DNA of 64,000 bases from Candidatus Obscuribacterales bacterium (GCA_965228855.1 CBDDIJ010000005.1:1248001-1312000); one strand, 5' to 3'; counted from the first letter of the stretch, positions 1 to 64,000 are shown. The notes: a model not told the origin generated them from the sequence alone. A program made the numbers and translations.

Positions 1-3000
1 GCTACCTGAAGGGCGGCATGGGCGCCGTCGGTCAAACCATCAACATTATGGTTCCGAAGACCGGTGGCGCCAGCGTCAATCCGAGCTCTGATACGCAGCC
101 GCATTGCACCAACAACGTATCGGCCGACCCGATCGACATGTACCGCGGCGCGTACCTCTATCGCAATACCGATGTCACCGTAGGTAGTGGCAGCAATCCT
201 TACAGCCTGAGCTTCGAGCGCTTCTACAACTCGGGCGCACGCCTGGCGAACGGTCCTCTGGGTCTGGGTTGGAACCACAACTGGAACCACAGCCTGGCGG
301 TAAACAGCGACGGTCTGCTTGCCATGGCGAACGCCTCGCCCCTTGCCGGCGCCTCCGGTCTGGTGGCCATGTTCGTCACAGTCGACCTCTACCGCGACCT
401 GAACAAGCCCATCGACAAGTGGGTAACGGTCGCTCTCACGAATCGCTGGTTGCTCGATCAATCGCGCGACAACACGGTCGTCGTCAGCACGCCCGGCGAC
501 ACCCAGTTCTTCGTCAAGCGAGCCAACGGCTCCTACATCGCGCCTGCAGGCGAGCCGATTTCGCTCGTCAAAAACGTCGGCGGCGATTGGACCTACACCA
601 ACTCGCATCAGGTGAAGACCAACTACGACTCTTCCGGGAAGATCACTTCGATGGTCTATCCGCAAGGTGTGACGCTCACCTTCACGTACACGAGCGGCAA
701 GCTCACGAAGGTCGCGAACGGTTTGACCCGCGAGCTCAACTTCACCTACACCGGAAGCAAGCTCACGGGCGTGACGGCCGGGTCGAGTTCGGTTTCATTC
801 GCGTACTCGGGCGACAACCTGGTCACTGCGACCGACCCGGACAGCAAGAACACCACCTACGTCTACGACATTCCCGGTCGCATGACGCAGATGTTCCGCC
901 CGGCCAATCCTTCAAGCGCGATCATGACCAACGTCTACGATACGCTTGGACGCGTTCAGACGCAGACCGACGGGTCCGGCAACGTCTGGACTTACTACTT
1001 CGCAGGCTGGCGGTCGGAAGAGAAGAACCCGACGAATGCCAGTCGCGTTCAGTATTTCGACGGCGACGGTAACGTCACGATCGAAACAGACGCACTCGGC
1101 AACGACACAAAAATGTCGTACGACGGGCTTGGCAGGCTGATTGAGAAAACATTCGACGAAGGCAATCGTCGGTTGTTCACCTACGACGCCAACCACAACA
1201 TCCTGACGGTGACCGACAAACCGAAGCCCGGCTCGCTGGATCCGGACATCGTCAAAACGTACACGTACAACGCCACCTTCTCCAAGGTAGCAACGGAAAC
1301 CGACGGGCTCGGCAACGTCACGACTTACCAGTACAACGCCACGACCGGCACGCTCACCAAGAAGATTTTCCCGACGGTCGACGGCGTCGCCGCGGAGCTT
1401 AACTTCACCTACAACGCCCGCGGTCAGGTTTTGACCATCACGGACCAGACCGGCATGGTCACCGCGTTCGTCTACAGCGGCACAAACGAAACGCTCACCT
1501 CGGTGAAGAAAGACTCGGGCACGGGCAAGCTCAATCTGCTGACCCAGTTCGCGTATAGCACCGCCGGCGATGTCACAAGCATTACCGACCCGCGCGGATA
1601 TGCGACTTCGTTCACCTACGACAACGTGCGACGCCTCAAGCAGATTACGCCACCCTCGCCGTTCGCCGCGAACATCACGAAGTACACGTATGACGCCAAC
1701 GGCAACCGCACCAAGGTCGAGCGCTACGCGGGCGCCGGTCCGGTCTACCAGACGATTAACGCAAGCTACACGGTCGACAACCTGCTTGCCACTATGACCG
1801 ACCCGTCCAGCAACGTCACCACGATGACGTACAACAGCTTGCGTCAGCTCTGGAAACGAACCGACGCTCTGAGCCGCATCACGACCTTCACCTACGACCA
1901 GGTCGGCCGGCTCGCCACCGTCACGGACTCGTCCGGCACGCTGGCAGAAACGCGCTCCTACACGGCGAACGGTCTGCTCGCATCGCTGTTGGACCAGCGC
2001 AGCAAAACGACCACATTCGAATACGACGGCTTTGATCGGTTGAAGAAGCGCACGTTCGCGGACGCGACCTTCGAGTCGTTCACCCACGATAAGAACGGAA
2101 ACGTCCTGACCAAGGTCACTCGCAAGGGCGACACGATCACGAACACGTACGACGGTCTCAACCGTTTGCGCACCAAAGCGCCGGCGGGCATGGCGACTGT
2201 GACATATGCCTACGACCGCGCCAATCGACTCCTGAGCGCTCAAACGCCGGTGGTCTCGGGCGATCCGTCGACCGGCAAGATCGAGTTCACCTACGATGCT
2301 GCTGGACGGCGCCTGACCGAAAAGTATCCGGACGCGAAGACCGTCACCTACAAGCTCGATGCCAACGGCAACGTGACGAAGCTGACCTACCCGGGCGGAT
2401 ACTACGTCTCGCGTACGTACGACCAGCTCAACCGTTTGACGCAGATCAAACTGAACGGAGCGGGCAGTGCGGCTCTCACCTTCAGCTACGACGTGCTCGG
2501 TCGGCGAACCGCGCTCGGATACGGAAACGGAACCAGCACGACCTACACGTATTCGCTCGACGACATGCTGACCGCTCTGACGCAAACATTCTCCGGCTCC
2601 TCCGTCGCCTACTCCTATGGGTACGACGCAGCCCACGAACTGACCAGTCAGGGTGTCACCGACAGCAACTACATGCGTCATCCGTCCGGCGGTGGAACCG
2701 TCAACTATGGTACCGCCAATGATGTCAACGAATACCCGACGGTCGCAGGTGTCAGTCAGACCTACAATGCCAACGGCTGCCTCACCGGCGACGGCGTCTG
2801 GACTTTCGGCTACGACAACGAGAGCCACCTGACCTCCGCTGTCAAAACCGGCGTCAACGTCGCGTTCAGCTATGACGCCCTCGGTCGTCAGACCCAGAAG
2901 GATGTCGGCGGAACCAAGACGCGCTACATCTACAGCGGCTTCCAGCGCCTGGCCGAATACAACACCGCCGGGTCTCTGACCTCGCGATTTGTCTACGGCG

Positions 3001-3764
3001 ATGGCATGGACGAACCGTTGATTGTGTTGAACGCGAGCAACGTGATCACTGCTTACCTGCACCACGACAGCCTCGGCAGCATCGTCGCCACCTCCAACAC
3101 GAGCGGCACGGTGACCAACAAGAACAAATACATGCCGTGGGGCGAGGGCACCGTGTCCGGTACCACCTTCGGGTTTACCGGACAGCGCTATGACTCGGAA
3201 ACGGACTTGTACTACTTCAAGAACCGTTACTACTCGCCCGCGCTCGGCCGCTTCCTGCAGCCGGACCCGGTGTTGTACGACGACTCGCTGAACACGTATC
3301 AGTACGCACGCAACAACCCGCTCTCGCTGGCGGACCCCTATGGTCTGTCTGCTGAATCTATCAATTCAAGCGTAAACGTCGGCAGTTCGAGCGTGGTCGG
3401 TGCCATCGGAACCGGCGGCGCAACGGGTCTGTCGGGCAACACTTCAGTCGGCTCCGCCTCGCTGGGCTATGGCAACGCCGGCGGCTGCACCTGCGCCTGC
3501 GGCGACGGCGGTGGCTCCGGAGGTGGAAGCACCGACGGAAATAGCGTCGGCAACGGCAACACCGGCAATGGCACCAATGGCGGTGGCGCCAGCATCTACG
3601 GCAACTACGGGAATGGAAACGGCAACTCCGACGACGGCTCCGGCGACACCATCTACTTCGACGGACTCGACGTCTACAACCGGATCGCACCATGTGTTGG
3701 GAAATGCGTCCTAGAAGGGGGCAAACTGCAAGATTGTATTTTCATATGTTTCCATGGAGGATAG
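1..3764 (+). CDS. RHS/YD-repeat protein with RHS-associated core; 5'-truncated by the window
   Basis: Frame is open from base 3 (TAC CTG AAG GGC GGC ATG). DUF6531-like segment ADPIDMYRG...LSFERFYNS, many YD repeats, core YYFKNRYYSPALGRFLQPDP...YARNNPLSLADPYGL (DPYGL at 3333-3347), then a 138-aa C-terminal extension. Confidence 0.95.
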   Translation, partial: YLKGGMGAVGQTINIMVPKTGGASVNPSSDTQPHCTNNVSADPIDMYRGAYLYRNTDVTVGSGSNPYSLSFERFYNSGARLANGPLGLGWNHNWNHSLAVNSDGLLAMANASPLAGASGLVAMFVTVDLYRDLNKPIDKWVTVALTNRWLLDQSRDNTVVVSTPGDTQFFVKRANGSYIAPAGEPISLVKNVGGDWTYTNSHQVKTNYDSSGKITSMVYPQGVTLTFTYTSGKLTKVANGLTRELNFTYTGSKLTGVTAGSSSVSFAYSGDNLVTATDPDSKNTTYVYDIPGRMTQMFRPANPSSAIMTNVYDTLGRVQTQTDGSGNVWTYYFAGWRSEEKNPTNASRVQYFDGDGNVTIETDALGNDTKMSYDGLGRLIEKTFDEGNRRLFTYDANHNILTVTDKPKPGSLDPDIVKTYTYNATFSKVATETDGLGNVTTYQYNATTGTLTKKIFPTVDGVAAELNFTYNARGQVLTITDQTGMVTAFVYSGTNETLTSVKKDSGTGKLNLLTQFAYSTAGDVTSITDPRGYATSFTYDNVRRLKQITPPSPFAANITKYTYDANGNRTKVERYAGAGPVYQTINASYTVDNLLATMTDPSSNVTTMTYNSLRQLWKRTDALSRITTFTYDQVGRLATVTDSSGTLAETRSYTANGLLASLLDQRSKTTTFEYDGFDRLKKRTFADATFESFTHDKNGNVLTKVTRKGDTITNTYDGLNRLRTKAPAGMATVTYAYDRANRLLSAQTPVVSGDPSTGKIEFTYDAAGRRLTEKYPDAKTVTYKLDANGNVTKLTYPGGYYVSRTYDQLNRLTQIKLNGAGSAALTFSYDVLGRRTALGYGNGTSTTYTYSLDDMLTALTQTFSGSSVAYSYGYDAAHELTSQGVTDSNYMRHPSGGGTVNYGTANDVNEYPTVAGVSQTYNANGCLTGDGVWTFGYDNESHLTSAVKTGVNVAFSYDALGRQTQKDVGGTKTRYIYSGFQRLAEYNTAGSLTSRFVYGDGMDEPLIVLNASNVITAYLHHDSLGSIVATSNTSGTVTNKNKYMPWGEGTVSGTTFGFTGQRYDSETDLYYFKNRYYSPALGRFLQPDPVLYDDSLNTYQYARNNPLSLADPYGLSAESINSSVNVGSSSVVGAIGTGGATGLSGNTSVGSASLGYGNAGGCTCACGDGGGSGGGSTDGNSVGNGNTGNGTNGGGASIYGNYGNGNGNSDDGSGDTIYFDGLDVYNRIAPCVGKCVLEGGKLQDCIFICFHGG

Positions 3765-3782
3765 AGCAGACTCGGAGGTAAT

Positions 3783-3857
3783 AAGCGGCGCCACAAATTC
3801 CGCTGCTTGAGGGGAAATTAGCCATTGGTAGGCGAGCAGAAGTGGTGCTCGCCTACC
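3783..3857 (+). terminator. Two stem-loops downstream of the RHS gene (possible terminator or processing site)
   Basis: AAGCGGCG/CGCTGCTT (3783-3808, one G-U pair) and a perfect 12-bp inverted repeat GGTAGGCGAGCA/TGCTCGCCTACC (3827-3857). No strong U-tract. Confidence 0.5.
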
Positions 3858-3962
3858 CTCTCCACACGAAATCTGATTCAAATCTCCTAACTTGGTGTGT
3901 TGTGACAGTTAAGTACAGTGCGACTGGGTACAATAGCTACGTCACCACTCAAGTTGAAGAGC

Positions 3963-4685
3963 ATGGACGCGAAACAAATCATTGACGCGATGCGAGAAAA
4001 CTATCTTCGGTGCACATCCTACGAAGACCGCGGTTCGATCAGCAGTGTAAGTCGAACTCTCGCTAAAGACAAAGTACTCACCGGAAATTTCACAACCACT
4101 TTCATTCGTCCGAATTTACTCAAATTTGAGCTGAGCACAGATGAGGATGGACTGAAACGGCACTTCATACTTCAGGCTGATGGCGACTCGGTGCGGGCGT
4201 TCAAAGAGTATTCTCCAGAGGTGAAGCCTGTAAATACGACGGTGTTTGATTCTTTCAAAGGTGCGCTCCAAACCGTTGGCGGGATCACCGAAAACGTCAC
4301 CAACACAGTATTTTCGCTTCTGGGTGAAATCAATCCTAAATACTCCCTCTTAAATGCGAGCACACTGCAACGAGCCGATGATGAAATTATAGAGGCAGTT
4401 CCCTGTTATAAAATTGAGTTTGTTATAGACCCATTCGTCGCAAGCGAGGGAACTGCCTGGGTATCAATTGATTCATTCTCACTACGGAGATTAGAAGAGA
4501 GAACGGTTTACACGCAGGAGTTTAATGCCTTCGCGATAGAACAAACAAAACCTTTTCTTGAGGCAGAGGAAATATCCTTTAACGAAGAGGATCTGCACAT
4601 CAGCCTTACCCGCATCTTCAGTTTCGCAGAGGTCACTTTCAACAACAGCATTAGTATCGACAAAATTACAGACCGCAATTTCTGA
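3963..4685 (+). CDS. LolA-like-fold protein, array paralog 1 (putative RHS immunity)
   Basis: ATG at 3963 aligns with the starts of the six other paralogs. Motifs SYEDxG, FxRP, DGDS, CYxI, AWxSxD, FNNSI. No signal peptide. Confidence 0.8.
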   Translation: MDAKQIIDAMRENYLRCTSYEDRGSISSVSRTLAKDKVLTGNFTTTFIRPNLLKFELSTDEDGLKRHFILQADGDSVRAFKEYSPEVKPVNTTVFDSFKGALQTVGGITENVTNTVFSLLGEINPKYSLLNASTLQRADDEIIEAVPCYKIEFVIDPFVASEGTAWVSIDSFSLRRLEERTVYTQEFNAFAIEQTKPFLEAEEISFNEEDLHISLTRIFSFAEVTFNNSISIDKITDRNF

Positions 4686-4764
4686 AGTGATCGACAATTC
4701 GAAATCGACCTGCACTAACCAACCTAGATTGAACGCATTATTTAAGAGGCACGAGACAAAACAG

Positions 4765-5490
4765 TTGGAAGCAAAAAATATTCTTGACGTAATGCTCGAA
4801 AATTACGTTCGCTGCTCTTCCTATGAGGATGTTGGGAATGTGGTTGACGTTGAAGAGACGACATTGGGCGAGAGAGTAACAACTGGTAAATTCCGCACTA
4901 CGTTTATTCGCCCTGACTTGCTGGCATTCAATTTGGAAAGTGAAAATACGTTTGGTAATCATCGATTTCTTTTGCAGTCTGATGGAGAATCAATTAGAGC
5001 AATGAACTCGAGAATTTCAACGGATGGTGAGCAGAAACTGGTTACACAGGCTTACCCGTCACTGCCAGAAGCACTTTATACACAAGCTGGCTCTACGTTA
5101 GGAATAACTTCTCTGACATTCGGCTTGCTCAACGTCATCAATATGCTCTACGACATCCGAAATGCGGAAAATATTGAGCGCTTAGATGATGAAGCGCTCG
5201 ATGGGATAAGCTGCTATCGTCTGGCGGCGCTTATAAATCCGTTCGTCCGATATGAATCAGACGCCTGGATTGCAACAGACACGTTTCACCTCGTTAGATA
5301 CGAGCTCCGAACCGTTTTGACGGAGGAATTTCGAGAGTCCATAAAAGCTCTTGAGAAGACCGTTTCGCAGGCAGAGGGTATCACGGACGATGGGGTCGAA
5401 GCAATTGGTCGAACCCAAACCACTCACTATGAACGAGTAGTTTTCAATAATAGCATCACGATCGATAGGATTGTCGACAATCATTTTTAG
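4765..5490 (+). CDS. LolA-like-fold protein, array paralog 2
   Basis: TTG start at 4765 (LEAKNILD) chosen by alignment with the paralogs; same motifs. Confidence 0.8.
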   Translation: MEAKNILDVMLENYVRCSSYEDVGNVVDVEETTLGERVTTGKFRTTFIRPDLLAFNLESENTFGNHRFLLQSDGESIRAMNSRISTDGEQKLVTQAYPSLPEALYTQAGSTLGITSLTFGLLNVINMLYDIRNAENIERLDDEALDGISCYRLAALINPFVRYESDAWIATDTFHLVRYELRTVLTEEFRESIKALEKTVSQAEGITDDGVEAIGRTQTTHYERVVFNNSITIDRIVDNHF

Positions 5491-5679
5491 AAGAAGAGAA
5501 ACGCCGCTCCCATTGCTATGACCTATAATCGAGACTATCATACCGTTCTTCATAGATCGCGCCTCAACCATCTAGCATCAAATATGGTGCCCACTCCCCC
5601 GCAGAAGCATTCAGCCTTAATCAATAGCGGAAGACGCAATTCACGAGCGTGCCACCAGGCATAGAGGCAGACAAAACAC

Positions 5680-6405
5680 TTGGAAGCAAAAAATATTCTT
5701 GACGCAACGCTTGAAAATTACGTTCGATGCAATTCTTATGAGGATGAAGGTCGAGTAGTTGAGGTGAGCAAAACAACTGCGAGCGAACGAGTTGTTAAAG
5801 GAGCGTTCTCGACCATCTTTATTCGTCCAGACCTAGCGCGCTTCGACCTACGATGTTCGACCGATCCCGGTCGACATAGCCTGATTCTTCAAGCTGATGG
5901 GGATTCGACGAGAGCGATGTATACCATTGAAAAATCTACCGCCGAAAGCACAACATCTACACAAGCCTATCCATCGCTTCGGGACGCACTTCTAACATAT
6001 GCCGGTTTCACTTCTGGAGTTACGCCAACCACATTCGGCCTGCTGAGCGAGATAAAGATGGCTTACGACATCAGGAATGCAAAAGACATCCACAGATTGC
6101 CAAACGAAACCGTCAGCGATATTGAATGCTACAGACTATCTGCGGTGATTGATCCAGAGATCCGATATGATGCAGACGCATGGATTTCGATTGACACTTT
6201 CTGCGTCGTAAAGTACGAAAAGAGGACGACGATGACAGAGAAAACTCGGGACGCCACGCGAAAGCTAGCGGAGCAATTCCGGAAGTCCGAGGAAATCCCA
6301 GACAATGGAGCAGAGTTCCTCTATTCTAGTGCAACAATTTGGTACGACCGAGTTGTTTTCAACAACAGCATAACAATCGACAAGATCATATCCAATCAGC
6401 TTTAA
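5680..6405 (+). CDS. LolA-like-fold protein, array paralog 3
   Basis: TTG start; closest to paralog 2 (EAKNILD, YDIRNA, shared upstream GAGGC..AGACAAAACA). Confidence 0.8.
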   Translation: MEAKNILDATLENYVRCNSYEDEGRVVEVSKTTASERVVKGAFSTIFIRPDLARFDLRCSTDPGRHSLILQADGDSTRAMYTIEKSTAESTTSTQAYPSLRDALLTYAGFTSGVTPTTFGLLSEIKMAYDIRNAKDIHRLPNETVSDIECYRLSAVIDPEIRYDADAWISIDTFCVVKYEKRTTMTEKTRDATRKLAEQFRKSEEIPDNGAEFLYSSATIWYDRVVFNNSITIDKIISNQL

Positions 6406-6433
6406 GCTCGAAGTTCCCAGCAGGATTACGAAG

Positions 6434-7168
6434 TTGAACGCAACGCAAATTATCGAGGCAGTTCGTGCCAATTATATTAAGTGCGCTTCTTACGAGGATA
6501 AGGGTACAATCAAGGTCACAAACAAAACCCGCATCAAAGAAAGCGTCACCAGGGGAACCTTCTCACATTTATTCGTTCGCCCCAACCTTCTTAAGTTTCA
6601 GCTAAACACGGAAGATGATGTACTTAAGCGGCGTTTTCAACTTCAGTCGGACGGAGATTCTGTTAGAGCAATTGAAGATTTTGAGCCAGATGGGATAAAG
6701 CCAACCAGAACTGAAGCATATAGCTCATTACACACGGCACTGAGAACGGTAGCCGGAGTTACGTTTGGAGTGACGAATGCAGTATTCTCACTTCTTGGAG
6801 AAGCAAATCCAAAATATTCTTTGGTCAACGCACTCGAGGTGCGAAGGGCAGAGGACGACACAATCAACAACCTGCCCAGCTATAAAATCGAATGCATGCT
6901 TGACCCGCTCGTATCAATCGAAGCAACAGCCTGGATTTCGATTGACACGTTCTCATTGCTGCAATATGAGCAACGTTCATCCTACACAGCGGAGTACCTG
7001 AGATTCGTTAAAGAACAGACTAAGATTTTTTTTGAAGCCGAGGGACTGCCAAGTTTAAGCGAGGAAAGCGAGTCTCTCAGCAGTGTTTACAAAATCAGAT
7101 TTGGTGAAGTCACGTTCAACAACAGTATCAACGTTGACAGAGTGCTAAACAACAGCCCTCTAGAATGA
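6434..7168 (+). CDS. LolA-like-fold protein, array paralog 4
   Basis: TTG start; motifs SYEDKG, FVRPNLLKF, SDGDSVRA, NPKYSL, FNNSI. Confidence 0.8.
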   Translation: MNATQIIEAVRANYIKCASYEDKGTIKVTNKTRIKESVTRGTFSHLFVRPNLLKFQLNTEDDVLKRRFQLQSDGDSVRAIEDFEPDGIKPTRTEAYSSLHTALRTVAGVTFGVTNAVFSLLGEANPKYSLVNALEVRRAEDDTINNLPSYKIECMLDPLVSIEATAWISIDTFSLLQYEQRSSYTAEYLRFVKEQTKIFFEAEGLPSLSEESESLSSVYKIRFGEVTFNNSINVDRVLNNSPLE

Positions 7169-7596
7169 GAATTTGACACACAAACTTAACGAGACTACTG
7201 AGGCGTTGTAGTTTCCGTACATCGTCGATTCAATGCGGTAAATTTGAGCTACTTTTGCAGCCGAAGAAGGTTGGCGAGCCATCGCCTTCCATTCTATAAA
7301 AACAGCTGTCGAGATTTGGAAGGAGACTTCAGGCTTCCTAATTGACACTACCTACGGTGCTTACTATAACGCAAAGTATAAGAGCTACGTATACATTCTA
7401 CGTAACCAATGAGACTGAACGTCTGAGCGAAACGTTTTATGACAGTTAGAAGAAGCCAGCAAGCCACAAACGTACCGAAATTTCGCAGACATTTTTACAC
7501 CGTCGAGTGTCGGCCATTTTTCATAGCTGCAAATCGGCCGCTGCGCCCGGGGTACAATATTTTCATCACCAGTTCTTTCAGTAAACAAAAGAGACC

Positions 7597-8313
7597 ATGG
7601 AAGCAAACCAGATAATTGATGCAATGCGAGCAAACTATATACATTGCTCGTCCTATGAAGACGTCGGCTCCGTGCGCATTGTTACTCAGACTCAAGCTTC
7701 GGAAAAATTACTCATTGGAAATTTTGCCCACGTTTTTTTACGACCAGATCTCTTAAAGTTGGAGCTTTTCACAAAGGAACAGGAAGTTGAACGACGATTC
7801 GTTATCCAATGCGATGGAGACTCCGTCCGTTCATTCGAGGAACATAGTACTCAGGGGACGAATACATTTGCATACGACTCGTTTGCATCGGCACTCAAGA
7901 CTACAGCCGGGATCACGGCCGGAGTTACTAATGTTGTGTTCTCGCTTCTCGGTGAAATCGATCACGGATATTCGATGTTAAATGCAAATCAAATGAAGAG
8001 AACTGATGACCAAGTCCTAGATGGACAAGTTTGTTTCACTATTGACTTTGTTATAGATCCCACAGTTTCAATTGAGGCAACGGCTTGGATATCCGCTGAC
8101 AACTTCTCACTGATGAAATTTGAACAGAGATCAAATTTCACTGCCTCCTACCGAGATTCCATACGAGAGTATGCCCGGATGTTTTACGAAGCCGAAGGAA
8201 TACCAATGAAGGACTCGGACGAGGCAATCACCAGAGAAATGATAATCAAGTTCGACAATATTACTTTCAACAACAGCATAAACGTCGATAAGCTGATAAG
8301 CCATGTCTTCTAG
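7597..8313 (+). CDS. LolA-like-fold protein, array paralog 5
   Basis: Same family motifs; ATG start. Confidence 0.8.
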   Translation: MEANQIIDAMRANYIHCSSYEDVGSVRIVTQTQASEKLLIGNFAHVFLRPDLLKLELFTKEQEVERRFVIQCDGDSVRSFEEHSTQGTNTFAYDSFASALKTTAGITAGVTNVVFSLLGEIDHGYSMLNANQMKRTDDQVLDGQVCFTIDFVIDPTVSIEATAWISADNFSLMKFEQRSNFTASYRDSIREYARMFYEAEGIPMKDSDEAITREMIIKFDNITFNNSINVDKLISHVF

Positions 8314-8453
8314 CTACTTTCGCTTGCAACCAGCGCACATGCAGGGCCTAGCTGGAGTTGCCCAAGCGAGAACACCAGCGCGCGAGAAGGGAGGAAAACC
8401 AGGTCAAACGATACCTCTCTGCAAAGACTTTGACAAAGCGCTAACAGGTTCTG

Positions 8454-9182
8454 ATGGACGCCAAACTAATTATCGATGCGATGTTGCAGAATTACCGGCG
8501 GTGTACTTCATACGAAGATACCGGAGAGGTCCTTGAGTTGATTAAGTATGGTGACCGTGAGCAAGTAAACGTTGGTCATTTCTCAACGACATTCGTTCGA
8601 CCCGACCTGCTGAAATTTGAACTGCGAATGCGAGAGTTTGATAATCAGCGTCGTTTCGTATTACAATCAGACGGAGAGGCGATACGTTCACTGGAGGTCA
8701 TTAGCGGACCTTCTCGAGACGATACCACGTCAGTCAGAGCTTACGATAACTTCGAGGCTTCGCTACAAACTGTAGCTGGTCAAACCAAAGGAATCACCGC
8801 CCTGAACTTCTCGCTGATAGGAGCGCTTCCAAAGTCCCGCCAGTTCCACGAAGTGAACACGATTATCCGGAACGATGACGATACAGTCGACGGAATTCTC
8901 TGCTATAAGATTGAGTCTCAAATAGACCCACTTGCGGGAGTCGTGGCAACCGCTTGGATTTCTGCGAGCGACTTTTCCATACGAAAATATCAACTCGACA
9001 CAGTTTTCAGCGAGCAATTCCTGGTCGCTGCCAAACACTCAGCCCGACAATTAGCCAAGGCGGAGGGATATGAATATGACGGAAAGAACGAGTGCGTCGG
9101 GTTTGTTCACACTTTCAATTTCCTGGAGACGACATTTAACAACAGCACCAACATAGATAGGATCACCACTGAGTTTTCGTAG
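8454..9182 (+). CDS. LolA-like-fold protein, array paralog 6
   Basis: Same family motifs; ATG start. Confidence 0.8.
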   Translation: MDAKLIIDAMLQNYRRCTSYEDTGEVLELIKYGDREQVNVGHFSTTFVRPDLLKFELRMREFDNQRRFVLQSDGEAIRSLEVISGPSRDDTTSVRAYDNFEASLQTVAGQTKGITALNFSLIGALPKSRQFHEVNTIIRNDDDTVDGILCYKIESQIDPLAGVVATAWISASDFSIRKYQLDTVFSEQFLVAAKHSARQLAKAEGYEYDGKNECVGFVHTFNFLETTFNNSTNIDRITTEFS

Positions 9183-9256
9183 CCCCAGAACAAAAACACG
9201 TGATCGCTTCGGAATGAAAGTACAACGTTAGCCAGACTCACCGCAAGATTAAGAAA

Positions 9257-9979
9257 ATGGACGCGAAACAAATCATTGACGCGATGCGAGAAAACTATCT
9301 TCGGTGCATATCCTACGAAGACCGTGGCTCGATCAGCCGTGTAGGTCGAACTCTCGCTGAAGACAAAATACTTAGCGGAAAATTTACCAACACCTTCATC
9401 CGTCCGAATTTACTCAAATTTGACCTGACTACGGATGAGGACGGGCTGAAACGGCACTTCATGCTTCAGGCTGATGGCGACTCGGTACGGGCGTTCGACG
9501 AACACAGCCCAGACGTAAGACCTGTACAAACGCTTGCGTTTGATTCTTTCAAAGGTGCGCTCCAGACCGTTGGCGGGATCACCGAAGGCGTCACAAACAC
9601 AGTGCTTTCACTTCTGGGTGAAATCAATCCTAAATACTCCCTCTTAAATGCGAGCACACTGCAACGAGCCGATGACGAGATTATCGAGGCAGTTCCCTGC
9701 TATAAAATTGAGTTTGTAATAGACCCATTCGTCGCAATCGAGGGAACTGCCTGGGTATCCATTGATTCATTCACGCTGCGGAGACTAGAAGAACGAACGG
9801 TTTACACGCAGGAGTTTGGTGCCTTCGCGATAGAACAAACAAAAATTTTCCTTGAGGCCGAGGGAATATCCCACAACGAAGAGGACCAACCTATCAGCCT
9901 TACCCGCATTTTCAGTTTCGCAGAGGTCACTTTTAATAACAGCATTAGTATCGACAAAATTACAGACCACAGATTCTGA
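9257..9979 (+). CDS. LolA-like-fold protein, array paralog 7 (near-duplicate of paralog 1)
   Basis: About 30 differences in 240 aa from paralog 1 by manual comparison. Confidence 0.8.
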   Translation: MDAKQIIDAMRENYLRCISYEDRGSISRVGRTLAEDKILSGKFTNTFIRPNLLKFDLTTDEDGLKRHFMLQADGDSVRAFDEHSPDVRPVQTLAFDSFKGALQTVGGITEGVTNTVLSLLGEINPKYSLLNASTLQRADDEIIEAVPCYKIEFVIDPFVAIEGTAWVSIDSFTLRRLEERTVYTQEFGAFAIEQTKIFLEAEGISHNEEDQPISLTRIFSFAEVTFNNSISIDKITDHRF

Positions 9980-10239
9980 CACCCCCATGCATATCCATCA
10001 CTGCTGTTCGATTCTTAGTCGGCGATACAACAGCATAGCGCTAGAGCCAGGTCAGCCGGATTAGACCTCCAGGGCGGGATGCGATTGATACTACAGGCGG
10101 TGCCTACGGTTAACGTCTAGTAAAATCTCCAAAGAGCCTGATGGAAAAGTAATTAACAGCAACGAACCAATGCGTGGAGAATGACTGCGAATCGGGCAGA
10201 ATATTTTCAGGCAAACTCTACTTTCATTTGGAGAACAGA

Positions 10240-10932
10240 ATGCTACCGAAATCATTGCTCGGCGTGCTCGCAGGATTATTGTTAGTTGCCCCTGCATTCT
10301 CTCAACCCAGCCCGGAAGAGTCTCTTCAGCGACTGAAGGAAGGGAACAAGAGCTACTTGAACGGGATTCAGCGGTTTCCAAAGATCGATCCGATCCGACG
10401 GCTAAAGACCGCTGTTGAAGGCCAGAGGCCAATCGCAACAGTGCTTGGATGTTCCGACGCGAGGGTGCCGGTAGAGGTAGCTTTCGATAAAGCGTTCGGC
10501 GATCTCTTCATCGTCCGCGTGGCAGGGAACGTCTGCCAGATGGCGGAGTTGGCATCAGTGGAGTACGGCGTTAATTATTTGAAGACGCCGCTAGTAGTGG
10601 TGCTCGGGCACACCAAGTGAGGTGCCGTGCATGCGGCAGCGCAAGGCACTGAGTTAAGCGGCAGCTTGCCGAAGCTCATGGCGGAGATTCGTCCGGCGAT
10701 AGACGCTACGCGGCGCAAACATCCTGAGCTCAAAGGCGAAGCGCTGGCCGAGGCTGCTGTTGACGAAAACGTCTGGAAATCGATTGAAGATCTTCTGGGC
10801 GGTAGCGAACCCATCAGAAAAGCCGTCCATGAAAAACGTGTCCTTATTGTCGGTGGTGTCCGTGATATAAAGACGGGCAAGATTACTTGGTTGGGCGAAC
10901 ATCCTGAGCAAGCGCGCCTGGTTGCGCAATAA
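10240..10932 (+). CDS. Periplasmic beta-class carbonic anhydrase with in-frame TGA at the HxxC cysteine (selenoprotein candidate or nonsense mutant)
   Basis: GGAG then ATG at 10240; signal peptide MLPKSLLGVLAGLLLVAPAFS; motifs LGCSDARV, GDLFIVRVAGN, SVEYGV, VVLGHTK*GAV. Track ORFs 10174-10620 and 10627-10932 share one frame and are separated only by TGA 10618-10620. Confidence 0.9.
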
Positions 10933-11225
10933 ATCAATGGAATTGGGGAGGCTGATGCGGCGTTTCGGCTTATGGCAGGATAGCGCCAATGGGTCAGGGT
11001 TCAGACTGCCGCGGGCAAATCGCGTACCTCTTTTAAAATTCGCGCCTTTTGACCTGAGTACTCGAGCATTGCCACATCATGAGGAATTCAACAGCAGCAG
11101 ACTAAACAACTTTGTAATATCTCCGCAGTATTCTGATTTCATCGAACCGATTCCTGAATGAATCGACTGCTAACAAGCGCTCTAGCGTCTTCCCAGCAAG
11201 TTTTTATTCTCTGAAGGTATTTACT

Positions 11226-11513
11226 ATGATGAAATCACTCCCGGCCGTTTTCCTCTCTATCGTCCTCATGCAGTCAGCAGCACAGGCATGCGAAGGTGCG
11301 CACACCGAATGCCTCAACGTTCAAAAGTATTCGACCGTCGAAGCCTGCAATGAAGCGATAGCGAGAGACAAAACCGATGTTCACGCGTGGCTTGATCGCG
11401 GGGTTCATTACTCCAGGAAGGGACTCGAACTTGCAGCAGCAGCGGACTTTGACGAAGCCGGTAGGTTGATGGAGAGCGCAGAACCAAAAGTGAAGGTTGC
11501 ATCTAACAATTAA
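11226..11513 (+). CDS. Small secreted protein with a TPR-like repeat
   Basis: Signal peptide ending AAQA; ACNEAIARDKTDVHAWLDRG...AAADFDEA resembles a TPR. Confidence 0.65.
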   Translation: MMKSLPAVFLSIVLMQSAAQACEGAHTECLNVQKYSTVEACNEAIARDKTDVHAWLDRGVHYSRKGLELAAAADFDEAGRLMESAEPKVKVASNN

Positions 11514-11525
11514 GCGAGGATCGAA

Positions 11526-12314
11526 CTACCCTTCCTCATCCAAGAGGTCCAGAAGTGGTGTCCGCGACAATAGCTGCTTGATCTGTTTTTCGTGATCGTT
11601 CAAAAAATTCCTGGTCACCTGATAGTGTTCGGTTTCGGTGTAATCAACCTCTCGAATTCCAGAATCATCGAATAGATAGATTCTCGCATTGGGATAAGCC
11701 ATCAGGATTGGGGAGTGGGTCGCAATGATGAATTGTGATTCGTTCAAGATCAACTGATTGATTCGAGCCAACGCTTCAAGTTGACGTGTTGGAGATAATG
11801 CCGCCTCTGGTTCATCCAGAAGGTAGAGACCATTGCCTTGAATAGACTCATTTAGGATGGTCAAAAACGATTCACCGTGAGACCGATGATGAAGTGACTT
11901 TCCGCCGTAACGACCGTAGACTATTCCCGCTGGAGCGATTCCCTCTTTCACCATATCCTCGAAATAGGTGCCGACATTGAAAAAGGTTTCGGCTCGCAAG
12001 AAAAATTTGTCGCGCGGCCGTTGAAAACTTCGACGCGGGCGCATGAAGTTGTGAAGCTTAGAAAGACCGCTATCGTCAGAGATTTCGAAGTTGCCGGTTC
12101 CGCCCTGTGCACCGAAGTCCATTACTGTAGCTATCGCCTCAAGCAGCGTCGATTTGCCCGATCCGTTCTCGCCAATAAAAAAGGTCAGATCCCTGTCAAA
12201 CTCGATTTCGTCGATGTGCCGAAGAGCAGGTATGCAAAAAGGATAGGAGAAACCAGCATCACCTTCCGGTCGGCGAATCGTAACAGCCTTGAGATACGGA
12301 CGAGGATGCAGCAT
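11526..12314 (-). CDS. Predicted ABC/AAA-type ATPase (COG3910-like)
   Basis: Walker A GENGSGKST, FFLRAETF, SHGESF, Walker B LLDEPEAALSP, IATHSP. Confidence 0.9.
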   Translation of the reverse strand: MLHPRPYLKAVTIRRPEGDAGFSYPFCIPALRHIDEIEFDRDLTFFIGENGSGKSTLLEAIATVMDFGAQGGTGNFEISDDSGLSKLHNFMRPRRSFQRPRDKFFLRAETFFNVGTYFEDMVKEGIAPAGIVYGRYGGKSLHHRSHGESFLTILNESIQGNGLYLLDEPEAALSPTRQLEALARINQLILNESQFIIATHSPILMAYPNARIYLFDDSGIREVDYTETEHYQVTRNFLNDHEKQIKQLLSRTPLLDLLDEEG

Positions 12315-12320
12315 TGAGGA

Positions 12321-14276
12321 CTAGCCCGCGACACTGTGTGAATCAGGTTCGTTCTTTTCGATGATGTTGAAGTTAACGCGCAACTCGGTGATACCGCTGG
12401 AGGTGCTCTGGCAATCGATGCTAGCGCTGTGCGCCTCAATTATTTTGCGACACAGATACAATCCAAGTCCCGACCCATGTCGAATCGGAACCCCATCCAC
12501 AACACTGCGGAAGAGCGAGCGCATTTTCTCTGCCGCGATCGGACTTCCCGAGTTCTTAATCCGAAGTGATACAAATGTCGGACCAATAGCGTAAAGTCGC
12601 ACCTCGATTTTCGTGCCGGGTGAGCAATACTTGATCGCGTTGTGCAACAAATTCATCAGCAACCTGCGAATTGAATTGATATCGCCAGGAACTTCCGGGA
12701 TGTTTTCAGCGATATTCTCTTCAATCTCTACGTCAATTGTGCTTGCAACGTGCCGCACTTCCTGAATTTGCTCGCGCACAAGCTCCGGAAGATTGAGCTT
12801 TCTGAACTGCAGATTCATAGAAGACGTTTCATACTTATAAACGTCTATCAAGTTGCTCAGCATAAGCAACAGGGACTGATTGCTTTTATTAAGGGCGATG
12901 ATGAGCTGCTTCGCGCGCGGTGGCTCGACCTCTCCATGCTTGCCGCTCAAAATAGAGTCGATGACGCGCTGTCCACCGACGAGCGGATTGCGAATGTCAT
13001 GCGCAAGTGCGGCGACAAACCGCTCGCGTTGCAGTTCCAGCTCGACACGCCCGGAAACATCCGATGCAATCAACATCGCCTCTTGTCCGGAAATAATCGA
13101 CTTCCTGATTGACCAAACGTGAAAATCCCAGTAAGTCGTCGCGGTATGTGTTTGACCGATTGTTTTCATGCGGAAACTATCGCGACTGTACGGAAGGCGT
13201 TCTTCGAGAACCGATATCATCGGCAGCACTTCGAGATCCGGCAAGATGTCGAAAATGTGCTTGCCGACCAGAGAATGGCGAAGTGACTTGCACGCGCTAG
13301 CGAAACTCTCGTTGCAATCCTTTATCGAGAATGCTTCATCGATTCGCACCATCATTAGTGGCGCTCTTTCGATAACATCTCGGAGCATTTCCTTATCGGC
13401 GTCGTTTGCTCTATTTATAAGTATCTCCAAACGTCGACGCTCGACCATATTCACCAGCATCTCGTTCAAGATCGCCAGGTAGTTTCCGGAATCGCGAACG
13501 ACAAAAAGTTTCGCGCCGGCAAGAACAGCAGCTTTTCCAAGATGCTCATTACCAGGATCCACAATGGCTATAACGGGAGTGCTTTTATGCTCCTCCGAAC
13601 TGGTGAGCAATTCCACCATCTTGTCAGAGTCGGATTCTTCAACAGCCAGAATCACTGCGCTGTAGTTGTCGCCCTTAAACTTTCGCTTGCCCACGCTCCA
13701 ACTTGTGGCAAAATCGAAAGTAATCAAACCACCATGATTCAAACCTTTAAGCATGCGCTTGCGTTCTGCGGCGGAACCTTCGATTACAAGTACTTGCCGA
13801 AACTCAGAATCGAGAACTCGAATTTTTGGCTGCCTGTAAGGGGTCGCGCCACTGCTACTGCTCGCTGGCTCATCATCTTCGATATCAGTTTCACCAGAAG
13901 CGGCTTCCAAAGTTTCCTGAACTTTTTGATGGTCGATCGGCGCCTCTACCACATAATCGATATCCAATTTCTCAAACCGCTGCGCGTCAGGTTCGCTGAG
14001 CGGCGAAGTAAAAACCGCGACCTGCATTCCCTGAATTTTCAAGTCGGTAGTGACACGCTGAATCAGGTAAAGTCCATTGGTCTCAGGCGAATCGAGATCG
14101 ATTATTGTGAGAGCCGGAATCAAATCAAGCTGCGAGTTGAGAGACTTATTTAGATACTCGATACCATCATTCGCGTTGCGTGCGATAAAAAGCCGGTCTC
14201 CAGGAGAGTATTTCTTCAGAGTATGCTTGACAGTCGAAATCAGCGACGTGTTTGGGGTAATGAGTAGGATGTTCAC
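12321..14276 (-). CDS. Hybrid sensor histidine kinase (REC, degenerate REC, PAS, HisKA, HATPase)
   Basis: ALAHDIRNPL H-box, NLLHNAIKY N-box, GSGLGL G-box; N-terminal receiver-like domains. GTG start overlaps the stop of the upstream regulator. Confidence 0.85.
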   Translation of the reverse strand: MNILLITPNTSLISTVKHTLKKYSPGDRLFIARNANDGIEYLNKSLNSQLDLIPALTIIDLDSPETNGLYLIQRVTTDLKIQGMQVAVFTSPLSEPDAQRFEKLDIDYVVEAPIDHQKVQETLEAASGETDIEDDEPASSSSGATPYRQPKIRVLDSEFRQVLVIEGSAAERKRMLKGLNHGGLITFDFATSWSVGKRKFKGDNYSAVILAVEESDSDKMVELLTSSEEHKSTPVIAIVDPGNEHLGKAAVLAGAKLFVVRDSGNYLAILNEMLVNMVERRRLEILINRANDADKEMLRDVIERAPLMMVRIDEAFSIKDCNESFASACKSLRHSLVGKHIFDILPDLEVLPMISVLEERLPYSRDSFRMKTIGQTHTATTYWDFHVWSIRKSIISGQEAMLIASDVSGRVELELQRERFVAALAHDIRNPLVGGQRVIDSILSGKHGEVEPPRAKQLIIALNKSNQSLLLMLSNLIDVYKYETSSMNLQFRKLNLPELVREQIQEVRHVASTIDVEIEENIAENIPEVPGDINSIRRLLMNLLHNAIKYCSPGTKIEVRLYAIGPTFVSLRIKNSGSPIAAEKMRSLFRSVVDGVPIRHGSGLGLYLCRKIIEAHSASIDCQSTSSGITELRVNFNIIEKNEPDSHSVAG

Positions 14277-14995
14277 CGTTGCACGAGCCCCTCACGCAAA
14301 GCCTTCACCGCGGCTTGCGTGCGGTCGCAGGCGGAAAGTTTTCGGAGGATGTGGCTGACGTGGGTTTTGACAGTGTCTTTAGTTACGAAGATTCTTTCAG
14401 CTATCTCCGCGTTCGAAAGACCTTTGACTATCAAGTCGAGAATCTCGAGTTCACGAGCACTCAAGTTGATATCTGAGATCGGCGCATCTTCGGACTTTTT
14501 AGGCGGCCGACGGCCCTTTGGTTTAAACTTGAATCCGGTGCTGGAGATGATATCGGATATGGTGGCAGCCACTTCCTGATCCAACCACAGATCTCCAAGT
14601 CGAACACATGAAACCCCAGCATGAAGACGCTCAGCAGAGATCTCTTTCAAACAGTATCCCTGCGCGCCGGATGCCAGACAAGCAAACACCGTGTCAGGTG
14701 CACGGTCGGCTGTTAGCATCACTACGCGTACGTTCTCATGTTCGCGCTTAATCACGTGGGTTGCTTCTATGCCATCCATTACAGGCATTGCGACGTCCAT
14801 GAAAACAATGTCGGGTTTGTGCTGCGCGGTCTCCGCCACAGCCTGTTTTCCGTTTGCGGCTTCGCCGACGACTTCATAGTCGCCCCATTCCTCAATGATC
14901 AGCCGCAAGCCGACACGAACTATCTCATGATCGTCAGCAATTAATATGCGACCTGGTTCGCTACTATCGCTCATAGGATCAGTGACTTCTACCAT
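14273..14995 (-). CDS. NarL/LuxR-family response regulator (start uncertain)
   Basis: ILIADDH, DIVFMDVAMPVMDG, LSARELEILDLIVKGLSNAEIA...TVKTHVS. Confidence 0.92.
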   Translation of the reverse strand: MVEVTDPMSDSSEPGRILIADDHEIVRVGLRLIIEEWGDYEVVGEAANGKQAVAETAQHKPDIVFMDVAMPVMDGIEATHVIKREHENVRVVMLTADRAPDTVFACLASGAQGYCLKEISAERLHAGVSCVRLGDLWLDQEVAATISDIISSTGFKFKPKGRRPPKKSEDAPISDINLSARELEILDLIVKGLSNAEIAERIFVTKDTVKTHVSHILRKLSACDRTQAAVKALREGLVQR

Positions 14996-15287
14996 ACCAA
15001 ATGCTTGACTCTCCTTCGAAGTTACCACACGAATATTCGCACGTCTTCGACCCAGGCAGATAATTTCTGCCAATCTAATGCAAATCCCGCAAATTTAATC
15101 TAGCCGGGCATTTGGAGTCCGGTCACGAACAGAAGAAACGTTCTGGAGTTATTGCCTGAAAGCTCGTCTCTTTCCATTTTGACCGGGCTGCGAGTTGCCC
15201 GCAATCCCACCAGAGGGTTATCACCCGAAGGTGCGATTTTTCACCGGGGTGATCGTCAGGGTGAATTTCACGAATTCGCAAATAGTC

Positions 15288-18200
15288 TCACTTGACATCA
15301 CTCGGCTTTACTGCGCGATATTCGGTCCGCAAAGCGGTCATATAACCGGATCCGTGGACACGAACCTCGTAAAACTTGCCGTCCCCGTCGCGGTAAATTG
15401 TCCGATTCGTGCCGCTATCCTTTCCTACTTCTTGCAGTTTCAACTTATCGAACAGCTTAGCATTGTAAAACTGCTCTTTCGGCTGAGTGGGTTTACCGGA
15501 CCGGACTATGGCCTCTCCCGTTCCAGCATCCGCGGCGATGAAGATGGCGTCCTTTCCATCAACTTTGATTTTCTGTCCGTGTTTGAGTGATGAGATGTCA
15601 CGGATCGTTTGAGACGAAGCTTCCTTCTCTGTTGCCGTTCGTTGCAGCTCGGTCGCGGAACGCTCTGTCTCCGTGCCCGGTCGTTCCAGCTCGGTTGCTG
15701 GGCGCTCAGAGGCTGCCGAAAGGCGCTCGGCTGGTTGCGCCTGCTCCGGCGTGACAACCGTTTCAGACACCACTGATGGTCCCTTCTGGCTCTGAGGAAT
15801 TATGTCAGCTGGAGCAACTTGTTCAACTTCCGGTGGCTTCGCGGATGTCGTTTCCACCGGTTTCACTACTTTAGGTTGAGCCGCAACCACCGTTTCCGGA
15901 GGTCTCGGGGGCTCGGCAAGGACTTTGGCTGTTCTGGAACCGGTTTGATGGGCGACGGTCTTGTCGCCCTCAGGCTTTGGGACGTCGCGGTTCTCCCCTC
16001 TCGAATCACGACCGCCGTCGCGTCCGCCGCGACCGCCATCTCGTCCACCGTCCTTTCCACCATCTTTGCCGCCAAAATTGCGTCCGCCACCGTCGCCAAA
16101 GTCTCGCGGCGGTCTGGGGTCACGAATCTTACCAGCAATCATGTCGTTTACGATTTGTTGGGTTCTCTCGAAGTGTGGATTGCCCTGCGGAACCAGATTC
16201 TCAGCGACAGCCATTGCGAGCTGTTGATGCGCTTTCGTCAACTGACTGCCGTTGTCGGTGCGATGATTTTTGTTGCCGAAGAAAATGGCGTCGAGCAAAA
16301 TTTTGACGTCGCCAATGTTTTTTGTCGTTGGCAATACGTTTTGAAGCAACTCTTTGTACTCGGGCGCGGCCCGCTCAGGATCGAGCTTTTGCAAGATGTT
16401 GCGAAGCACGGTTTGATCTTGAGCGCCAAGGCGCAGCAGATTGTCGCGAATAATAGGGTCTTGAACCTGCATCAACTCTTCCAGTTTCGTCAGGCGGAAA
16501 CCGGCATCATTGGTTGGTGGTTTGAACTCTCTCTCAGGTTTACCGTCAGAACGTGGTCTTTTAGGTGGCTGTGTTTGTCGCGCCGCTTCCATTGCTTCGG
16601 CTAGCTCAACCGGCAATTTGCTGGAGTAGGTTGGCGCATCACCAGCAAACTTTGCATCGGTGACATATTGTCCCTTGAGACCTTCGACGTACCAGCGCGG
16701 GAGCGCTGCGTCAAGAACTTGGTGAGGTTGCGCTTCAGGACCTGCGCTGCCCTTTGCTTGTTCAAGTCGAGCGTCGACATAGAACCTTGCCCACTCGCTA
16801 AACTCTGGAGTCTCTCCAGTTTTCGGAGCGCTCAAAAATTGTCGAATTGCCTCGAGCGAGGGCGGAGGAGTAGCACCTTCAGGAGTCGTCTCGCCGAACC
16901 GATACTGCCTGTAAGCTTCGGCAACTTGTGGTGAAAGCAAGGCGTCACGGCCACCTACCCACAATGAACGCAAATTTGTGGCACTATTACTGGTGGCACC
17001 TTCCGGCTTCGCGTAAGCGTAGTCCAGCCATTTAGCAAATTGTTCGGTAGTCATATCGCCGAATTTTTCGGACAACAACATTGCTTCGATTTTCTTGCGC
17101 GAAGCGGGCGATTTTTCGAACGCTTCCATCCGCTGTTCCATCACCTTGGCGGGATTCTCAGCGCTGGCTAAACGGGCAGCCTCGGGAGTTTCCAGCTGAA
17201 GTCTGGTTCTTTCGGACTCGGGAGTGCGACCGGCAACTCCTTCGGTTTCAACAAACGGTTTAACACCACTTGCGATACCATTAACGTCGAGGTTGCCGAG
17301 TCTGGCCAGACCGTTGTTGAACTGGTCCACAACCGCTCCCTCACGAGCCTGCTCGGGAGTCAGGTCCAATCTGATTCGTGGTTGAACGGCACCGCCTTCG
17401 TTCACGACGGAGGAAGATTCTGCGGCTTTCGGTCCGACGTTCGCTGCAATCTTTCCATCGGCGACGTCTACAAACCGGCTCAGATTGCTTGTTCCGAAAT
17501 AGTAGTCCAGGGGTCCTGCTACCTTGCTGTATCGATTCTGTTCACCATATTGACGAGCCCAATCGTGTAAGTCTTTATTTTCGTTGAGCCATCTGAAGAC
17601 ATCGTGACGGAAATTGATGTAACCATCAACGTCTTGAGGCATCTCGCGTACGGTTTGCATAAATTGCGCCCAACGCTGATACTGATCCACGGTAGCGCCG
17701 GGTGTTTTCAATTTGATGTCGCCTTCGATGACGCGATGCTCGACGCCTTCCGGCGGCAAGTACGCCTCGCGGATCAAGGTCATCATACGAGGATCGTCTG
17801 CGTAACTCTTCGCGACTTGCGACATCGATTCTTTGAGCGCCTGCCCTTCGGGGCTGCGAGCGAACTCAAAAAACTGTTTCACTTGTGCAGGCGTGCAATT
17901 TGCATCCGAAGCTTCAAACGCCAGGTTCACACCTTTTTCAAGAGCCAGCTCCAGTCCTTTCGGAACAGAGATCTCGGTTTCTACAGGAGCGGCAACTTTC
18001 TCTGGCGCATCGACAGGCTTGCCGGCGCTGTCCGTTTCAGTCGGCTTCGCAACGGCTTCTGTTTCAACAGGTTTAGCAGCACCTTCGGTTTCTTTAGCGA
18101 CTCCGGCCGTTTCCTTCGGAGGCACGACGACTTCCGCCTCTGCTTTGACCTCTGCGGGCGGCTTTTCGCCTGGTGCCACTCTCTCGGGTGGAATCTCCGG

Positions 18201-19337
18201 AGTCCACCCCTCCACCTTGTCGCCGCTCGCCATGGCTCGACCAAGTGCGAGACCGCCTACAAGCCGTCTGGAGCTAGATCCCGATTCACGCGGACCGCCC
18301 AGCAAACTGCCTTTCACGGGAGCGCCATCGCCTGTGGTGCTTGGCGCCTTGCCGTCGGTCGTTGCGGTTTTCGCCCGCTCAGCGAGCATTGACTCGAGAT
18401 TAGTTTGTCCGGCTCTGCGCGACGAATACGCCTTTGCAATCTCAGAAAGCGGAACCTCAGATCCGGGTATGCGATGCATGCCACCCAGCGCGCCGCCGGC
18501 GAACGTCATGGTATACATGCCTTCGAATCGTTCCTGATTGGTAGCCCATCTGCCCTGAGTCAACCTGGCATTCACGTCGGCGTTGACGAGACCGGCCGGA
18601 ACGCCGGGCAATGCGCCATGCAAAACATCATTGGCGACCTTTACGGCGCCGGGTGCTTCTGCTATCGCGCCAGCCAACGGACGAGTGAGATGACGAAGAC
18701 CAACACTACCGGCAGTGAGCGTACCGAAGGTCGCTGCCCCGGTGATACCGTGTTTGGTGCGGGTCTCCCAGAATTTATTCATGTCTTGCTGCTCGACCGG
18801 TCTCAGCAGGAAGTCATATGCGAAGCCTGCCGCCGCGCCATCCGCTATCAAACCGGCGTTCGCGACCGACATGAGTCGGGAACTGGCAAGGACGCCTGCT
18901 TCGGTTTTCGCCGCGAAGGATAAACCGGACTTAGCTAGAAGACCTTTGGTAGCAACAAAAGGTGCAATCATACCCAGACCGCCACCGATCTGCTGCGCAT
19001 GCCAGCGAGCAGTACCGAACTTTTCATGTTCGGGAGCCGGCATTACATCAACGGCGTTGGCGATGTTGGTTTTAATATTGGCGGAATTGAGAGCCTTATC
19101 TGCAATCTGACCGAGTGACTTAACCGGAGCCTGCAGACCCTGGTAGAGTGCCGTATAGCCGGCTTCGCCTACGAGATCGACAGCATTTGCGCCGGCGCGC
19201 TGGTTGTCGTGGCGCTGCTGTGTCAGTGACAGCGTCGTCATCAAAGACTCGCGTGCTTCGTCACTGAGCTTGCCGGTCGGGGCTATGCCCTTGTCGTCGG
19301 CGGCTGGTTTTTCAGGTGTTTCAAACGGATTTGCCAT
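15288..19337 (-). CDS. Large hypothetical protein (Gly/Ala-rich hydrophobic N-terminal region, short repeats, RGG-rich segment)
   Basis: 1349-aa ORF; no recognisable family. Confidence 0.8.
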   Translation of the reverse strand: MANPFETPEKPAADDKGIAPTGKLSDEARESLMTTLSLTQQRHDNQRAGANAVDLVGEAGYTALYQGLQAPVKSLGQIADKALNSANIKTNIANAVDVMPAPEHEKFGTARWHAQQIGGGLGMIAPFVATKGLLAKSGLSFAAKTEAGVLASSRLMSVANAGLIADGAAAGFAYDFLLRPVEQQDMNKFWETRTKHGITGAATFGTLTAGSVGLRHLTRPLAGAIAEAPGAVKVANDVLHGALPGVPAGLVNADVNARLTQGRWATNQERFEGMYTMTFAGGALGGMHRIPGSEVPLSEIAKAYSSRRAGQTNLESMLAERAKTATTDGKAPSTTGDGAPVKGSLLGGPRESGSSSRRLVGGLALGRAMASGDKVEGWTPEIPPERVAPGEKPPAEVKAEAEVVVPPKETAGVAKETEGAAKPVETEAVAKPTETDSAGKPVDAPEKVAAPVETEISVPKGLELALEKGVNLAFEASDANCTPAQVKQFFEFARSPEGQALKESMSQVAKSYADDPRMMTLIREAYLPPEGVEHRVIEGDIKLKTPGATVDQYQRWAQFMQTVREMPQDVDGYINFRHDVFRWLNENKDLHDWARQYGEQNRYSKVAGPLDYYFGTSNLSRFVDVADGKIAANVGPKAAESSSVVNEGGAVQPRIRLDLTPEQAREGAVVDQFNNGLARLGNLDVNGIASGVKPFVETEGVAGRTPESERTRLQLETPEAARLASAENPAKVMEQRMEAFEKSPASRKKIEAMLLSEKFGDMTTEQFAKWLDYAYAKPEGATSNSATNLRSLWVGGRDALLSPQVAEAYRQYRFGETTPEGATPPPSLEAIRQFLSAPKTGETPEFSEWARFYVDARLEQAKGSAGPEAQPHQVLDAALPRWYVEGLKGQYVTDAKFAGDAPTYSSKLPVELAEAMEAARQTQPPKRPRSDGKPEREFKPPTNDAGFRLTKLEELMQVQDPIIRDNLLRLGAQDQTVLRNILQKLDPERAAPEYKELLQNVLPTTKNIGDVKILLDAIFFGNKNHRTDNGSQLTKAHQQLAMAVAENLVPQGNPHFERTQQIVNDMIAGKIRDPRPPRDFGDGGGRNFGGKDGGKDGGRDGGRGGRDGGRDSRGENRDVPKPEGDKTVAHQTGSRTAKVLAEPPRPPETVVAAQPKVVKPVETTSAKPPEVEQVAPADIIPQSQKGPSVVSETVVTPEQAQPAERLSAASERPATELERPGTETERSATELQRTATEKEASSQTIRDISSLKHGQKIKVDGKDAIFIAADAGTGEAIVRSGKPTQPKEQFYNAKLFDKLKLQEVGKDSGTNRTIYRDGDGKFYEVRVHGSGYMTALRTEYRAVKPSDVK

Positions 19338-19552
19338 GTATTTGCAGATAGAAACTTCTACTGGAGCGTACCCGAAGATTACGATTAAACGTGCCTGGCG
19401 GCAATGGTGGTTCTCCCATCAGTGAAACGGCGGCTATGATCATCAGCTTAGCCTTAGGGACTCTACATTTAATCTACCCATAAAGCCCGCTGGGTATGAT
19501 CGAAAGGTGCGCAAAGGCGTCCGCACTTTGTTATTTCAGTTCGGAATCGACA

Positions 19553-20230
19553 ATGGCCAAAATTCTCTTAGTCGAAGACGAGCCAGATATTTCAGACCTT
19601 ATTACAGCCTGGCTCAGAAACGACCATCACACAATTGAAGTTGCCGCCAACGGCGAAGACGCCATGACGCTTCTGAACATTTATACGTTCGAAGTAATCA
19701 TTCTCGACTGGATGCTTCCGGGCGTAAGCGGCGTGGAGGTTTGTCGCAGGTATCGAAATCGGGGCGGTACGACGCCAATCCTGATGCTAACGGCTAAAAC
19801 GCATGTCGATGAGAAGTCGGCCGGATTGGATGCCGGTGCAGATGACTATTTGACTAAACCGTTCGAGCTCAAAGAACTTTCGGCTCGTATTCGCGCACTG
19901 CTTCGCCGCCCATCGGCATTTGCCGGCACTGTGCTCAAGGTCGGTCCCATCGTCATGGACACGGCTACATATAAAGTGAGTCGGACCGACGAAAATATTC
20001 AGCTTCTTCCGAAGGAGTTTGCTCTCCTCGAATTTTTTATGCGTCACCCCAATCAGGTGTTCAGCGCAGAGGCTTTGCTGGACCGCGTCTGGACGTCGGA
20101 CTCCGAAGCATCGCCGGAAACTATCCGCACATATATAAAGAGATTGCGGAAGAAGATTGACGAGGAAGGAAAACCTTCCTTATTAGGTACTGTTCACGGC
20201 GTCGGTTACAAACTCGTCGAGCCGGAATGA
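19553..20230 (+). CDS. OmpR/PhoB-family response regulator
   Basis: MAKILLVEDE, ILDWMLP, GADDYLTKPF, winged-helix end TVHGVGY. Confidence 0.95.
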   Translation: MAKILLVEDEPDISDLITAWLRNDHHTIEVAANGEDAMTLLNIYTFEVIILDWMLPGVSGVEVCRRYRNRGGTTPILMLTAKTHVDEKSAGLDAGADDYLTKPFELKELSARIRALLRRPSAFAGTVLKVGPIVMDTATYKVSRTDENIQLLPKEFALLEFFMRHPNQVFSAEALLDRVWTSDSEASPETIRTYIKRLRKKIDEEGKPSLLGTVHGVGYKLVEPE

Positions 20231-20474
20231 ATTCTCCGGGTCACGAACCACTCTCGGTCGTTTTTAGCTGAAATTTGTGAAACGGTGGCTCGAACTTCGT
20301 GCCGGTTCCGGTTTCTAACATCTCAAAACCCTACGAGCGCGGGCTGTTTGCGCTTCTGAACATTTCTTTTGAAACTCTTGCTCGCATTCCACGAATTTGT
20401 CACATCTCTTGTCTAAAGTAGAAACATCGAAACACAAGTTTTGTGATTCGGCGACGACGGGGAACTTAACGACA

Positions 20475-20723
20475 ATGCACAACGCAAAAGCCACCGCCCA
20501 GCTCGGAAGATATTACACACTCAAATCGCTCCAACCGTTAAACCTGGACGAACTGCAATATCTTCACCACGGTGGTCTGACACCTCCCAAAAAAGATTGT
20601 CAGGGTTTCTTTCATAAGTGCATCGAGTCGTTCAAAAGCAATTTCCCGAAGATGAAACAGTTTGCTGAAGAGCTTTTCTACGAACCCGTTCATCAAGCCG
20701 ACGTTTACGGCAACGCTGACTAA
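20475..20723 (+). CDS. Small hypothetical protein
   Basis: ATG at 20475 within track ORF 20397-20723; followed by a hairpin. Confidence 0.5.
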   Translation: MHNAKATAQLGRYYTLKSLQPLNLDELQYLHHGGLTPPKKDCQGFFHKCIESFKSNFPKMKQFAEELFYEPVHQADVYGNAD

Positions 20724-20754
20724 CAAAACCATCGAAAAATTTTTCTGACAAAGG

Positions 20755-20780
20755 GGCGGACTGAGGTTACTCAGTCCGTC
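20755..20780. terminator. Stem-loop between convergent genes
   Basis: GGCGGACTGAG-GTTA-CTCAGTCCGTC, 11-bp stem with one G-U pair. Confidence 0.6.
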
Positions 20781-20846
20781 GGGGTTTTGGGGGTATTCTC
20801 CCGGGGCTGTTCTCGCGACAAAACAGTTTCAGAGTTCGCTGCGGAC

Positions 20847-21551
20847 TTACTGCGTTTGGGACACTACGTGCTCATTCAGCAGAATCTCTTCGACTACGGG
20901 TATGAAATCCCTATATTCATCAATTAACGATTGCATATCCCTCGATTGCAATAGCGTCAAAATTTCGCGCATGCGCATGCGTCCTGCGTCAGACAGACTC
21001 AGCATTCCCGCATCCGCGAGCGAGATAAGCTCCTGGCGATAAACTTCGACATCGTTGAGATTGGACCGAGAGTGAATTGATAAACGCGCGATACGCAACA
21101 TCGTTTTTAAATCCGCACGATGAATCTCCGAAGGTCCACCCAGCCCGAATTCTTCGACCGTGCGATCGTAAGTTCGATCTGCGTTGGCAGGATCATCAAC
21201 ATGCTCGATCGCTTCGTATATCGCTAACGCTTTTCGAAACAATCGTCCGCTGCTTAAGGAACCATCAGCATTTAGAGATGACGTACGTCCGACCGTAGGA
21301 AGAAAATCATTTCGCTCGAGATTCGCTCCCAACTTTTTCGCGACGTCAGTCTGAGCTTCGTAATCCTCTTCCAGACTCTTTACAGCCTTGAGTTTAGCCG
21401 CGACTTCACGGTCAAGTTCATCCTCCTGAGAAAACTGCAGACGCCCAACGACAATCGCGAGGAAAGCGCCGATGGATCCGAGAAAGAGTAAAAGCGTGTA
21501 CAGATCTGCGTTCATTGACTCGTGGATAGTTCGATTTACTCTAACAATCAT
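20847..21551 (-). CDS. Membrane-anchored hypothetical protein
   Basis: N-terminal TM LYTLLLFLGSIGAFLAIVVG; true start may be 21515. Confidence 0.65.
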   Translation of the reverse strand: MIVRVNRTIHESMNADLYTLLLFLGSIGAFLAIVVGRLQFSQEDELDREVAAKLKAVKSLEEDYEAQTDVAKKLGANLERNDFLPTVGRTSSLNADGSLSSGRLFRKALAIYEAIEHVDDPANADRTYDRTVEEFGLGGPSEIHRADLKTMLRIARLSIHSRSNLNDVEVYRQELISLADAGMLSLSDAGRMRMREILTLLQSRDMQSLIDEYRDFIPVVEEILLNEHVVSQTQ

Positions 21552-21690
21552 ATATCGCTGCCACCAGATGAAATATCGTATTCAGAAAAAAATTTTTTCT
21601 TTTCCATATCCAGAACCTATAAGCCAATAACCATCGCAGTTTCAGTCTGGTACCACCCCTGGTTGTACTTCTCGACCGCTCATTATCAAC

Positions 21691-21740
21691 TTGACATAAT
21701 CGGAAATGCCTTGCATGCTCTAAATATGGGTGCGCGGAGG
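21691..21740 (+). promoter_or_regulatory. Sigma70-type promoter and Shine-Dalgarno
   Basis: TTGACA (21691-21696), 17-nt spacer, CATGCT (21714-21719); GGAGG at 21736-21740. Confidence 0.6.
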
Positions 21741-21745
21741 CTACG

Positions 21746-21988
21746 ATCATCGAAGCGTTTGACTTACTAGAGTTTCAAAAGAAAGCTCGCGAGACCTGCG
21801 ACCCCAAGCGGCTTTTCGAGCTGTGGGAAGACGTCTGTAGACGCTACGACAGACGAGAGATCGGTGCGTACGAGCTGGAAGAGATGAAAGAAGTTATTCT
21901 TCCAAACTTGCAAGCTCTCGCTGGTCTTCGTCGATCGATCAATGATATCGATAAACCAATTGCTCGTCGGTTGAGGAAGCGCGCCTGA
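21746..21988 (+). CDS. Small protein (about 80 aa) with probable ATC start; absent from the ORF track
   Basis: Stop-free frame (I)IEAFDLLEFQKKARETCDPKRLFELWEDVCRRYDRREIGAYELEEMKEVILPNLQALAGLRRSINDIDKPIARRLRKRA* starting 5-8 nt after GGAGG. Confidence 0.65.
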   Translation: MIEAFDLLEFQKKARETCDPKRLFELWEDVCRRYDRREIGAYELEEMKEVILPNLQALAGLRRSINDIDKPIARRLRKRA

Positions 21989-22068
21989 ATCCGCTGGTCT
22001 TGGAAACTATTGCCGAGCGTTACCGTCTCAGCTACAGTTGAACGCTGTAATCTACCTTGGGACTGTGA

Positions 22069-23358
22069 ATGCCGCCGAAGCTCCTTCGCGACCAAACGAA
22101 AGTGGAGAAGAAACTCTCTGTTTTTCCGCGCGTCTGCGATGCCTGCAAATCCACTCATCGGAAGCTGTTTAAATTGCTTGCAGCATGCGTTCAAACCGCT
22201 GCAATCGTTGCATTGGCGCAAACGGTTTTCTCTCATTCAAACTCGCAAACCGCTTTTGCGTCTGGTGACTCCGATTGGGTTGAGGATGGAGTGAGTGAAT
22301 TCGCAGTACCTCGAGGTCGTCCGGAAACATTGCCTCCAACCCGGAAACAAAATGAAGACCAGCAAGTATTTCAGTACCAGGCGCGTCCCGGTCAAACGAC
22401 CGAACCCACCGACGTGCCAGTCGGTGAGATTTCCGATGATGGCGTTCCCGTAGACACGATGGGCAAAACGAAAAAAGTGCGAGCACCGATTCAGGCTGGC
22501 ATCAGCACATGGCAGCAAGGATCAGGAAACGGCTTTGATCAGCGCGCGGCACGCTTGCTGCAGCAGTCGCCGGTTCTTGCGACCCCACGCATAATCAACG
22601 CCGATCCTAAAGTGTTCAAGAGTTGGCTGACCGCAACCAATCCGGGAGTGCTTGACGGTGCCACCAAAGAATCTATCATCGAGATCAAAGGCGAATGGGA
22701 CGACTGCGCGCACGCGCTCAGAACTTTCGGACTCCCGTACACGCGAGTCAATCCGAAGAAGCTTTCCGAAACGAATTTGAACAACACCAAAATCATCGTC
22801 GTGAATTGCGAAGGACATCTTCCGATGGAATCGATTTTGCAACTGCGACGATTCGTGGCGATGGGAGGTTATTTGCTCACCACGGATTGGGCACTGGAGA
22901 ACGTAGTCGACAAGGCATTTCCAGGTATCATCGAGTGGAATGAAGGTTATTACACCGACGGAAACAACAATAATGTCGTAGATGCTGTTATCGTGGCTGA
23001 TGATGCGGCACTCACCGCAGGAACCCCACCGGTGGGTCACTGGCTACTGGTGAAGAAAAGTCAGATTGTACGAATTCTGAAACCCGAGACCGTTAAGGTC
23101 CTTGCTCGCAGCCGACACATGCGCGAAGATCCTGACAATCTGGGCATTCTCGCTGTAACGTTTACCTATGGAAACGGGCGGGTCATGCACCTGGTCGGAC
23201 ACTTCGACAACAATTCAGAATTAGCTTTCAATTCCGCTATTCCAGACGCGGCTCCCGGTCTTGGTTTCAGTCTCAGACAGGCATTGGCCGCAAACTTCAT
23301 AGCGCAAGCACTCAAACAAGAAATTCCGGAAGCAGACTCTGCAAAAACCGAGAAATAG
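22069..23358 (+). CDS. Exported hypothetical protein with a class-I glutamine-amidotransferase-like C-terminal domain
   Basis: Hydrophobic N-terminal segment; IIVVNCEG...LRRFVAMGGYLLTTDWAL...YGNGRVMH pattern. Confidence 0.6.
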   Translation: MPPKLLRDQTKVEKKLSVFPRVCDACKSTHRKLFKLLAACVQTAAIVALAQTVFSHSNSQTAFASGDSDWVEDGVSEFAVPRGRPETLPPTRKQNEDQQVFQYQARPGQTTEPTDVPVGEISDDGVPVDTMGKTKKVRAPIQAGISTWQQGSGNGFDQRAARLLQQSPVLATPRIINADPKVFKSWLTATNPGVLDGATKESIIEIKGEWDDCAHALRTFGLPYTRVNPKKLSETNLNNTKIIVVNCEGHLPMESILQLRRFVAMGGYLLTTDWALENVVDKAFPGIIEWNEGYYTDGNNNNVVDAVIVADDAALTAGTPPVGHWLLVKKSQIVRILKPETVKVLARSRHMREDPDNLGILAVTFTYGNGRVMHLVGHFDNNSELAFNSAIPDAAPGLGFSLRQALAANFIAQALKQEIPEADSAKTEK

Positions 23359-23465
23359 ACTCGGAAACGCAGCCTCAATATCCTGTATTCTTATGCATGC
23401 ATCGTATCTCGTCGATCACAGTTGGCGGCGAAGATAAGGTATGCGCTCGCTCTCAAACGGAATCC

Positions 23466-24728
23466 ATGGCTGAACAGAACGCAAATCCATATGCGGCGAT
23501 CAAAATCCCGGACTTCAGATTGTTGTTTCTGGGCAAGTGTTTCATCACGCTAGCGGTCCAGATTCAGGCAATAACAGTGGGCTGGCAAGTTTATGAGCTT
23601 ACGAAAAACCCACTGGCACTCGGCATGATCGGACTGACCGAGGCGGTGCCATCGATTGGGATTTCGCTGTATGCCGGTCACGTGGCAGATATCATGAATA
23701 GACGGCTGATCACGCGCACCGCAGTGTTTGTGGTCACTTGCACCATCGCATCCCTTGCCGCTTTCACTTTGTACGCTTCACCGGGAACGTCGCTTTTGAC
23801 GAGCATCTTCACAGCAATCGCCGTCTCCGGTTTCGCTCGCGGTTTCTTCAATCCAGCAATCTTCGGTTTGCTTTCCGACATCGTTCCTCGCGAACATTAC
23901 GCCAACGCCGCGGCTTGGAACAGCACCGCGTGGCAATCATGCGCGATGCTTGGACCAATCCTGGGCGGCTTTCTATACGTCGGACTCGGCGCAGGACCTA
24001 CTTATGTTGCTGCAACAGTTCTGGCATCACTATCTCTCGTCTGCTTTTTGTGCATCAAAACCGACAGCGTCATCGAACAAAAGAAACAAGCTTCGGTTTC
24101 AGAAAACATACGCGAGGGTTTGCGCTTCGTATTCTCGAACCAGGTTATTCTTGCCGCCATGGCAATGGATCTGTTCGCAGTGCTATTCGGCGGCGCTGTC
24201 GCCCTGCTGCCCATCTTCACCAACGAAATCTTCCACATGGGGCCTCAAGCTCTTGGCACTCTGCGCGCCGCAACTCCTGTCGGTGCTTTTTTCACGGCAA
24301 CATATTTGATGCACAATCCGATTACGACAAACGCCGGCAAAATTTTTCTGTTCGCTGTCGCCGGATTCGGAATTTGCATGATAGGTTTTGGTCTCTCAAC
24401 AAATTTCTACATCTCACTGGTGTTGCTTGTGATTAGTGGAGTGCTTGACGGCATAAGCGTTTACTTGCGCTCAACGATTTACCAACTGCTCACTCCCAAC
24501 GACATGAAAGGACGAGTCGCTGCCGTTAACAGCATCTTCATCGGCTCCTCGAATGAGATTGGCGAATTCGAATCCGGAGTCGCTTGTAAATTCCTCGGGC
24601 TGGTTCCATCGGTTGTCTTCGGTGGTTGCATGACACTACTTGTGGTGCTAATTGCGGGCTTCAAAGCGCCGAAGCTCCGCCGTCTAAATATTCAAGATTT
24701 ATACGCGGACGAAGCCACATCGCGCTAG
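23466..24728 (+). CDS. MFS transporter (DHA3/EntS-like)
   Basis: About 12 TM segments; GWQVYELT, AGHVADIMNRR, DLFAVLFGGA, GSSNEIGEFESG. Confidence 0.9.
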   Translation: MAEQNANPYAAIKIPDFRLLFLGKCFITLAVQIQAITVGWQVYELTKNPLALGMIGLTEAVPSIGISLYAGHVADIMNRRLITRTAVFVVTCTIASLAAFTLYASPGTSLLTSIFTAIAVSGFARGFFNPAIFGLLSDIVPREHYANAAAWNSTAWQSCAMLGPILGGFLYVGLGAGPTYVAATVLASLSLVCFLCIKTDSVIEQKKQASVSENIREGLRFVFSNQVILAAMAMDLFAVLFGGAVALLPIFTNEIFHMGPQALGTLRAATPVGAFFTATYLMHNPITTNAGKIFLFAVAGFGICMIGFGLSTNFYISLVLLVISGVLDGISVYLRSTIYQLLTPNDMKGRVAAVNSIFIGSSNEIGEFESGVACKFLGLVPSVVFGGCMTLLVVLIAGFKAPKLRRLNIQDLYADEATSR

Positions 24729-24831
24729 TGGCACTGTTCTTCCTCTCGCCAGCTAATTGCCGACATCAATTGATATTTTGTGCGACAATCGACGGAAAGT
24801 TTGCTAGCGACGAACAGCGAGGACAGATCTA

Positions 24832-25395
24832 ATGACCAAATCATTGACGGGGAACACTCGCCTTTCAGAAGCACTTGACGCACACGAGGCTGTACTTGAA
24901 TACATAATCAGCTTGAATCCCCACGACTTTGACCGGCTGAGGACACCCCTACTACGAAAAGTAATGCCACCACGGATAACACTACGTCGCGTAGCTGCAA
25001 TTGCGGGCATTTCAGAACAACAACTGCTCAGGACGGTCAATGAAATAGCCGGACGTCCCTATATCGATAAGCCTGATACGGACGAGAACAAAACGCTACC
25101 TGTCTCCGCAAAGGAAGCGCCGCCCTGGATGACCGATGTAAAACAAGACGAAATTGTTTGGGTCGATTGTTTGCCGATCGACGAGGAATTCGGAGATCCG
25201 ATGCCTCCAATCAACATCGCCGTCAATCAAAGCAAACCGGGAGATGTAATCGGAATCAAGCACAAATGGGAGCCACAGCCATTGTTCGACATCTGGAATT
25301 TACGCGGCTTTGAATTCTGGACGGAACAGCAAGCCAATGGCACATGGCACATCTTTGTGCATAAACCCAAATCGCAAGAACCTCATATTTGCTGA
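24832..25395 (+). CDS. DUF1858/DUF2249-like domain protein
   Basis: N-terminal FDRLRTPLLRKVMPPRITLRRVAAIAGI; C-terminal DPMPPI...WEPQPLFD...RGF. Confidence 0.7.
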   Translation: MTKSLTGNTRLSEALDAHEAVLEYIISLNPHDFDRLRTPLLRKVMPPRITLRRVAAIAGISEQQLLRTVNEIAGRPYIDKPDTDENKTLPVSAKEAPPWMTDVKQDEIVWVDCLPIDEEFGDPMPPINIAVNQSKPGDVIGIKHKWEPQPLFDIWNLRGFEFWTEQQANGTWHIFVHKPKSQEPHIC

Positions 25396-25435
25396 ATAGA
25401 ACTGACCGCACCAACCTGGCGCTATTCAGGCGCAA

Positions 25436-26374
25436 TCAAGTGAATTTTACGACCGCCAGGTCCCCACGCAACCGCGATGCTTCCTCGGCCGGTGAAGTGC
25501 CGAACAGACGCTTGAATTCGCGACTAAACTGAGAGGCGCTTTCGTAGCCAACCCTGCCAGCCGCAGTATTCGCATTCATTCCCTCGTGAACCATCAGAAT
25601 GCGCGCTTTATGCAAGCGCACTGACTTGATGTACTGCAGGGGCGCCGTGGACGTCACGACCTTAAAGTTATAGTAAAACGACGAAACACTCATGTCGGCT
25701 TCTCTTGCGAGTGTTTCAACGTCCAACTTGCGTTTGTACTCAGCGTGAATTCGCCTCAAAGTTTTAGCGATTTGAGCGAATTTACTCCGCCTTGTAACGA
25801 GTGCCTTCAGCGCATCACCTTGTTCGCCGCACAAGACTCTATATATGATTTCACGAACAATCTGTGGTCCTAAAATGCGAGCGTCAGAGCTGGATGAGAG
25901 AGACTTCAATAATCGCTCCGCTGCATTCAATAAACCGTCGTCGAGACGAACTGTGCTGAACCCTCGCGTTATTTCTCCGGCGCCCTTGTACTTGTCGTCC
26001 ATCTCCAGCAACAGCTCAGCGATCACAGTCGGCTCAATCCGGACGGCCATGCCATAAAGGGGCTGTTGATCCGCGCTAGTTGTTGTTTGACACTCGAACG
26101 GCAACGGGATCGACATAACAAGATAGTTATTAGAATCAAATACGAAACTCGACTCGCCGACGAAACCTCTTTTCTGTCCCTGAGCGATTATCACGATTGT
26201 CGGGTCGTATATCACAGGCACAGGCGGAGAAGAATGGCTCGCTTTCATAAAAAAGACGGACGGCAACAGCGAGTTTGAATAGCCTTCAGAACTGGCAAGC
26301 TTTTCAATCAAACCCGCCAGCCGCGTGTTTACTCTTTGTGGAAAAGTCGATGTCACCTGGGATTCCTCGTACAT
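25436..26374 (-). CDS. AraC-family regulator with AraC_N domain (YqhC-like)
   Basis: YDPTIVIIAQGQK, MSVSSFYYNFK.VT..APLQYIK, VGYESASQFSREFKRLFG. Confidence 0.92.
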   Translation of the reverse strand: MYEESQVTSTFPQRVNTRLAGLIEKLASSEGYSNSLLPSVFFMKASHSSPPVPVIYDPTIVIIAQGQKRGFVGESSFVFDSNNYLVMSIPLPFECQTTTSADQQPLYGMAVRIEPTVIAELLLEMDDKYKGAGEITRGFSTVRLDDGLLNAAERLLKSLSSSSDARILGPQIVREIIYRVLCGEQGDALKALVTRRSKFAQIAKTLRRIHAEYKRKLDVETLAREADMSVSSFYYNFKVVTSTAPLQYIKSVRLHKARILMVHEGMNANTAAGRVGYESASQFSREFKRLFGTSPAEEASRLRGDLAVVKFT

Positions 26375-26507
26375 GCCTGAGTTACCATTTCTTGCTTCTT
26401 TGGTGTTTCGAGTTTCATTGATCTGGGATGCAATTGCGAAATGCGGTTTTCAGGCGTTGTTGTGATCGTCGCGTGATCGAGACTGACAGCCCATATCTGT
26501 CATCCTA

Positions 26508-26571
26508 GAGGATCAGGCAAGATTTTGGCAAACGCACAGCGCAATTTGTTTTTTGTCGGAGTATCAGGCAA
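26508..26571 (+). promoter_or_regulatory. Direct-repeat operator, probably bound by the adjacent AraC_N regulator
   Basis: GAGGATCAGGCAA (26508-26520) and GAGTATCAGGCAA (26559-26571), 12/13 identical. Confidence 0.55.
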
Positions 26572-26795
26572 CCTGGCAGCACCAAGTCTGGCGAGTGGTA
26601 CCACTCACCCGCGCCCCTTGCACCGCAAATGCAAATATATCGCAAATAGCTCAAAACTACTGACAAGCCCCCCCTGCCTTCCGCATCATTATTAGCGCCA
26701 CGTAACAAAACGTCTCGAAAACTGGATGCTCTAGATTAACTCATGCTGCCAAGAGTTGAATTCGAACGTCTATCTCTTACACTGAGAGACTAATT

Positions 26796-26810
26796 TGCGA
26801 ATGTTTCTCA
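26796..26810. promoter_or_regulatory. Fur-box-like 7-1-7 inverted repeat
   Basis: TGCGAAT-G-TTTCTCA matches TGAGAAT-N-ATTCTCA at 12/14 in AT-rich context, about 50 nt before an operon ending in a PepSY-TM gene. Confidence 0.55.
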
Positions 26811-26859
26811 ATAAGCAAATTTCTAAGACAGGACGAAGTTCGTCTTGAAGAAGGTAACT

Positions 26860-27993
26860 ATGGATAACGATCAAGACCAATTTGGTTTTGGAATTGAAAC
26901 AGAACATCTGCTGCTGGATAGCGCAACATTTAAACCGTTGTTTTATGAGGACCTCAACTTCGAGCGGCTTCTGGAGCTAGTTGACGCAATTCCAGTCGCT
27001 GATTTTTCTACCGACGGATTCAACGTAAAGCCACTTCACAAAATTGCAAATCCATATTTGATAGAAGGCTATTATTTAACCGATGCAAATATGAGACCGC
27101 AGGCGCTTTTGCCCAAAGGCATAGAAATCCGTACCCCGATTGCATCTACAATCGGTGCTACTATCTCCAACTTGAGAGAAATTACGGATCGACTGAGAAT
27201 CTACGCGGCGACTGCAGGATACTCTTTAGCCACGCTCTCACATCATCCGACCGAATTCAACTTTCACGCCGCTCCTAACTACCGCCGTCATGACTACTGG
27301 CAGTGGGCACTCACAGCCATGACCACGTACGGCCCGGACATGAACATAAGTGTGCCTGAATCAATGCGCGACGATATCGATCGCGAATCACTCGGTCAGA
27401 AAATAAACTACTACCTACCGTCTGTGGTGGCACTGTCTTTCAACTCGCCCCTTGTAAATGGCTCCCTCTGGCAAGTTGATGGCAAAAACGGCAAGTCCTT
27501 CCGCACCTTCAAGCGCTCTCTCTGGGCACCCTTGTATTACATTCATACAGAACCGTCGCTACGCTTCGAGTTTAAAGGATTCGAAATGGCAGGCGACATG
27601 AGAGACTATCAGGCTTACTTCCTATGCGGTTTAAGCATGCTGCTCGACAACTCCTTGACTGGACGTGAGTCGGATGAAGTACGGTTGAAACGTTTGCAGA
27701 ACCTCGCAATTCACGGGCTCCAATCCAGCGATGACAAAGAACGCGCTGGTGCTGTAATCGAGAGTGCGGAAAAAATTGCATACTGGTTCGACATTGACGC
27801 AAGCAGTTTGAGGATACTACGGACCCGATTAGAGAATGGAAGTTGTCCCTCTGACCGCATCATACAGACATTTTTAGAAACCAACAGCATTGAGGAAACT
27901 CTCAAAACCCTCTTAGTTCAACCGATTCATTCCGACCTGACTGCGTCGACAATGAACCTCAATCAACTGCCGGCACACTCCGCACGAGTTTGA
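26860..27993 (+). CDS. Glutamate--cysteine ligase family 2 (GCS2)-like carboxylate-amine ligase
   Basis: FGIETEHLL, KGIEIRTP, TYGPDMNIS, ALSFNSP, RFEFKGFE. Confidence 0.75.
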   Translation: MDNDQDQFGFGIETEHLLLDSATFKPLFYEDLNFERLLELVDAIPVADFSTDGFNVKPLHKIANPYLIEGYYLTDANMRPQALLPKGIEIRTPIASTIGATISNLREITDRLRIYAATAGYSLATLSHHPTEFNFHAAPNYRRHDYWQWALTAMTTYGPDMNISVPESMRDDIDRESLGQKINYYLPSVVALSFNSPLVNGSLWQVDGKNGKSFRTFKRSLWAPLYYIHTEPSLRFEFKGFEMAGDMRDYQAYFLCGLSMLLDNSLTGRESDEVRLKRLQNLAIHGLQSSDDKERAGAVIESAEKIAYWFDIDASSLRILRTRLENGSCPSDRIIQTFLETNSIEETLKTLLVQPIHSDLTASTMNLNQLPAHSARV

Positions 27994-28003
27994 GGCGGAC
28001 AAA

Positions 28004-29395
28004 GTGCAAAGTCATATTCTCCTGAACAACCGACGAATGCTTTCTAAGGCAATAAGTTCGTTTTCAAACGGCTCCTGCAATCTTCTTCTCCTCTGTATTG
28101 CTAAGACAATCAGAACGATGGGCTTCGGCGCCATATCTATTGTATTGGCGCTCTTTCTTCTCAACAGAGGCTTTTCCAACACCGAAGTGGGCTTGCTGCT
28201 ATCCGCCACGCTGCTCGAAGACGCGTTAATTACAACACTTGCAGCATCCGTAGCAAATCGAATAGGCGTGCGCAAAGTCTTGTTAATCGCATGCGCGGTC
28301 ATCGTATGTGGTGGCATTGTTCTCGCGACAGCCGAGGCAAAATGGATACTCATTCTGGCGGTCACCTGCGGAATTGTCAGCCCCGCCGGCTATGAAGGAG
28401 GTCCCTTCGCACCTCTTGAGCAAACAATCATTTCAAATTCGACAAAAACTCAAAAACTTACAGCTGCATACTCGTGGTATAACATGGTAGGGTTTGCCGG
28501 AGCGGCACTCGGCGCTTTACTTGCCGGGATCTGCGTGGCGGCTATGAAATTTGCACCGCCGGTAGTTGCATACCAGACTATATTTTATTCATACTCGATA
28601 GGTGGATTGGTTCTTGGTCTGATCTATGCGCTGGTTAATTTAAAACCGGCTGAAACTGCTAAGCAGACAGAAGAAGAAAACATTCGGCAGACAGCAGGTC
28701 AGGAGCAGGTAGAAGACCAGCGGCGTTCAGTGTCATTCGAGACTTCCAGCCGGAAGCACATCTGGCAACTGGCGGGGCTCCAGAGTGTTGATGCATTCGG
28801 CGGCGGTTTCGTCGTGCAGTCCCTGCTAACGCTATGGTTCTATCAACGCTACCACGTCGATGCAACCTTCATCGGTCCCGTTTACTTCTGGTGCAACATC
28901 ATCGCAGCCCTATCATTTCTATTTGCACCACTGGTAGTGCGGCGGGTCGGTCTGCTCAACACGATGGTGTTTACACATCTGCCTTGCAGTCTGGCGCTTT
29001 GCCTCATGCCCTTCCTTCCGTCAGCGGCTTGGGCTGCAGGACTTTTACTGCTGCGCAGCGGTTTCTCCTCAATGGATATTCCTGTTCGACAAGCGTATAC
29101 AATGCTAATCGTTCCGGAAAAGGACCGTGCGTTTGCAGCCGGACTGACTACATCATCACGAGCCATCGCCCAGGGCATTGCTCCGACGATAACAGGAGCA
29201 TTGATGCAGAATGTAATGTCCGGTGCACCGCTCATTTTTGCAGGCGCGCTCAAGAGCGTATATGACCTTAGCCTCTATTTCTGTTTCAAGCATGTACCGA
29301 TGCACTCGGAAAACGCAAACCGCGAATCAAACAGTTCAGCATGCCTGAGAGAAACGGGAAAGACTGCTGACGAGGCGGTGACGAGTGGTCGTTGA
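28004..29395 (+). CDS. MFS transporter
   Basis: Multiple TMs; EGGPFAPLEQ, DAFGGGF, TMVFTHLP, SMDIPVRQAY. Confidence 0.88.
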   Translation: MQSHILLNNRRMLSKAISSFSNGSCNLLLLCIAKTIRTMGFGAISIVLALFLLNRGFSNTEVGLLLSATLLEDALITTLAASVANRIGVRKVLLIACAVIVCGGIVLATAEAKWILILAVTCGIVSPAGYEGGPFAPLEQTIISNSTKTQKLTAAYSWYNMVGFAGAALGALLAGICVAAMKFAPPVVAYQTIFYSYSIGGLVLGLIYALVNLKPAETAKQTEEENIRQTAGQEQVEDQRRSVSFETSSRKHIWQLAGLQSVDAFGGGFVVQSLLTLWFYQRYHVDATFIGPVYFWCNIIAALSFLFAPLVVRRVGLLNTMVFTHLPCSLALCLMPFLPSAAWAAGLLLLRSGFSSMDIPVRQAYTMLIVPEKDRAFAAGLTTSSRAIAQGIAPTITGALMQNVMSGAPLIFAGALKSVYDLSLYFCFKHVPMHSENANRESNSSACLRETGKTADEAVTSGR

Positions 29396-30629
29396 ACCGC
29401 AGCTGGTCGAAACAATGGAAGACAGGAGAACGCAATCGGAGTGGACGCGACTTTTACGCTCGCCGATGCAATCGCGACTGAGAGAAATTTGCTTCTTTGT
29501 ACACAGGTGGGTGGGTGCAGTACTCGCCCTCTACATGCTCGTTATTAGTTTGTCCGGAGTCTCCCTGGTCTTCCACGATGAATTGAGCGAATGGGCCTGC
29601 CCATCGCCTGCCGTTAAGGTTCTATCAACAAAGATTAGCTTCGCTAAAATCATCGAGAGCTCAGAAGCAGCTTATCCCGGTTACAAGGTTACGGGACTGA
29701 TAGTACCAGACGAAGAGTCGCAGCCAACCGATGTCTTCGCTCTTAAAGGCGACAATGAAAGAATTAACTGCCAGGTCGATCCTTACTCGGGCACAGTTCT
29801 CGGTTTAAAAAGCAAGAATGCGTTTCTCGAAACACTGCGCGATCTACATTTCAATCTGTTCGCCGGAAAGACAGGTCGCATGGTCAACGGCGCAGGTGGA
29901 TTGTTGCTTGCAGTGCTCTCGCTCACAGGCGTCGTCGTCTGGTGGCGAGGCGTCGCAAAATGGCTCAACGGATTCAAGATGTCCTTTCGAGGAAGCATGA
30001 AGCGCGTCAACTGGAGCATTCATAGCGCGCTCGGTATCTGGGCTTTACCGTTTCTCATGCTGCAGGCGACCAGTGCCTTCTATTTCGGATTTCCAAATTT
30101 CTTCGAACAAAATTTGAATGCAATTGCGCCTGTTTCCAACCAGAAGAAAATGAAGGAACCAACAACCAGCGAGCTTACAAGCGCGGGAATCAGCTCCGAG
30201 CCCAGTTACTCTGGCCCGAGAAGATCGGAACCTGATATAGACAAACTCATTTCAATAGCTCGGCAAAAGGCTGGTTTCAACTCGGCCGTGTTCCGCATCG
30301 CATTTCCGGACAAACGCAGAAACTCAGTTCGCATCTGGTTGAAAAATTCTGCAGAAACAAATGAGAACGCACCGACCACGCAGGTTTTCATGGAGCCAAA
30401 GTCCGGTCAAGTGCTGGCGGTTTCAACAGCTGAAGCGCCTCCTGCCGGCGATCAAATTATCACGTGGTTGATCAAACTGCACTTCGGCACCTTCGCTGGC
30501 ACAACCTCCAAATGCGCATGGATATTCGTAGGTCTGACGCCGGCAATCTTATCGCTTACCGGACTTTTTCTCTTTGCTCACGGTATCGCAGCCCGGAGAG
30601 AGAGAAAATCCCAGTCTCGTGGACTATAA
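29385..30629 (+). CDS. PepSY-associated TM helix domain protein
   Basis: VHRWVG, SGVSLVFHDEL, VDPYSGTVLG, DLHFNL, IHSALGIW, KLHFGTFAG. Confidence 0.88.
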   Translation: MVVEPQLVETMEDRRTQSEWTRLLRSPMQSRLREICFFVHRWVGAVLALYMLVISLSGVSLVFHDELSEWACPSPAVKVLSTKISFAKIIESSEAAYPGYKVTGLIVPDEESQPTDVFALKGDNERINCQVDPYSGTVLGLKSKNAFLETLRDLHFNLFAGKTGRMVNGAGGLLLAVLSLTGVVVWWRGVAKWLNGFKMSFRGSMKRVNWSIHSALGIWALPFLMLQATSAFYFGFPNFFEQNLNAIAPVSNQKKMKEPTTSELTSAGISSEPSYSGPRRSEPDIDKLISIARQKAGFNSAVFRIAFPDKRRNSVRIWLKNSAETNENAPTTQVFMEPKSGQVLAVSTAEAPPAGDQIITWLIKLHFGTFAGTTSKCAWIFVGLTPAILSLTGLFLFAHGIAARRERKSQSRGL

Positions 30630-30737
30630 AATCTCAAGACCGGCGAGCCCGGAAATCCTCCACCAAGCTTGCAAGGATTGGTTTGCCCGTTTCGAATTCA
30701 TGCGACAATATGCCTTTCCTAACCTCGGGCAGGCTCC

Positions 30738-31934
30738 ATGAATCCGCGCCGACAATCCACTGTGAAACTTACAACACTCGTTAGTCTAACCGCGATCGGC
30801 ATTTCGCTGACTTCGTGCACATCCGGATCGTCAGACGATGCCTGGCTCTCGCACCAGAACGCAGGGCGCGCAGCACTATCCAAGAATGACTTTCCAAAAG
30901 CAGAATCCGAGTTCAAAGAAACGATCGATTTGCTTAATGGTGCTAAGGACCATTCCTTAGAAAAAGCTGTCACTCTCGGTATGCTTGGTACTGTATACAA
31001 CCAGACTGGACGGCTGAAAGAGGCTGAACAAACGCAAAAGCAATCGCTGGAAATGTACGAAACCAGTTCGCAGGCGACCAAAGCGCAGCTAGCCTCGGCA
31101 TACAACAACCTTTCGAACGTTTACTACAGCCTGGGACGATATGAATATGCCTCCGAACTCAATCAGAAGGCTCTCAAGCTAACTGAAGAGGCAGACGGGA
31201 GCGATTCTCTTGCGATGGCGACAACCCTCAACAATGAAGGTCTCGTCCAAATGCAATTAGGGAAATCAGAGACGGCAAAGGAGCTTTTTGAAAAGGCGCT
31301 ATCCATTTGCGAGAAGCATGCAGGCGACCCAGGCTTCAAAAACGAGATGATAAAGAGCTTGATTAACCTTGCACAATATTGGTCTGCCAGGGATGCCGAC
31401 AAGTCGATCCCACTCTGCGAAAAAGCAATCAAGATTGCAGAAGGACTCTATGCCGAAAATCATATCGAGTTGGCCGACGCTCTGAGAATTCAAGGCGTCG
31501 CGTATACGAAAGGAAAGCAATTCGACAACGCAACGACTTCGTTCAAACGCGCAAAGTCAATCTACGATGATAAGCTTGGCGAACATAGTGTTAGCGCAGC
31601 ATACTGCTTGATGGGACTGAGCACGTTGTACTTGAAACAGCAGCAGTATGATAAAGCGCAGCCACTGGCCGAGCAGGCCGTAAAGATCTTTGACACATCA
31701 GAGGTTGGCGACGTGGAGTCGACGGTAAACGCGATGTGTATCCTGGCCGAAGCGAACATGAAGCAAGGCAATACTTCAGAAGCGAAGAAACTTCTGGCTC
31801 GCTGCAAAGTAACACTCGATGAAGCGCCGAGTGTGAGTACTGAATACAAGAAGAACTTTCTCAAAGGCTACGCAAAGCGACTGCGAGAGATGTCTGATGC
31901 TAAAGAGGCTGAGCACATCGAGTCCTTGATATAG
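30738..31934 (+). CDS. TPR-repeat lipoprotein
   Basis: Lipobox LTS-C after a hydrophobic stretch; repeated long TPR units (LASAYNNLS..Y, TTLNNEG). Confidence 0.85.
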   Translation: MNPRRQSTVKLTTLVSLTAIGISLTSCTSGSSDDAWLSHQNAGRAALSKNDFPKAESEFKETIDLLNGAKDHSLEKAVTLGMLGTVYNQTGRLKEAEQTQKQSLEMYETSSQATKAQLASAYNNLSNVYYSLGRYEYASELNQKALKLTEEADGSDSLAMATTLNNEGLVQMQLGKSETAKELFEKALSICEKHAGDPGFKNEMIKSLINLAQYWSARDADKSIPLCEKAIKIAEGLYAENHIELADALRIQGVAYTKGKQFDNATTSFKRAKSIYDDKLGEHSVSAAYCLMGLSTLYLKQQQYDKAQPLAEQAVKIFDTSEVGDVESTVNAMCILAEANMKQGNTSEAKKLLARCKVTLDEAPSVSTEYKKNFLKGYAKRLREMSDAKEAEHIESLI

Positions 31935-32041
31935 CACTCTTCTACTTTCGATCGTCCAGAATCAAAAATCGTTCGGCACCAGATACGGTATCGAACGAAA
32001 TTTGAATCTATTATAAGTTGCGAAGCTCCAGGCAGGCAAGC

Positions 32042-32359
32042 TTAGACGGCTTCAGCAACTGAGGCAGGAAACTTTGACGCATCGAATCCGAACGATGCCC
32101 AGACCGACGCGTTCGGTCCATCTTGAAACTCGACAACGTGGCTCTCATCTTCTTCTGTCGGCAGAGGGATGCCGATAGTTTTAAAAAGCTCGACGACCTT
32201 TTCTTCGCTCAATCTTACAGAGCTTGCACCGACCTGAGAGTTGTAGACCACCGCTCTGCAATCCCACAGTTCGCCGGCTCGCGTAATTTGAACAAGGCCA
32301 CGAAGCCTTGGTCGCTCAATTACAGCCTCTACTTCTTTGTTCACCAATGTCAGTGGCAT
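32042..32359 (-). CDS. Small hypothetical protein
   Basis: ATG at 32359 (MPLTLVNKE) preceded by GAGGAG. Confidence 0.6.
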   Translation of the reverse strand: MPLTLVNKEVEAVIERPRLRGLVQITRAGELWDCRAVVYNSQVGASSVRLSEEKVVELFKTIGIPLPTEEDESHVVEFQDGPNASVWASFGFDASKFPASVAEAV

Positions 32360-32623
32360 CTGTTTATCTCTCCTCAGCCAGTGGCACTCTCCGTGACCAT
32401 GACTATGTGTTTCCCGGAAGCGGATATAGTAAGACAACTTCCGCAAATCCGTACCGCTCAGCAGTGCGGGCGCTTTACAATGAGTGCGCACACAACGGAT
32501 TGTATCGGTGCGTCACGACTCGAAAAGACGTCGGTAGAAAGGTTTACGAGACTGAGAGCAGCGAGCGTCAATGTAAATCTAAAGAAAGCATTCATAACTG
32601 CCTTGGGCTGCGGTTCTTACACC

Positions 32624-34060
32624 TCAGTCATCCGAAACACGTTGCACAGCTAATTGAGGTTGCATCACTCGTGCATCAGCAATAAGGCGCTCGTCGGTCA
32701 TCGCACGGCGATGCTCTATCCAGCGGAGCGGAACGTACAGGGCGAGCCCGGCTAACCAACCTTGGAAAGAACAGAGACCGACATGCAAGGGCTCCAGCGC
32801 TGGGATAATTCCGGCAGTGGCAATCCCGACGCAACTACCGAACGCCAGCGCTGCAAGAGCGGGGACTCGCATGGTTGGCAGATATTCATCACTTTCGATG
32901 ATATGCAAATCCATTGGAATATTCAGAAGTTTTCTGACAATAAAATATTCAGAGACCAGTATGACTGTTGGCATAGCCATCACCACACAGTTGAGCGACG
33001 CTACTTTCTCCAACGCCTGAGCGCCTCCACAACTCGATAGCACACCGGCGACGACGGCACCACATACGGTGAGGATCCCAACAGACAGTTTATGAGGAAG
33101 TTTAGACAGCTGCGACAAGGCGCTACTCGAGCCGTACAGATTCGAATCATTAGCGGCGAAATAAGATGCAGTTAAAACAAGCGCACCGATCAACGCGACG
33201 CCGCCGAAAGAGAAATTGTTCATGAATGCCACGGCAGCTCCATTTTCGGTGATGCCGGTCATTCGTGCAACCAACCAGCCGGTTGTAGGGAAGATGATGA
33301 CGCCAATCAAGAGAGCGACAGACATCGGAATACCGGAGCTACTCAACTTCGCCTTTCCGTGTCGCCAGTAGTCCGCTTCATTTCCCCAGACACAAATGCC
33401 GATCACAAAGTTTGTGATAATCGTCAAAGCGAGAGGAAAACTGCAAGTCCCGCTTTCAGAAATTACGGCAGGATTGGTCGCCGCCACCGTTTTAACCAAC
33501 GTGTATAACACCCACGCGATAAGCATGGGGGCTGCAAAATATCTGGCAAAATTCGCGACGCCCTTGAATCCCCAGAAATTATTCAATGCCATGAGCACGG
33601 CAAAGACCGGGGCGAGAACGGCGAGCGGCAGATCGATGTGAAATAGACCTTCGAGACCCTCAGCCATAAACAGAGCCGTCAATCCGTACCAGGCAATGAA
33701 CATCCAGATGAGATTGAAGGAGACAATAGCAGTTCCCGCTTTTCCAAAGACGCTTTTGATAAGCGAACAATAGCTGCGTCCGCTGACAGCACCGATATGC
33801 GCGGACGGAAGCGCGTAAACCATCATTAGAGCGCTACCGACGATGGTGCCGATCACCACTTGCGCTAAAGAGAGTCCACTTTTGTACCAGGAGAAACCGA
33901 TCAGAACACACGGAAAAACCGTGACCATGGTGACCCACAAAAGTCCCATCGTGACAGCAGAGCGTCTCTGACTCAATGGCGTTATCGTGTCAGCAATACC
34001 GTGTCCACAGTCTTGTATACTCACGAGCGCCTTCCTCGAGATAGTGTATTTCGCATACAA
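32624..34060 (-). CDS. Purine/cytosine permease family (NCS1, CodB-like) transporter
   Basis: About 12 TMs; SVFGKAG, AWYG, GNEADYWRH, NDSNLYGS. Confidence 0.8.
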   Translation of the reverse strand: MYAKYTISRKALVSIQDCGHGIADTITPLSQRRSAVTMGLLWVTMVTVFPCVLIGFSWYKSGLSLAQVVIGTIVGSALMMVYALPSAHIGAVSGRSYCSLIKSVFGKAGTAIVSFNLIWMFIAWYGLTALFMAEGLEGLFHIDLPLAVLAPVFAVLMALNNFWGFKGVANFARYFAAPMLIAWVLYTLVKTVAATNPAVISESGTCSFPLALTIITNFVIGICVWGNEADYWRHGKAKLSSSGIPMSVALLIGVIIFPTTGWLVARMTGITENGAAVAFMNNFSFGGVALIGALVLTASYFAANDSNLYGSSSALSQLSKLPHKLSVGILTVCGAVVAGVLSSCGGAQALEKVASLNCVVMAMPTVILVSEYFIVRKLLNIPMDLHIIESDEYLPTMRVPALAALAFGSCVGIATAGIIPALEPLHVGLCSFQGWLAGLALYVPLRWIEHRRAMTDERLIADARVMQPQLAVQRVSDD

Positions 34061-34190
34061 CTATAGTTTTCAGAATGAAACCTGTCTCGAAGAGGAGGGG
34101 GTTATTACGAGGCGGAATTTACGTACCTGCGGCGTTCTTGACGATTACCCGTCGAGCGAGAGAGTTTCAAAACGACTCGGGCCAAACATC

Positions 34191-35039
34191 TTAAAGACTG
34201 AGAGATAGCGGCTTCAAATCATTATGCTTCGCATCAGCACCTGCCTTTATAGCAGCCATCACTTCATGCGCATCAAACACGTATGACTGAACGTTTGCCG
34301 CCTGCAGCAGGCAGTCATTGATGTGATGTTCGTTTGCGTAGTTGATACACTCCTTCGAAGAAGACACTACCAATGGTGGCTTGCCTGCTATCTTTCCGGC
34401 GACCTCTAGCGCGCGTTCGATGAGCGCGTCATGCGTGGGAAGAACAGCGTTTACAAATCCAAGTTTCTCTGCCCGATCAGCCGTCAATCGGTCGCCCGTG
34501 AAGGCAAGTTCCCGCACGATTCCATCCGGTAGCTTCCGAGGCAAGCGTTGCAACGTGCCCAGATCCGCCATAATGCCGATGTTGACTTCTTGAATACAGA
34601 AGTAGGCATCCGCCGTCGCATAGCGTATGTCGCAAGCACTGACCAGATCCAATCCGGCACCGAGGCAGCCGCCTTGAATAGCTGCGATCACCGGTACTCG
34701 CGACGATTCCAAAACTGTCAAAGCATCTTGCAAAGACAGAATCAGATGCTTCAGATGTTCACGAGCTACAGAAGAATCTGTTTTGAACTTATCGACAGCG
34801 GCAAAAACAGCCAGGTCCATGCCGGCAGAGAAAAGTGGACCTTGAGCATCAATAACAATCGCACGTACGTCACCACCATTCGACAGTTCCTTGATTGTCT
34901 TTGGAAACTCCGACCAGAATTCGGGCAACATTGAATTGCGTTTTTCCGGTCGATTAAAAGTGATGCGAGCAATCTTTTCGTCGATCTTCAAATCAAAACA
35001 ACTGGTCATCACAGAACCTCTTGAATCGGTCGTAGCCAT
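34191..35039 (-). CDS. Enoyl-CoA hydratase/isomerase family protein
   Basis: FNRPEKRNSM, FSAGMDL, PVIAAIQGGCLGAG, ADLGTLQRLP. Confidence 0.92.
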   Translation of the reverse strand: MATTDSRGSVMTSCFDLKIDEKIARITFNRPEKRNSMLPEFWSEFPKTIKELSNGGDVRAIVIDAQGPLFSAGMDLAVFAAVDKFKTDSSVAREHLKHLILSLQDALTVLESSRVPVIAAIQGGCLGAGLDLVSACDIRYATADAYFCIQEVNIGIMADLGTLQRLPRKLPDGIVRELAFTGDRLTADRAEKLGFVNAVLPTHDALIERALEVAGKIAGKPPLVVSSSKECINYANEHHINDCLLQAANVQSYVFDAHEVMAAIKAGADAKHNDLKPLSLSL

Positions 35040-35888
35040 CTACTTCAAAGCCTCTTCTTTTACCGGGTCAAGGAAGAAATCACGCATAAGCTCGCCGTCG
35101 GGATCGCAAGCATATTTCGACAAGTCTTCAACACCTGCGGCCCGGAGCACATCAGAGTCGACAAAGAAATTACCGGTTGTGTCCGTGGCTTTTTGAGTCA
35201 AGATCCAATAGGCTGCATCAGCAACAATCTCCGGCTTGCGACACTTTTTCATCGCCTCTTCGCCGCCCAGTAAATTCAGTACGGCTGCCGTCGCAATGCC
35301 TGTTTCCGGCCAGAGTGAATTGACTGCTATACCTGATTTCTTCAACTCCGCGGACATGCCGAGTGTGCATAAACTCATATTGTATTTCGCCATCGTGTAG
35401 GCGAGATGCGGAGCGAACCATCGGGGACTCATGTTCAACGGCGGAGACATGTTCAGGATGTGTGGATTGGTGGATTTCTTGAGATGAGGAATCGCAAATT
35501 TCGAACACATGAAAGTAGCTCGACCATTCACTTGACTCATCAAATCAAAACGTTTCATTTCAGTCGCTTCAGTTGGCGTCAAACTGATTGCACTGGCGTT
35601 GTTCACCAGCGCATCAATACCGCCAAAGTGCTCTGCGGCCTGATTGATTGCCTGTTTAACTTCATCTTCATTGCGCACATCGCACTTGAGCGCAAGCGCT
35701 TTACCGCCACGCTCCTCTATCTCCTTCGCCGCCGTATGAATCGTACCTGGCAGGCGCGGATCTTGCTCAACTGTCTTTGCAAGAATGGCAACGTTAGCAC
35801 CGTCTTGTGCTGCGCGTAAAGCTACCGCAAGTCCGATGCCGCGCGAAGCGCCTGTAATAACCAGAGTTTTCCCAGCCAGTGTGCTCAT
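35040..35888 (-). CDS. Short-chain dehydrogenase (HSDL2-like)
   Basis: TGASRGIG, LVNNASAI, YTMAK, NSLWP. Confidence 0.92.
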   Translation of the reverse strand: MSTLAGKTLVITGASRGIGLAVALRAAQDGANVAILAKTVEQDPRLPGTIHTAAKEIEERGGKALALKCDVRNEDEVKQAINQAAEHFGGIDALVNNASAISLTPTEATEMKRFDLMSQVNGRATFMCSKFAIPHLKKSTNPHILNMSPPLNMSPRWFAPHLAYTMAKYNMSLCTLGMSAELKKSGIAVNSLWPETGIATAAVLNLLGGEEAMKKCRKPEIVADAAYWILTQKATDTTGNFFVDSDVLRAAGVEDLSKYACDPDGELMRDFFLDPVKEEALK

Positions 35889-35973
35889 GATTTCTCCGAT
35901 GCGTGGGGCAGCGGGCAATAATAGCGACTTTGACGTGTTTTTAAAAGGCGACTCTGTTTAAGTATCAAACAGA

Positions 35974-37359
35974 CTATTCTTTTCGGATCAAGAGCCAGTC
36001 ACCGCCACCGTTGACTTCACCTTTCCAGCTGCCTTTCAGTCGAGTCGAATCGTAGCTCAACTTGAATTCGCCATTGCCCCGGACATTGCTCCAGGTCCGA
36101 TACAAAGAAACATTCATCATGTTGGTTTGCGGATCGAAAGTTCCGCTTTGCACAATCCCTTTTCGAGCGGGATTTTCATGCCATTCGCCTTGAATCGACA
36201 CCGTCTTGCTCGCCGGATCCTGGCTGGTCATGAGGATCATCTCCCCCTGATCCGAATCCCATTTGCCATCGATTATTGTCGCCGCCTGCTCAACCCTCAG
36301 CGCGCCCTTGTCACCAATTACGGTATTACGATCGTACGGAACAAAAATGAATTCAAACCGATTATCGCGCTCATGCTCTTTCGGGACGTCGCGGCGCGCC
36401 ATCGATCTGGCATCGTCAAAATAGTCGATTTGAGTGCGAGCGGCAGGGATGTTTCCTTTACCTGTTAAGAACTCGGTGACCACAGCAGTCCGCGCTTTTG
36501 CGTGCGGATTCTTCGTGTCCTGCGTCGGACCGGGACTTTCAGAAGAATCAGTCGCGCTCGAGCCGGTGTGATGTTCCTTAGGATCGTGCGTGTCGCTGAA
36601 GACCTCAACAATGAGCTTCGCAGGTCGTTCGGCTGCAAATGTTTCAGCAACTGCTTTGAATGTATCAGAAACACTTGCGCCGTCCGCCGCAGACTCTACC
36701 TTTTTACCCTTAGGATTGGTGTCTATGAAGCATAGATCGTGATCGAGAAGCGAGATTTTCGTCGCAGAATTCAGCGCTCCAACTGCGTCAATATCGGCAC
36801 CTGGCCACTGATCGGCTGGATCAACATTACTTTGATCGGTAATTCGAACAAAGTTAAAGACAGCATTCTTTCCGCCCTTCCCAGCAATATCGATCTCCGA
36901 AGCGGTCGTCAAATCAGGACCAAGATCTATCCAACTCCTCCCGTCACGAGACACTTCAACCTTCACAGGGGAAGAGTTTTCGAGAGGCTCAAAAATGTAT
37001 AGATCCGCACCGGGCAAGTCGACGATGGCGTTATCAACGAAGCGCAGAGTGATTGAACCAGCTGCACCGAGCCCGGAAAACGTCGGAGTGCGAGCCAATC
37101 GATCTGCTTCGAAGTCTTTGAAGTTTGGCGGACCGAGAGCCGGATCGCCAGTTTCCCAGAGGTGCGGCGTCTTCTTTTTGCCGCCCTTATACTCAACCAC
37201 TTCATCAGCAAAAGCGGCAGTTCCTCCACGGAAATAAATGCGCGTGTGTTTAGCGCTATCGTAGATTCGCTGATTGAAACTTTCGCTTGCAATCGCTTCG
37301 CCAGCGGCAAGCGCCGTCACGACAGTTGCAGCGACCGCGAATGTTTTAAATGTCCCCAT
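35974..37359 (-). CDS. Secreted protein: cell-surface beta domain plus degenerate OmpA-like domain
   Basis: Signal peptide; FADEVVEY, ALGPP, GSITLRFVDN, DLYIFE, GADIDAVGA; OmpA-like remnant; C-terminal beta domain. Confidence 0.6.
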   Translation of the reverse strand: MGTFKTFAVAATVVTALAAGEAIASESFNQRIYDSAKHTRIYFRGGTAAFADEVVEYKGGKKKTPHLWETGDPALGPPNFKDFEADRLARTPTFSGLGAAGSITLRFVDNAIVDLPGADLYIFEPLENSSPVKVEVSRDGRSWIDLGPDLTTASEIDIAGKGGKNAVFNFVRITDQSNVDPADQWPGADIDAVGALNSATKISLLDHDLCFIDTNPKGKKVESAADGASVSDTFKAVAETFAAERPAKLIVEVFSDTHDPKEHHTGSSATDSSESPGPTQDTKNPHAKARTAVVTEFLTGKGNIPAARTQIDYFDDARSMARRDVPKEHERDNRFEFIFVPYDRNTVIGDKGALRVEQAATIIDGKWDSDQGEMILMTSQDPASKTVSIQGEWHENPARKGIVQSGTFDPQTNMMNVSLYRTWSNVRGNGEFKLSYDSTRLKGSWKGEVNGGGDWLLIRKE

Positions 37360-37416
37360 TGTTTTCCTCGATGTTGGCAGCGTTGATTCTTGAGCGCACA
37401 TTCCGCGCGGGATGAG

Positions 37417-38502
37417 TTACTTCGAAGCCGGCGACCCGGGCGGCTCCGGCGAGGGTTGTTCAGCAGTATCATTGAGACTCCAATCGTATTCCTGATACAC
37501 AACCCTGAATTTCTTTGTGCCGTTCTCAGAAAGATTTTTCTGCACGGCTTCCGGTGTCTTCATCAGAATGTAGGCGGCAACTATCTCATCATCGGTAGGT
37601 GGAGGAAAACGCTTTCCCAAACCGACGGCAGTGGCAAAATCGAGTGGAAACCATTTGAAAAGCTGAGAAACATAAATCAAATTCTTTTCAGTGTCGAATC
37701 GAACATTTTTAGAATTGGAGAGAAACTCGATTGTATTTTGTTCGAGCGCCTCGTTTAAACCTTTGACGCCATAAGCCTCGGCACGGAGGCGTCCGCATCC
37801 TTTCGCGGCGGGAACCACCGCGAAATGAATTCGAGGCTCCTGAAAATCACGGCGAAGAATGTCGTGCTCCATGCCCTCAAGCGTTACTTTCTTACCTAGC
37901 AATTCTATGGAGTTTTCTTCCCAGAAGCCTTCAATTTGTCGGATGCTGCTCGATGGATAGTAGGTTTTAGTGCCCTTGATCGGATAATGGTCAAGCACCA
38001 GTTTTATCGTGTAGGCGTTATACGCATTGATCCAGAACGTCAACTTTTCATCCGGTGAAAATGAGTCGTATTCAGCCCTCGTAACTCTGGAAAGCGCAGC
38101 CAGGTAATCTTTTAAGCCTGAAGGGTCCTTCTTCCAGGCGGCATAATCGACCATCCCGCCGGAGACATACTTCTTCAACTCGTCAGTGAAAATCGCATTC
38201 GCCTTTTCACTGAGCGACAATTCATTCGACGGCTTCGAAGCATCGCCCGACTTCGATTTGGATTTGACAGAGCGCTCTCTGGACTTTTTCGAAGGCGGCT
38301 TCTCGGAGGCGGCATCGCCGGTAATCGCTTTCTTTGCGGGCTTTATCTTCTCTGCACGTTTTCTGGTGATCGGCTGAGTCGACTTTATCTCTGCCGTCTT
38401 TGAGTTTTCCGCCGCTTCCGGCGCAGCGCAAAATGCACTCCGGTCAATCAAACCGGAGAATGCCACCGCCACTAGTACCACTAAGCTGGAGACGCGCCGC
38501 AC
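37417..38502 (-). CDS. DUF547 domain protein
   Basis: GMVDYAAWK, FWINAYNAYT, EPRIHFA, VSQLFKWFPLDF, YDWSLN. Confidence 0.9.
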   Translation of the reverse strand: MRRVSSLVVLVAVAFSGLIDRSAFCAAPEAAENSKTAEIKSTQPITRKRAEKIKPAKKAITGDAASEKPPSKKSRERSVKSKSKSGDASKPSNELSLSEKANAIFTDELKKYVSGGMVDYAAWKKDPSGLKDYLAALSRVTRAEYDSFSPDEKLTFWINAYNAYTIKLVLDHYPIKGTKTYYPSSSIRQIEGFWEENSIELLGKKVTLEGMEHDILRRDFQEPRIHFAVVPAAKGCGRLRAEAYGVKGLNEALEQNTIEFLSNSKNVRFDTEKNLIYVSQLFKWFPLDFATAVGLGKRFPPPTDDEIVAAYILMKTPEAVQKNLSENGTKKFRVVYQEYDWSLNDTAEQPSPEPPGSPASK

Positions 38503-38735
38503 AAAAATATCCGAACTTACCTGGAGCCCCGACCTATGAGGTTCTATGCTAGCACAGTAAAAACAGATTTCCGCCGTTCTCGGACGCTTGGCATCGAGAT
38601 TAAATCACGAAAGATACAACCCCACGAGTACGTCCAGAGACACGATGAAAATAGCGGCGAAAGAGAATATCAGTTTACTAGGCCAGAAGCCTGGGAATAA
38701 TTTGCCAAAGGGACTTTTTGAGGTTCTAGCTGCAT

Positions 38736-39104
38736 ATGAAAAAAGGCGGCCAGTTACCATTCGTACTCATATTCTTTTTCCTGGCAACGCAATTCATCTC
38801 AATTTGCGGGACTATGATAGTGCTTGCCTATCCTGAAAACATAGGCAATTACGAAGATATCAGCCCCGAGCACATCGTCCCCCTCGATCCGTTTCTGGCT
38901 GGCGGCCATCAAACTCATGTTATCTCCCGGAGCAGCAACCACAACAATGCTCCCCTGAGAATGCTCGGACTTTTGCCTCAATTTCTGCTGCAACTGGCAG
39001 CGGTTGCAGTTGCAACCGTAGCTGCGCTGAGTTGCCCATCGCGCCTGCAGCTATGTCGATACACGACCAATTTATGGTTGCTTAACCGTGTACTGTTAAT
39101 CTGA
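38736..39104 (+). CDS. Small membrane protein / putative leader peptide upstream of SulP
   Basis: N-terminal TM, His-containing middle, C-terminus LWLLNRVLLI*. Confidence 0.55.
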   Translation: MKKGGQLPFVLIFFFLATQFISICGTMIVLAYPENIGNYEDISPEHIVPLDPFLAGGHQTHVISRSSNHNNAPLRMLGLLPQFLLQLAAVAVATVAALSCPSRLQLCRYTTNLWLLNRVLLI

Positions 39105-39328
39105 AGTACCGACTTCTGCTTGGCTTAAGCGGCTGTAAAAACTGCTCCAGCATTGGCGCTCGCGTTGATATTGCGAACGAGTCTTTCAACTGTCACCACC
39201 GCAAGCGCTCGCTTAAGAGCGCAAGCCAAGCATTAGTTTTGACGCCAACAGCATTGATTCCGTCTTGAGTCGTCGAGCCTAGCGACTTCTCCGGAATAAG
39301 CACCGTCGTCGGTCCCTTTGGATTATTT

Positions 39329-40993
39329 ATGATAGAAAAACTCTCTCCGCAGATGCGCCGCTACTTCGCGCATAGGTTTTACTTAAAAGATTTGCTGGCG
39401 TCCATCGTCGTCTTTCTTGTCGCACTGCCATTAGCGATGGGCATCTCGATCGCGTCGGGAATGCCGCCAGCGGCAGGATTGATTACTTGCATCGTCGGTG
39501 GTCTTATTGTCTCTCCGATAAGTGGAAGTCCGTTTCAAGTGAGCGGTCCGGCAGCCGGACTGTCGGTGATCGTCTACGAAATCTTGCAACAGCACGGCGC
39601 CGAAAAGGTCGGCATGGTGATTTTAATCGCCGGTTTCTTGCAAATGATTATGGGCTATCTTAAGCTCGGTCAATGGTTCCGCGCAGTATCGCCTGCTGTC
39701 GTCAACGGCATGTTGTCCGGTATCGGCGTCCTGATTTTCGCCAGTCAATTTCATGTCATGCTCGATGATGCCCCCAGGGGGACAGGTTTACTCAACCTCG
39801 TCGGCATCCCTCTGGCGCTCTACGACTGCCTGACCGATACCAAGGTCAACAGCACACACATCGCCGGATTCGTCGGGGTCCTCTCAATCAGCGTCATCTT
39901 GATGTGGGAGGCTATTCCAGTCAAGAAGGTCAAGCTGATTCCATCGGCACTAGTCGCGGTTTTCACGGCCACCATGGTTACTATGTACTTTAACCTGCCG
40001 ATCAAGCACGTCGACCTGCCGGCCAATCTCTTCGCGGTAATTCAACCGCTGCAACACTGGAGCAAGTTTCTGGATGTGGAATTGCTGCTCGATGGGGTCG
40101 GTCTCGCCCTCGTCGCCAGCGCAGAAACACTTCTCAGCGCCACGGCGGTGGACCGAATGCAAACCAGAGCACGAACAAAATATGACCGCGAGCTGTTCGC
40201 GCAAGGAATTGGAAATTCAATCTGCGGTTTCATGGGCGTTCTGCCAATGACAGGCGTCATCGTGAGAAGCTCTGTAAATATCCAGGCAGGAGCCAGGTCG
40301 CGAATGTCCTCAATCATTCACGGTTTTTGGATTTTGCTACTGGTAATCTCGTTTCCCACTCTGCTAAGAGCCATACCGACAGCAGCATTAGCCGCCCTTC
40401 TCGTCTACACAGGTTACAAGCTGGCCAATTTCAAGATAGTGAAGGAGCTTCTGAAAGCGGACAAACTCGAGGTCGCCATCTACTTCATTACGTTGGGGAC
40501 GATTGTGGCAACGGACCTGCTGACTGGCGTTTTGACGGGAGTGGTCTTATCGGTTTTGAAACTGCTCTATATGTTCTCACACCTGGAAATACGCTCGGTT
40601 ATGGGTCCGGACCAGGCATCAACAGCCCTGTATCTGCGCGGCGCTGCAACGTTTTTAAACCTACCGCGCCTCGCCGAGGCACTTGAAGCAGTTCCACCAA
40701 ACACCGAGCTGCACGTGCATCTGGAGGAGCTCGATTATGTAGACCATGCCTCTCTCGAAATGATTATGGCATGGGAAGTGCAACATAAAGCGACAGGTGG
40801 CTCGTTGGTAATAGACTGGGGAACGCTCGGCTCCATGTTCAGAGACCGTCGGCGCACGCCGCGCCAGGAAAGCACGCCATCCGCCGCGACCGAGGAACTC
40901 AAGGCAAGTGAAGGCTCGCAAACAGAACCACCGGACGGTCCGAAACTCACGGAGACAACCACAGCTTCAGGTAATCAGGGCGAGCCAGAGTAA
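39329..40993 (+). CDS. SulP (SLC26) family inorganic anion transporter
   Basis: DLLASIVVFLVALPLAMGISIASG, QVSGPAAGL, TGVIVRSS; STAS-like C-terminus. Confidence 0.93.
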   Translation: MIEKLSPQMRRYFAHRFYLKDLLASIVVFLVALPLAMGISIASGMPPAAGLITCIVGGLIVSPISGSPFQVSGPAAGLSVIVYEILQQHGAEKVGMVILIAGFLQMIMGYLKLGQWFRAVSPAVVNGMLSGIGVLIFASQFHVMLDDAPRGTGLLNLVGIPLALYDCLTDTKVNSTHIAGFVGVLSISVILMWEAIPVKKVKLIPSALVAVFTATMVTMYFNLPIKHVDLPANLFAVIQPLQHWSKFLDVELLLDGVGLALVASAETLLSATAVDRMQTRARTKYDRELFAQGIGNSICGFMGVLPMTGVIVRSSVNIQAGARSRMSSIIHGFWILLLVISFPTLLRAIPTAALAALLVYTGYKLANFKIVKELLKADKLEVAIYFITLGTIVATDLLTGVLTGVVLSVLKLLYMFSHLEIRSVMGPDQASTALYLRGAATFLNLPRLAEALEAVPPNTELHVHLEELDYVDHASLEMIMAWEVQHKATGGSLVIDWGTLGSMFRDRRRTPRQESTPSAATEELKASEGSQTEPPDGPKLTETTTASGNQGEPE

Positions 40994-41024
40994 AAAGGCA
41001 TGACACCGTCTTCGGTGCCATGCC
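40992..41024 (-). terminator. Rho-independent terminator of the 41050-41349 gene
   Basis: Minus strand reads GGCATGGCACCG-AAGA-CGGTGTCATGCC-TTTTT. Confidence 0.75.
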
Positions 41025-41049
41025 ATCGTCTTATTACCTGACCGTTCAC

Positions 41050-41349
41050 TTAGTCATCGTGAATCGCGTCGTGCATATCCTCTTTGGCATCGTGATGGTC
41101 TTCGCGAGCCTCTTCCTTATAGTGTTTAGCCTTCATGCGGTTCCACTTGGCTCGCAGACCGTGTCCGCGTCTAGACTGGTATTTAGCCTCAGCACGGGCT
41201 TCAGCAGCTTTCGCGTGGTTTTTATTAGCTTCACGCTCGTGCCGGATGGCATCATGGAAGTCGTCATCATCAGCCATTGCAGCCCCGATGAAGCCTATCC
41301 CTTGAATCAAAAATACCCCCATCAACGAGAGTGCAATACGTTTTTTCAT
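41050..41349 (-). CDS. Small secreted His/Asp-rich helical protein
   Basis: Signal peptide MKKRIALS...AAMA; DDDDFHDAIRHE...EDHHDAKEDMHDAIHDD. Confidence 0.75.
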   Translation of the reverse strand: MKKRIALSLMGVFLIQGIGFIGAAMADDDDFHDAIRHEREANKNHAKAAEARAEAKYQSRRGHGLRAKWNRMKAKHYKEEAREDHHDAKEDMHDAIHDD

Positions 41350-41448
41350 TTCCAGATTCCTCAAAAATGCCTTCTACAGCCTAAATAGCATCAGAGCGGC
41401 AAATTGGTTACGCACCGAAGGACGCACGAAAGACTTCAGAACGTTCTT

Positions 41449-42690
41449 TCAGTGAGCTCCATATGCGAGAAATCCCACAAAACCAAGAACAAGAGCGATT
41501 AGAGCAACGATGCCGACTTGAATCAACTTCTTCCTCTTTTTGGCGGCCCGGATGCTAGCGATTTGCATTTGCTCTCTGCGCGGAAACACTTCGAGCCTTT
41601 CCATAAGTTTCGCAATTGATTCGAAGCGAACGTTGGGATCTTTCTCAAGACAACGCTCAATAGTTTCTTCCAGGTCCTTGGGACGAGAAGCATCGAACTT
41701 TATGTTGGAAATTCTTGGAGGAAGCTTGAGTGAATGCGAGTTTTTTATTTCGCGAACACTGCCATCCATGAACGGCGGTCTCCCCGTCAGCAGAGCATAG
41801 CCGACGCATCCGACGGAGTAAACTTCGGACTTCTCGTTGTAGTCCATATTCCGCGTCTCGTCCGAAGAGAGGTAAAACGCATCTTTAGGATCCGTCAACT
41901 CATCAGTCTCTTTTACCTTCGGCATCGCAAAATCCATAAGCAACACGGAAGGCTCGGAGTTCATGTCATCAACAAAAACAATGTTTGTTGCTTTCACATC
42001 GCGATGTAGCACATTCTGTTTCTGGGCGTACTGAATTGCCTCTCCAATCGCAAGCAAAATCTTGACTGCGATATCAAAGCTAGGCACGCCATGAACAGCA
42101 AGATATTGTTCCAAATTAAAACCATCTTTATACTCAGTCACCAGATATGGTGTCGTATTGTTGAGAATGCCGTGGTCGACAATCTTGGAGATGTTAGTGT
42201 GAGTTAGCTGTTTGTTTTTCCGAACTTCCTGATCGAAAGTCTTTACTGCAGCGGGATTCATTCGTTTGAAACACTTGACCGCAACTTTGGTTCCACGCTG
42301 ACGGTCCCTGGCCAATATTGTAACAGCGCGGCTTCCATCACCTAAGACACTGAGCGGCACATAACGTTCCGCAGGAAAGGCGTTGTCACCCAGTCCCACT
42401 GATTGCAAATCCAGCGTGACCGCATCAATCTCATTCTGTTTGATGTAAGTGGGACATTTTGTCGCCGCAGGTGTTTCGCAAGCGCAAATATCAGGAGCAA
42501 CAGTACGCCCCGGTGTTCCTGCAAATATCCGTTTCTTACAAGTCGCGCAAAGATCGATAGAGAACTGCGAGTTGGGCGCGTATGGACGAAAGCATCGGCA
42601 AAATGAGACCCACTGAGTGGTTGGCTTTACGCCTTCCGGCACGAACGGTTTCAGACAATCTTGGCAAATTGGATTAGGCAAATTTTCCAT
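41449..42690 (-). CDS. Ser/Thr protein kinase with Cys-rich N-terminus and C-terminal TM
   Basis: VAVK, HRDVKATN, DFA, SEVYSVG, LTGRPPF; N-terminal CxxC/CxC clusters. Confidence 0.88.
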   Translation of the reverse strand: MENLPNPICQDCLKPFVPEGVKPTTQWVSFCRCFRPYAPNSQFSIDLCATCKKRIFAGTPGRTVAPDICACETPAATKCPTYIKQNEIDAVTLDLQSVGLGDNAFPAERYVPLSVLGDGSRAVTILARDRQRGTKVAVKCFKRMNPAAVKTFDQEVRKNKQLTHTNISKIVDHGILNNTTPYLVTEYKDGFNLEQYLAVHGVPSFDIAVKILLAIGEAIQYAQKQNVLHRDVKATNIVFVDDMNSEPSVLLMDFAMPKVKETDELTDPKDAFYLSSDETRNMDYNEKSEVYSVGCVGYALLTGRPPFMDGSVREIKNSHSLKLPPRISNIKFDASRPKDLEETIERCLEKDPNVRFESIAKLMERLEVFPRREQMQIASIRAAKKRKKLIQVGIVALIALVLGFVGFLAYGAH

Positions 42691-42770
42691 GCACGAATTG
42701 TAGCAGAGCGGCATATTCAGAAGGTTAGTCGAGGATGATTTATGAACAATCAATTCAGTTTTTCAGCCAA

Positions 42771-43433
42771 TCAGAGCAGGCAAGACTCCGCATCTTGCTG
42801 AAGAAGAGGCACAACGTAGGTGCGTAAAAACGGATACATACTTGTGCCGAAATGGGTACCAAAATGAAGACTGCGCATCATCAAAGGACTCCAGTTTATC
42901 TCTTGCAATTTCTCATACTGGCTTGCATTCTGAAAACCAACACAACCAGCAGCTTTTGTCCTGACACCATCAGCGGTGCAGACTACTGATGTACACAGTC
43001 CGAGCCAGAATAAATCGAAACTGGAATTGAACGAATAGACCTTTGTTTTCACCGCACGCAATGCCGGATGCAAATCAAACATAGGCGAAACAGCCGGAGC
43101 CAGCAATATGACCGTTTCAACCGAGTCCGGTGGCAAAAGCTCAAGCGCCTTCAGCGCGACTCCCGTTCCTCCACTTTTGGCCACTAAACTCACCCGTCGA
43201 CCGGACAAATGCAACTCTTCAATCGTCAATGCAAGATTAGCAGCCTTTGCATACATATGTTCGCGGTCACGGATGTCCGCTACCAGGCGCCCAAATCCGT
43301 GCCCCCAGACGTAGTGACGGACGTCATGATTTCCACCAGCCAATTTAATTGCGAGCCTGGTAGTGGCAGGCATAACACCGGAGCTGCCAACGCCATCAAT
43401 TGTGAAAACGACCATCGGTTTATCTATCGTCAT
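42771..43433 (-). CDS. Alpha/beta hydrolase-fold protein
   Basis: Nucleophile elbow LVAKSGG; VILLAPAVS. Confidence 0.75.
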   Translation of the reverse strand: MTIDKPMVVFTIDGVGSSGVMPATTRLAIKLAGGNHDVRHYVWGHGFGRLVADIRDREHMYAKAANLALTIEELHLSGRRVSLVAKSGGTGVALKALELLPPDSVETVILLAPAVSPMFDLHPALRAVKTKVYSFNSSFDLFWLGLCTSVVCTADGVRTKAAGCVGFQNASQYEKLQEINWSPLMMRSLHFGTHFGTSMYPFLRTYVVPLLQQDAESCLL

Positions 43434-43730
43434 ACTCTCACGCTACCACGGCTCTATAACTTCCGAGGACAAAGTCAACACTTAACGAAGTGGATCGATA
43501 AGCAGCGAGTTCCGCAACCCGGATTACGATCTAATTTTGTAACCTCAAGTAAAACTAACAAGATATTTGGTGCACCAGCTGCAGTGCTCGCTTTGAAACT
43601 TTTTCGGCGCTAATCATGTGAGAGCTTTGTTAATACGACCGGCGCGTAGTCACTTTCATCGCTACCGGCAAACATGGGTCGTGATAAGACTTTAGAACGC
43701 CATCGCAACGCATCACCGAGGAGCTCATTT

Positions 43731-44648
43731 ATGCGCCTGATTCCTCTTTTTGTTCTACTCATGACCTCGCTGTCGACCACAGTCCCTGTTCAAGCTGCGC
43801 CATGGGAGCCGTCACCCGGGCACAAACAAATTCCGCTCTGGCCGAAAACTCCGCCACATCCGCTTCCCACTGAAGGGCCCGAGCAAGCACTGGAAGCGGA
43901 AAACAAGGTCGCTGGAAAGTCCTGGACTTACGTGACCAATGTGTCAAAGCCGACGATGACTGTTTATTCTCCGCACGGGAAAAATTCTGGAGCGGCATGC
44001 GTAGTATTTCCTGGTGGCGGATATAAAATTCTGGCGATCGATCTTGAAGGAACCGAAATTTGCGAGTGGCTAAATTCAAAAGGAATTACGGCCGTCCTGC
44101 TTAAATACCGGGTGCCGAACAAGGGCTCCTACCCTAAATCTCCGGTCGCACTTGATGATGCGCAAAGAGCGATTGGCTTAGTGCGACTGCACGCGAAAGA
44201 GTGGAAGATCGACCCAGACAAAGTTGGAGTAATTGGATTCTCCGCCGGTGGACACCTCGTAGCGGCGACCAGCACATACTTCAGGAAACGCGTCTACACG
44301 CCAGTAGACGCCGCTGACAAAGAAAGTTGTAGACCTGACTTCGCGCTGTCGATTTATCCAGGACATCTGTGGAATGACAGATCGAAGTTCATCCTTAATC
44401 CTGCAGTACCTGTAACACAAAGAACGCCACCAACCTTCTTGTTGCAAGCAGAAGACGACAAGGTAGATCCGCCCGAACATTCGCTGGTGTATTATCGCGA
44501 ACTAAAAAAAGCGGGAGTGCCGGTGGAGATGCACCTGTATCCCAAAGGCGGTCACGCCTTCGGTTTGCGCGCAACGAAGCAGCCAATCACACGCTGGCCT
44601 GAACTGGCTGCTACCTGGTTGGCATCAATCGGAATGATTCCGGAGTAA
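43731..44648 (+). CDS. Secreted alpha/beta hydrolase (acetylxylan esterase/BD-FAE-like)
   Basis: Signal peptide; FPGGGY, GFSAGGH, PPTFLLQAEDD, GGHAFG. Confidence 0.9.
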   Translation: MRLIPLFVLLMTSLSTTVPVQAAPWEPSPGHKQIPLWPKTPPHPLPTEGPEQALEAENKVAGKSWTYVTNVSKPTMTVYSPHGKNSGAACVVFPGGGYKILAIDLEGTEICEWLNSKGITAVLLKYRVPNKGSYPKSPVALDDAQRAIGLVRLHAKEWKIDPDKVGVIGFSAGGHLVAATSTYFRKRVYTPVDAADKESCRPDFALSIYPGHLWNDRSKFILNPAVPVTQRTPPTFLLQAEDDKVDPPEHSLVYYRELKKAGVPVEMHLYPKGGHAFGLRATKQPITRWPELAATWLASIGMIPE

Positions 44649-44654
44649 ACGAGC

Positions 44655-46592
44655 TCACAGTTTTGTGCGCTTCTCTATCAGCGTCGTGAGCGCTGCCGCA
44701 TCAAACGCCGGCAAGGAGCACGCTCCATTTCCGCAACTGAAAGCAGCTGCTTTTCCAAGTTCGGGGTATTCGACATCCATGTTGGGCAAGTTTCCCTCGT
44801 TTTTATCGAACCACTCCAGCCTTCGATAGACGGAAGGACTCTTGAGAGCGGTCGTGAACAGACTTTTCGCGACAGGATCGGTCTTGCCACCAACTATGGT
44901 GATGTGGAACGGCGCGCTGCCGATCTGGCTATCTGCCAGGAGAATACCGGCGACGAGTATACGGCGAGTCCGGGCAATCTCAGGCGTAGACAAATATCGC
45001 ATCGCCTGTTTTGACATATCCTGATAGTCTTTTTTACCGGTGTATTGAAACAGCAGGTTGCTAAAGCGTGCGAGCATAATGTTTTCATCGAGCAAGGGCA
45101 CAGGTTTCGCAATCTTGCTGGAGGTGGGGTCCGCAGTCAGATAGCCGGCTGTTTTTGATTTGTCTCCGCCGACGTAGTTGTCGAAGTGCTTGCCGATAAA
45201 CTCCGCGCAACCCTGAGCACGCTCCAACCATTTTTTGTCGGCAGTCGCTTCGTACAGCGACAGAAAAGCGCGCCCCATCGCCAGCGAATCACCCAGGAAC
45301 GGACCGGCAATATCCTTCTCGTCATGCCGGAAACCGCCACCATCGAGCGAGCGGTTCTTCAAAATCCAATCTGCCGCGTTTGTCGCCGCATCGAGATAGC
45401 TTTGTTCACCGGTCGCCATGTACAAATAAGCAAAACCGTTGATTGCCCAGCCGTTTTCTCGAGCATAGATATGCTTATCTACACGAGGGATGCCGCGCTT
45501 TCGACGCTTCGCATCGTTTAAATCAAAGTAGTCCTGACTGTGTTGACCAGGCACCAGATCCGCGTCTTGACTGGTATAGAATGCCCCCTCCGGCGACATC
45601 AAAAAGGTCTGCAAGTAGCCGGCGATACTTTTTGCAGCTTTCAGATAACTCGGTTTCTTATAAAGCATGCTCCCCATCGAGTAGATTCGCAGGTTTTCGC
45701 CTTGCATTTGCATAATCTTCTCAAAGTGCGGGTGTTTCCAATCGCCGTCGGTGGAATACTGGTAAACGCCTCCCCATACAGGGTCTAACAGATTCAGTTG
45801 GCCATCTAACGTAGCAGTGGCTCGTTTCACGGCCGCGGCATCGCCGGCGACACCACTCTGCATTGCATATTCAACGCTGTCCCAGTCAAGAAACTTGTGA
45901 TGCGTCCCCCAGGCACCGTATTTAGTATCGTATCCATCAACGTGCTTTCTCTGAAGCTCGTCTCGTATTTCCTTACTTAAGCTGCTCTCGACATTGTAGG
46001 CAGTCTCGGGCTTAGACGGCTTTTCCGGTGTCGGGTCTTGCTCGATTGCCGCCAATAGTTTCAACATCTTCTCGGGGTTAATATATCCCTGGCGCTTCAC
46101 GATCTCTTTGCCGTCTGCGTTGAAGATAATTGTTGCCGGCCATCCCCAGTCTTCGTATTTGTGACTGAGGTCCGGGCGAGAGTCCTGGTCGACCTTGACG
46201 AGTATGTATTTCGTCTTCAAAATCTCCGCCACTTCTGGATTGCCGTAGGTTTCTGCATCCATAACATGACACCAGTGACACCAAACAGCCTCGAGATCGA
46301 GCAAGATCAGCTTGTTCTCGCTTTTCGCGCGGTCAAATAATTTGTCGTCCCATTTCTCCCAGGTCAAGCCCGCCTTATTGTGTGAGACCTTCTCTCCGCC
46401 ATTCGCCTCAGCAACCTGAGTCGGCGCCGTCAGATTCCGCCGAGTTTCCGACGCGATCGAACTCTCGCCCACGGGAGCCGTCGAAACAGGCAATGCGAGC
46501 GCGCCCGCATGCACATGTACTTCGGCGGAAACCGCCGTTGCGGATAACGCCACCACTGCGGACAGAGACAACCAGGAGCGCAAAATCTTCAT
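44655..46592 (-). CDS. Thioredoxin-domain DUF255 (YyaL/SPATA20-like) protein
   Basis: WCHWCHVM, GWPAT, DPVWGGVYQYS, PHFEKI, FYTSQDAD; signal-like N-terminus. Confidence 0.9.
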   Translation of the reverse strand: MKILRSWLSLSAVVALSATAVSAEVHVHAGALALPVSTAPVGESSIASETRRNLTAPTQVAEANGGEKVSHNKAGLTWEKWDDKLFDRAKSENKLILLDLEAVWCHWCHVMDAETYGNPEVAEILKTKYILVKVDQDSRPDLSHKYEDWGWPATIIFNADGKEIVKRQGYINPEKMLKLLAAIEQDPTPEKPSKPETAYNVESSLSKEIRDELQRKHVDGYDTKYGAWGTHHKFLDWDSVEYAMQSGVAGDAAAVKRATATLDGQLNLLDPVWGGVYQYSTDGDWKHPHFEKIMQMQGENLRIYSMGSMLYKKPSYLKAAKSIAGYLQTFLMSPEGAFYTSQDADLVPGQHSQDYFDLNDAKRRKRGIPRVDKHIYARENGWAINGFAYLYMATGEQSYLDAATNAADWILKNRSLDGGGFRHDEKDIAGPFLGDSLAMGRAFLSLYEATADKKWLERAQGCAEFIGKHFDNYVGGDKSKTAGYLTADPTSSKIAKPVPLLDENIMLARFSNLLFQYTGKKDYQDMSKQAMRYLSTPEIARTRRILVAGILLADSQIGSAPFHITIVGGKTDPVAKSLFTTALKSPSVYRRLEWFDKNEGNLPNMDVEYPELGKAAAFSCGNGACSLPAFDAAALTTLIEKRTKL

Positions 46593-46768
46593 ACCGAACG
46601 CCTCGAAGTATCGACGACAAACCCAAGCCTTGAATGATAGCAAAGCGCCCGGACTGTCGTTGTTAAACCAACAGTCCGACTTTATACGCCCAGAATGTTT
46701 GAATATCTGGCCGCCTCTGTAAGGTTAGTGTTAATTAGCGCTCCGTCTCTCATCGTGAGGCGCTGCCT

Positions 46769-49018
46769 CTACCGCTCCCAGTCGATGCGGTCGGCTCTAT
46801 AGCGGCTCATCCAGTGATTGTCACTGCCGGGACTTAACTGTGCCTCAGGCGGGACTTCTCCAGGTTTGCGCACGGCGTCGTAATCAAGCAGCACCACACC
46901 TTTGCCACCGCTCTTAGTTGGAACATATCCGAGCTGCGCGTGACCAAGGCTGGAGAAGCCTCCATCCCAGAAAACATAATTGCCGTCACGAGCAATATTA
47001 TCGTGAAACTCTCTCAAAGTCCGCGTTGAAACTGGCGTCTGAGCACGCTCCTGAATGTAGTACATGATAGGCTCGTGATTGACTTCAATTTGCGTGGGTT
47101 TCGTCATCAGTCTAGCGTCGAACCTAAATACGCCGTTGTCTGTCTCATAAGTTCTGCTGCCCCATTCCGGACGCCACAGCGGCTGACCATCCTTCCGATA
47201 CGGGCGATCCGTCATCTTGAGAATGCGACCATCAGCTAGTTCGAAGACGATGCTATCCGCACCGGCATCAACAACCCGCAAAGCCGGATCTTTGAAGTGC
47301 TTCATCTCTCTTGCGTACAGCTCGACCGGGCGGGGCGTCCGCAGTAGGTTTTTCGTCTCTGGGAGAAGAAGCAGGTCGGAAACAGTTGACGTGCGCCCCA
47401 GTTCAACCGCCGCACCATTGGCGGTGCTGACAGCCATTCGGTCAGTCGAGAACGAGAGCCTGTCAGCGACTTTCTGGAAGAAAACCGAACCGACGCCCAT
47501 GCGATCACCGAACAAATGTTTGCTCGCGCTCGGACCGCACAAACCAGGATTGCATGACGCAACGAGATCGACCGTAGAAGCCAGGTTCGTGCGAAGCGGA
47601 GTGCCGTCGTCCACATGCTGAACCAGCATTCTCTTCGTGTCACCAACCGGCTGACCGTTGGAAAGCTCGCGAACCTTTACGACTGCCGCAGCGGCTTTCG
47701 ACTGTCCGAGCATATCAAGCCCTTTCACATCGCCGCCGACAATTTGAAATTCGCGAGATGCGGTGGCAGGCCAAGACCGTTCGATGACGGGCTGTCTCTC
47801 CACGAGAAAGCGCGCGGTTTCATCACTAATCTGCAACTCCGCACCTTTGCCTGGCTTGCCATGAGCGAGTTGAGAGGTTTCCAATTTAGCGCCGCTCCCG
47901 GCCTCTCGAACAGCTCTGGCTAGCTGAGCGGGATCAGCAACCGCTTCAACTGTTGCCGCCGGGTTTCTAGTAAGCCCAAGCGATGATTCCCGCTGCATAG
48001 CCGCCAGGCGAGAGGCTCTCATTCCGCCAGGAATCGATGCGATTGCATCGGTGCCACCTCGCAATAAACCGCGCGTGACGATTGCACCGGCGTCAAACTC
48101 TCCCGACTTGAGCTGTTTCGATATCTCATCTCCACTTCCGGACGCAAAACCGAATGCGCCGGCCGTAGTCATAGTGGCAGTCAAAGCATTTTTCTGGATA
48201 GCGCCGCGTATCGCCTGATTCTGTAGAATCGCCTGACCGGTTCCGAAGACTGCGACATCCATTGCCAGACCGGCTGGATCCGCAGTTCTCGCGCCGATTC
48301 GACCGAAAGCACCAGTGACATCGAGTTTTCCAGTTTCAGTATTTATATAAGTTTGCCGGCTGAGCGAAGCATCGACAAAACGGTTTCCGACACCCATCGT
48401 GAGAGCTTTCGTTGCCACATCAGTGTTGGACCTCATGACGTTGTGAAAGAGTAGACCGGTCGCGGCGCCTTTTGAGGCCCCGAGGGTAAAGTCTAGAGCC
48501 TGGGTGCCGACCGAATCGGCAGGTCTGGCAGTGTTCAGTCCAAACGCCAGCGCCGTGTAAGCCAATCCCTTTTTACTGCCCATGAACAGGCCGGCTGTCT
48601 GCAGCATGCCGCCGCCATACAACTCAATCTCAGACTGCGTTTTAAGAGATGACCGGTCTGCACCGATCGCGCGACTAATTTCTTTGTCCAGTTCCGGAGA
48701 AGTCTCTTTAGAAGCCTTCTCCTGGAGCGCTTCGAGCTTCTTCAGGTTGGCTCCGCTCTGGTGAATCGGTTCGGTTAGATAGCTTAAGCCTGCCCCCATC
48801 CACGATTGCTCGGCGAGCTGGCGTTTATGGTCCGTAATCGACCGAGAGAGAGCCTCCGCAGGCGTATCAGCCTGAGACGCAGCCAGCTTCGCCAGGCTGG
48901 CGTTGTGGCTCGGTCGAATTCCAAAATCGCCGAAATCGGCAAAATAAGCACGCTCTCCGGTCCCCCCCGGTTTGCCGTGCTCCACCTCTTTCGCTGAATG
49001 TGATCCGCTTTCAACCAT
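46769..49018 (-). CDS. Hypothetical protein: Gly/Ala-rich hydrophobic N-terminal region plus C-terminal kinase-like domain
   Basis: C-terminal VDAGADSIVF...ILKMT...YIQE...FWD...QLG...VLLDY follows the order of protein-kinase-like motifs. Confidence 0.65.
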   Translation of the reverse strand: MVESGSHSAKEVEHGKPGGTGERAYFADFGDFGIRPSHNASLAKLAASQADTPAEALSRSITDHKRQLAEQSWMGAGLSYLTEPIHQSGANLKKLEALQEKASKETSPELDKEISRAIGADRSSLKTQSEIELYGGGMLQTAGLFMGSKKGLAYTALAFGLNTARPADSVGTQALDFTLGASKGAATGLLFHNVMRSNTDVATKALTMGVGNRFVDASLSRQTYINTETGKLDVTGAFGRIGARTADPAGLAMDVAVFGTGQAILQNQAIRGAIQKNALTATMTTAGAFGFASGSGDEISKQLKSGEFDAGAIVTRGLLRGGTDAIASIPGGMRASRLAAMQRESSLGLTRNPAATVEAVADPAQLARAVREAGSGAKLETSQLAHGKPGKGAELQISDETARFLVERQPVIERSWPATASREFQIVGGDVKGLDMLGQSKAAAAVVKVRELSNGQPVGDTKRMLVQHVDDGTPLRTNLASTVDLVASCNPGLCGPSASKHLFGDRMGVGSVFFQKVADRLSFSTDRMAVSTANGAAVELGRTSTVSDLLLLPETKNLLRTPRPVELYAREMKHFKDPALRVVDAGADSIVFELADGRILKMTDRPYRKDGQPLWRPEWGSRTYETDNGVFRFDARLMTKPTQIEVNHEPIMYYIQERAQTPVSTRTLREFHDNIARDGNYVFWDGGFSSLGHAQLGYVPTKSGGKGVVLLDYDAVRKPGEVPPEAQLSPGSDNHWMSRYRADRIDWER

Positions 49019-49422
49019 GAAGTAACAATAAGATGAGGATTTGCCGTCGCCAATGGGGAAGTTCCCAAAGCCTACGGAAAACCCGTATATGGAATCATTG
49101 AGGCATAGACAACCAGGGTTTCTCGACTAGGGGATTTCAGAGAGTCGCCGTCCCCCAAGAGCTGCCAAGGGTGCCGCTTTTGTGAAATATGTAATTGAAA
49201 ATCTACTGATATTGATGTACAAATGTTCGGTTGTTCTGAAATAACGCAAGGCGCAAATCTGCGCAGGCGCCGCTATTTAGAACACCGCTCTCAAGAAGCA
49301 GAACGCCAACTTCAGCCCCTGAGCCTCTGCATCAATTCTGGTATCCCGCTCGCCCTCCATATGGAATCCCGTCGAGCCTTTTAGGCAGAACCAGCCACGC
49401 TTTTGCCTGGCGGACTGCTTGT

Positions 49423-50679
49423 TTGCCAGGAAATTTGATCGTGAAACAAACCGCACAACAGGTCGATTACAGGCTAGGAGAATTGCTGGTGGACCTTGGA
49501 GTCGCAGCACCAGCCGAGGTGATAAAGGGTTTGCGAGTATCAGCGCACACTTCGTTGCCACTTGGCAGAACACTTGTGATGCTTGATTACGTGCCTGATT
49601 TCGTGGTTCGCTCAGTGGTTGAAGCACAGTCGATGCTGAGAGACAGACTTCTGGAACTCAATCAGGCGAAACAGGCGCTTGCTATCGTAAACCGCAAACG
49701 CTGGTCGTTTTCAGACGCACTCATCTCTCTGGGTGTCGACGCTTCGGCGACAAAAGGCACTCGACTTGGCGAACTGTTGCGCGATGCCAATCGTTTGAAC
49801 TCACATCAGCTGGACCTGGGGCTGACGGTGTCCGATCACTCCGGGCTTCCGCTCGGTCAGGTGCTCGTTCTTCTGAGCAAGGTCACTGAAGATAAGGTCC
49901 GAATCACGCTCGCCATGCAACGCGAATTAAGAGCCAACAATCTGGAACGAAAGGATGTTTTGAAAAGACTGGCGAGCGACAACGGTGCAGGCGCAACTGC
50001 TCACAGTTTGCCGGCGTACGACTCGACCGCAAGGAAAATCAAACTCGGCGAATTGTTTATTTGCGCTGAAATCATCACGGAAGAAGAATTGCAGCAATCC
50101 CTGTCCACTGGCAAGGACTCTCAACAAATGCTTGGCGAAATCCTGCTGGACAAGCAGTGGATCTCGCAAGACATTTTAACTGCAGCATTGCGACTGCAAG
50201 CGCTGATCTGGGACGAAAAAATCGATGTGCGCAAAGCGACTGACGTTTTGCGTGAGGCTCATCGACTAGCAGGCACTCCGGACTCCGCCGATGTTGACGG
50301 TTTAATTGCCGACAGCGGAAATAAGAACGTTTCGCTCTATGAGTTCTTGCGGATCACGGGCTACCTGACAAAAGACAAAATTCGCGCGTCGCTCAAACGA
50401 GTTATGGACGAACCACGCCTGCTTGCTCTGGTGATGAACCATGCGAAAGAAACGGACAGCAGCAATAGCAACTATTTGGAAGACGCAACAAAACTAGCTC
50501 TTCGAGATGCGGCAACTTTGCGTTTTGTCATGAGTGAAACATTTCCAAGAGATCGCGGCTTGGTGGACTCTGCACTAGTCTTCCACCAACTCGTACAAGA
50601 AGGTAAATTGACTCTTTGTCAGGCTCTGGTGAACTACAGCATCAAGATAAACGGTATCGAATCCGACACCGCGATTTAG
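49423..50679 (+). CDS. Protein of tandem MshEN-like motifs (putative c-di-GMP receptor)
   Basis: RLGELLVDLGV, PLGRTLV, RLGELLRDA, PLGQVLV, KLGELFI, MLGEILL with downstream LxxQ. Confidence 0.75.
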   Translation: MPGNLIVKQTAQQVDYRLGELLVDLGVAAPAEVIKGLRVSAHTSLPLGRTLVMLDYVPDFVVRSVVEAQSMLRDRLLELNQAKQALAIVNRKRWSFSDALISLGVDASATKGTRLGELLRDANRLNSHQLDLGLTVSDHSGLPLGQVLVLLSKVTEDKVRITLAMQRELRANNLERKDVLKRLASDNGAGATAHSLPAYDSTARKIKLGELFICAEIITEEELQQSLSTGKDSQQMLGEILLDKQWISQDILTAALRLQALIWDEKIDVRKATDVLREAHRLAGTPDSADVDGLIADSGNKNVSLYEFLRITGYLTKDKIRASLKRVMDEPRLLALVMNHAKETDSSNSNYLEDATKLALRDAATLRFVMSETFPRDRGLVDSALVFHQLVQEGKLTLCQALVNYSIKINGIESDTAI

Positions 50680-50980
50680 CATGTGTCACGAAAATTCCAC
50701 AAAATCCTGAAATCATTAACATTGAGTGACCATGCTCACTCACACTGCTGCCCGTCATAACAACCGTATCACAGAAAGAAAACGTTACTCGACGTTTTCC
50801 AACTTGGCGCGAAACTAAAAATCAGTGTCAAACGGCAGCGACGTGCAATGCACTTCGCTACCTAGGCTCGCGATAAGAAGACCTCGGCTTTGCTCGAGAT
50901 CAGCTCATAGTGCTCGTTTGCGCAACGCCTTCGAGTTAAGTTAGCTGACCTTTTTCAAGAGTTGTCAGAACTACTTCGAA

Positions 50981-51382
50981 ATGTTTTTATCAGAGAAAAG
51001 AATGCAATTTACTGAATCGAATAAATTTACCGATAGCTTTGTCGCCATTGCGAACTTTCAACTCCTTGAACTTCGCATGGAAACGCTGCCTATCGGCTTA
51101 ATTTCAATCAATGGAGACGGACTTATTATTGCAGCAGACGCGTGGTCAGAGCGACTTCTGGGATACGAAAGAGGCTCACTGCGGAGCAAACATATCGGCA
51201 CCGTATTTAGTGACAATGGCAGAACGTTTATCGACATTGTTAACACAAAAGGGCCTGGTTACTTCGGGAAGAAGCGCGTAAAGACCTGCACTGGCAAAGA
51301 GTTGTACGTAAAAGTCGCAATGGCAACCGGTTTAGAAACGCGCTTACCAACTTTGCAAATTATATTTACGGATCTCGAATGA
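50981..51382 (+). CDS. Stand-alone PAS-domain protein (start uncertain)
   Basis: METLPIGLISINGDGLIIAA...ERLLGY...LRSKHIGTVF. Confidence 0.65.
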   Translation: MFLSEKRMQFTESNKFTDSFVAIANFQLLELRMETLPIGLISINGDGLIIAADAWSERLLGYERGSLRSKHIGTVFSDNGRTFIDIVNTKGPGYFGKKRVKTCTGKELYVKVAMATGLETRLPTLQIIFTDLE

Positions 51383-51394
51383 ACGAAAAGTGAT

Positions 51395-51952
51395 TTAGCG
51401 CTTTGCTTTCGCGTCAGCTTCCGATTCACTACGAACTTTCAAGTCGATATCCACACCCTGTGTGTCACCGATTCTTGCAAGTTCTTTCTTCAGTTCTTCA
51501 ACACTTAGCGATGGTGGCACCAGTATGGTGGCATTCATGCAGAACAGTGGCGAAGCGGAGACGGGAGCACTTATGACTTCGGTGTGAACCGACTGGATGT
51601 TGATCTCCTTGTCGCGAAGTTGCGATGAAAGGGAATGCACGATACCTTCATGGTCAGCACCGCGTAGGAAGATTTCGCATGATGCGTAGCTCTTGTACTT
51701 GTCGATATCGATCGGCTTTGTAGTCCTGGTAGTGACGTGAATGCCATCCTTTTCCAGCGCACGAAATTCATTTTGCAAAGCATTCATATCGATTGCCCCG
51801 GTTACGAGCATGACAGCAGCAAACTCGCCGCCAAGAATTGCCATGCGGCTCTCTTCAAGATTCGCGCCATGGCTGACAAGAACTTCGGTAAGTCTGGCGA
51901 CGATGCCCGGGCGATCTTCACCCACCGCCGTGACCAGCAAATGATTGGTCAT
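51395..51952 (-). CDS. GcvR-like double-ACT-domain protein
   Basis: VTAVGEDRPGIV, NLEESRMAILGGEFA, GADHEGIV. Confidence 0.88.
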   Translation of the reverse strand: MTNHLLVTAVGEDRPGIVARLTEVLVSHGANLEESRMAILGGEFAAVMLVTGAIDMNALQNEFRALEKDGIHVTTRTTKPIDIDKYKSYASCEIFLRGADHEGIVHSLSSQLRDKEINIQSVHTEVISAPVSASPLFCMNATILVPPSLSVEELKKELARIGDTQGVDIDLKVRSESEADAKAKR

Positions 51953-52033
51953 CTTCCTATGCCTCAGAAAGTATTGGATGCAGGCAGTTTAGCAGGCGTT
52001 AAGCTAGTCTTCAACCGCTTCTGACAACGCTCA

Positions 52034-52456
52034 CTACTTCTTGTGGTGTGGTCCGGTTTTATTAGGATCGACCATAAAGTGCGAGCTTCGCATCATCGCC
52101 GCAGTTTCGCCTGTGCAAGTTTTAACAATGGTATCAACTACGGTGATTCTCCCTCGTTTAACAACTGTCGCTTCCGCGACAATCGGACCGACCGGGTCGT
52201 TCGTCAACAAATTCACACTCAACTGAATCGAGTAAGGAAATTTCTTGTCGCCCATATCGCAGGTGTCAAGCCGCCCTCCAACGATAGCGGCTGATGCGGC
52301 TTCGTCAGCGAGCGCGACGATAGCACCGGCGTGGTACACGCGCGTTGGTTGCATCACTTTCTCGCTCAAAGGCAACTGTGCCTTCGCGTATCCATCGCGA
52401 ATTTCCAACATCTCACCGCCGAGTTCGCGGATCATTTCGTGGGTGTACACCGGCAT
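52034..52456 (-). CDS. PaaI/hotdog-fold thioesterase
   Basis: QPTRVYHAGAIVALADEA, IQLSVNLL, ATVVKRGR. Confidence 0.85.
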   Translation of the reverse strand: MPVYTHEMIRELGGEMLEIRDGYAKAQLPLSEKVMQPTRVYHAGAIVALADEAASAAIVGGRLDTCDMGDKKFPYSIQLSVNLLTNDPVGPIVAEATVVKRGRITVVDTIVKTCTGETAAMMRSSHFMVDPNKTGPHHKK

Positions 52457-52622
52457 TTGTGTTTCCTCTGAGCCTGGGGCGCAAACCGAGATCTTATCAG
52501 TCCTCACCGGGTAAACCCTGAACGATTTTCAGTTATTCAATACTCAACTTAATGTTCGGCGGCGCGTAATTTGGAAAGTGTCGCCGGCAGATTTCATGCC
52601 AGGCCCGCAGTTCGGAGGCGTT

Positions 52623-53273
52623 ATGGACAAGTATCGAGAACAGGTCAACAGCATCCAGATTGCGACGCCTTGCAGCGCCGACTGGGACGAGATGGTAGGA
52701 GACGACCGCAAACGCTTCTGCCAGGACTGCAAACTGAACGTCTACAATGTCGCGGAACTGACGCCCAGAGAAGTAAGCGAGTTGCTCGGCGCCGCGAATG
52801 GCGGTCGAGTCTGCATGCAAATCTATCGAAGACGCGACGGCACGGTCATCACACGAGACTGTCCGGTCGCGGTTCAACGAGTCAAAAAAGCGTTCAAGCG
52901 CTCGATCGCTGCTGTGGCGAGTCTGGCTGCGACGCTCGGTCTGGCTCTACCCAGCTCGGCGCAAACCCCGCCTGCCGGAGCTACCAAAGGAGAATCAGTC
53001 GCATACCCGTTGAGAGGACAAATTGTCAGCCCGTCCATGGGCGAGGTTCGATCATCGCCGAGAACTTCTTTGGAGCCGGAAAATCGCCTGAGAAGTTGTT
53101 TCTTCGGAGGACCGCTCATCGACGGCGATCAACTCGCGGGCTTCGCCGCCGCCGGTCTGGGACTTTCCGCTTTCCTCCTTTTCCTGAGAAAACGTCCGGC
53201 GATGTGGATTATCGGAATCTCGATGGGCGGGTTGTTTGCGGCACTGGGCTATCTGTGGAGCACACATATGTAG
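52623..53273 (+). CDS. Membrane protein with a Cys-rich N-terminal domain
   Basis: IATPCSADWDEMVGDDRKRFCQDCKLNVYN...CMQIYRRRDGTVITRDCP; C-terminal TMs. Confidence 0.75.
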   Translation: MDKYREQVNSIQIATPCSADWDEMVGDDRKRFCQDCKLNVYNVAELTPREVSELLGAANGGRVCMQIYRRRDGTVITRDCPVAVQRVKKAFKRSIAAVASLAATLGLALPSSAQTPPAGATKGESVAYPLRGQIVSPSMGEVRSSPRTSLEPENRLRSCFFGGPLIDGDQLAGFAAAGLGLSAFLLFLRKRPAMWIIGISMGGLFAALGYLWSTHM

Positions 53274-53335
53274 TGCACGCCGTGATTGGGTATAAACAAT
53301 AAACCCCACCCATAAAATAGACGGCTGCACGCTGC

Positions 53336-56300
53336 ATGACCGACAACAGTAAGCAGGACGAAACCGATCCTAAAGTCTCGGAAGGCGCTTCCGAAGCCGA
53401 TCTCGACAACGAAGATCGCGTCAAGGTAATGTGCTCGATTATCCTTGACAGGCTAAAAAAGCAGGATGTGGTGTGGGTGCGCATAGCCGATCCGCAGATG
53501 CGCAGGGCTGACGATTTACAGATCGCAACGAGAAACAGAATCGATGCCTATCTGCTGAAATGGAGCGAATGGGCCGACAAACTCACAGTGGAAGATCTCA
53601 CCGCTGAAGGTGCAGAAGACGGCGCTTTCATGAAACGCCTGGCGGACGGTTGGAAACGATTGAAGCAGGAGTATCGCCTTCCGGTCTTCGTTCATCTGAT
53701 TACCAACGACCAGCCCTCCGCAAAAAAAATTGCAGGTGCCGACCGGAACGACTGCCATCTGGCGAAATTCCTGGCATCCGAATGGAAGAGAAACAAACAA
53801 GACGACCCGGTCTGGGCGGACCTGTGGGCTGCGCTCCGCAAAGCCAGCGGCTTGACTGAACAAGAATTCGAAGAGTTCGCCGGCCAATGTCGTTTTGACT
53901 GCTCTTACGCAAAACCTGAAATCGACGAAGACCTGGATGGTCACCAGCCTTATTACTGGGTTGAACACATCTATGACGTTCTCTTCGAGCATGAAGATTA
54001 CGCTCTGCCAATCGAGTTGAATCACGCAGAACTGCTTCAAATTCTGGGCTGGCGCGGAGAACACTCCGAGGTAATGAAACCAAGAACAGTCGCGCTGGAA
54101 GCGACCAGCGGCTCCGCTTCTGAAGATTCTCGGAGCAATTCCTCAGGCACCGAATCTGAGCAGGCAGACACCGCGCAAGAGCTGGACGAGCAGCCGGTTG
54201 AAACGGTTTTAAACGAATCAACAGAAACGGATGGACATTCGTCCGATGCAGGGAAAACTGATGAAATGCCCGATTTCGATAGCAACGAGGGCGAACCCAA
54301 CAGTGTAGCCGTGCAGAGCGCAATTCGCCGAGTTTCAAAACCAACGGCATCCTCATTCACCTCTATGCGAAATACAGCCGCTTCAGGCTGGCTGGAAGCG
54401 GCTGATGACTCCGGAAGTGAAGTCGCGAGCTGGTTGAAAACAGGAGCGGAGACGGGACCTCTTCCCGTGCTGACGAAAGACTTACAGCTAAGAGACGCCG
54501 GGCCAGAGCCGATAGAACTTGAAGAGCGAAAGACGCCATCATCATTCGTCGGAAATAAACAGGGCAAAGAGAAGAAAGACTGGCGAGCTCTTGCTGAGGG
54601 AGAAAGACATCAGGTAGGCAGCACGAGACGATTCAGCGACAATTCTGGTGAGCGTGTCGACGATGTTGAGAAACAGCGCACCACAGGCAAACTGCGGCAG
54701 ATTTTCGGCTCTAGGGTGGCGGAACCAGCTGCGGATCTGGCTGAGGAATTCGAGTCAGAGCAACTTGAACCGCCTATCATTTCCGAGGCTGAAGAAACCA
54801 ACGATCAGGATTCGACCCAGGATATCGACCCCAATGCGCTTCAACGCAGCAACAGGCGGATAGAGCGCGCACAGTCCGCGAACGGCGAAGGCACCGTATT
54901 TAGTGACGAAACTTTCGCGCCAGTCGACGCGCAGGCTGACCCGGACGAGGCTGAAACAGCCGCAGACGACGAGCGGGTCGACTCGACCGAGACGGGATCG
55001 GAGGAGACTGCTGCTGAACACAGTTTAAACTCAGCCCTGGACGAATCAAGCGATAGCTCCGATGCCTTTGCAAAAGTTTCCAGACTCGGTCGCATGCAGG
55101 AAGGACACTCGTTCAGCGATGAAGCCGCTGCTCGTGATGCGTTCGACTGGTATCTCAGCAATGCAAATGATATGTTCGAGGCTAACCGATTTGAAGATGC
55201 AGCCCTCGAATACAATCGAGCTTTAGAGCTCCTGAGCAGTCTTCCCGGTCCCAACTACGACCACGAGTTTTTAATTCTCCAGAATCTCGGCGACATTTAC
55301 ATGTTTCTCGATCAGCCGGAACATGCTGTGGAATTGTATGAGCGCACTAAACAGCAGCATTTCAACGCGAAGATTCCCGCGGCGAAATACATCGCAGCAC
55401 TAATAAAACTTGGCACATTGCACGAAGACAACAACTGCTTCGGAGATGCAGAAAAGGAGTATCGCAAAGCAATTGAAATTGCAGCCGAATTTCTGCCGCA
55501 AGACGACCCGATTCTGGTCAGACTAAATGATGCATGCTTGAATCTGGCGCGAAACCGCTCCACGCTTATGTCTCGGTTTAGCTCAAAAGAAGTCGAGCGG
55601 ATTCGAGAGATGGCAAAACAGGAAGTAGATGTAGCGATAATGTATCGCAAGAAAAAGGCTACGGAGACTGACACGGAAAAACTGGATATCTGGCGCGGGG
55701 GCCAACCAGAGTCGGAAGAGGAGCCTGTGGAGCCGCCGTCGCCGAAGAGACTATGGATTGCAGCATCTGTGGGCGTGGTGATTATGTTCATTTTCGCCTA
55801 CGCGATGTTCGTGCCTCATAGTGGCACCCTCGGTGCCTTTGGACCGGACGGCAGCAACGTAGCTGGGACTTATAGCAGCACAGATAACCAGAAGACAATT
55901 GAACTCAGTCCGGGTGGCAGCGCCAGCTATTTTCACAATGGCACGACGGAAAACGCATCTTACAGCTTCGTTGGAAATTCAATTCAAGATTTGCTACCGC
56001 TGATTCCAGGGCACTTACGCTCCGCCTTTACATTCTTCCGAGCAGCGGATGATGCTATTGTCGACAATGACGGTACGTTTTTCTATACACATGAAGCACC
56101 AGAAACGGTTCTTGTAAAACGCATGTGGAAATATGCTGAACTCGCACAAGAGTATCGAGCAGCGAAAAGCTTTTATCCTGAGTCGGACGATGTCTGGGCA
56201 ATCTCAAAAGACAAACTTACTTTCACCAATCCCATTACAAGAAGTCTTGATCAAGCCATCATATTTAGTACCACCGGGGAGTCGACCGATACTCCGCTCC

Positions 56301-56815
56301 GCAAGTCAATGGCTGCTGGAGAGATGTGGGACAATCAACCCAAAGGCGGGCCCGGTCGTATCATCTGCAATGTTTATAATGGCAGAATGTTCTTCATACG
56401 CGGTTTCGACCGCAATGGCAAATTGTTGACCAGTGCTGACAAGGGCAAATATTTTTACATTGAGTGCTCCGACGGAATAGATGTCACCAAAGACAAATTG
56501 AAGGAGCTGCACAATAAGGAACTGCTCGGTACGAATTCTCCGGAGGTTAATCCGGTAGCGCCGGCTCCGCCCCCAAAATCCGACAAGAAACTTCGTTTCA
56601 TCTTCGCTTCTTCACCCGATTCAGAAGCTATGTTGCAGACGCTGCTGAGCGCCGTACCCGGTACACTTTTTGCTCTCGTTCTCATTTCTGGAGCCATATG
56701 GCGGTACAGGGTTAACAAGAAAATCGCCGGTCCACTCAGCCTGACAATCTTCATTGTGACTATCGCGCTTCTGCTCGCCTGGTACGTCGTCGGAATCCTG
56801 GACATTTCGCATTAA
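53336..56815 (+). CDS. Multidomain membrane protein: PD-(D/E)xK-like N-domain, acidic linker, TPR, TM, extracytoplasmic domain, two TMs
   Basis: WVRIADP..RADDLQI...DAYLLKW...LADGWKRL...VHLITN; TPR ILQNLGDIY, ALIKLGTLH; TM LWIAASVGVVIMFIFAYAMF. Confidence 0.7.
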   Translation: MTDNSKQDETDPKVSEGASEADLDNEDRVKVMCSIILDRLKKQDVVWVRIADPQMRRADDLQIATRNRIDAYLLKWSEWADKLTVEDLTAEGAEDGAFMKRLADGWKRLKQEYRLPVFVHLITNDQPSAKKIAGADRNDCHLAKFLASEWKRNKQDDPVWADLWAALRKASGLTEQEFEEFAGQCRFDCSYAKPEIDEDLDGHQPYYWVEHIYDVLFEHEDYALPIELNHAELLQILGWRGEHSEVMKPRTVALEATSGSASEDSRSNSSGTESEQADTAQELDEQPVETVLNESTETDGHSSDAGKTDEMPDFDSNEGEPNSVAVQSAIRRVSKPTASSFTSMRNTAASGWLEAADDSGSEVASWLKTGAETGPLPVLTKDLQLRDAGPEPIELEERKTPSSFVGNKQGKEKKDWRALAEGERHQVGSTRRFSDNSGERVDDVEKQRTTGKLRQIFGSRVAEPAADLAEEFESEQLEPPIISEAEETNDQDSTQDIDPNALQRSNRRIERAQSANGEGTVFSDETFAPVDAQADPDEAETAADDERVDSTETGSEETAAEHSLNSALDESSDSSDAFAKVSRLGRMQEGHSFSDEAAARDAFDWYLSNANDMFEANRFEDAALEYNRALELLSSLPGPNYDHEFLILQNLGDIYMFLDQPEHAVELYERTKQQHFNAKIPAAKYIAALIKLGTLHEDNNCFGDAEKEYRKAIEIAAEFLPQDDPILVRLNDACLNLARNRSTLMSRFSSKEVERIREMAKQEVDVAIMYRKKKATETDTEKLDIWRGGQPESEEEPVEPPSPKRLWIAASVGVVIMFIFAYAMFVPHSGTLGAFGPDGSNVAGTYSSTDNQKTIELSPGGSASYFHNGTTENASYSFVGNSIQDLLPLIPGHLRSAFTFFRAADDAIVDNDGTFFYTHEAPETVLVKRMWKYAELAQEYRAAKSFYPESDDVWAISKDKLTFTNPITRSLDQAIIFSTTGESTDTPLRKSMAAGEMWDNQPKGGPGRIICNVYNGRMFFIRGFDRNGKLLTSADKGKYFYIECSDGIDVTKDKLKELHNKELLGTNSPEVNPVAPAPPPKSDKKLRFIFASSPDSEAMLQTLLSAVPGTLFALVLISGAIWRYRVNKKIAGPLSLTIFIVTIALLLAWYVVGILDISH

Positions 56816-56902
56816 TAGATAAATTTAGCTGCTCTAATCTAAGTTGCGACGGAACGGGCTAGCATAGAGCCATTGCCTCGGGAACCAACGAAGGATTCGA
56901 GA

Positions 56903-57772
56903 ATGACGACAGGTTTATTGAAGCCAACGATTGCTATGGTGGCGATTGCAGCGACTTTACTGCAACAGGGCGCCGCATTTGCGTCCCCCTTAAAAGTCAT
57001 CAAAGGCACACCTGATGCGGGAATTCAGGCAAAGGTTAAAACAGAAACGCTAGGCTCGATCAAAATTCCTCAGGGAGCCGTCAAATTCAACGGTACGAAT
57101 GTCACAGTCGGAGCAGTGCCGGATTGGCTGTTCGACAGACACATCATCTTGACTGGCAAACTGATCGACCACAAAATTTCAACAGTCGAAGGACGTTCCT
57201 CAATTCAAGGTGTCATTTATTTCACCGGCGGAGACTGGCTCAGTTCCTTCCCCGATTCAAAACGTCCGGACAATTTGGAAATGGCTGATGGGACTGTTTT
57301 AGTTGGAAACGTTCGCGCGGTAAACGGTGACAACATCGATTTCCAGGTGCAGTCCGGGCAGACAAGGCGAGTTAAGGTTTCCGAAATTAGAAATGTTTTG
57401 TCGCCCCGCGCTATTGTCTTCAACATCCCGACCAGTGACGTGAAAGTGGATCCGACAAGCGGAGACCTGGATGGCGAAGCTGAAGGCGGTACCTTTAATC
57501 CCACTTACACATCGATGCGCCGCAAAATGTTCGGAAGAAGCGAGCCGAAACTTGTGGAGCCGAAGTCTACGCTGGCGGGCGCAGAGGGCGGCGTGACCAA
57601 AGGTCAGTTGACGACGATGATTATGCTCGATGTGGTGAACACGCTTGCACCAGCTATAGTGGCACCAATTGTTGCGCCTCTAGGCTCGCGAGGAGCCGTA
57701 AACAAACTACGTTCGGTAGGCGCGCAAGAGCAGCTTCAGGACGCGTCCGGTCTTTTCGTTGTCCCGAATTAG
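56903..57772 (+). CDS. Secreted hypothetical protein
   Basis: Signal peptide ending AAFA; beta-rich body; hydrophobic C-terminal segment. Confidence 0.7.
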   Translation: MTTGLLKPTIAMVAIAATLLQQGAAFASPLKVIKGTPDAGIQAKVKTETLGSIKIPQGAVKFNGTNVTVGAVPDWLFDRHIILTGKLIDHKISTVEGRSSIQGVIYFTGGDWLSSFPDSKRPDNLEMADGTVLVGNVRAVNGDNIDFQVQSGQTRRVKVSEIRNVLSPRAIVFNIPTSDVKVDPTSGDLDGEAEGGTFNPTYTSMRRKMFGRSEPKLVEPKSTLAGAEGGVTKGQLTTMIMLDVVNTLAPAIVAPIVAPLGSRGAVNKLRSVGAQEQLQDASGLFVVPN

Positions 57773-57822
57773 CAGCCTTTAGTCTCGACGATCGTTTCGA
57801 CCATCCGGAAGACGACGCGGAC

Positions 57823-60225
57823 TTAAGCGACACGAAGAATTCGCTGACGCACCAACTCCTCCGGACTCAGACTCGTGGTCGTGAATGTTGCCAACTGGTT
57901 CAGTTGGCTTAGACTCGTAGAATCTGAAATACCCATGCGCATTGCGTACGTTTGCGTTCGGTCCTCCCTGCTTGCATGCTGCAATGCGGTTTCAGCAATT
58001 GATTGGGAACTGAAAACCGGAATTTTAGCCATCATGTCGTTTCCGAGTTCGCTAATGGTACTACTTGCGATACCAAGCGCTTCGGCAGCGACAGACCTTG
58101 CGATACTGACAGCGTTGGGATTACCGCTTCGCGAGATTGAGAGAGATATTGAGCCAAGCGTATTTACCTCCTGGCTCGTCTGTTGAGCCGTTTCCATATT
58201 CTCTCTATGCTCAATCAAATTTTCGTTCGGTTCAGTGAAGAAGAAATCTTCGCCGCCATCCGCGCTTCCGCTGATAAATTCACCATCTCCGTCATACAAG
58301 CTACCTTCCGGATCGAGGTTCATTCCATTTTGTAGATCTGTTAAACCGCGGTCATCAAGGCTCCAATCATTGGTGTTAAATCCGGTATCAGGATTGAAGC
58401 CGAAGATTTGATTGTTGTCGCGATCGCTCAACTCGACCCTGTCACCATCCAGGTTCGCGACTTCACCGCTCTTGTCGTTTGTGACCTTGAGCGGCTGTTC
58501 CGGTTTCGCCGGCAATTCCGTGTGAGACAGAGGCTCGCCTGTTTGCTGATCGACTCGCGTGATAACGGCGTCCCCATCAGGCTTTACTTCAAGTTTTACG
58601 CCATCGACATCTGTTTTTCCGTCACCTTGAGCGCGCAGGCGAATGCGCTCGGCTAGCTCTTTCAGCCTGTTTGCTTCAGCGTCAGACGAAGGGTCATCGC
58701 TGTTTAATGCCGTGATCTTACCGTCCTTGCCAACAATACCAATTTGATCGTGTTCGTTGACGCGTAACTCTTGCCCTTTTAAAAACAGTCGAGAGCGCTT
58801 CTCATTGATGTCGGTAAGCGAATATTTGTCCTCTCCGTGGGTCTGCATGAGTAAACGCTGACGATCGTGACCGTCTCCGAAACGAAGTGCCGCAGTACCG
58901 TGAGGTCCAAGTTCTTTCCTGATAGTTTCTAAACGCTGATCCAACTGCTCCTGTGTCATCGCGCCCTTGAAGTCAGCAGCCGCGTCGACCGTCTGATTAC
59001 CACCGGCATCATAGTTGTAGTTGTAGAAAACACCATCCTGAATTTTCTGTTGCAGTTGGTCGCCTTTGAAGCGTTCGAGGTGATCGATCTTATATTGATC
59101 GCCGTCTTTGCTCAGGCGAACCTTTGCTGTAGAGCCATCACTCAACGCCAGATCGTAGTTGCCATCCTTATCCTGCTTAGCTACGACCTGGTCGCCCTTT
59201 TTAAGGAAGGTATCACCTTCGGGGGTTCTGAAAACAGCGACTTTCTCACCGCCAATTTCAGCCACACCGTCAGCTCTAGCATTCGGTGGCAACTCTAAGC
59301 CCTCTTTGGTCTGGATGTCGTAATCGAAATTGCCCATAGTATCTCGCGTCCGCTGTCTAAATTCCTGGCGCGACACATCATTGAGCTGAGCGATCTGACC
59401 AGCGGCCTGGGATGGAAGCTCGGGAGAGCCACCGCCTGCGGTACCACTCGAATCAAACGACCATTCACCTGCCGAGCCGTACATATCGAGTACGGAACTC
59501 AGACCATTTGAAATCGGCTGAGCCACATAGTCGTTAAACATGCTTGCCGCCCAGCTAGCCGTATCGCTGAGCATTTTGGAGATGCTGCCATCACTTGTAT
59601 CTTTCGTATCCGGCGTCGCGTCAGACGACGGTGCAGTAGTGTCGCCTATCAAAGCGTCAGAACTATCTGCCGCTGCCGGCGGTTTTGCTACCGAACTTTC
59701 GACTGACGATTGAGAAACTTCGGCTGCACGATTTCCATCGCCACCGCCACGAGCGAGGTCGGAACGCGCTTCATCGACAAATTGCGGTGAACCAAATATC
59801 GCCATTACACTGGCCGAAAGCTTGGCATTATTGAAAAGACTTCTGGCTTCAGGAGTTTTGAACTCACTGTCGACCTGATTGCGCAAATGGTCATTGGCTG
59901 CAGATGAATCGTCACTGGGATGATCTGCTTCCCGAGCCCCATCTGCATGTTCACTGCCGCCGCGGTGATGCGCTTGGGCAGCGCTGTCATTCTGTGCACT
60001 CGCCTTTGAATCGCTCTCAGATTGACTATCTCCGCTCCTAGCCTTCTTAGAATCTGAAGACTCCCTGGAACTATTCGAATCGCTCTTAGGCTTTTCCTCA
60101 CGCGAATCCTCTAATAGGCGATTGCTCGTCTCTTTAGTCGAGGACGACTTAGAAGCAGCGGCGTCATTCGGCGCTGCTTGCTCCTGCGGCTTAGTATTGT
60201 TTGCGGGGGGCGCTTGACCGGACAT
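57823..60225 (-). CDS. Large acidic hypothetical protein
   Basis: 800-aa ORF with disordered Ser/Asp-rich N-terminus, beta-hairpin-rich middle and helical C-terminus. Confidence 0.75.
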   Translation of the reverse strand: MSGQAPPANNTKPQEQAAPNDAAASKSSSTKETSNRLLEDSREEKPKSDSNSSRESSDSKKARSGDSQSESDSKASAQNDSAAQAHHRGGSEHADGAREADHPSDDSSAANDHLRNQVDSEFKTPEARSLFNNAKLSASVMAIFGSPQFVDEARSDLARGGGDGNRAAEVSQSSVESSVAKPPAAADSSDALIGDTTAPSSDATPDTKDTSDGSISKMLSDTASWAASMFNDYVAQPISNGLSSVLDMYGSAGEWSFDSSGTAGGGSPELPSQAAGQIAQLNDVSRQEFRQRTRDTMGNFDYDIQTKEGLELPPNARADGVAEIGGEKVAVFRTPEGDTFLKKGDQVVAKQDKDGNYDLALSDGSTAKVRLSKDGDQYKIDHLERFKGDQLQQKIQDGVFYNYNYDAGGNQTVDAAADFKGAMTQEQLDQRLETIRKELGPHGTAALRFGDGHDRQRLLMQTHGEDKYSLTDINEKRSRLFLKGQELRVNEHDQIGIVGKDGKITALNSDDPSSDAEANRLKELAERIRLRAQGDGKTDVDGVKLEVKPDGDAVITRVDQQTGEPLSHTELPAKPEQPLKVTNDKSGEVANLDGDRVELSDRDNNQIFGFNPDTGFNTNDWSLDDRGLTDLQNGMNLDPEGSLYDGDGEFISGSADGGEDFFFTEPNENLIEHRENMETAQQTSQEVNTLGSISLSISRSGNPNAVSIARSVAAEALGIASSTISELGNDMMAKIPVFSSQSIAETALQHASREDRTQTYAMRMGISDSTSLSQLNQLATFTTTSLSPEELVRQRILRVA

Positions 60226-60370
60226 GCGAAACTCCCAGGTTCACGGAACCTGTTGAAAGATAAGATCGCGCGGGTTAGTAAGGTAGGGAAGATAAGGACA
60301 GTTTATTTCCCCTACATCACCGCAGCGTGACATATGTCTTTTGAACGAGTTTGCTGTCTGTATCAGCCGA

Positions 60371-63300
60371 TTACCTGAGGGCCGTCACTCTTGGTTTTGC
60401 AAAACACTGGAATTCGCTTTGATTTCCGGACCCAAGGTGCATTAGAACCGCAGTAGTCTTCAGCAGCCGAGACGCTATCTTTCTGGTTGACGGATTCTTT
60501 GATTCGACAATCGCGCGCAGAGGGAGAACGCCGGTAATGGCTGAGAGAGTTGAGAATTCCGATTGATGAACCTTCAGATCTGAAACCATCGTAGTGGAAA
60601 CGCCACGATGCAAAACAGATTCGATGTGATTCACCGATGCGAAGTCCGTTCCGCTTCCGGCGGAAACGAGCATATGGCGACCAGGACAAATGGTCATCTT
60701 TTGCCCACGTACATCGAACGCCACCGACTCTTTGGACGTATCGTGGATGTTGTACACCGCGACACCGTTTCTGTTTGTTGAAACGAGAACGACCGCACCG
60801 CCACCAATGTGGAGCTTACCGAATTGCGTTTCCACCGTCATATCATGCGTAGGCACGAAAAGAGTCTTACCAGATTCAGGCGCTACCACGCTATCATGCA
60901 GAGCGATTCTGGAAACTCCCTTTAGAACCGGATTTGCGTCGGCACCATCTCCTGTAATTGCATCGTAGGCACTGTCTTCGATACAGAGATTTCCCGTGTG
61001 GAACTGGGCACTCGGTGAACTCGAGATAAAAACAGAATCGTCCGAATCGAAGTCCAACTCGGTTGCTTGCTCGGCAGTGATCAAGTTGAGTTGAGACTGC
61101 TGAATAGAATTGAGCGGCGCCAACTGTTTTACACCGGATGTGACACCACTTAAATCAAGTGACGTCAGTTGGCGGGTAGCCTCTTCCGCGCTCGTCGCCA
61201 GCTGAGCGGCAGAATTTGGAAGACTGGCACCTTTGATGATTCCCGAGGAACTCCCAGGGAATGCCGCGCTCGATAGCTCAGTCGGTGCAGGAACGGAAGC
61301 GGAAATTGTGAAAGCCTCAACTTGCGCGACCGCTGCAGCGTCGCCGGTCGGCGGGTCAGCAAATATAACGACGTTTCCGCCGAGAGTGATGTTCTTACTA
61401 GTGAACGGATTGCTGAAAATTACGTCGGCAGCTTTTGCGATAACACTGTTGTTACCCTTTCCGGTGACACCGTTGCCCCAGAAAATAGTGCCGCCGCTAA
61501 ACTCTTGGGACACAACGCCTTTTGAAGGCGGCGTTCCAGGCACCATCGTAATCGGCGTACCAAGTGCCAGTGTGATGTCTCCATTGCCAGGAGAGGCAAA
61601 AGTCTGCAAGGTGGTGTTAGCACCCAGCGCAATCTTATTCTTGGTGTTGAGGTTGTCCGTAATTTGCAGCAGTATGTCTTCGTTCGAATTTATCGTCGCA
61701 GCTTTGGTGGTGATCGAACCAGTTGAAATCACAATATTAGTATCATTCTGAGAACCTATGATACCGGATATGGTGACGCTTCCATTGCCGGTGTAATCGA
61801 AATCATTGTTTGCCGCTCCGCCGATGATGCTGAAGCTCTTCACGACATTACTCTGATCGAGCCAAACAGAACCACCTTCTGCAATCGCTGTAACACCACT
61901 CACGCCCTGGTTGATGGAATAGCGAGCGGCTGTACTGGTTCCGATCGAGCCCTGAGAGGTCAACTGGAGACGTGGTGTATTGATAGTTGCCGGAATTGCG
62001 GCATTAGTGATGTTGCCATTCGAGGAGAGCAGAACCGAATTGCTTCCGTTAATAGTGCCGTTCAATCCGCTAAACGAGCCGCTAGTGTCGATAACCACAT
62101 TCGGAGCACTGATAACGGCCGTGGATAGCATTGCGACGTTTGAGTCAGATTGAATGGAGAACGTCGACTTGCCCACCATAGTAGTCGTGTCGAGTAAAGT
62201 CCAGGTGCTGCCGTGAGTATTGTAGGCGAACACATCGCCTTTCTTTGTTCCGGTCACAAACAGATTCGCGGCATCAACCATTACTGGGTTCAGGTAGTTT
62301 AAGCCGGAACCTGCACCGAAGGACCCTATTAAAACCGTATTGCCGGTAATCGGAGTGCCGCCCGGAGTGCTCATGAAGGTGCCAGTCGAACCGAAGTTTA
62401 CAATGTCAGCCTCTCCGCTGAACAGCACCAATCCTTTGTTATAGCTGACGATGACAATCTCAGACCCGCCAACAGAACTGTCTCCCACCGCACTGATATT
62501 CGACGCGTTTGTCTGCAAAGCGACGATACCGCCAGCTCCTAGATTTCCAGTACCCAATTGAATAGACAGATTCTTTGTCGAGAAGAAGTTTCCATTTCCG
62601 ACATTAATGTTGTTAGCGTCGAGACTCACGCTGCCGTTGTTCGCATCCAAAGTGGTGATGCTGAACTTGGAGTCGGGAAGCCAGGACAAGTTTCCGTTCG
62701 TCAGCGTAAGGGAAATGGAGTCTTGAGCTTTCAGATTGCCTTGCACAACTAGCGGTGCTGGCGTGCCGACAGCGGTTCCAGCGGTCAGCTGTGAGCCTGC
62801 AATTATAGAACCATTCGCACCATAGATGATGCTTGCGCCAGATGTCGGCTGCGCGGAGTTAAATGTTATACTTCCGCCGGTTTCACCACCTGTGGTGTCC
62901 ACATTTGCAATCGCATTCGTTCCCGTCGACGCTCCAGCGATGAACGCAACATCTCCGTTAACAGAGCCGGAGCCCTTACCGCCAGTTGTGATGCTTCCGG
63001 CGGTATAGGTAATATTTCCGTTCGAACTGCCGTTTCGAAATGCGGCGAGCAGCACATCGCCACCATTGCCGGTCTTGCCGCCCGAGCGAGTATTGATGTT
63101 GAGTGCGCCGTTTACACCGAAAACGATATTTCCACCGGTAACTGATGCATTACCGGAAATTGTGGTTGATGTTCCCAGTGACGACGTAGGCAAGTTCGTA
63201 TCCGTACCGCCGCCGGAGGTAATTTGCGCCCCCGCGATTATGGTCACATCGAATCCCTGAGTGGAGTTGTTAGCGGTCAACGTCGCACTCGTCGAGTTAG

Positions 63301-64000
63301 TGATATCTCCCGTGGCTATAATCGTTAGCGCTTCGCCAACCACTACGTTTCCATCGATCGAAATGTTGCCATTGTTACTGTACGTCGGATCGCCAGTCAA
63401 ACAGATGTTTCCTAACGACAAGGTCGACGTGTCGGTGGCAACGTGGGAAGCGAAACCTTTCTGGTTTAACATTCCGGTCATCTCGTCAACGTCGATTTCG
63501 GCCGATCCGCGACCGGCATTAACATTGACTTCTTTGCTGAAGAAGTCACCACCGGTCACGTACGAATTGTACGTTCCGGCATAACCACTGTTGCGAATGT
63601 TGATTGCACCCTCGCGCGCAATTACAGTTCCGCCCTCATTAGCGATGGTGAGCTCTCCGTTGAACACACCGTCAAGCGTCACATCACCGTTGATCGAATG
63701 GATCAATCCTTTGTTATCAATTTTTGGTGCGGAGATCGACACATCTCCACGAGCCAGAAGTTGAGCGCCGGCACCATTCTCCACAAGGCTTCCTGCACTG
63801 ATATTCAAATCGCCGGAACTCGAAATCGTTCCTAGATTGCTTACCGTATCATTGCCGCGAATGTTCAAATCAACGGCATTAGAACCATTGGCAATACTGG
63901 CTGTAGAATAAACCGTCGGCAAATCGGTTGTGATAAGACCGCCAGTTTCGTTGACTACGTTGTCGGCCGAAAAGGTACTGCGGCGCACGTGCTGACCAGA
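60371..64000 (-). CDS. Filamentous-haemagglutinin-like beta-helical protein with FecR-like C-terminal domain; 5'-truncated by the window
   Basis: Frame is open to base 64000. G/N/T/S-rich beta-helix repeats (NLGTISSSGDLNISAG, GNGGDVLL); C-terminal FVP..DMTVETQFGKLHI...VAVYNIHD. Confidence 0.8.
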   Translation of the reverse strand, partial: SGQHVRRSTFSADNVVNETGGLITTDLPTVYSTASIANGSNAVDLNIRGNDTVSNLGTISSSGDLNISAGSLVENGAGAQLLARGDVSISAPKIDNKGLIHSINGDVTLDGVFNGELTIANEGGTVIAREGAINIRNSGYAGTYNSYVTGGDFFSKEVNVNAGRGSAEIDVDEMTGMLNQKGFASHVATDTSTLSLGNICLTGDPTYSNNGNISIDGNVVVGEALTIIATGDITNSTSATLTANNSTQGFDVTIIAGAQITSGGGTDTNLPTSSLGTSTTISGNASVTGGNIVFGVNGALNINTRSGGKTGNGGDVLLAAFRNGSSNGNITYTAGSITTGGKGSGSVNGDVAFIAGASTGTNAIANVDTTGGETGGSITFNSAQPTSGASIIYGANGSIIAGSQLTAGTAVGTPAPLVVQGNLKAQDSISLTLTNGNLSWLPDSKFSITTLDANNGSVSLDANNINVGNGNFFSTKNLSIQLGTGNLGAGGIVALQTNASNISAVGDSSVGGSEIVIVSYNKGLVLFSGEADIVNFGSTGTFMSTPGGTPITGNTVLIGSFGAGSGLNYLNPVMVDAANLFVTGTKKGDVFAYNTHGSTWTLLDTTTMVGKSTFSIQSDSNVAMLSTAVISAPNVVIDTSGSFSGLNGTINGSNSVLLSSNGNITNAAIPATINTPRLQLTSQGSIGTSTAARYSINQGVSGVTAIAEGGSVWLDQSNVVKSFSIIGGAANNDFDYTGNGSVTISGIIGSQNDTNIVISTGSITTKAATINSNEDILLQITDNLNTKNKIALGANTTLQTFASPGNGDITLALGTPITMVPGTPPSKGVVSQEFSGGTIFWGNGVTGKGNNSVIAKAADVIFSNPFTSKNITLGGNVVIFADPPTGDAAAVAQVEAFTISASVPAPTELSSAAFPGSSSGIIKGASLPNSAAQLATSAEEATRQLTSLDLSGVTSGVKQLAPLNSIQQSQLNLITAEQATELDFDSDDSVFISSSPSAQFHTGNLCIEDSAYDAITGDGADANPVLKGVSRIALHDSVVAPESGKTLFVPTHDMTVETQFGKLHIGGGAVVLVSTNRNGVAVYNIHDTSKESVAFDVRGQKMTICPGRHMLVSAGSGTDFASVNHIESVLHRGVSTTMVSDLKVHQSEFSTLSAITGVLPLRAIVESKNPSTRKIASRLLKTTAVLMHLGSGNQSEFQCFAKPRVTALR

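Follow-up and report, generated by a model that had tools for sequence, protein, structure and literature searches.

The 64,000-nucleotide stretch of Candidatus Obscuribacterales DNA analyzed here (the window) opens with the 3' part of a gene of the RHS/YD-repeat type, which is followed by seven paralogous genes on the + strand spanning positions 3963 to 9979 (Table 1). The RHS gene begins approximately 2.1 kb upstream of the window, at G000:C5:1245921, and is a genuine member of its class, matching RHS_repeat (PF05593; 1.9e-71, 20 stretches), TIGR01643 (1.1e-45) and the RHS-associated core model Rhs_assc_core (TIGR03696; 1.7e-22, with 79.7 bits where 32.5 is the cut-off). From its N-terminus the protein consists of a weak transglutaminase-like match (Transglut_core, 4.7e-5), DUF6531, the RHS repeats and the RHS-associated core. 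The core ends in DPYGL, the self-cleavage site in known Rhs proteins, and a C-terminal tip completes the protein.

Table 1. Features of the RHS gene and the downstream array, in window coordinates.
Feature	Position	Strand	Basis
RHS/YD-repeat gene (~1947 aa), 3' part	1..3764	+	domain matches
DPYGL motif, end of RHS core	3333..3347	+	sequence, computed position
RHS C-terminal tip, 138 aa: Gly/Ser/Asn-rich low-complexity linker, then predicted Cys hairpin	3348..3761	+	sequence
Strain-variable 31-aa module DVYNRIAPCVGKCVLEGGKLQDCIFICFHGG	3669..3761	+	homology break, Cys alignment, predicted structure
Cassette: tip variant, spacer and copy 1, 1086 bp	3680..4765	+	blastn against G043, no counterpart at this place
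Copy 1, 240 aa, LolA-fold (modeled)	3963..4685	+	ORF, structure model
Copy 2, 241 aa, TTG start	4765..5490	+	ORF
Copy 3, 241 aa	5680..6405	+	ORF
Copy 4, 244 aa	6434..7168	+	ORF
Copy 5, 238 aa	7597..8313	+	ORF
Copy 6, 242 aa	8454..9182	+	ORF
Copy 7, 240 aa, 88% identical to copy 1	9257..9979	+	ORF

A first-pass annotation of this DNA had described seven co-oriented paralogs of 238-244 aa with shared motifs, and both the open reading frames and their alignment bear this out. Identity to copy 1 ranges from 38 to 88% across the array, and 38 alignment columns are invariant among the seven copies, including those of SYEDxG, FxRP, xDG, AW and FNNS. The family is not a chance grouping, since a profile of the seven copies recovers every one of them in the genome at E-values of 1e-108 to 1e-119; all seven strong matches in the genome lie behind this RHS gene and weak ones are found on other contigs. 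The array is also AT-richer than the RHS gene, as annotated, with a GC content of 45.8% where the RHS part has 59.9% and the whole genome 51.4%. Scans of the seven copies against Pfam, NCBIfam and PADLOC returned nothing significant; identity as a SitI6 immunity protein was considered on a weak NCBIfam match (E 0.21) and rejected as noise. Promoter and terminator predictions between 3500 and 10400 occurred in numbers at the level of shuffled sequence. No RNA dataset is listed among the public runs containing this sequence.

Searching the PDB by sequence with the family profile gave no match at E<=10. The AF2 model of copy 1 (pLDDT 90.9, pTM 0.85) contains 12 strands and 4 helices and has the arrangement characteristic of the LolA/LolB fold, an unclosed antiparallel beta-barrel with N-terminal and internal helices. 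Foldseek with this model produced 72 PDB matches at E<=1e-3 (best E 5e-8), and the matches listed are LolA-superfamily proteins or putative members. VIA-align Z-scores over residues 1-240 were 14.4 for 4mxt, 14.1 for LprG, 13.6 for RseB, 11.4 for MucB with MucA and 10-12 for LolA, and in the ESM Atlas the named clusters among the matches listed for copy 1 belong to the LolA superfamily (score 0.91-0.93). The predicted structure thus upholds the LolA-like fold that had been proposed from motifs. The DUF2092 model (PF09865) matches 4 of the 26 family members, all of them distant (best E 3.8e-7), and P0038, a relative that also lacks a signal peptide, passes the cut-off of 21.2 bits with 27.9; none of the seven window copies matches DUF2092 at E<=1 or reaches any other Pfam model. 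The family profile, run against a library of 1.84 billion proteins, reaches DUF2092 proteins at 1e-20 to 1e-37. Judged by this sequence kinship, the family appears to be a divergent signal-less branch of DUF2092.

The annotated lack of export signals was confirmed for all seven copies, in which the highest 15-residue Kyte-Doolittle mean within the first 45 aa was at most 0.45 and no lipobox was found. The N-termini start with the first helix of the fold, and the relatives likewise have no signal peptide. Orthologs gave dN/dS values of 0.09-0.53, and copy 1 compared with copy 7 gave 0.24; by these ratios all copies are under purifying selection, and a gene-wide signal of diversifying selection is absent because overall dN/dS is below 1. 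In the family tree the copies of the array group together in a single clade (SH-aLRT 99) within an RHS-linked clade, which points to duplication and divergence in the lineage and not to the gathering of unrelated immunity families.

The RHS tip matched no family and no recognized toxin domain in a Pfam scan, and an ESM Atlas search with it gave no usable match. Its linker bears a CTCAC motif (3486-3500), and motifs resembling CxCxC are also present in the L011, L012, L033, L034, L061 and L070 tips. Within the terminal 31-aa module lies a twin-CX3C motif (3693-3749) whose four cysteines are invariant in 8/8 aligned tips, with a spacing of C-x3-C-x(9-13)-C-x3-C; the eight are those of G000, G043, G046, G047, G049 and G102 together with the tips of L040 and L045, two short RHS-core proteins located ahead of distant members. 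As a background frequency, the C-x3-C...C-x3-C pattern is found within the C-terminal 60 aa in 94 of the 55,382 ORFs in the genome (0.17%), and among the four RHS-core ORFs of the genome only that of the window carries the motif. The model of the tip places C23 and C27 on a helix at residues 13-30 and C37 and C41 on a second at 34-43, with pLDDT of 81-85 across the Cys region, and the module is accordingly predicted to be a helix-turn-helix hairpin with one cysteine pair per helix. The first-pass annotation had envisaged an allelic, hydrophobic RHS peptide. The peptide is allelic, being swapped together with the first copy of the array as described below, but it is predicted to be an amphipathic four-Cys helical hairpin behind a Gly-rich linker and, with a highest 19-residue hydropathy of 0.98, is not plainly hydrophobic. 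A six-frame check of 3765-10100, including the 429-bp gap at 7169-7596, found no twin-CX3C peptide, so interleaved orphan tips of this kind are absent; as annotated, the array members all belong to one family with no orphan tips between them.

Comparison with the sister genome G043 by blastn delimits what varies at the locus. The RHS gene is 95.8% identical up to position 3679, where alignment ceases; the two genomes align again from the first codon of copy 2, with 98.3% identity over copies 2-5 (from 4766). G043 has at this place a 242-bp segment with a different tip variant and spacer. Because homology stops at the 31-aa peptide and restarts at copy 2, the tip and copy 1 constitute a swapped cassette. 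Copy 2, which is 98% identical in G043, takes the first place there, after the other tip variant. Metagenome contigs add further pairings of tip and first copy as well as further array contents. On contig L079 the tip of the window again precedes copy 1, at 98.75% identity, but the genes that follow make up a different array, and both L079 and L080 have other array orders. Public contigs part from the window at 3667/3668; in a contig of run X6 the RHS core is followed by 461 other letters and then at once by copy 6 from its start codon, and other joints skip copies 3-6 or copy 2, these metagenome joints being taken from assembled contigs at 90% likeness, some of which may be chimeric. Copy number also varies, with one copy in each of G046, G047, G049 and G102, seven in the genome of the window and six positions in G043, where two are damaged (the copy 4 ortholog is frameshifted and the copy 6 ortholog has lost its first ~22 codons). 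The locus combines the features of Rhs toxin systems, namely a repeat shell, a DPxGL core, a strain-variable tip and a downstream gene travelling with the tip, with those of an orphan array, in which tandem immunity-type genes differ in number and order between strains.

Given this arrangement, we consider that the locus probably encodes an RHS polymorphic toxin with a very small, non-enzymatic Cys-hairpin tip, followed by an array of cognate and orphan cytoplasmic LolA-fold immunity proteins. The 31-aa module is likely the toxin or specificity element, copy 1 is likely the cognate immunity protein for the tip of this strain, and copies 2-7 are likely orphan immunities against tip variants of related strains. 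The hairpin might instead have a structural or targeting function in the RHS protein, or bind metal. The LolA-fold paralogs would then be partner or cargo proteins with a different role, such as holding a lipid or another small hydrophobic molecule used or delivered by the system. This would fit a tip without a toxin-family match and a wider protein family found in many unrelated contexts, and four invariant cysteines plus a CxCxC motif would suit metal binding too. We find this improbable, as a structural part would not be the sole hypervariable segment with a sharp homology break, the position behind DPxGL is the place of Rhs toxins, and small non-catalytic tips behind Gly-rich linkers (Ntox38, W-TIP) have been described (PMC3482391).

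Instead of conferring immunity, the LolA-fold proteins might work in the cytoplasm as chaperones or adaptors that keep the Gly-rich amphipathic tip soluble or assist its loading into the RHS shell or into export machinery. Eag-type chaperones do so for effectors with transmembrane segments. The LolA fold shields hydrophobic moieties, as in the structural matches to LolA and to LprG with ligands; the copies are cytoplasmic, some relatives have glycine-zipper-like tip linkers, and a cognate chaperone would be swapped along with its tip just as an immunity protein would. However, a chaperone would not need seven diverged copies, six of which have no matching tip in the genome, and the strain-variable copy content and orphan decay in G043 are the behavior of immunity genes. 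Known adaptor genes, moreover, usually lie upstream of their effectors. A chaperone role is therefore unlikely in our judgment.

The toxin-immunity reading gains from the distribution of the family across the order. Members are present in 59 of the 107 genomes and RHS genes are abundant, with ~470 core matches in 92 of the 107, so that some adjacency would be expected by chance. The six genomes with a member at E<=1e-30 (G000, G043, G046, G047, G049 and G102) all have it directly 3' of an RHS gene of ~1900 aa, and the RHS-core proteins just 5' of close members carry the twin-CX3C peptide or a Cys-rich variant, with the exception of one weak Cys-less case. An unbiased sample of 30 RHS-core loci, picked without regard to tip, contained a single twin-CX3C tip, L061, and this was the only locus with a strong member behind it (1.6e-22). 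Weak members lay behind L070, a four-Cys variant, and L069, which has a Cys-less, Pro-rich tip; the other 27 sampled loci had no family member behind. In G003, which belongs to a second family within the order, a member stands directly behind a Gly-zipper and Cys-rich tip. The RHS association proposed in the first-pass annotation thus held for the close clade in every genome examined but not for distant members, which are often apart from RHS genes: 10 of the 19 member-reached loci have no RHS neighbor, and the wider superfamily is on this account not solely an immunity family.

Incidental adjacency, in which a cytoplasmic DUF2092-like family was locally amplified at a recombination hotspot beside the RHS gene, could draw on the wide occurrence of both partners and on the member-reached loci where RHS is missing. 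We regard it as very improbable, since the adjacency is specific to the type of tip in the 30-locus sample, the motif has a low background among genome ORFs, the pairing recurs across genera and in the second family, and the RHS-linked members form one clade.

If the locus does encode a toxin with immunity proteins, the ~138-aa tip would be housed inside the RHS shell until cleavage at DPYGL freed it, and would act without catalysis, either on a membrane or by binding a cell component. The cytoplasmic LolA-like half-barrel may sequester the amphipathic hairpin in its cavity, in the way that RseB/MucB hold a segment of a partner protein and LolA/LprG hold acyl chains. In this picture the toxicity of the tip, its binding by the copies, the allele specificity and the route of delivery are inferred. 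More tentatively, the twin-CX3C hairpin may be a new class of non-enzymatic RHS peptide toxin, and the LolA fold of lipoprotein carriers may have been relocated to the cytoplasm as an allele-specific, peptide-sequestering immunity protein, with each copy matching a different Obscuribacterales tip allele. A complex prediction for copy 1 and a 45-aa tip, run without controls, scored 0.25 against a mark of 0.32 and weighs neither way on binding. Several observations count against the immunity reading: the tip shows no recognized toxin domain, a weak member follows the Cys-less tip of L069, many member-reached loci have no RHS gene, and overall dN/dS is below 1. The disulfides expected of a peptide with four cysteines would form outside the cytoplasm, where the putative immunity proteins do not reside. 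The reading also has to contend with delivery, as neither TssC nor PAAR was found in the genome and no signal peptide was seen when the RHS N-terminus was inspected by eye.

The first-pass annotation had put the locus forward as a candidate new poly-immunity or peptide-sponge system; it is better described as a variation on the RHS toxin-immunity and orphan-immunity theme. Should the toxin-immunity reading be correct, the array would represent a new immunity family, built on a fold that until now has been known from lipid and lipoprotein carriers that are exported, and the tip would be among the smallest RHS toxin modules, with specificity held in ~31 residues. Related genomes would then offer a natural series of allelic peptide/binder pairs, with 1 to 7 copies each, useful for studying the evolution of binding specificity. 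That the series sits in a little-studied lineage without type VI secretion genes would bear on RHS delivery without a T6SS.

Our literature search, with most subscription papers outside its scope, found no LolA-fold immunity protein and no twin-CX3C RHS tip; in one preprint, LolA is among the domain abbreviations in a figure on a polymorphic toxin family. Known Rhs/YD-repeat toxin-immunity systems resemble the present locus in having a GC-rich shell and core up to DPxGL, a variable tip and an AT-richer gene swapped with the tip, and those with orphan modules also have further downstream copies that differ between strains. In contrast, the variable module here is just 31 aa with no enzyme domain, the orphans are of immunity type only and of one family without orphan tip fragments, and the host, a non-photosynthetic relative of cyanobacteria (Obscuribacterales), has no genes for a T6SS sheath or PAAR. 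Ntox38, as presented by Zhang et al. 2012 (PMC3482391), is predicted to be all-beta with a PXhhG motif and is found on actinobacterial WXG/T7SS proteins, with Imm56 as its partner. Ntox38/W-TIP and the present tip both have no catalytic residues and are strongly linked to a single immunity family, but here the module is a predicted helical hairpin with twin CX3C motifs, sits at the end of an RHS protein and is paired with a LolA-fold family; the term LolA was not found in the 300,000 characters of that paper that were searched.

With the LolA/LolB superfamily (LolA, LprG/LppX, RseB/MucB, DUF2092) the array copies share the whole-protein fold and a sequence kinship to DUF2092, and the MucB-MucA entry among the matches indicates that a LolA-type fold, as in RseB/MucB, is able to hold a protein segment. 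Those proteins are exported, whereas the array copies have neither signal peptide nor lipobox, and show motifs of their own (SYEDxG, FxRP and a C-terminal FNNSxxxD) along with linkage to RHS tips. Twin-CX3C helical hairpins are known from small Tim proteins and plant alpha-hairpinin peptides, which have the same C-x3-C...C-x3-C spacing on two antiparallel helices as is predicted here; the hairpin of the present locus is a bacterial RHS tip, and the likeness is one of motif and predicted shape with no sequence kinship implied. Poly- and orphan-immunity arrays adjoin toxin loci, and like them the present array has immunity-type genes stacked in tandem after a single effector, with strain-variable content and decay in some strains. 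It differs from them in being homogeneous, all seven copies belonging to one family and one clade at 38-88% identity.

The RHS gene reported upstream of the array is genuine; it encodes a protein of ~1947 aa and starts 2.1 kb before the window. The seven ORFs behind it encode proteins of 238-244 aa that are 38-88% identical to copy 1 and share 38 invariant columns, among which lie all of the motifs listed in the first-pass annotation. Copy 2 most likely initiates at a TTG codon, as judged from alignment with the start of copy 3. The array had also been described as lacking signal peptides, being AT-richer than the RHS gene and containing no interleaved orphan tips. These observations were borne out: the N-termini of all seven copies are non-hydrophobic (top 15-residue hydropathy ≤0.45), GC content is 45.8% in the array versus 59.9% in the RHS part and 51.4% in the 8.2-Mb genome (G000, where the window spans C5:1248001-1312000), and no orphan tips were found within the array. 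Downstream, a beta-class carbonic anhydrase gene (Pro_CA; 10174-10932, +) is split by an in-frame TGA at 10618-10620 within GHTK-TGA-GAV. The syntenic gene of the sister genome G043 has TGC (Cys) at the same codon (L011 11362-11364), and the TGA represents a nonsense mutation of a conserved Cys codon or, alternatively, recoding. A 1349-aa ORF (15288-19337, -) is conserved in the G043 locus and has no Pfam match at E ≤ 0.01.

Features of the RHS tip and array, and blastn comparison of the window with the syntenic G043 locus (L011)
Feature	Position	Strand	Description
DPYGL motif	3333-3347		RHS protein runs 138 aa beyond
Copy 1	3963-4685	+	ORF
Copy 2	4765-5490	+	ORF, most likely TTG start at 4765
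Copy 3	5680-6405	+	ORF
Copy 4	6434-7168	+	ORF
Copy 5	7597-8313	+	ORF
Copy 6	8454-9182	+	ORF
Copy 7	9257-9979	+	ORF
Segment vs G043	1-3679		95.8% identical
Segment vs G043	3680-4765		no counterpart at the same place
Segment vs G043	4766-8409		98.3% identical
Segment vs G043	8410-8519		deleted in G043 (110 bp)
Segment vs G043	8520-12000		95.5% identical

Scans with Pfam, NCBIfam and PADLOC recognised none of the seven copies, and a word-indexed search of 5.8 billion proteins returned only 24 relatives, one of which bears a name that places it in an Obscuribacterales MAG. An AlphaFold model built with a 26-sequence family alignment (A2) reached a pLDDT of 90.9 and a pTM of 0.85. Foldseek of this model against the PDB gave 72 matches at E ≤ 1e-3, those listed all being LolA-superfamily proteins or putative members. 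Over residues 1-240, VIA-align Z scores were 14.4 to a Bacteroides LolA-like protein, 14.1 to LprG with triacylglyceride, 13.6 to RseB, 11.4 to MucB with MucA, and 10-12 to LolA/LolB. At the sequence level, DUF2092 is matched by four distant members (best E 3.8e-7). When 1.84 billion representatives were searched exhaustively with HMMER, 1651 clusters passed E ≤ 1e-3, while 445 reached 1e-10 and 15 reached 1e-30; DUF2092 was matched by 13 of the best 30 hits in a Pfam scan, and many top hits have space for a signal peptide N-terminal to the domain, or additional domains. In all relatives retrieved and inspected, the first helix begins immediately at the N-terminus. The LolA-like fold, originally called from motifs, was therefore right, given the structural matches and the kinship with DUF2092, of which the family is a divergent, signal-less branch. 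Cys17 and Cys148 (A2 columns) are conserved in at least 90% of the 26 members. Two distant signal-less members lie elsewhere in G000 (C3:3655648-3656145, -, L008/L047; C3:845943-846164, +, L009/L048), one adjoining an HtrA-like protease and a TPR gene and the other an MFS transporter, with no RHS gene close to either.

In the RHS tip, ...DVYNRIAPCVGKCVLEGGKLQDCIFICFHGG comes after a Gly/Ser/Asn-rich linker that includes a CTCAC motif; a Pfam scan of the tip gave no match. We aligned it with the tips of RHS genes that precede family members in five other genomes, and with those of two short RHS-core proteins preceding distant members; four Cys are invariant, in the pattern C-x3-C-x(9-13)-C-x3-C. 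AlphaFold of the tip predicts helices at residues 13-30 and 34-43 separated by a turn, each carrying one Cys pair, with pLDDT of 81-85 there. In G000, 94 of 55,382 ORFs (0.17%) have this twin-CX3C motif within their last 60 aa, and only one of the four RHS-core ORFs carries it. The other three (C5:1616942-1619113, -; C2:585085-590697, -; C5:239073-245888, +) have unrelated tips without a Cys hairpin and no strong member nearby. The RHS ortholog of another genome of the order, G046 (L012:9002-9742), is missing ~19 residues including DPxGL but retains its Gly-rich linker and twin-CX3C tail, with a single LolA-fold gene downstream; this tip may not be cleaved off.

Comparison with G043 revealed a sharply bounded replacement at the end of the RHS gene. 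The segment without a counterpart in G043 contains the last ~28 RHS codons, a spacer and copy 1; its G043 equivalent is 242 bp that code for another hairpin (CVANC...CIAGC) and lead straight into the copy 2 ortholog. Divergence is mosaic: copies 2, 3 and 5 have a dS of 0.02-0.04, the RHS core has 0.12, and copy 7 reaches 0.43. The nearest paralog of copy 1 is copy 7 (88% aa identity, dS 0.32; dN/dS 0.24), and dN/dS among orthologs is 0.09-0.53. In G043 the copy 4 ortholog (L011:7227-8017) is frameshifted and split over two frames, and the copy 6 ortholog (L011:9165-9923) has lost its start and first ~22 codons through the 110-bp deletion. Further arrangements appear in metagenomes. Contig L079 carries the window tip with two substitutions; behind it come copy 1 (98.75%), another gene resembling copy 1 (92.5%) and one resembling copy 3. 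The order on contig L080 is 5, 6 (both fragments), 7-like and 2-like. Logan contigs from four public runs, placed on 3300-10100 at ≥90% likeness, diverge from the window at 3667/3668, or in one run at 3694. In a 4.8-kb contig, position 3667 is connected through 461 letters of other sequence to the copy 6 start codon at 8454. Joints of 5504 to 9132 in three runs and of 4727 to 5673 in one run were also seen; all of these joints come from assembled contigs, some of which could be chimeric.

Family matches are present in 59 of the 107 genomes of the order. The anticipated association with RHS genes held for close homologues: in each of the six genomes where a match reaches E ≤ 1e-30, it lies directly downstream of a ~1900-aa RHS gene with a Cys-hairpin tip. 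Copy numbers are seven in G000, six positions (two damaged) in G043, and one each in G046, G047, G049 and G102. All seven strong matches in G000 are directly behind the hairpin-tipped RHS ORF, with two weak matches on another contig. Many distant members lack the association: of 19 loci reached through a family member, ten have no RHS neighbour, their neighbours including kinases, peptidases and two-component genes. Eight have a Cys-hairpin RHS-core ORF upstream (with a 1.2-kb gap in L040), and one (L046, in G019) has an RHS fragment and a separate twin-CX3C ORF 1.7 kb upstream. The L046 island (14-4262) could represent a toxin-immunity locus, degraded or mixed: alongside the RHS-repeat fragment and the small twin-CX3C ORF it holds a DUF6968 gene as well as a distant LolA-fold member. 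For a sample chosen independently of the tip, we took the top 30 RHS-core loci; the order has ~470 such matches, spread over 92 of the 107 genomes. One has a twin-CX3C tip followed by a member (1.6e-22). Weak members follow two others, one with a CGCGC motif and a tail that is a four-Cys variant (1.4e-7) and one with a Pro-rich, Cys-less tip (3.3e-7); the remaining 27, one of them cut by a contig end, have other tips and no member. In a genome from the order's second family, a Gly-zipper linker and Cys-rich tail are followed immediately by a member. In a quick IQ-TREE of 36 members, 17 RHS-linked rows group as a clade (SH-aLRT 87; 16 of these at 98), and nested inside it is a single clade of the 13 array copies from G000 and G043 (SH-aLRT 99). 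The L040/L045 pair and L046 fall among unlinked distant members.

That many distant members are unlinked to RHS genes counts against an immunity role. The four Cys suggest disulfides in the tip peptide and hence action outside the cytoplasm, which conflicts with putative immunity proteins that are cytoplasmic. Delivery of the RHS protein is a further point against this role, since neither TssC nor PAAR was found in a search of the G000 genome and the ~700-aa N-terminal region (L010:15921-18200) has only a weak transglutaminase-core match (4.7e-5); no signal peptide is visible at the RHS N-terminus.

To our knowledge, such systems have not previously been described in the Obscuribacterales lineage. 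Neither a LolA-fold immunity protein nor a twin-CX3C RHS tip was found in the literature searched, most subscription journals lying outside its reach, and the locus would add a putative new immunity family and a new mini-tip, both within the known Rhs framework. By analogy with the role of the fold elsewhere, an amphipathic hairpin would be sequestered in the LolA-like barrel cavity; RseB and MucB, among the structural matches, show that such a fold is able to hold a protein segment. Copy 2 would pair with the G043 tip and copy 6 with the tip on a Logan contig from run X6. Small non-catalytic tips behind glycine-rich linkers and tied to a single immunity family are described for Ntox38 (PMC3482391). 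On balance, we lean towards a model in which copy 1 is cognate to the resident tip and confers immunity to it, and in which copies 2-7 are orphan immunity proteins directed at tip alleles that related strains carry, a reading drawn from Rhs-type anatomy together with three unusual features. As in Rhs polymorphic toxin loci, a conserved GC-rich shell and core end in a sharply bounded variable tip, an AT-richer downstream gene is swapped along with the tip, and further related genes follow whose presence and order depend on the strain. Unusually for such a locus, the variable module is a non-enzyme of merely 31 aa, the putative immunity proteins are cytoplasmic with a LolA fold, and the array is homogeneous, without orphan tips.
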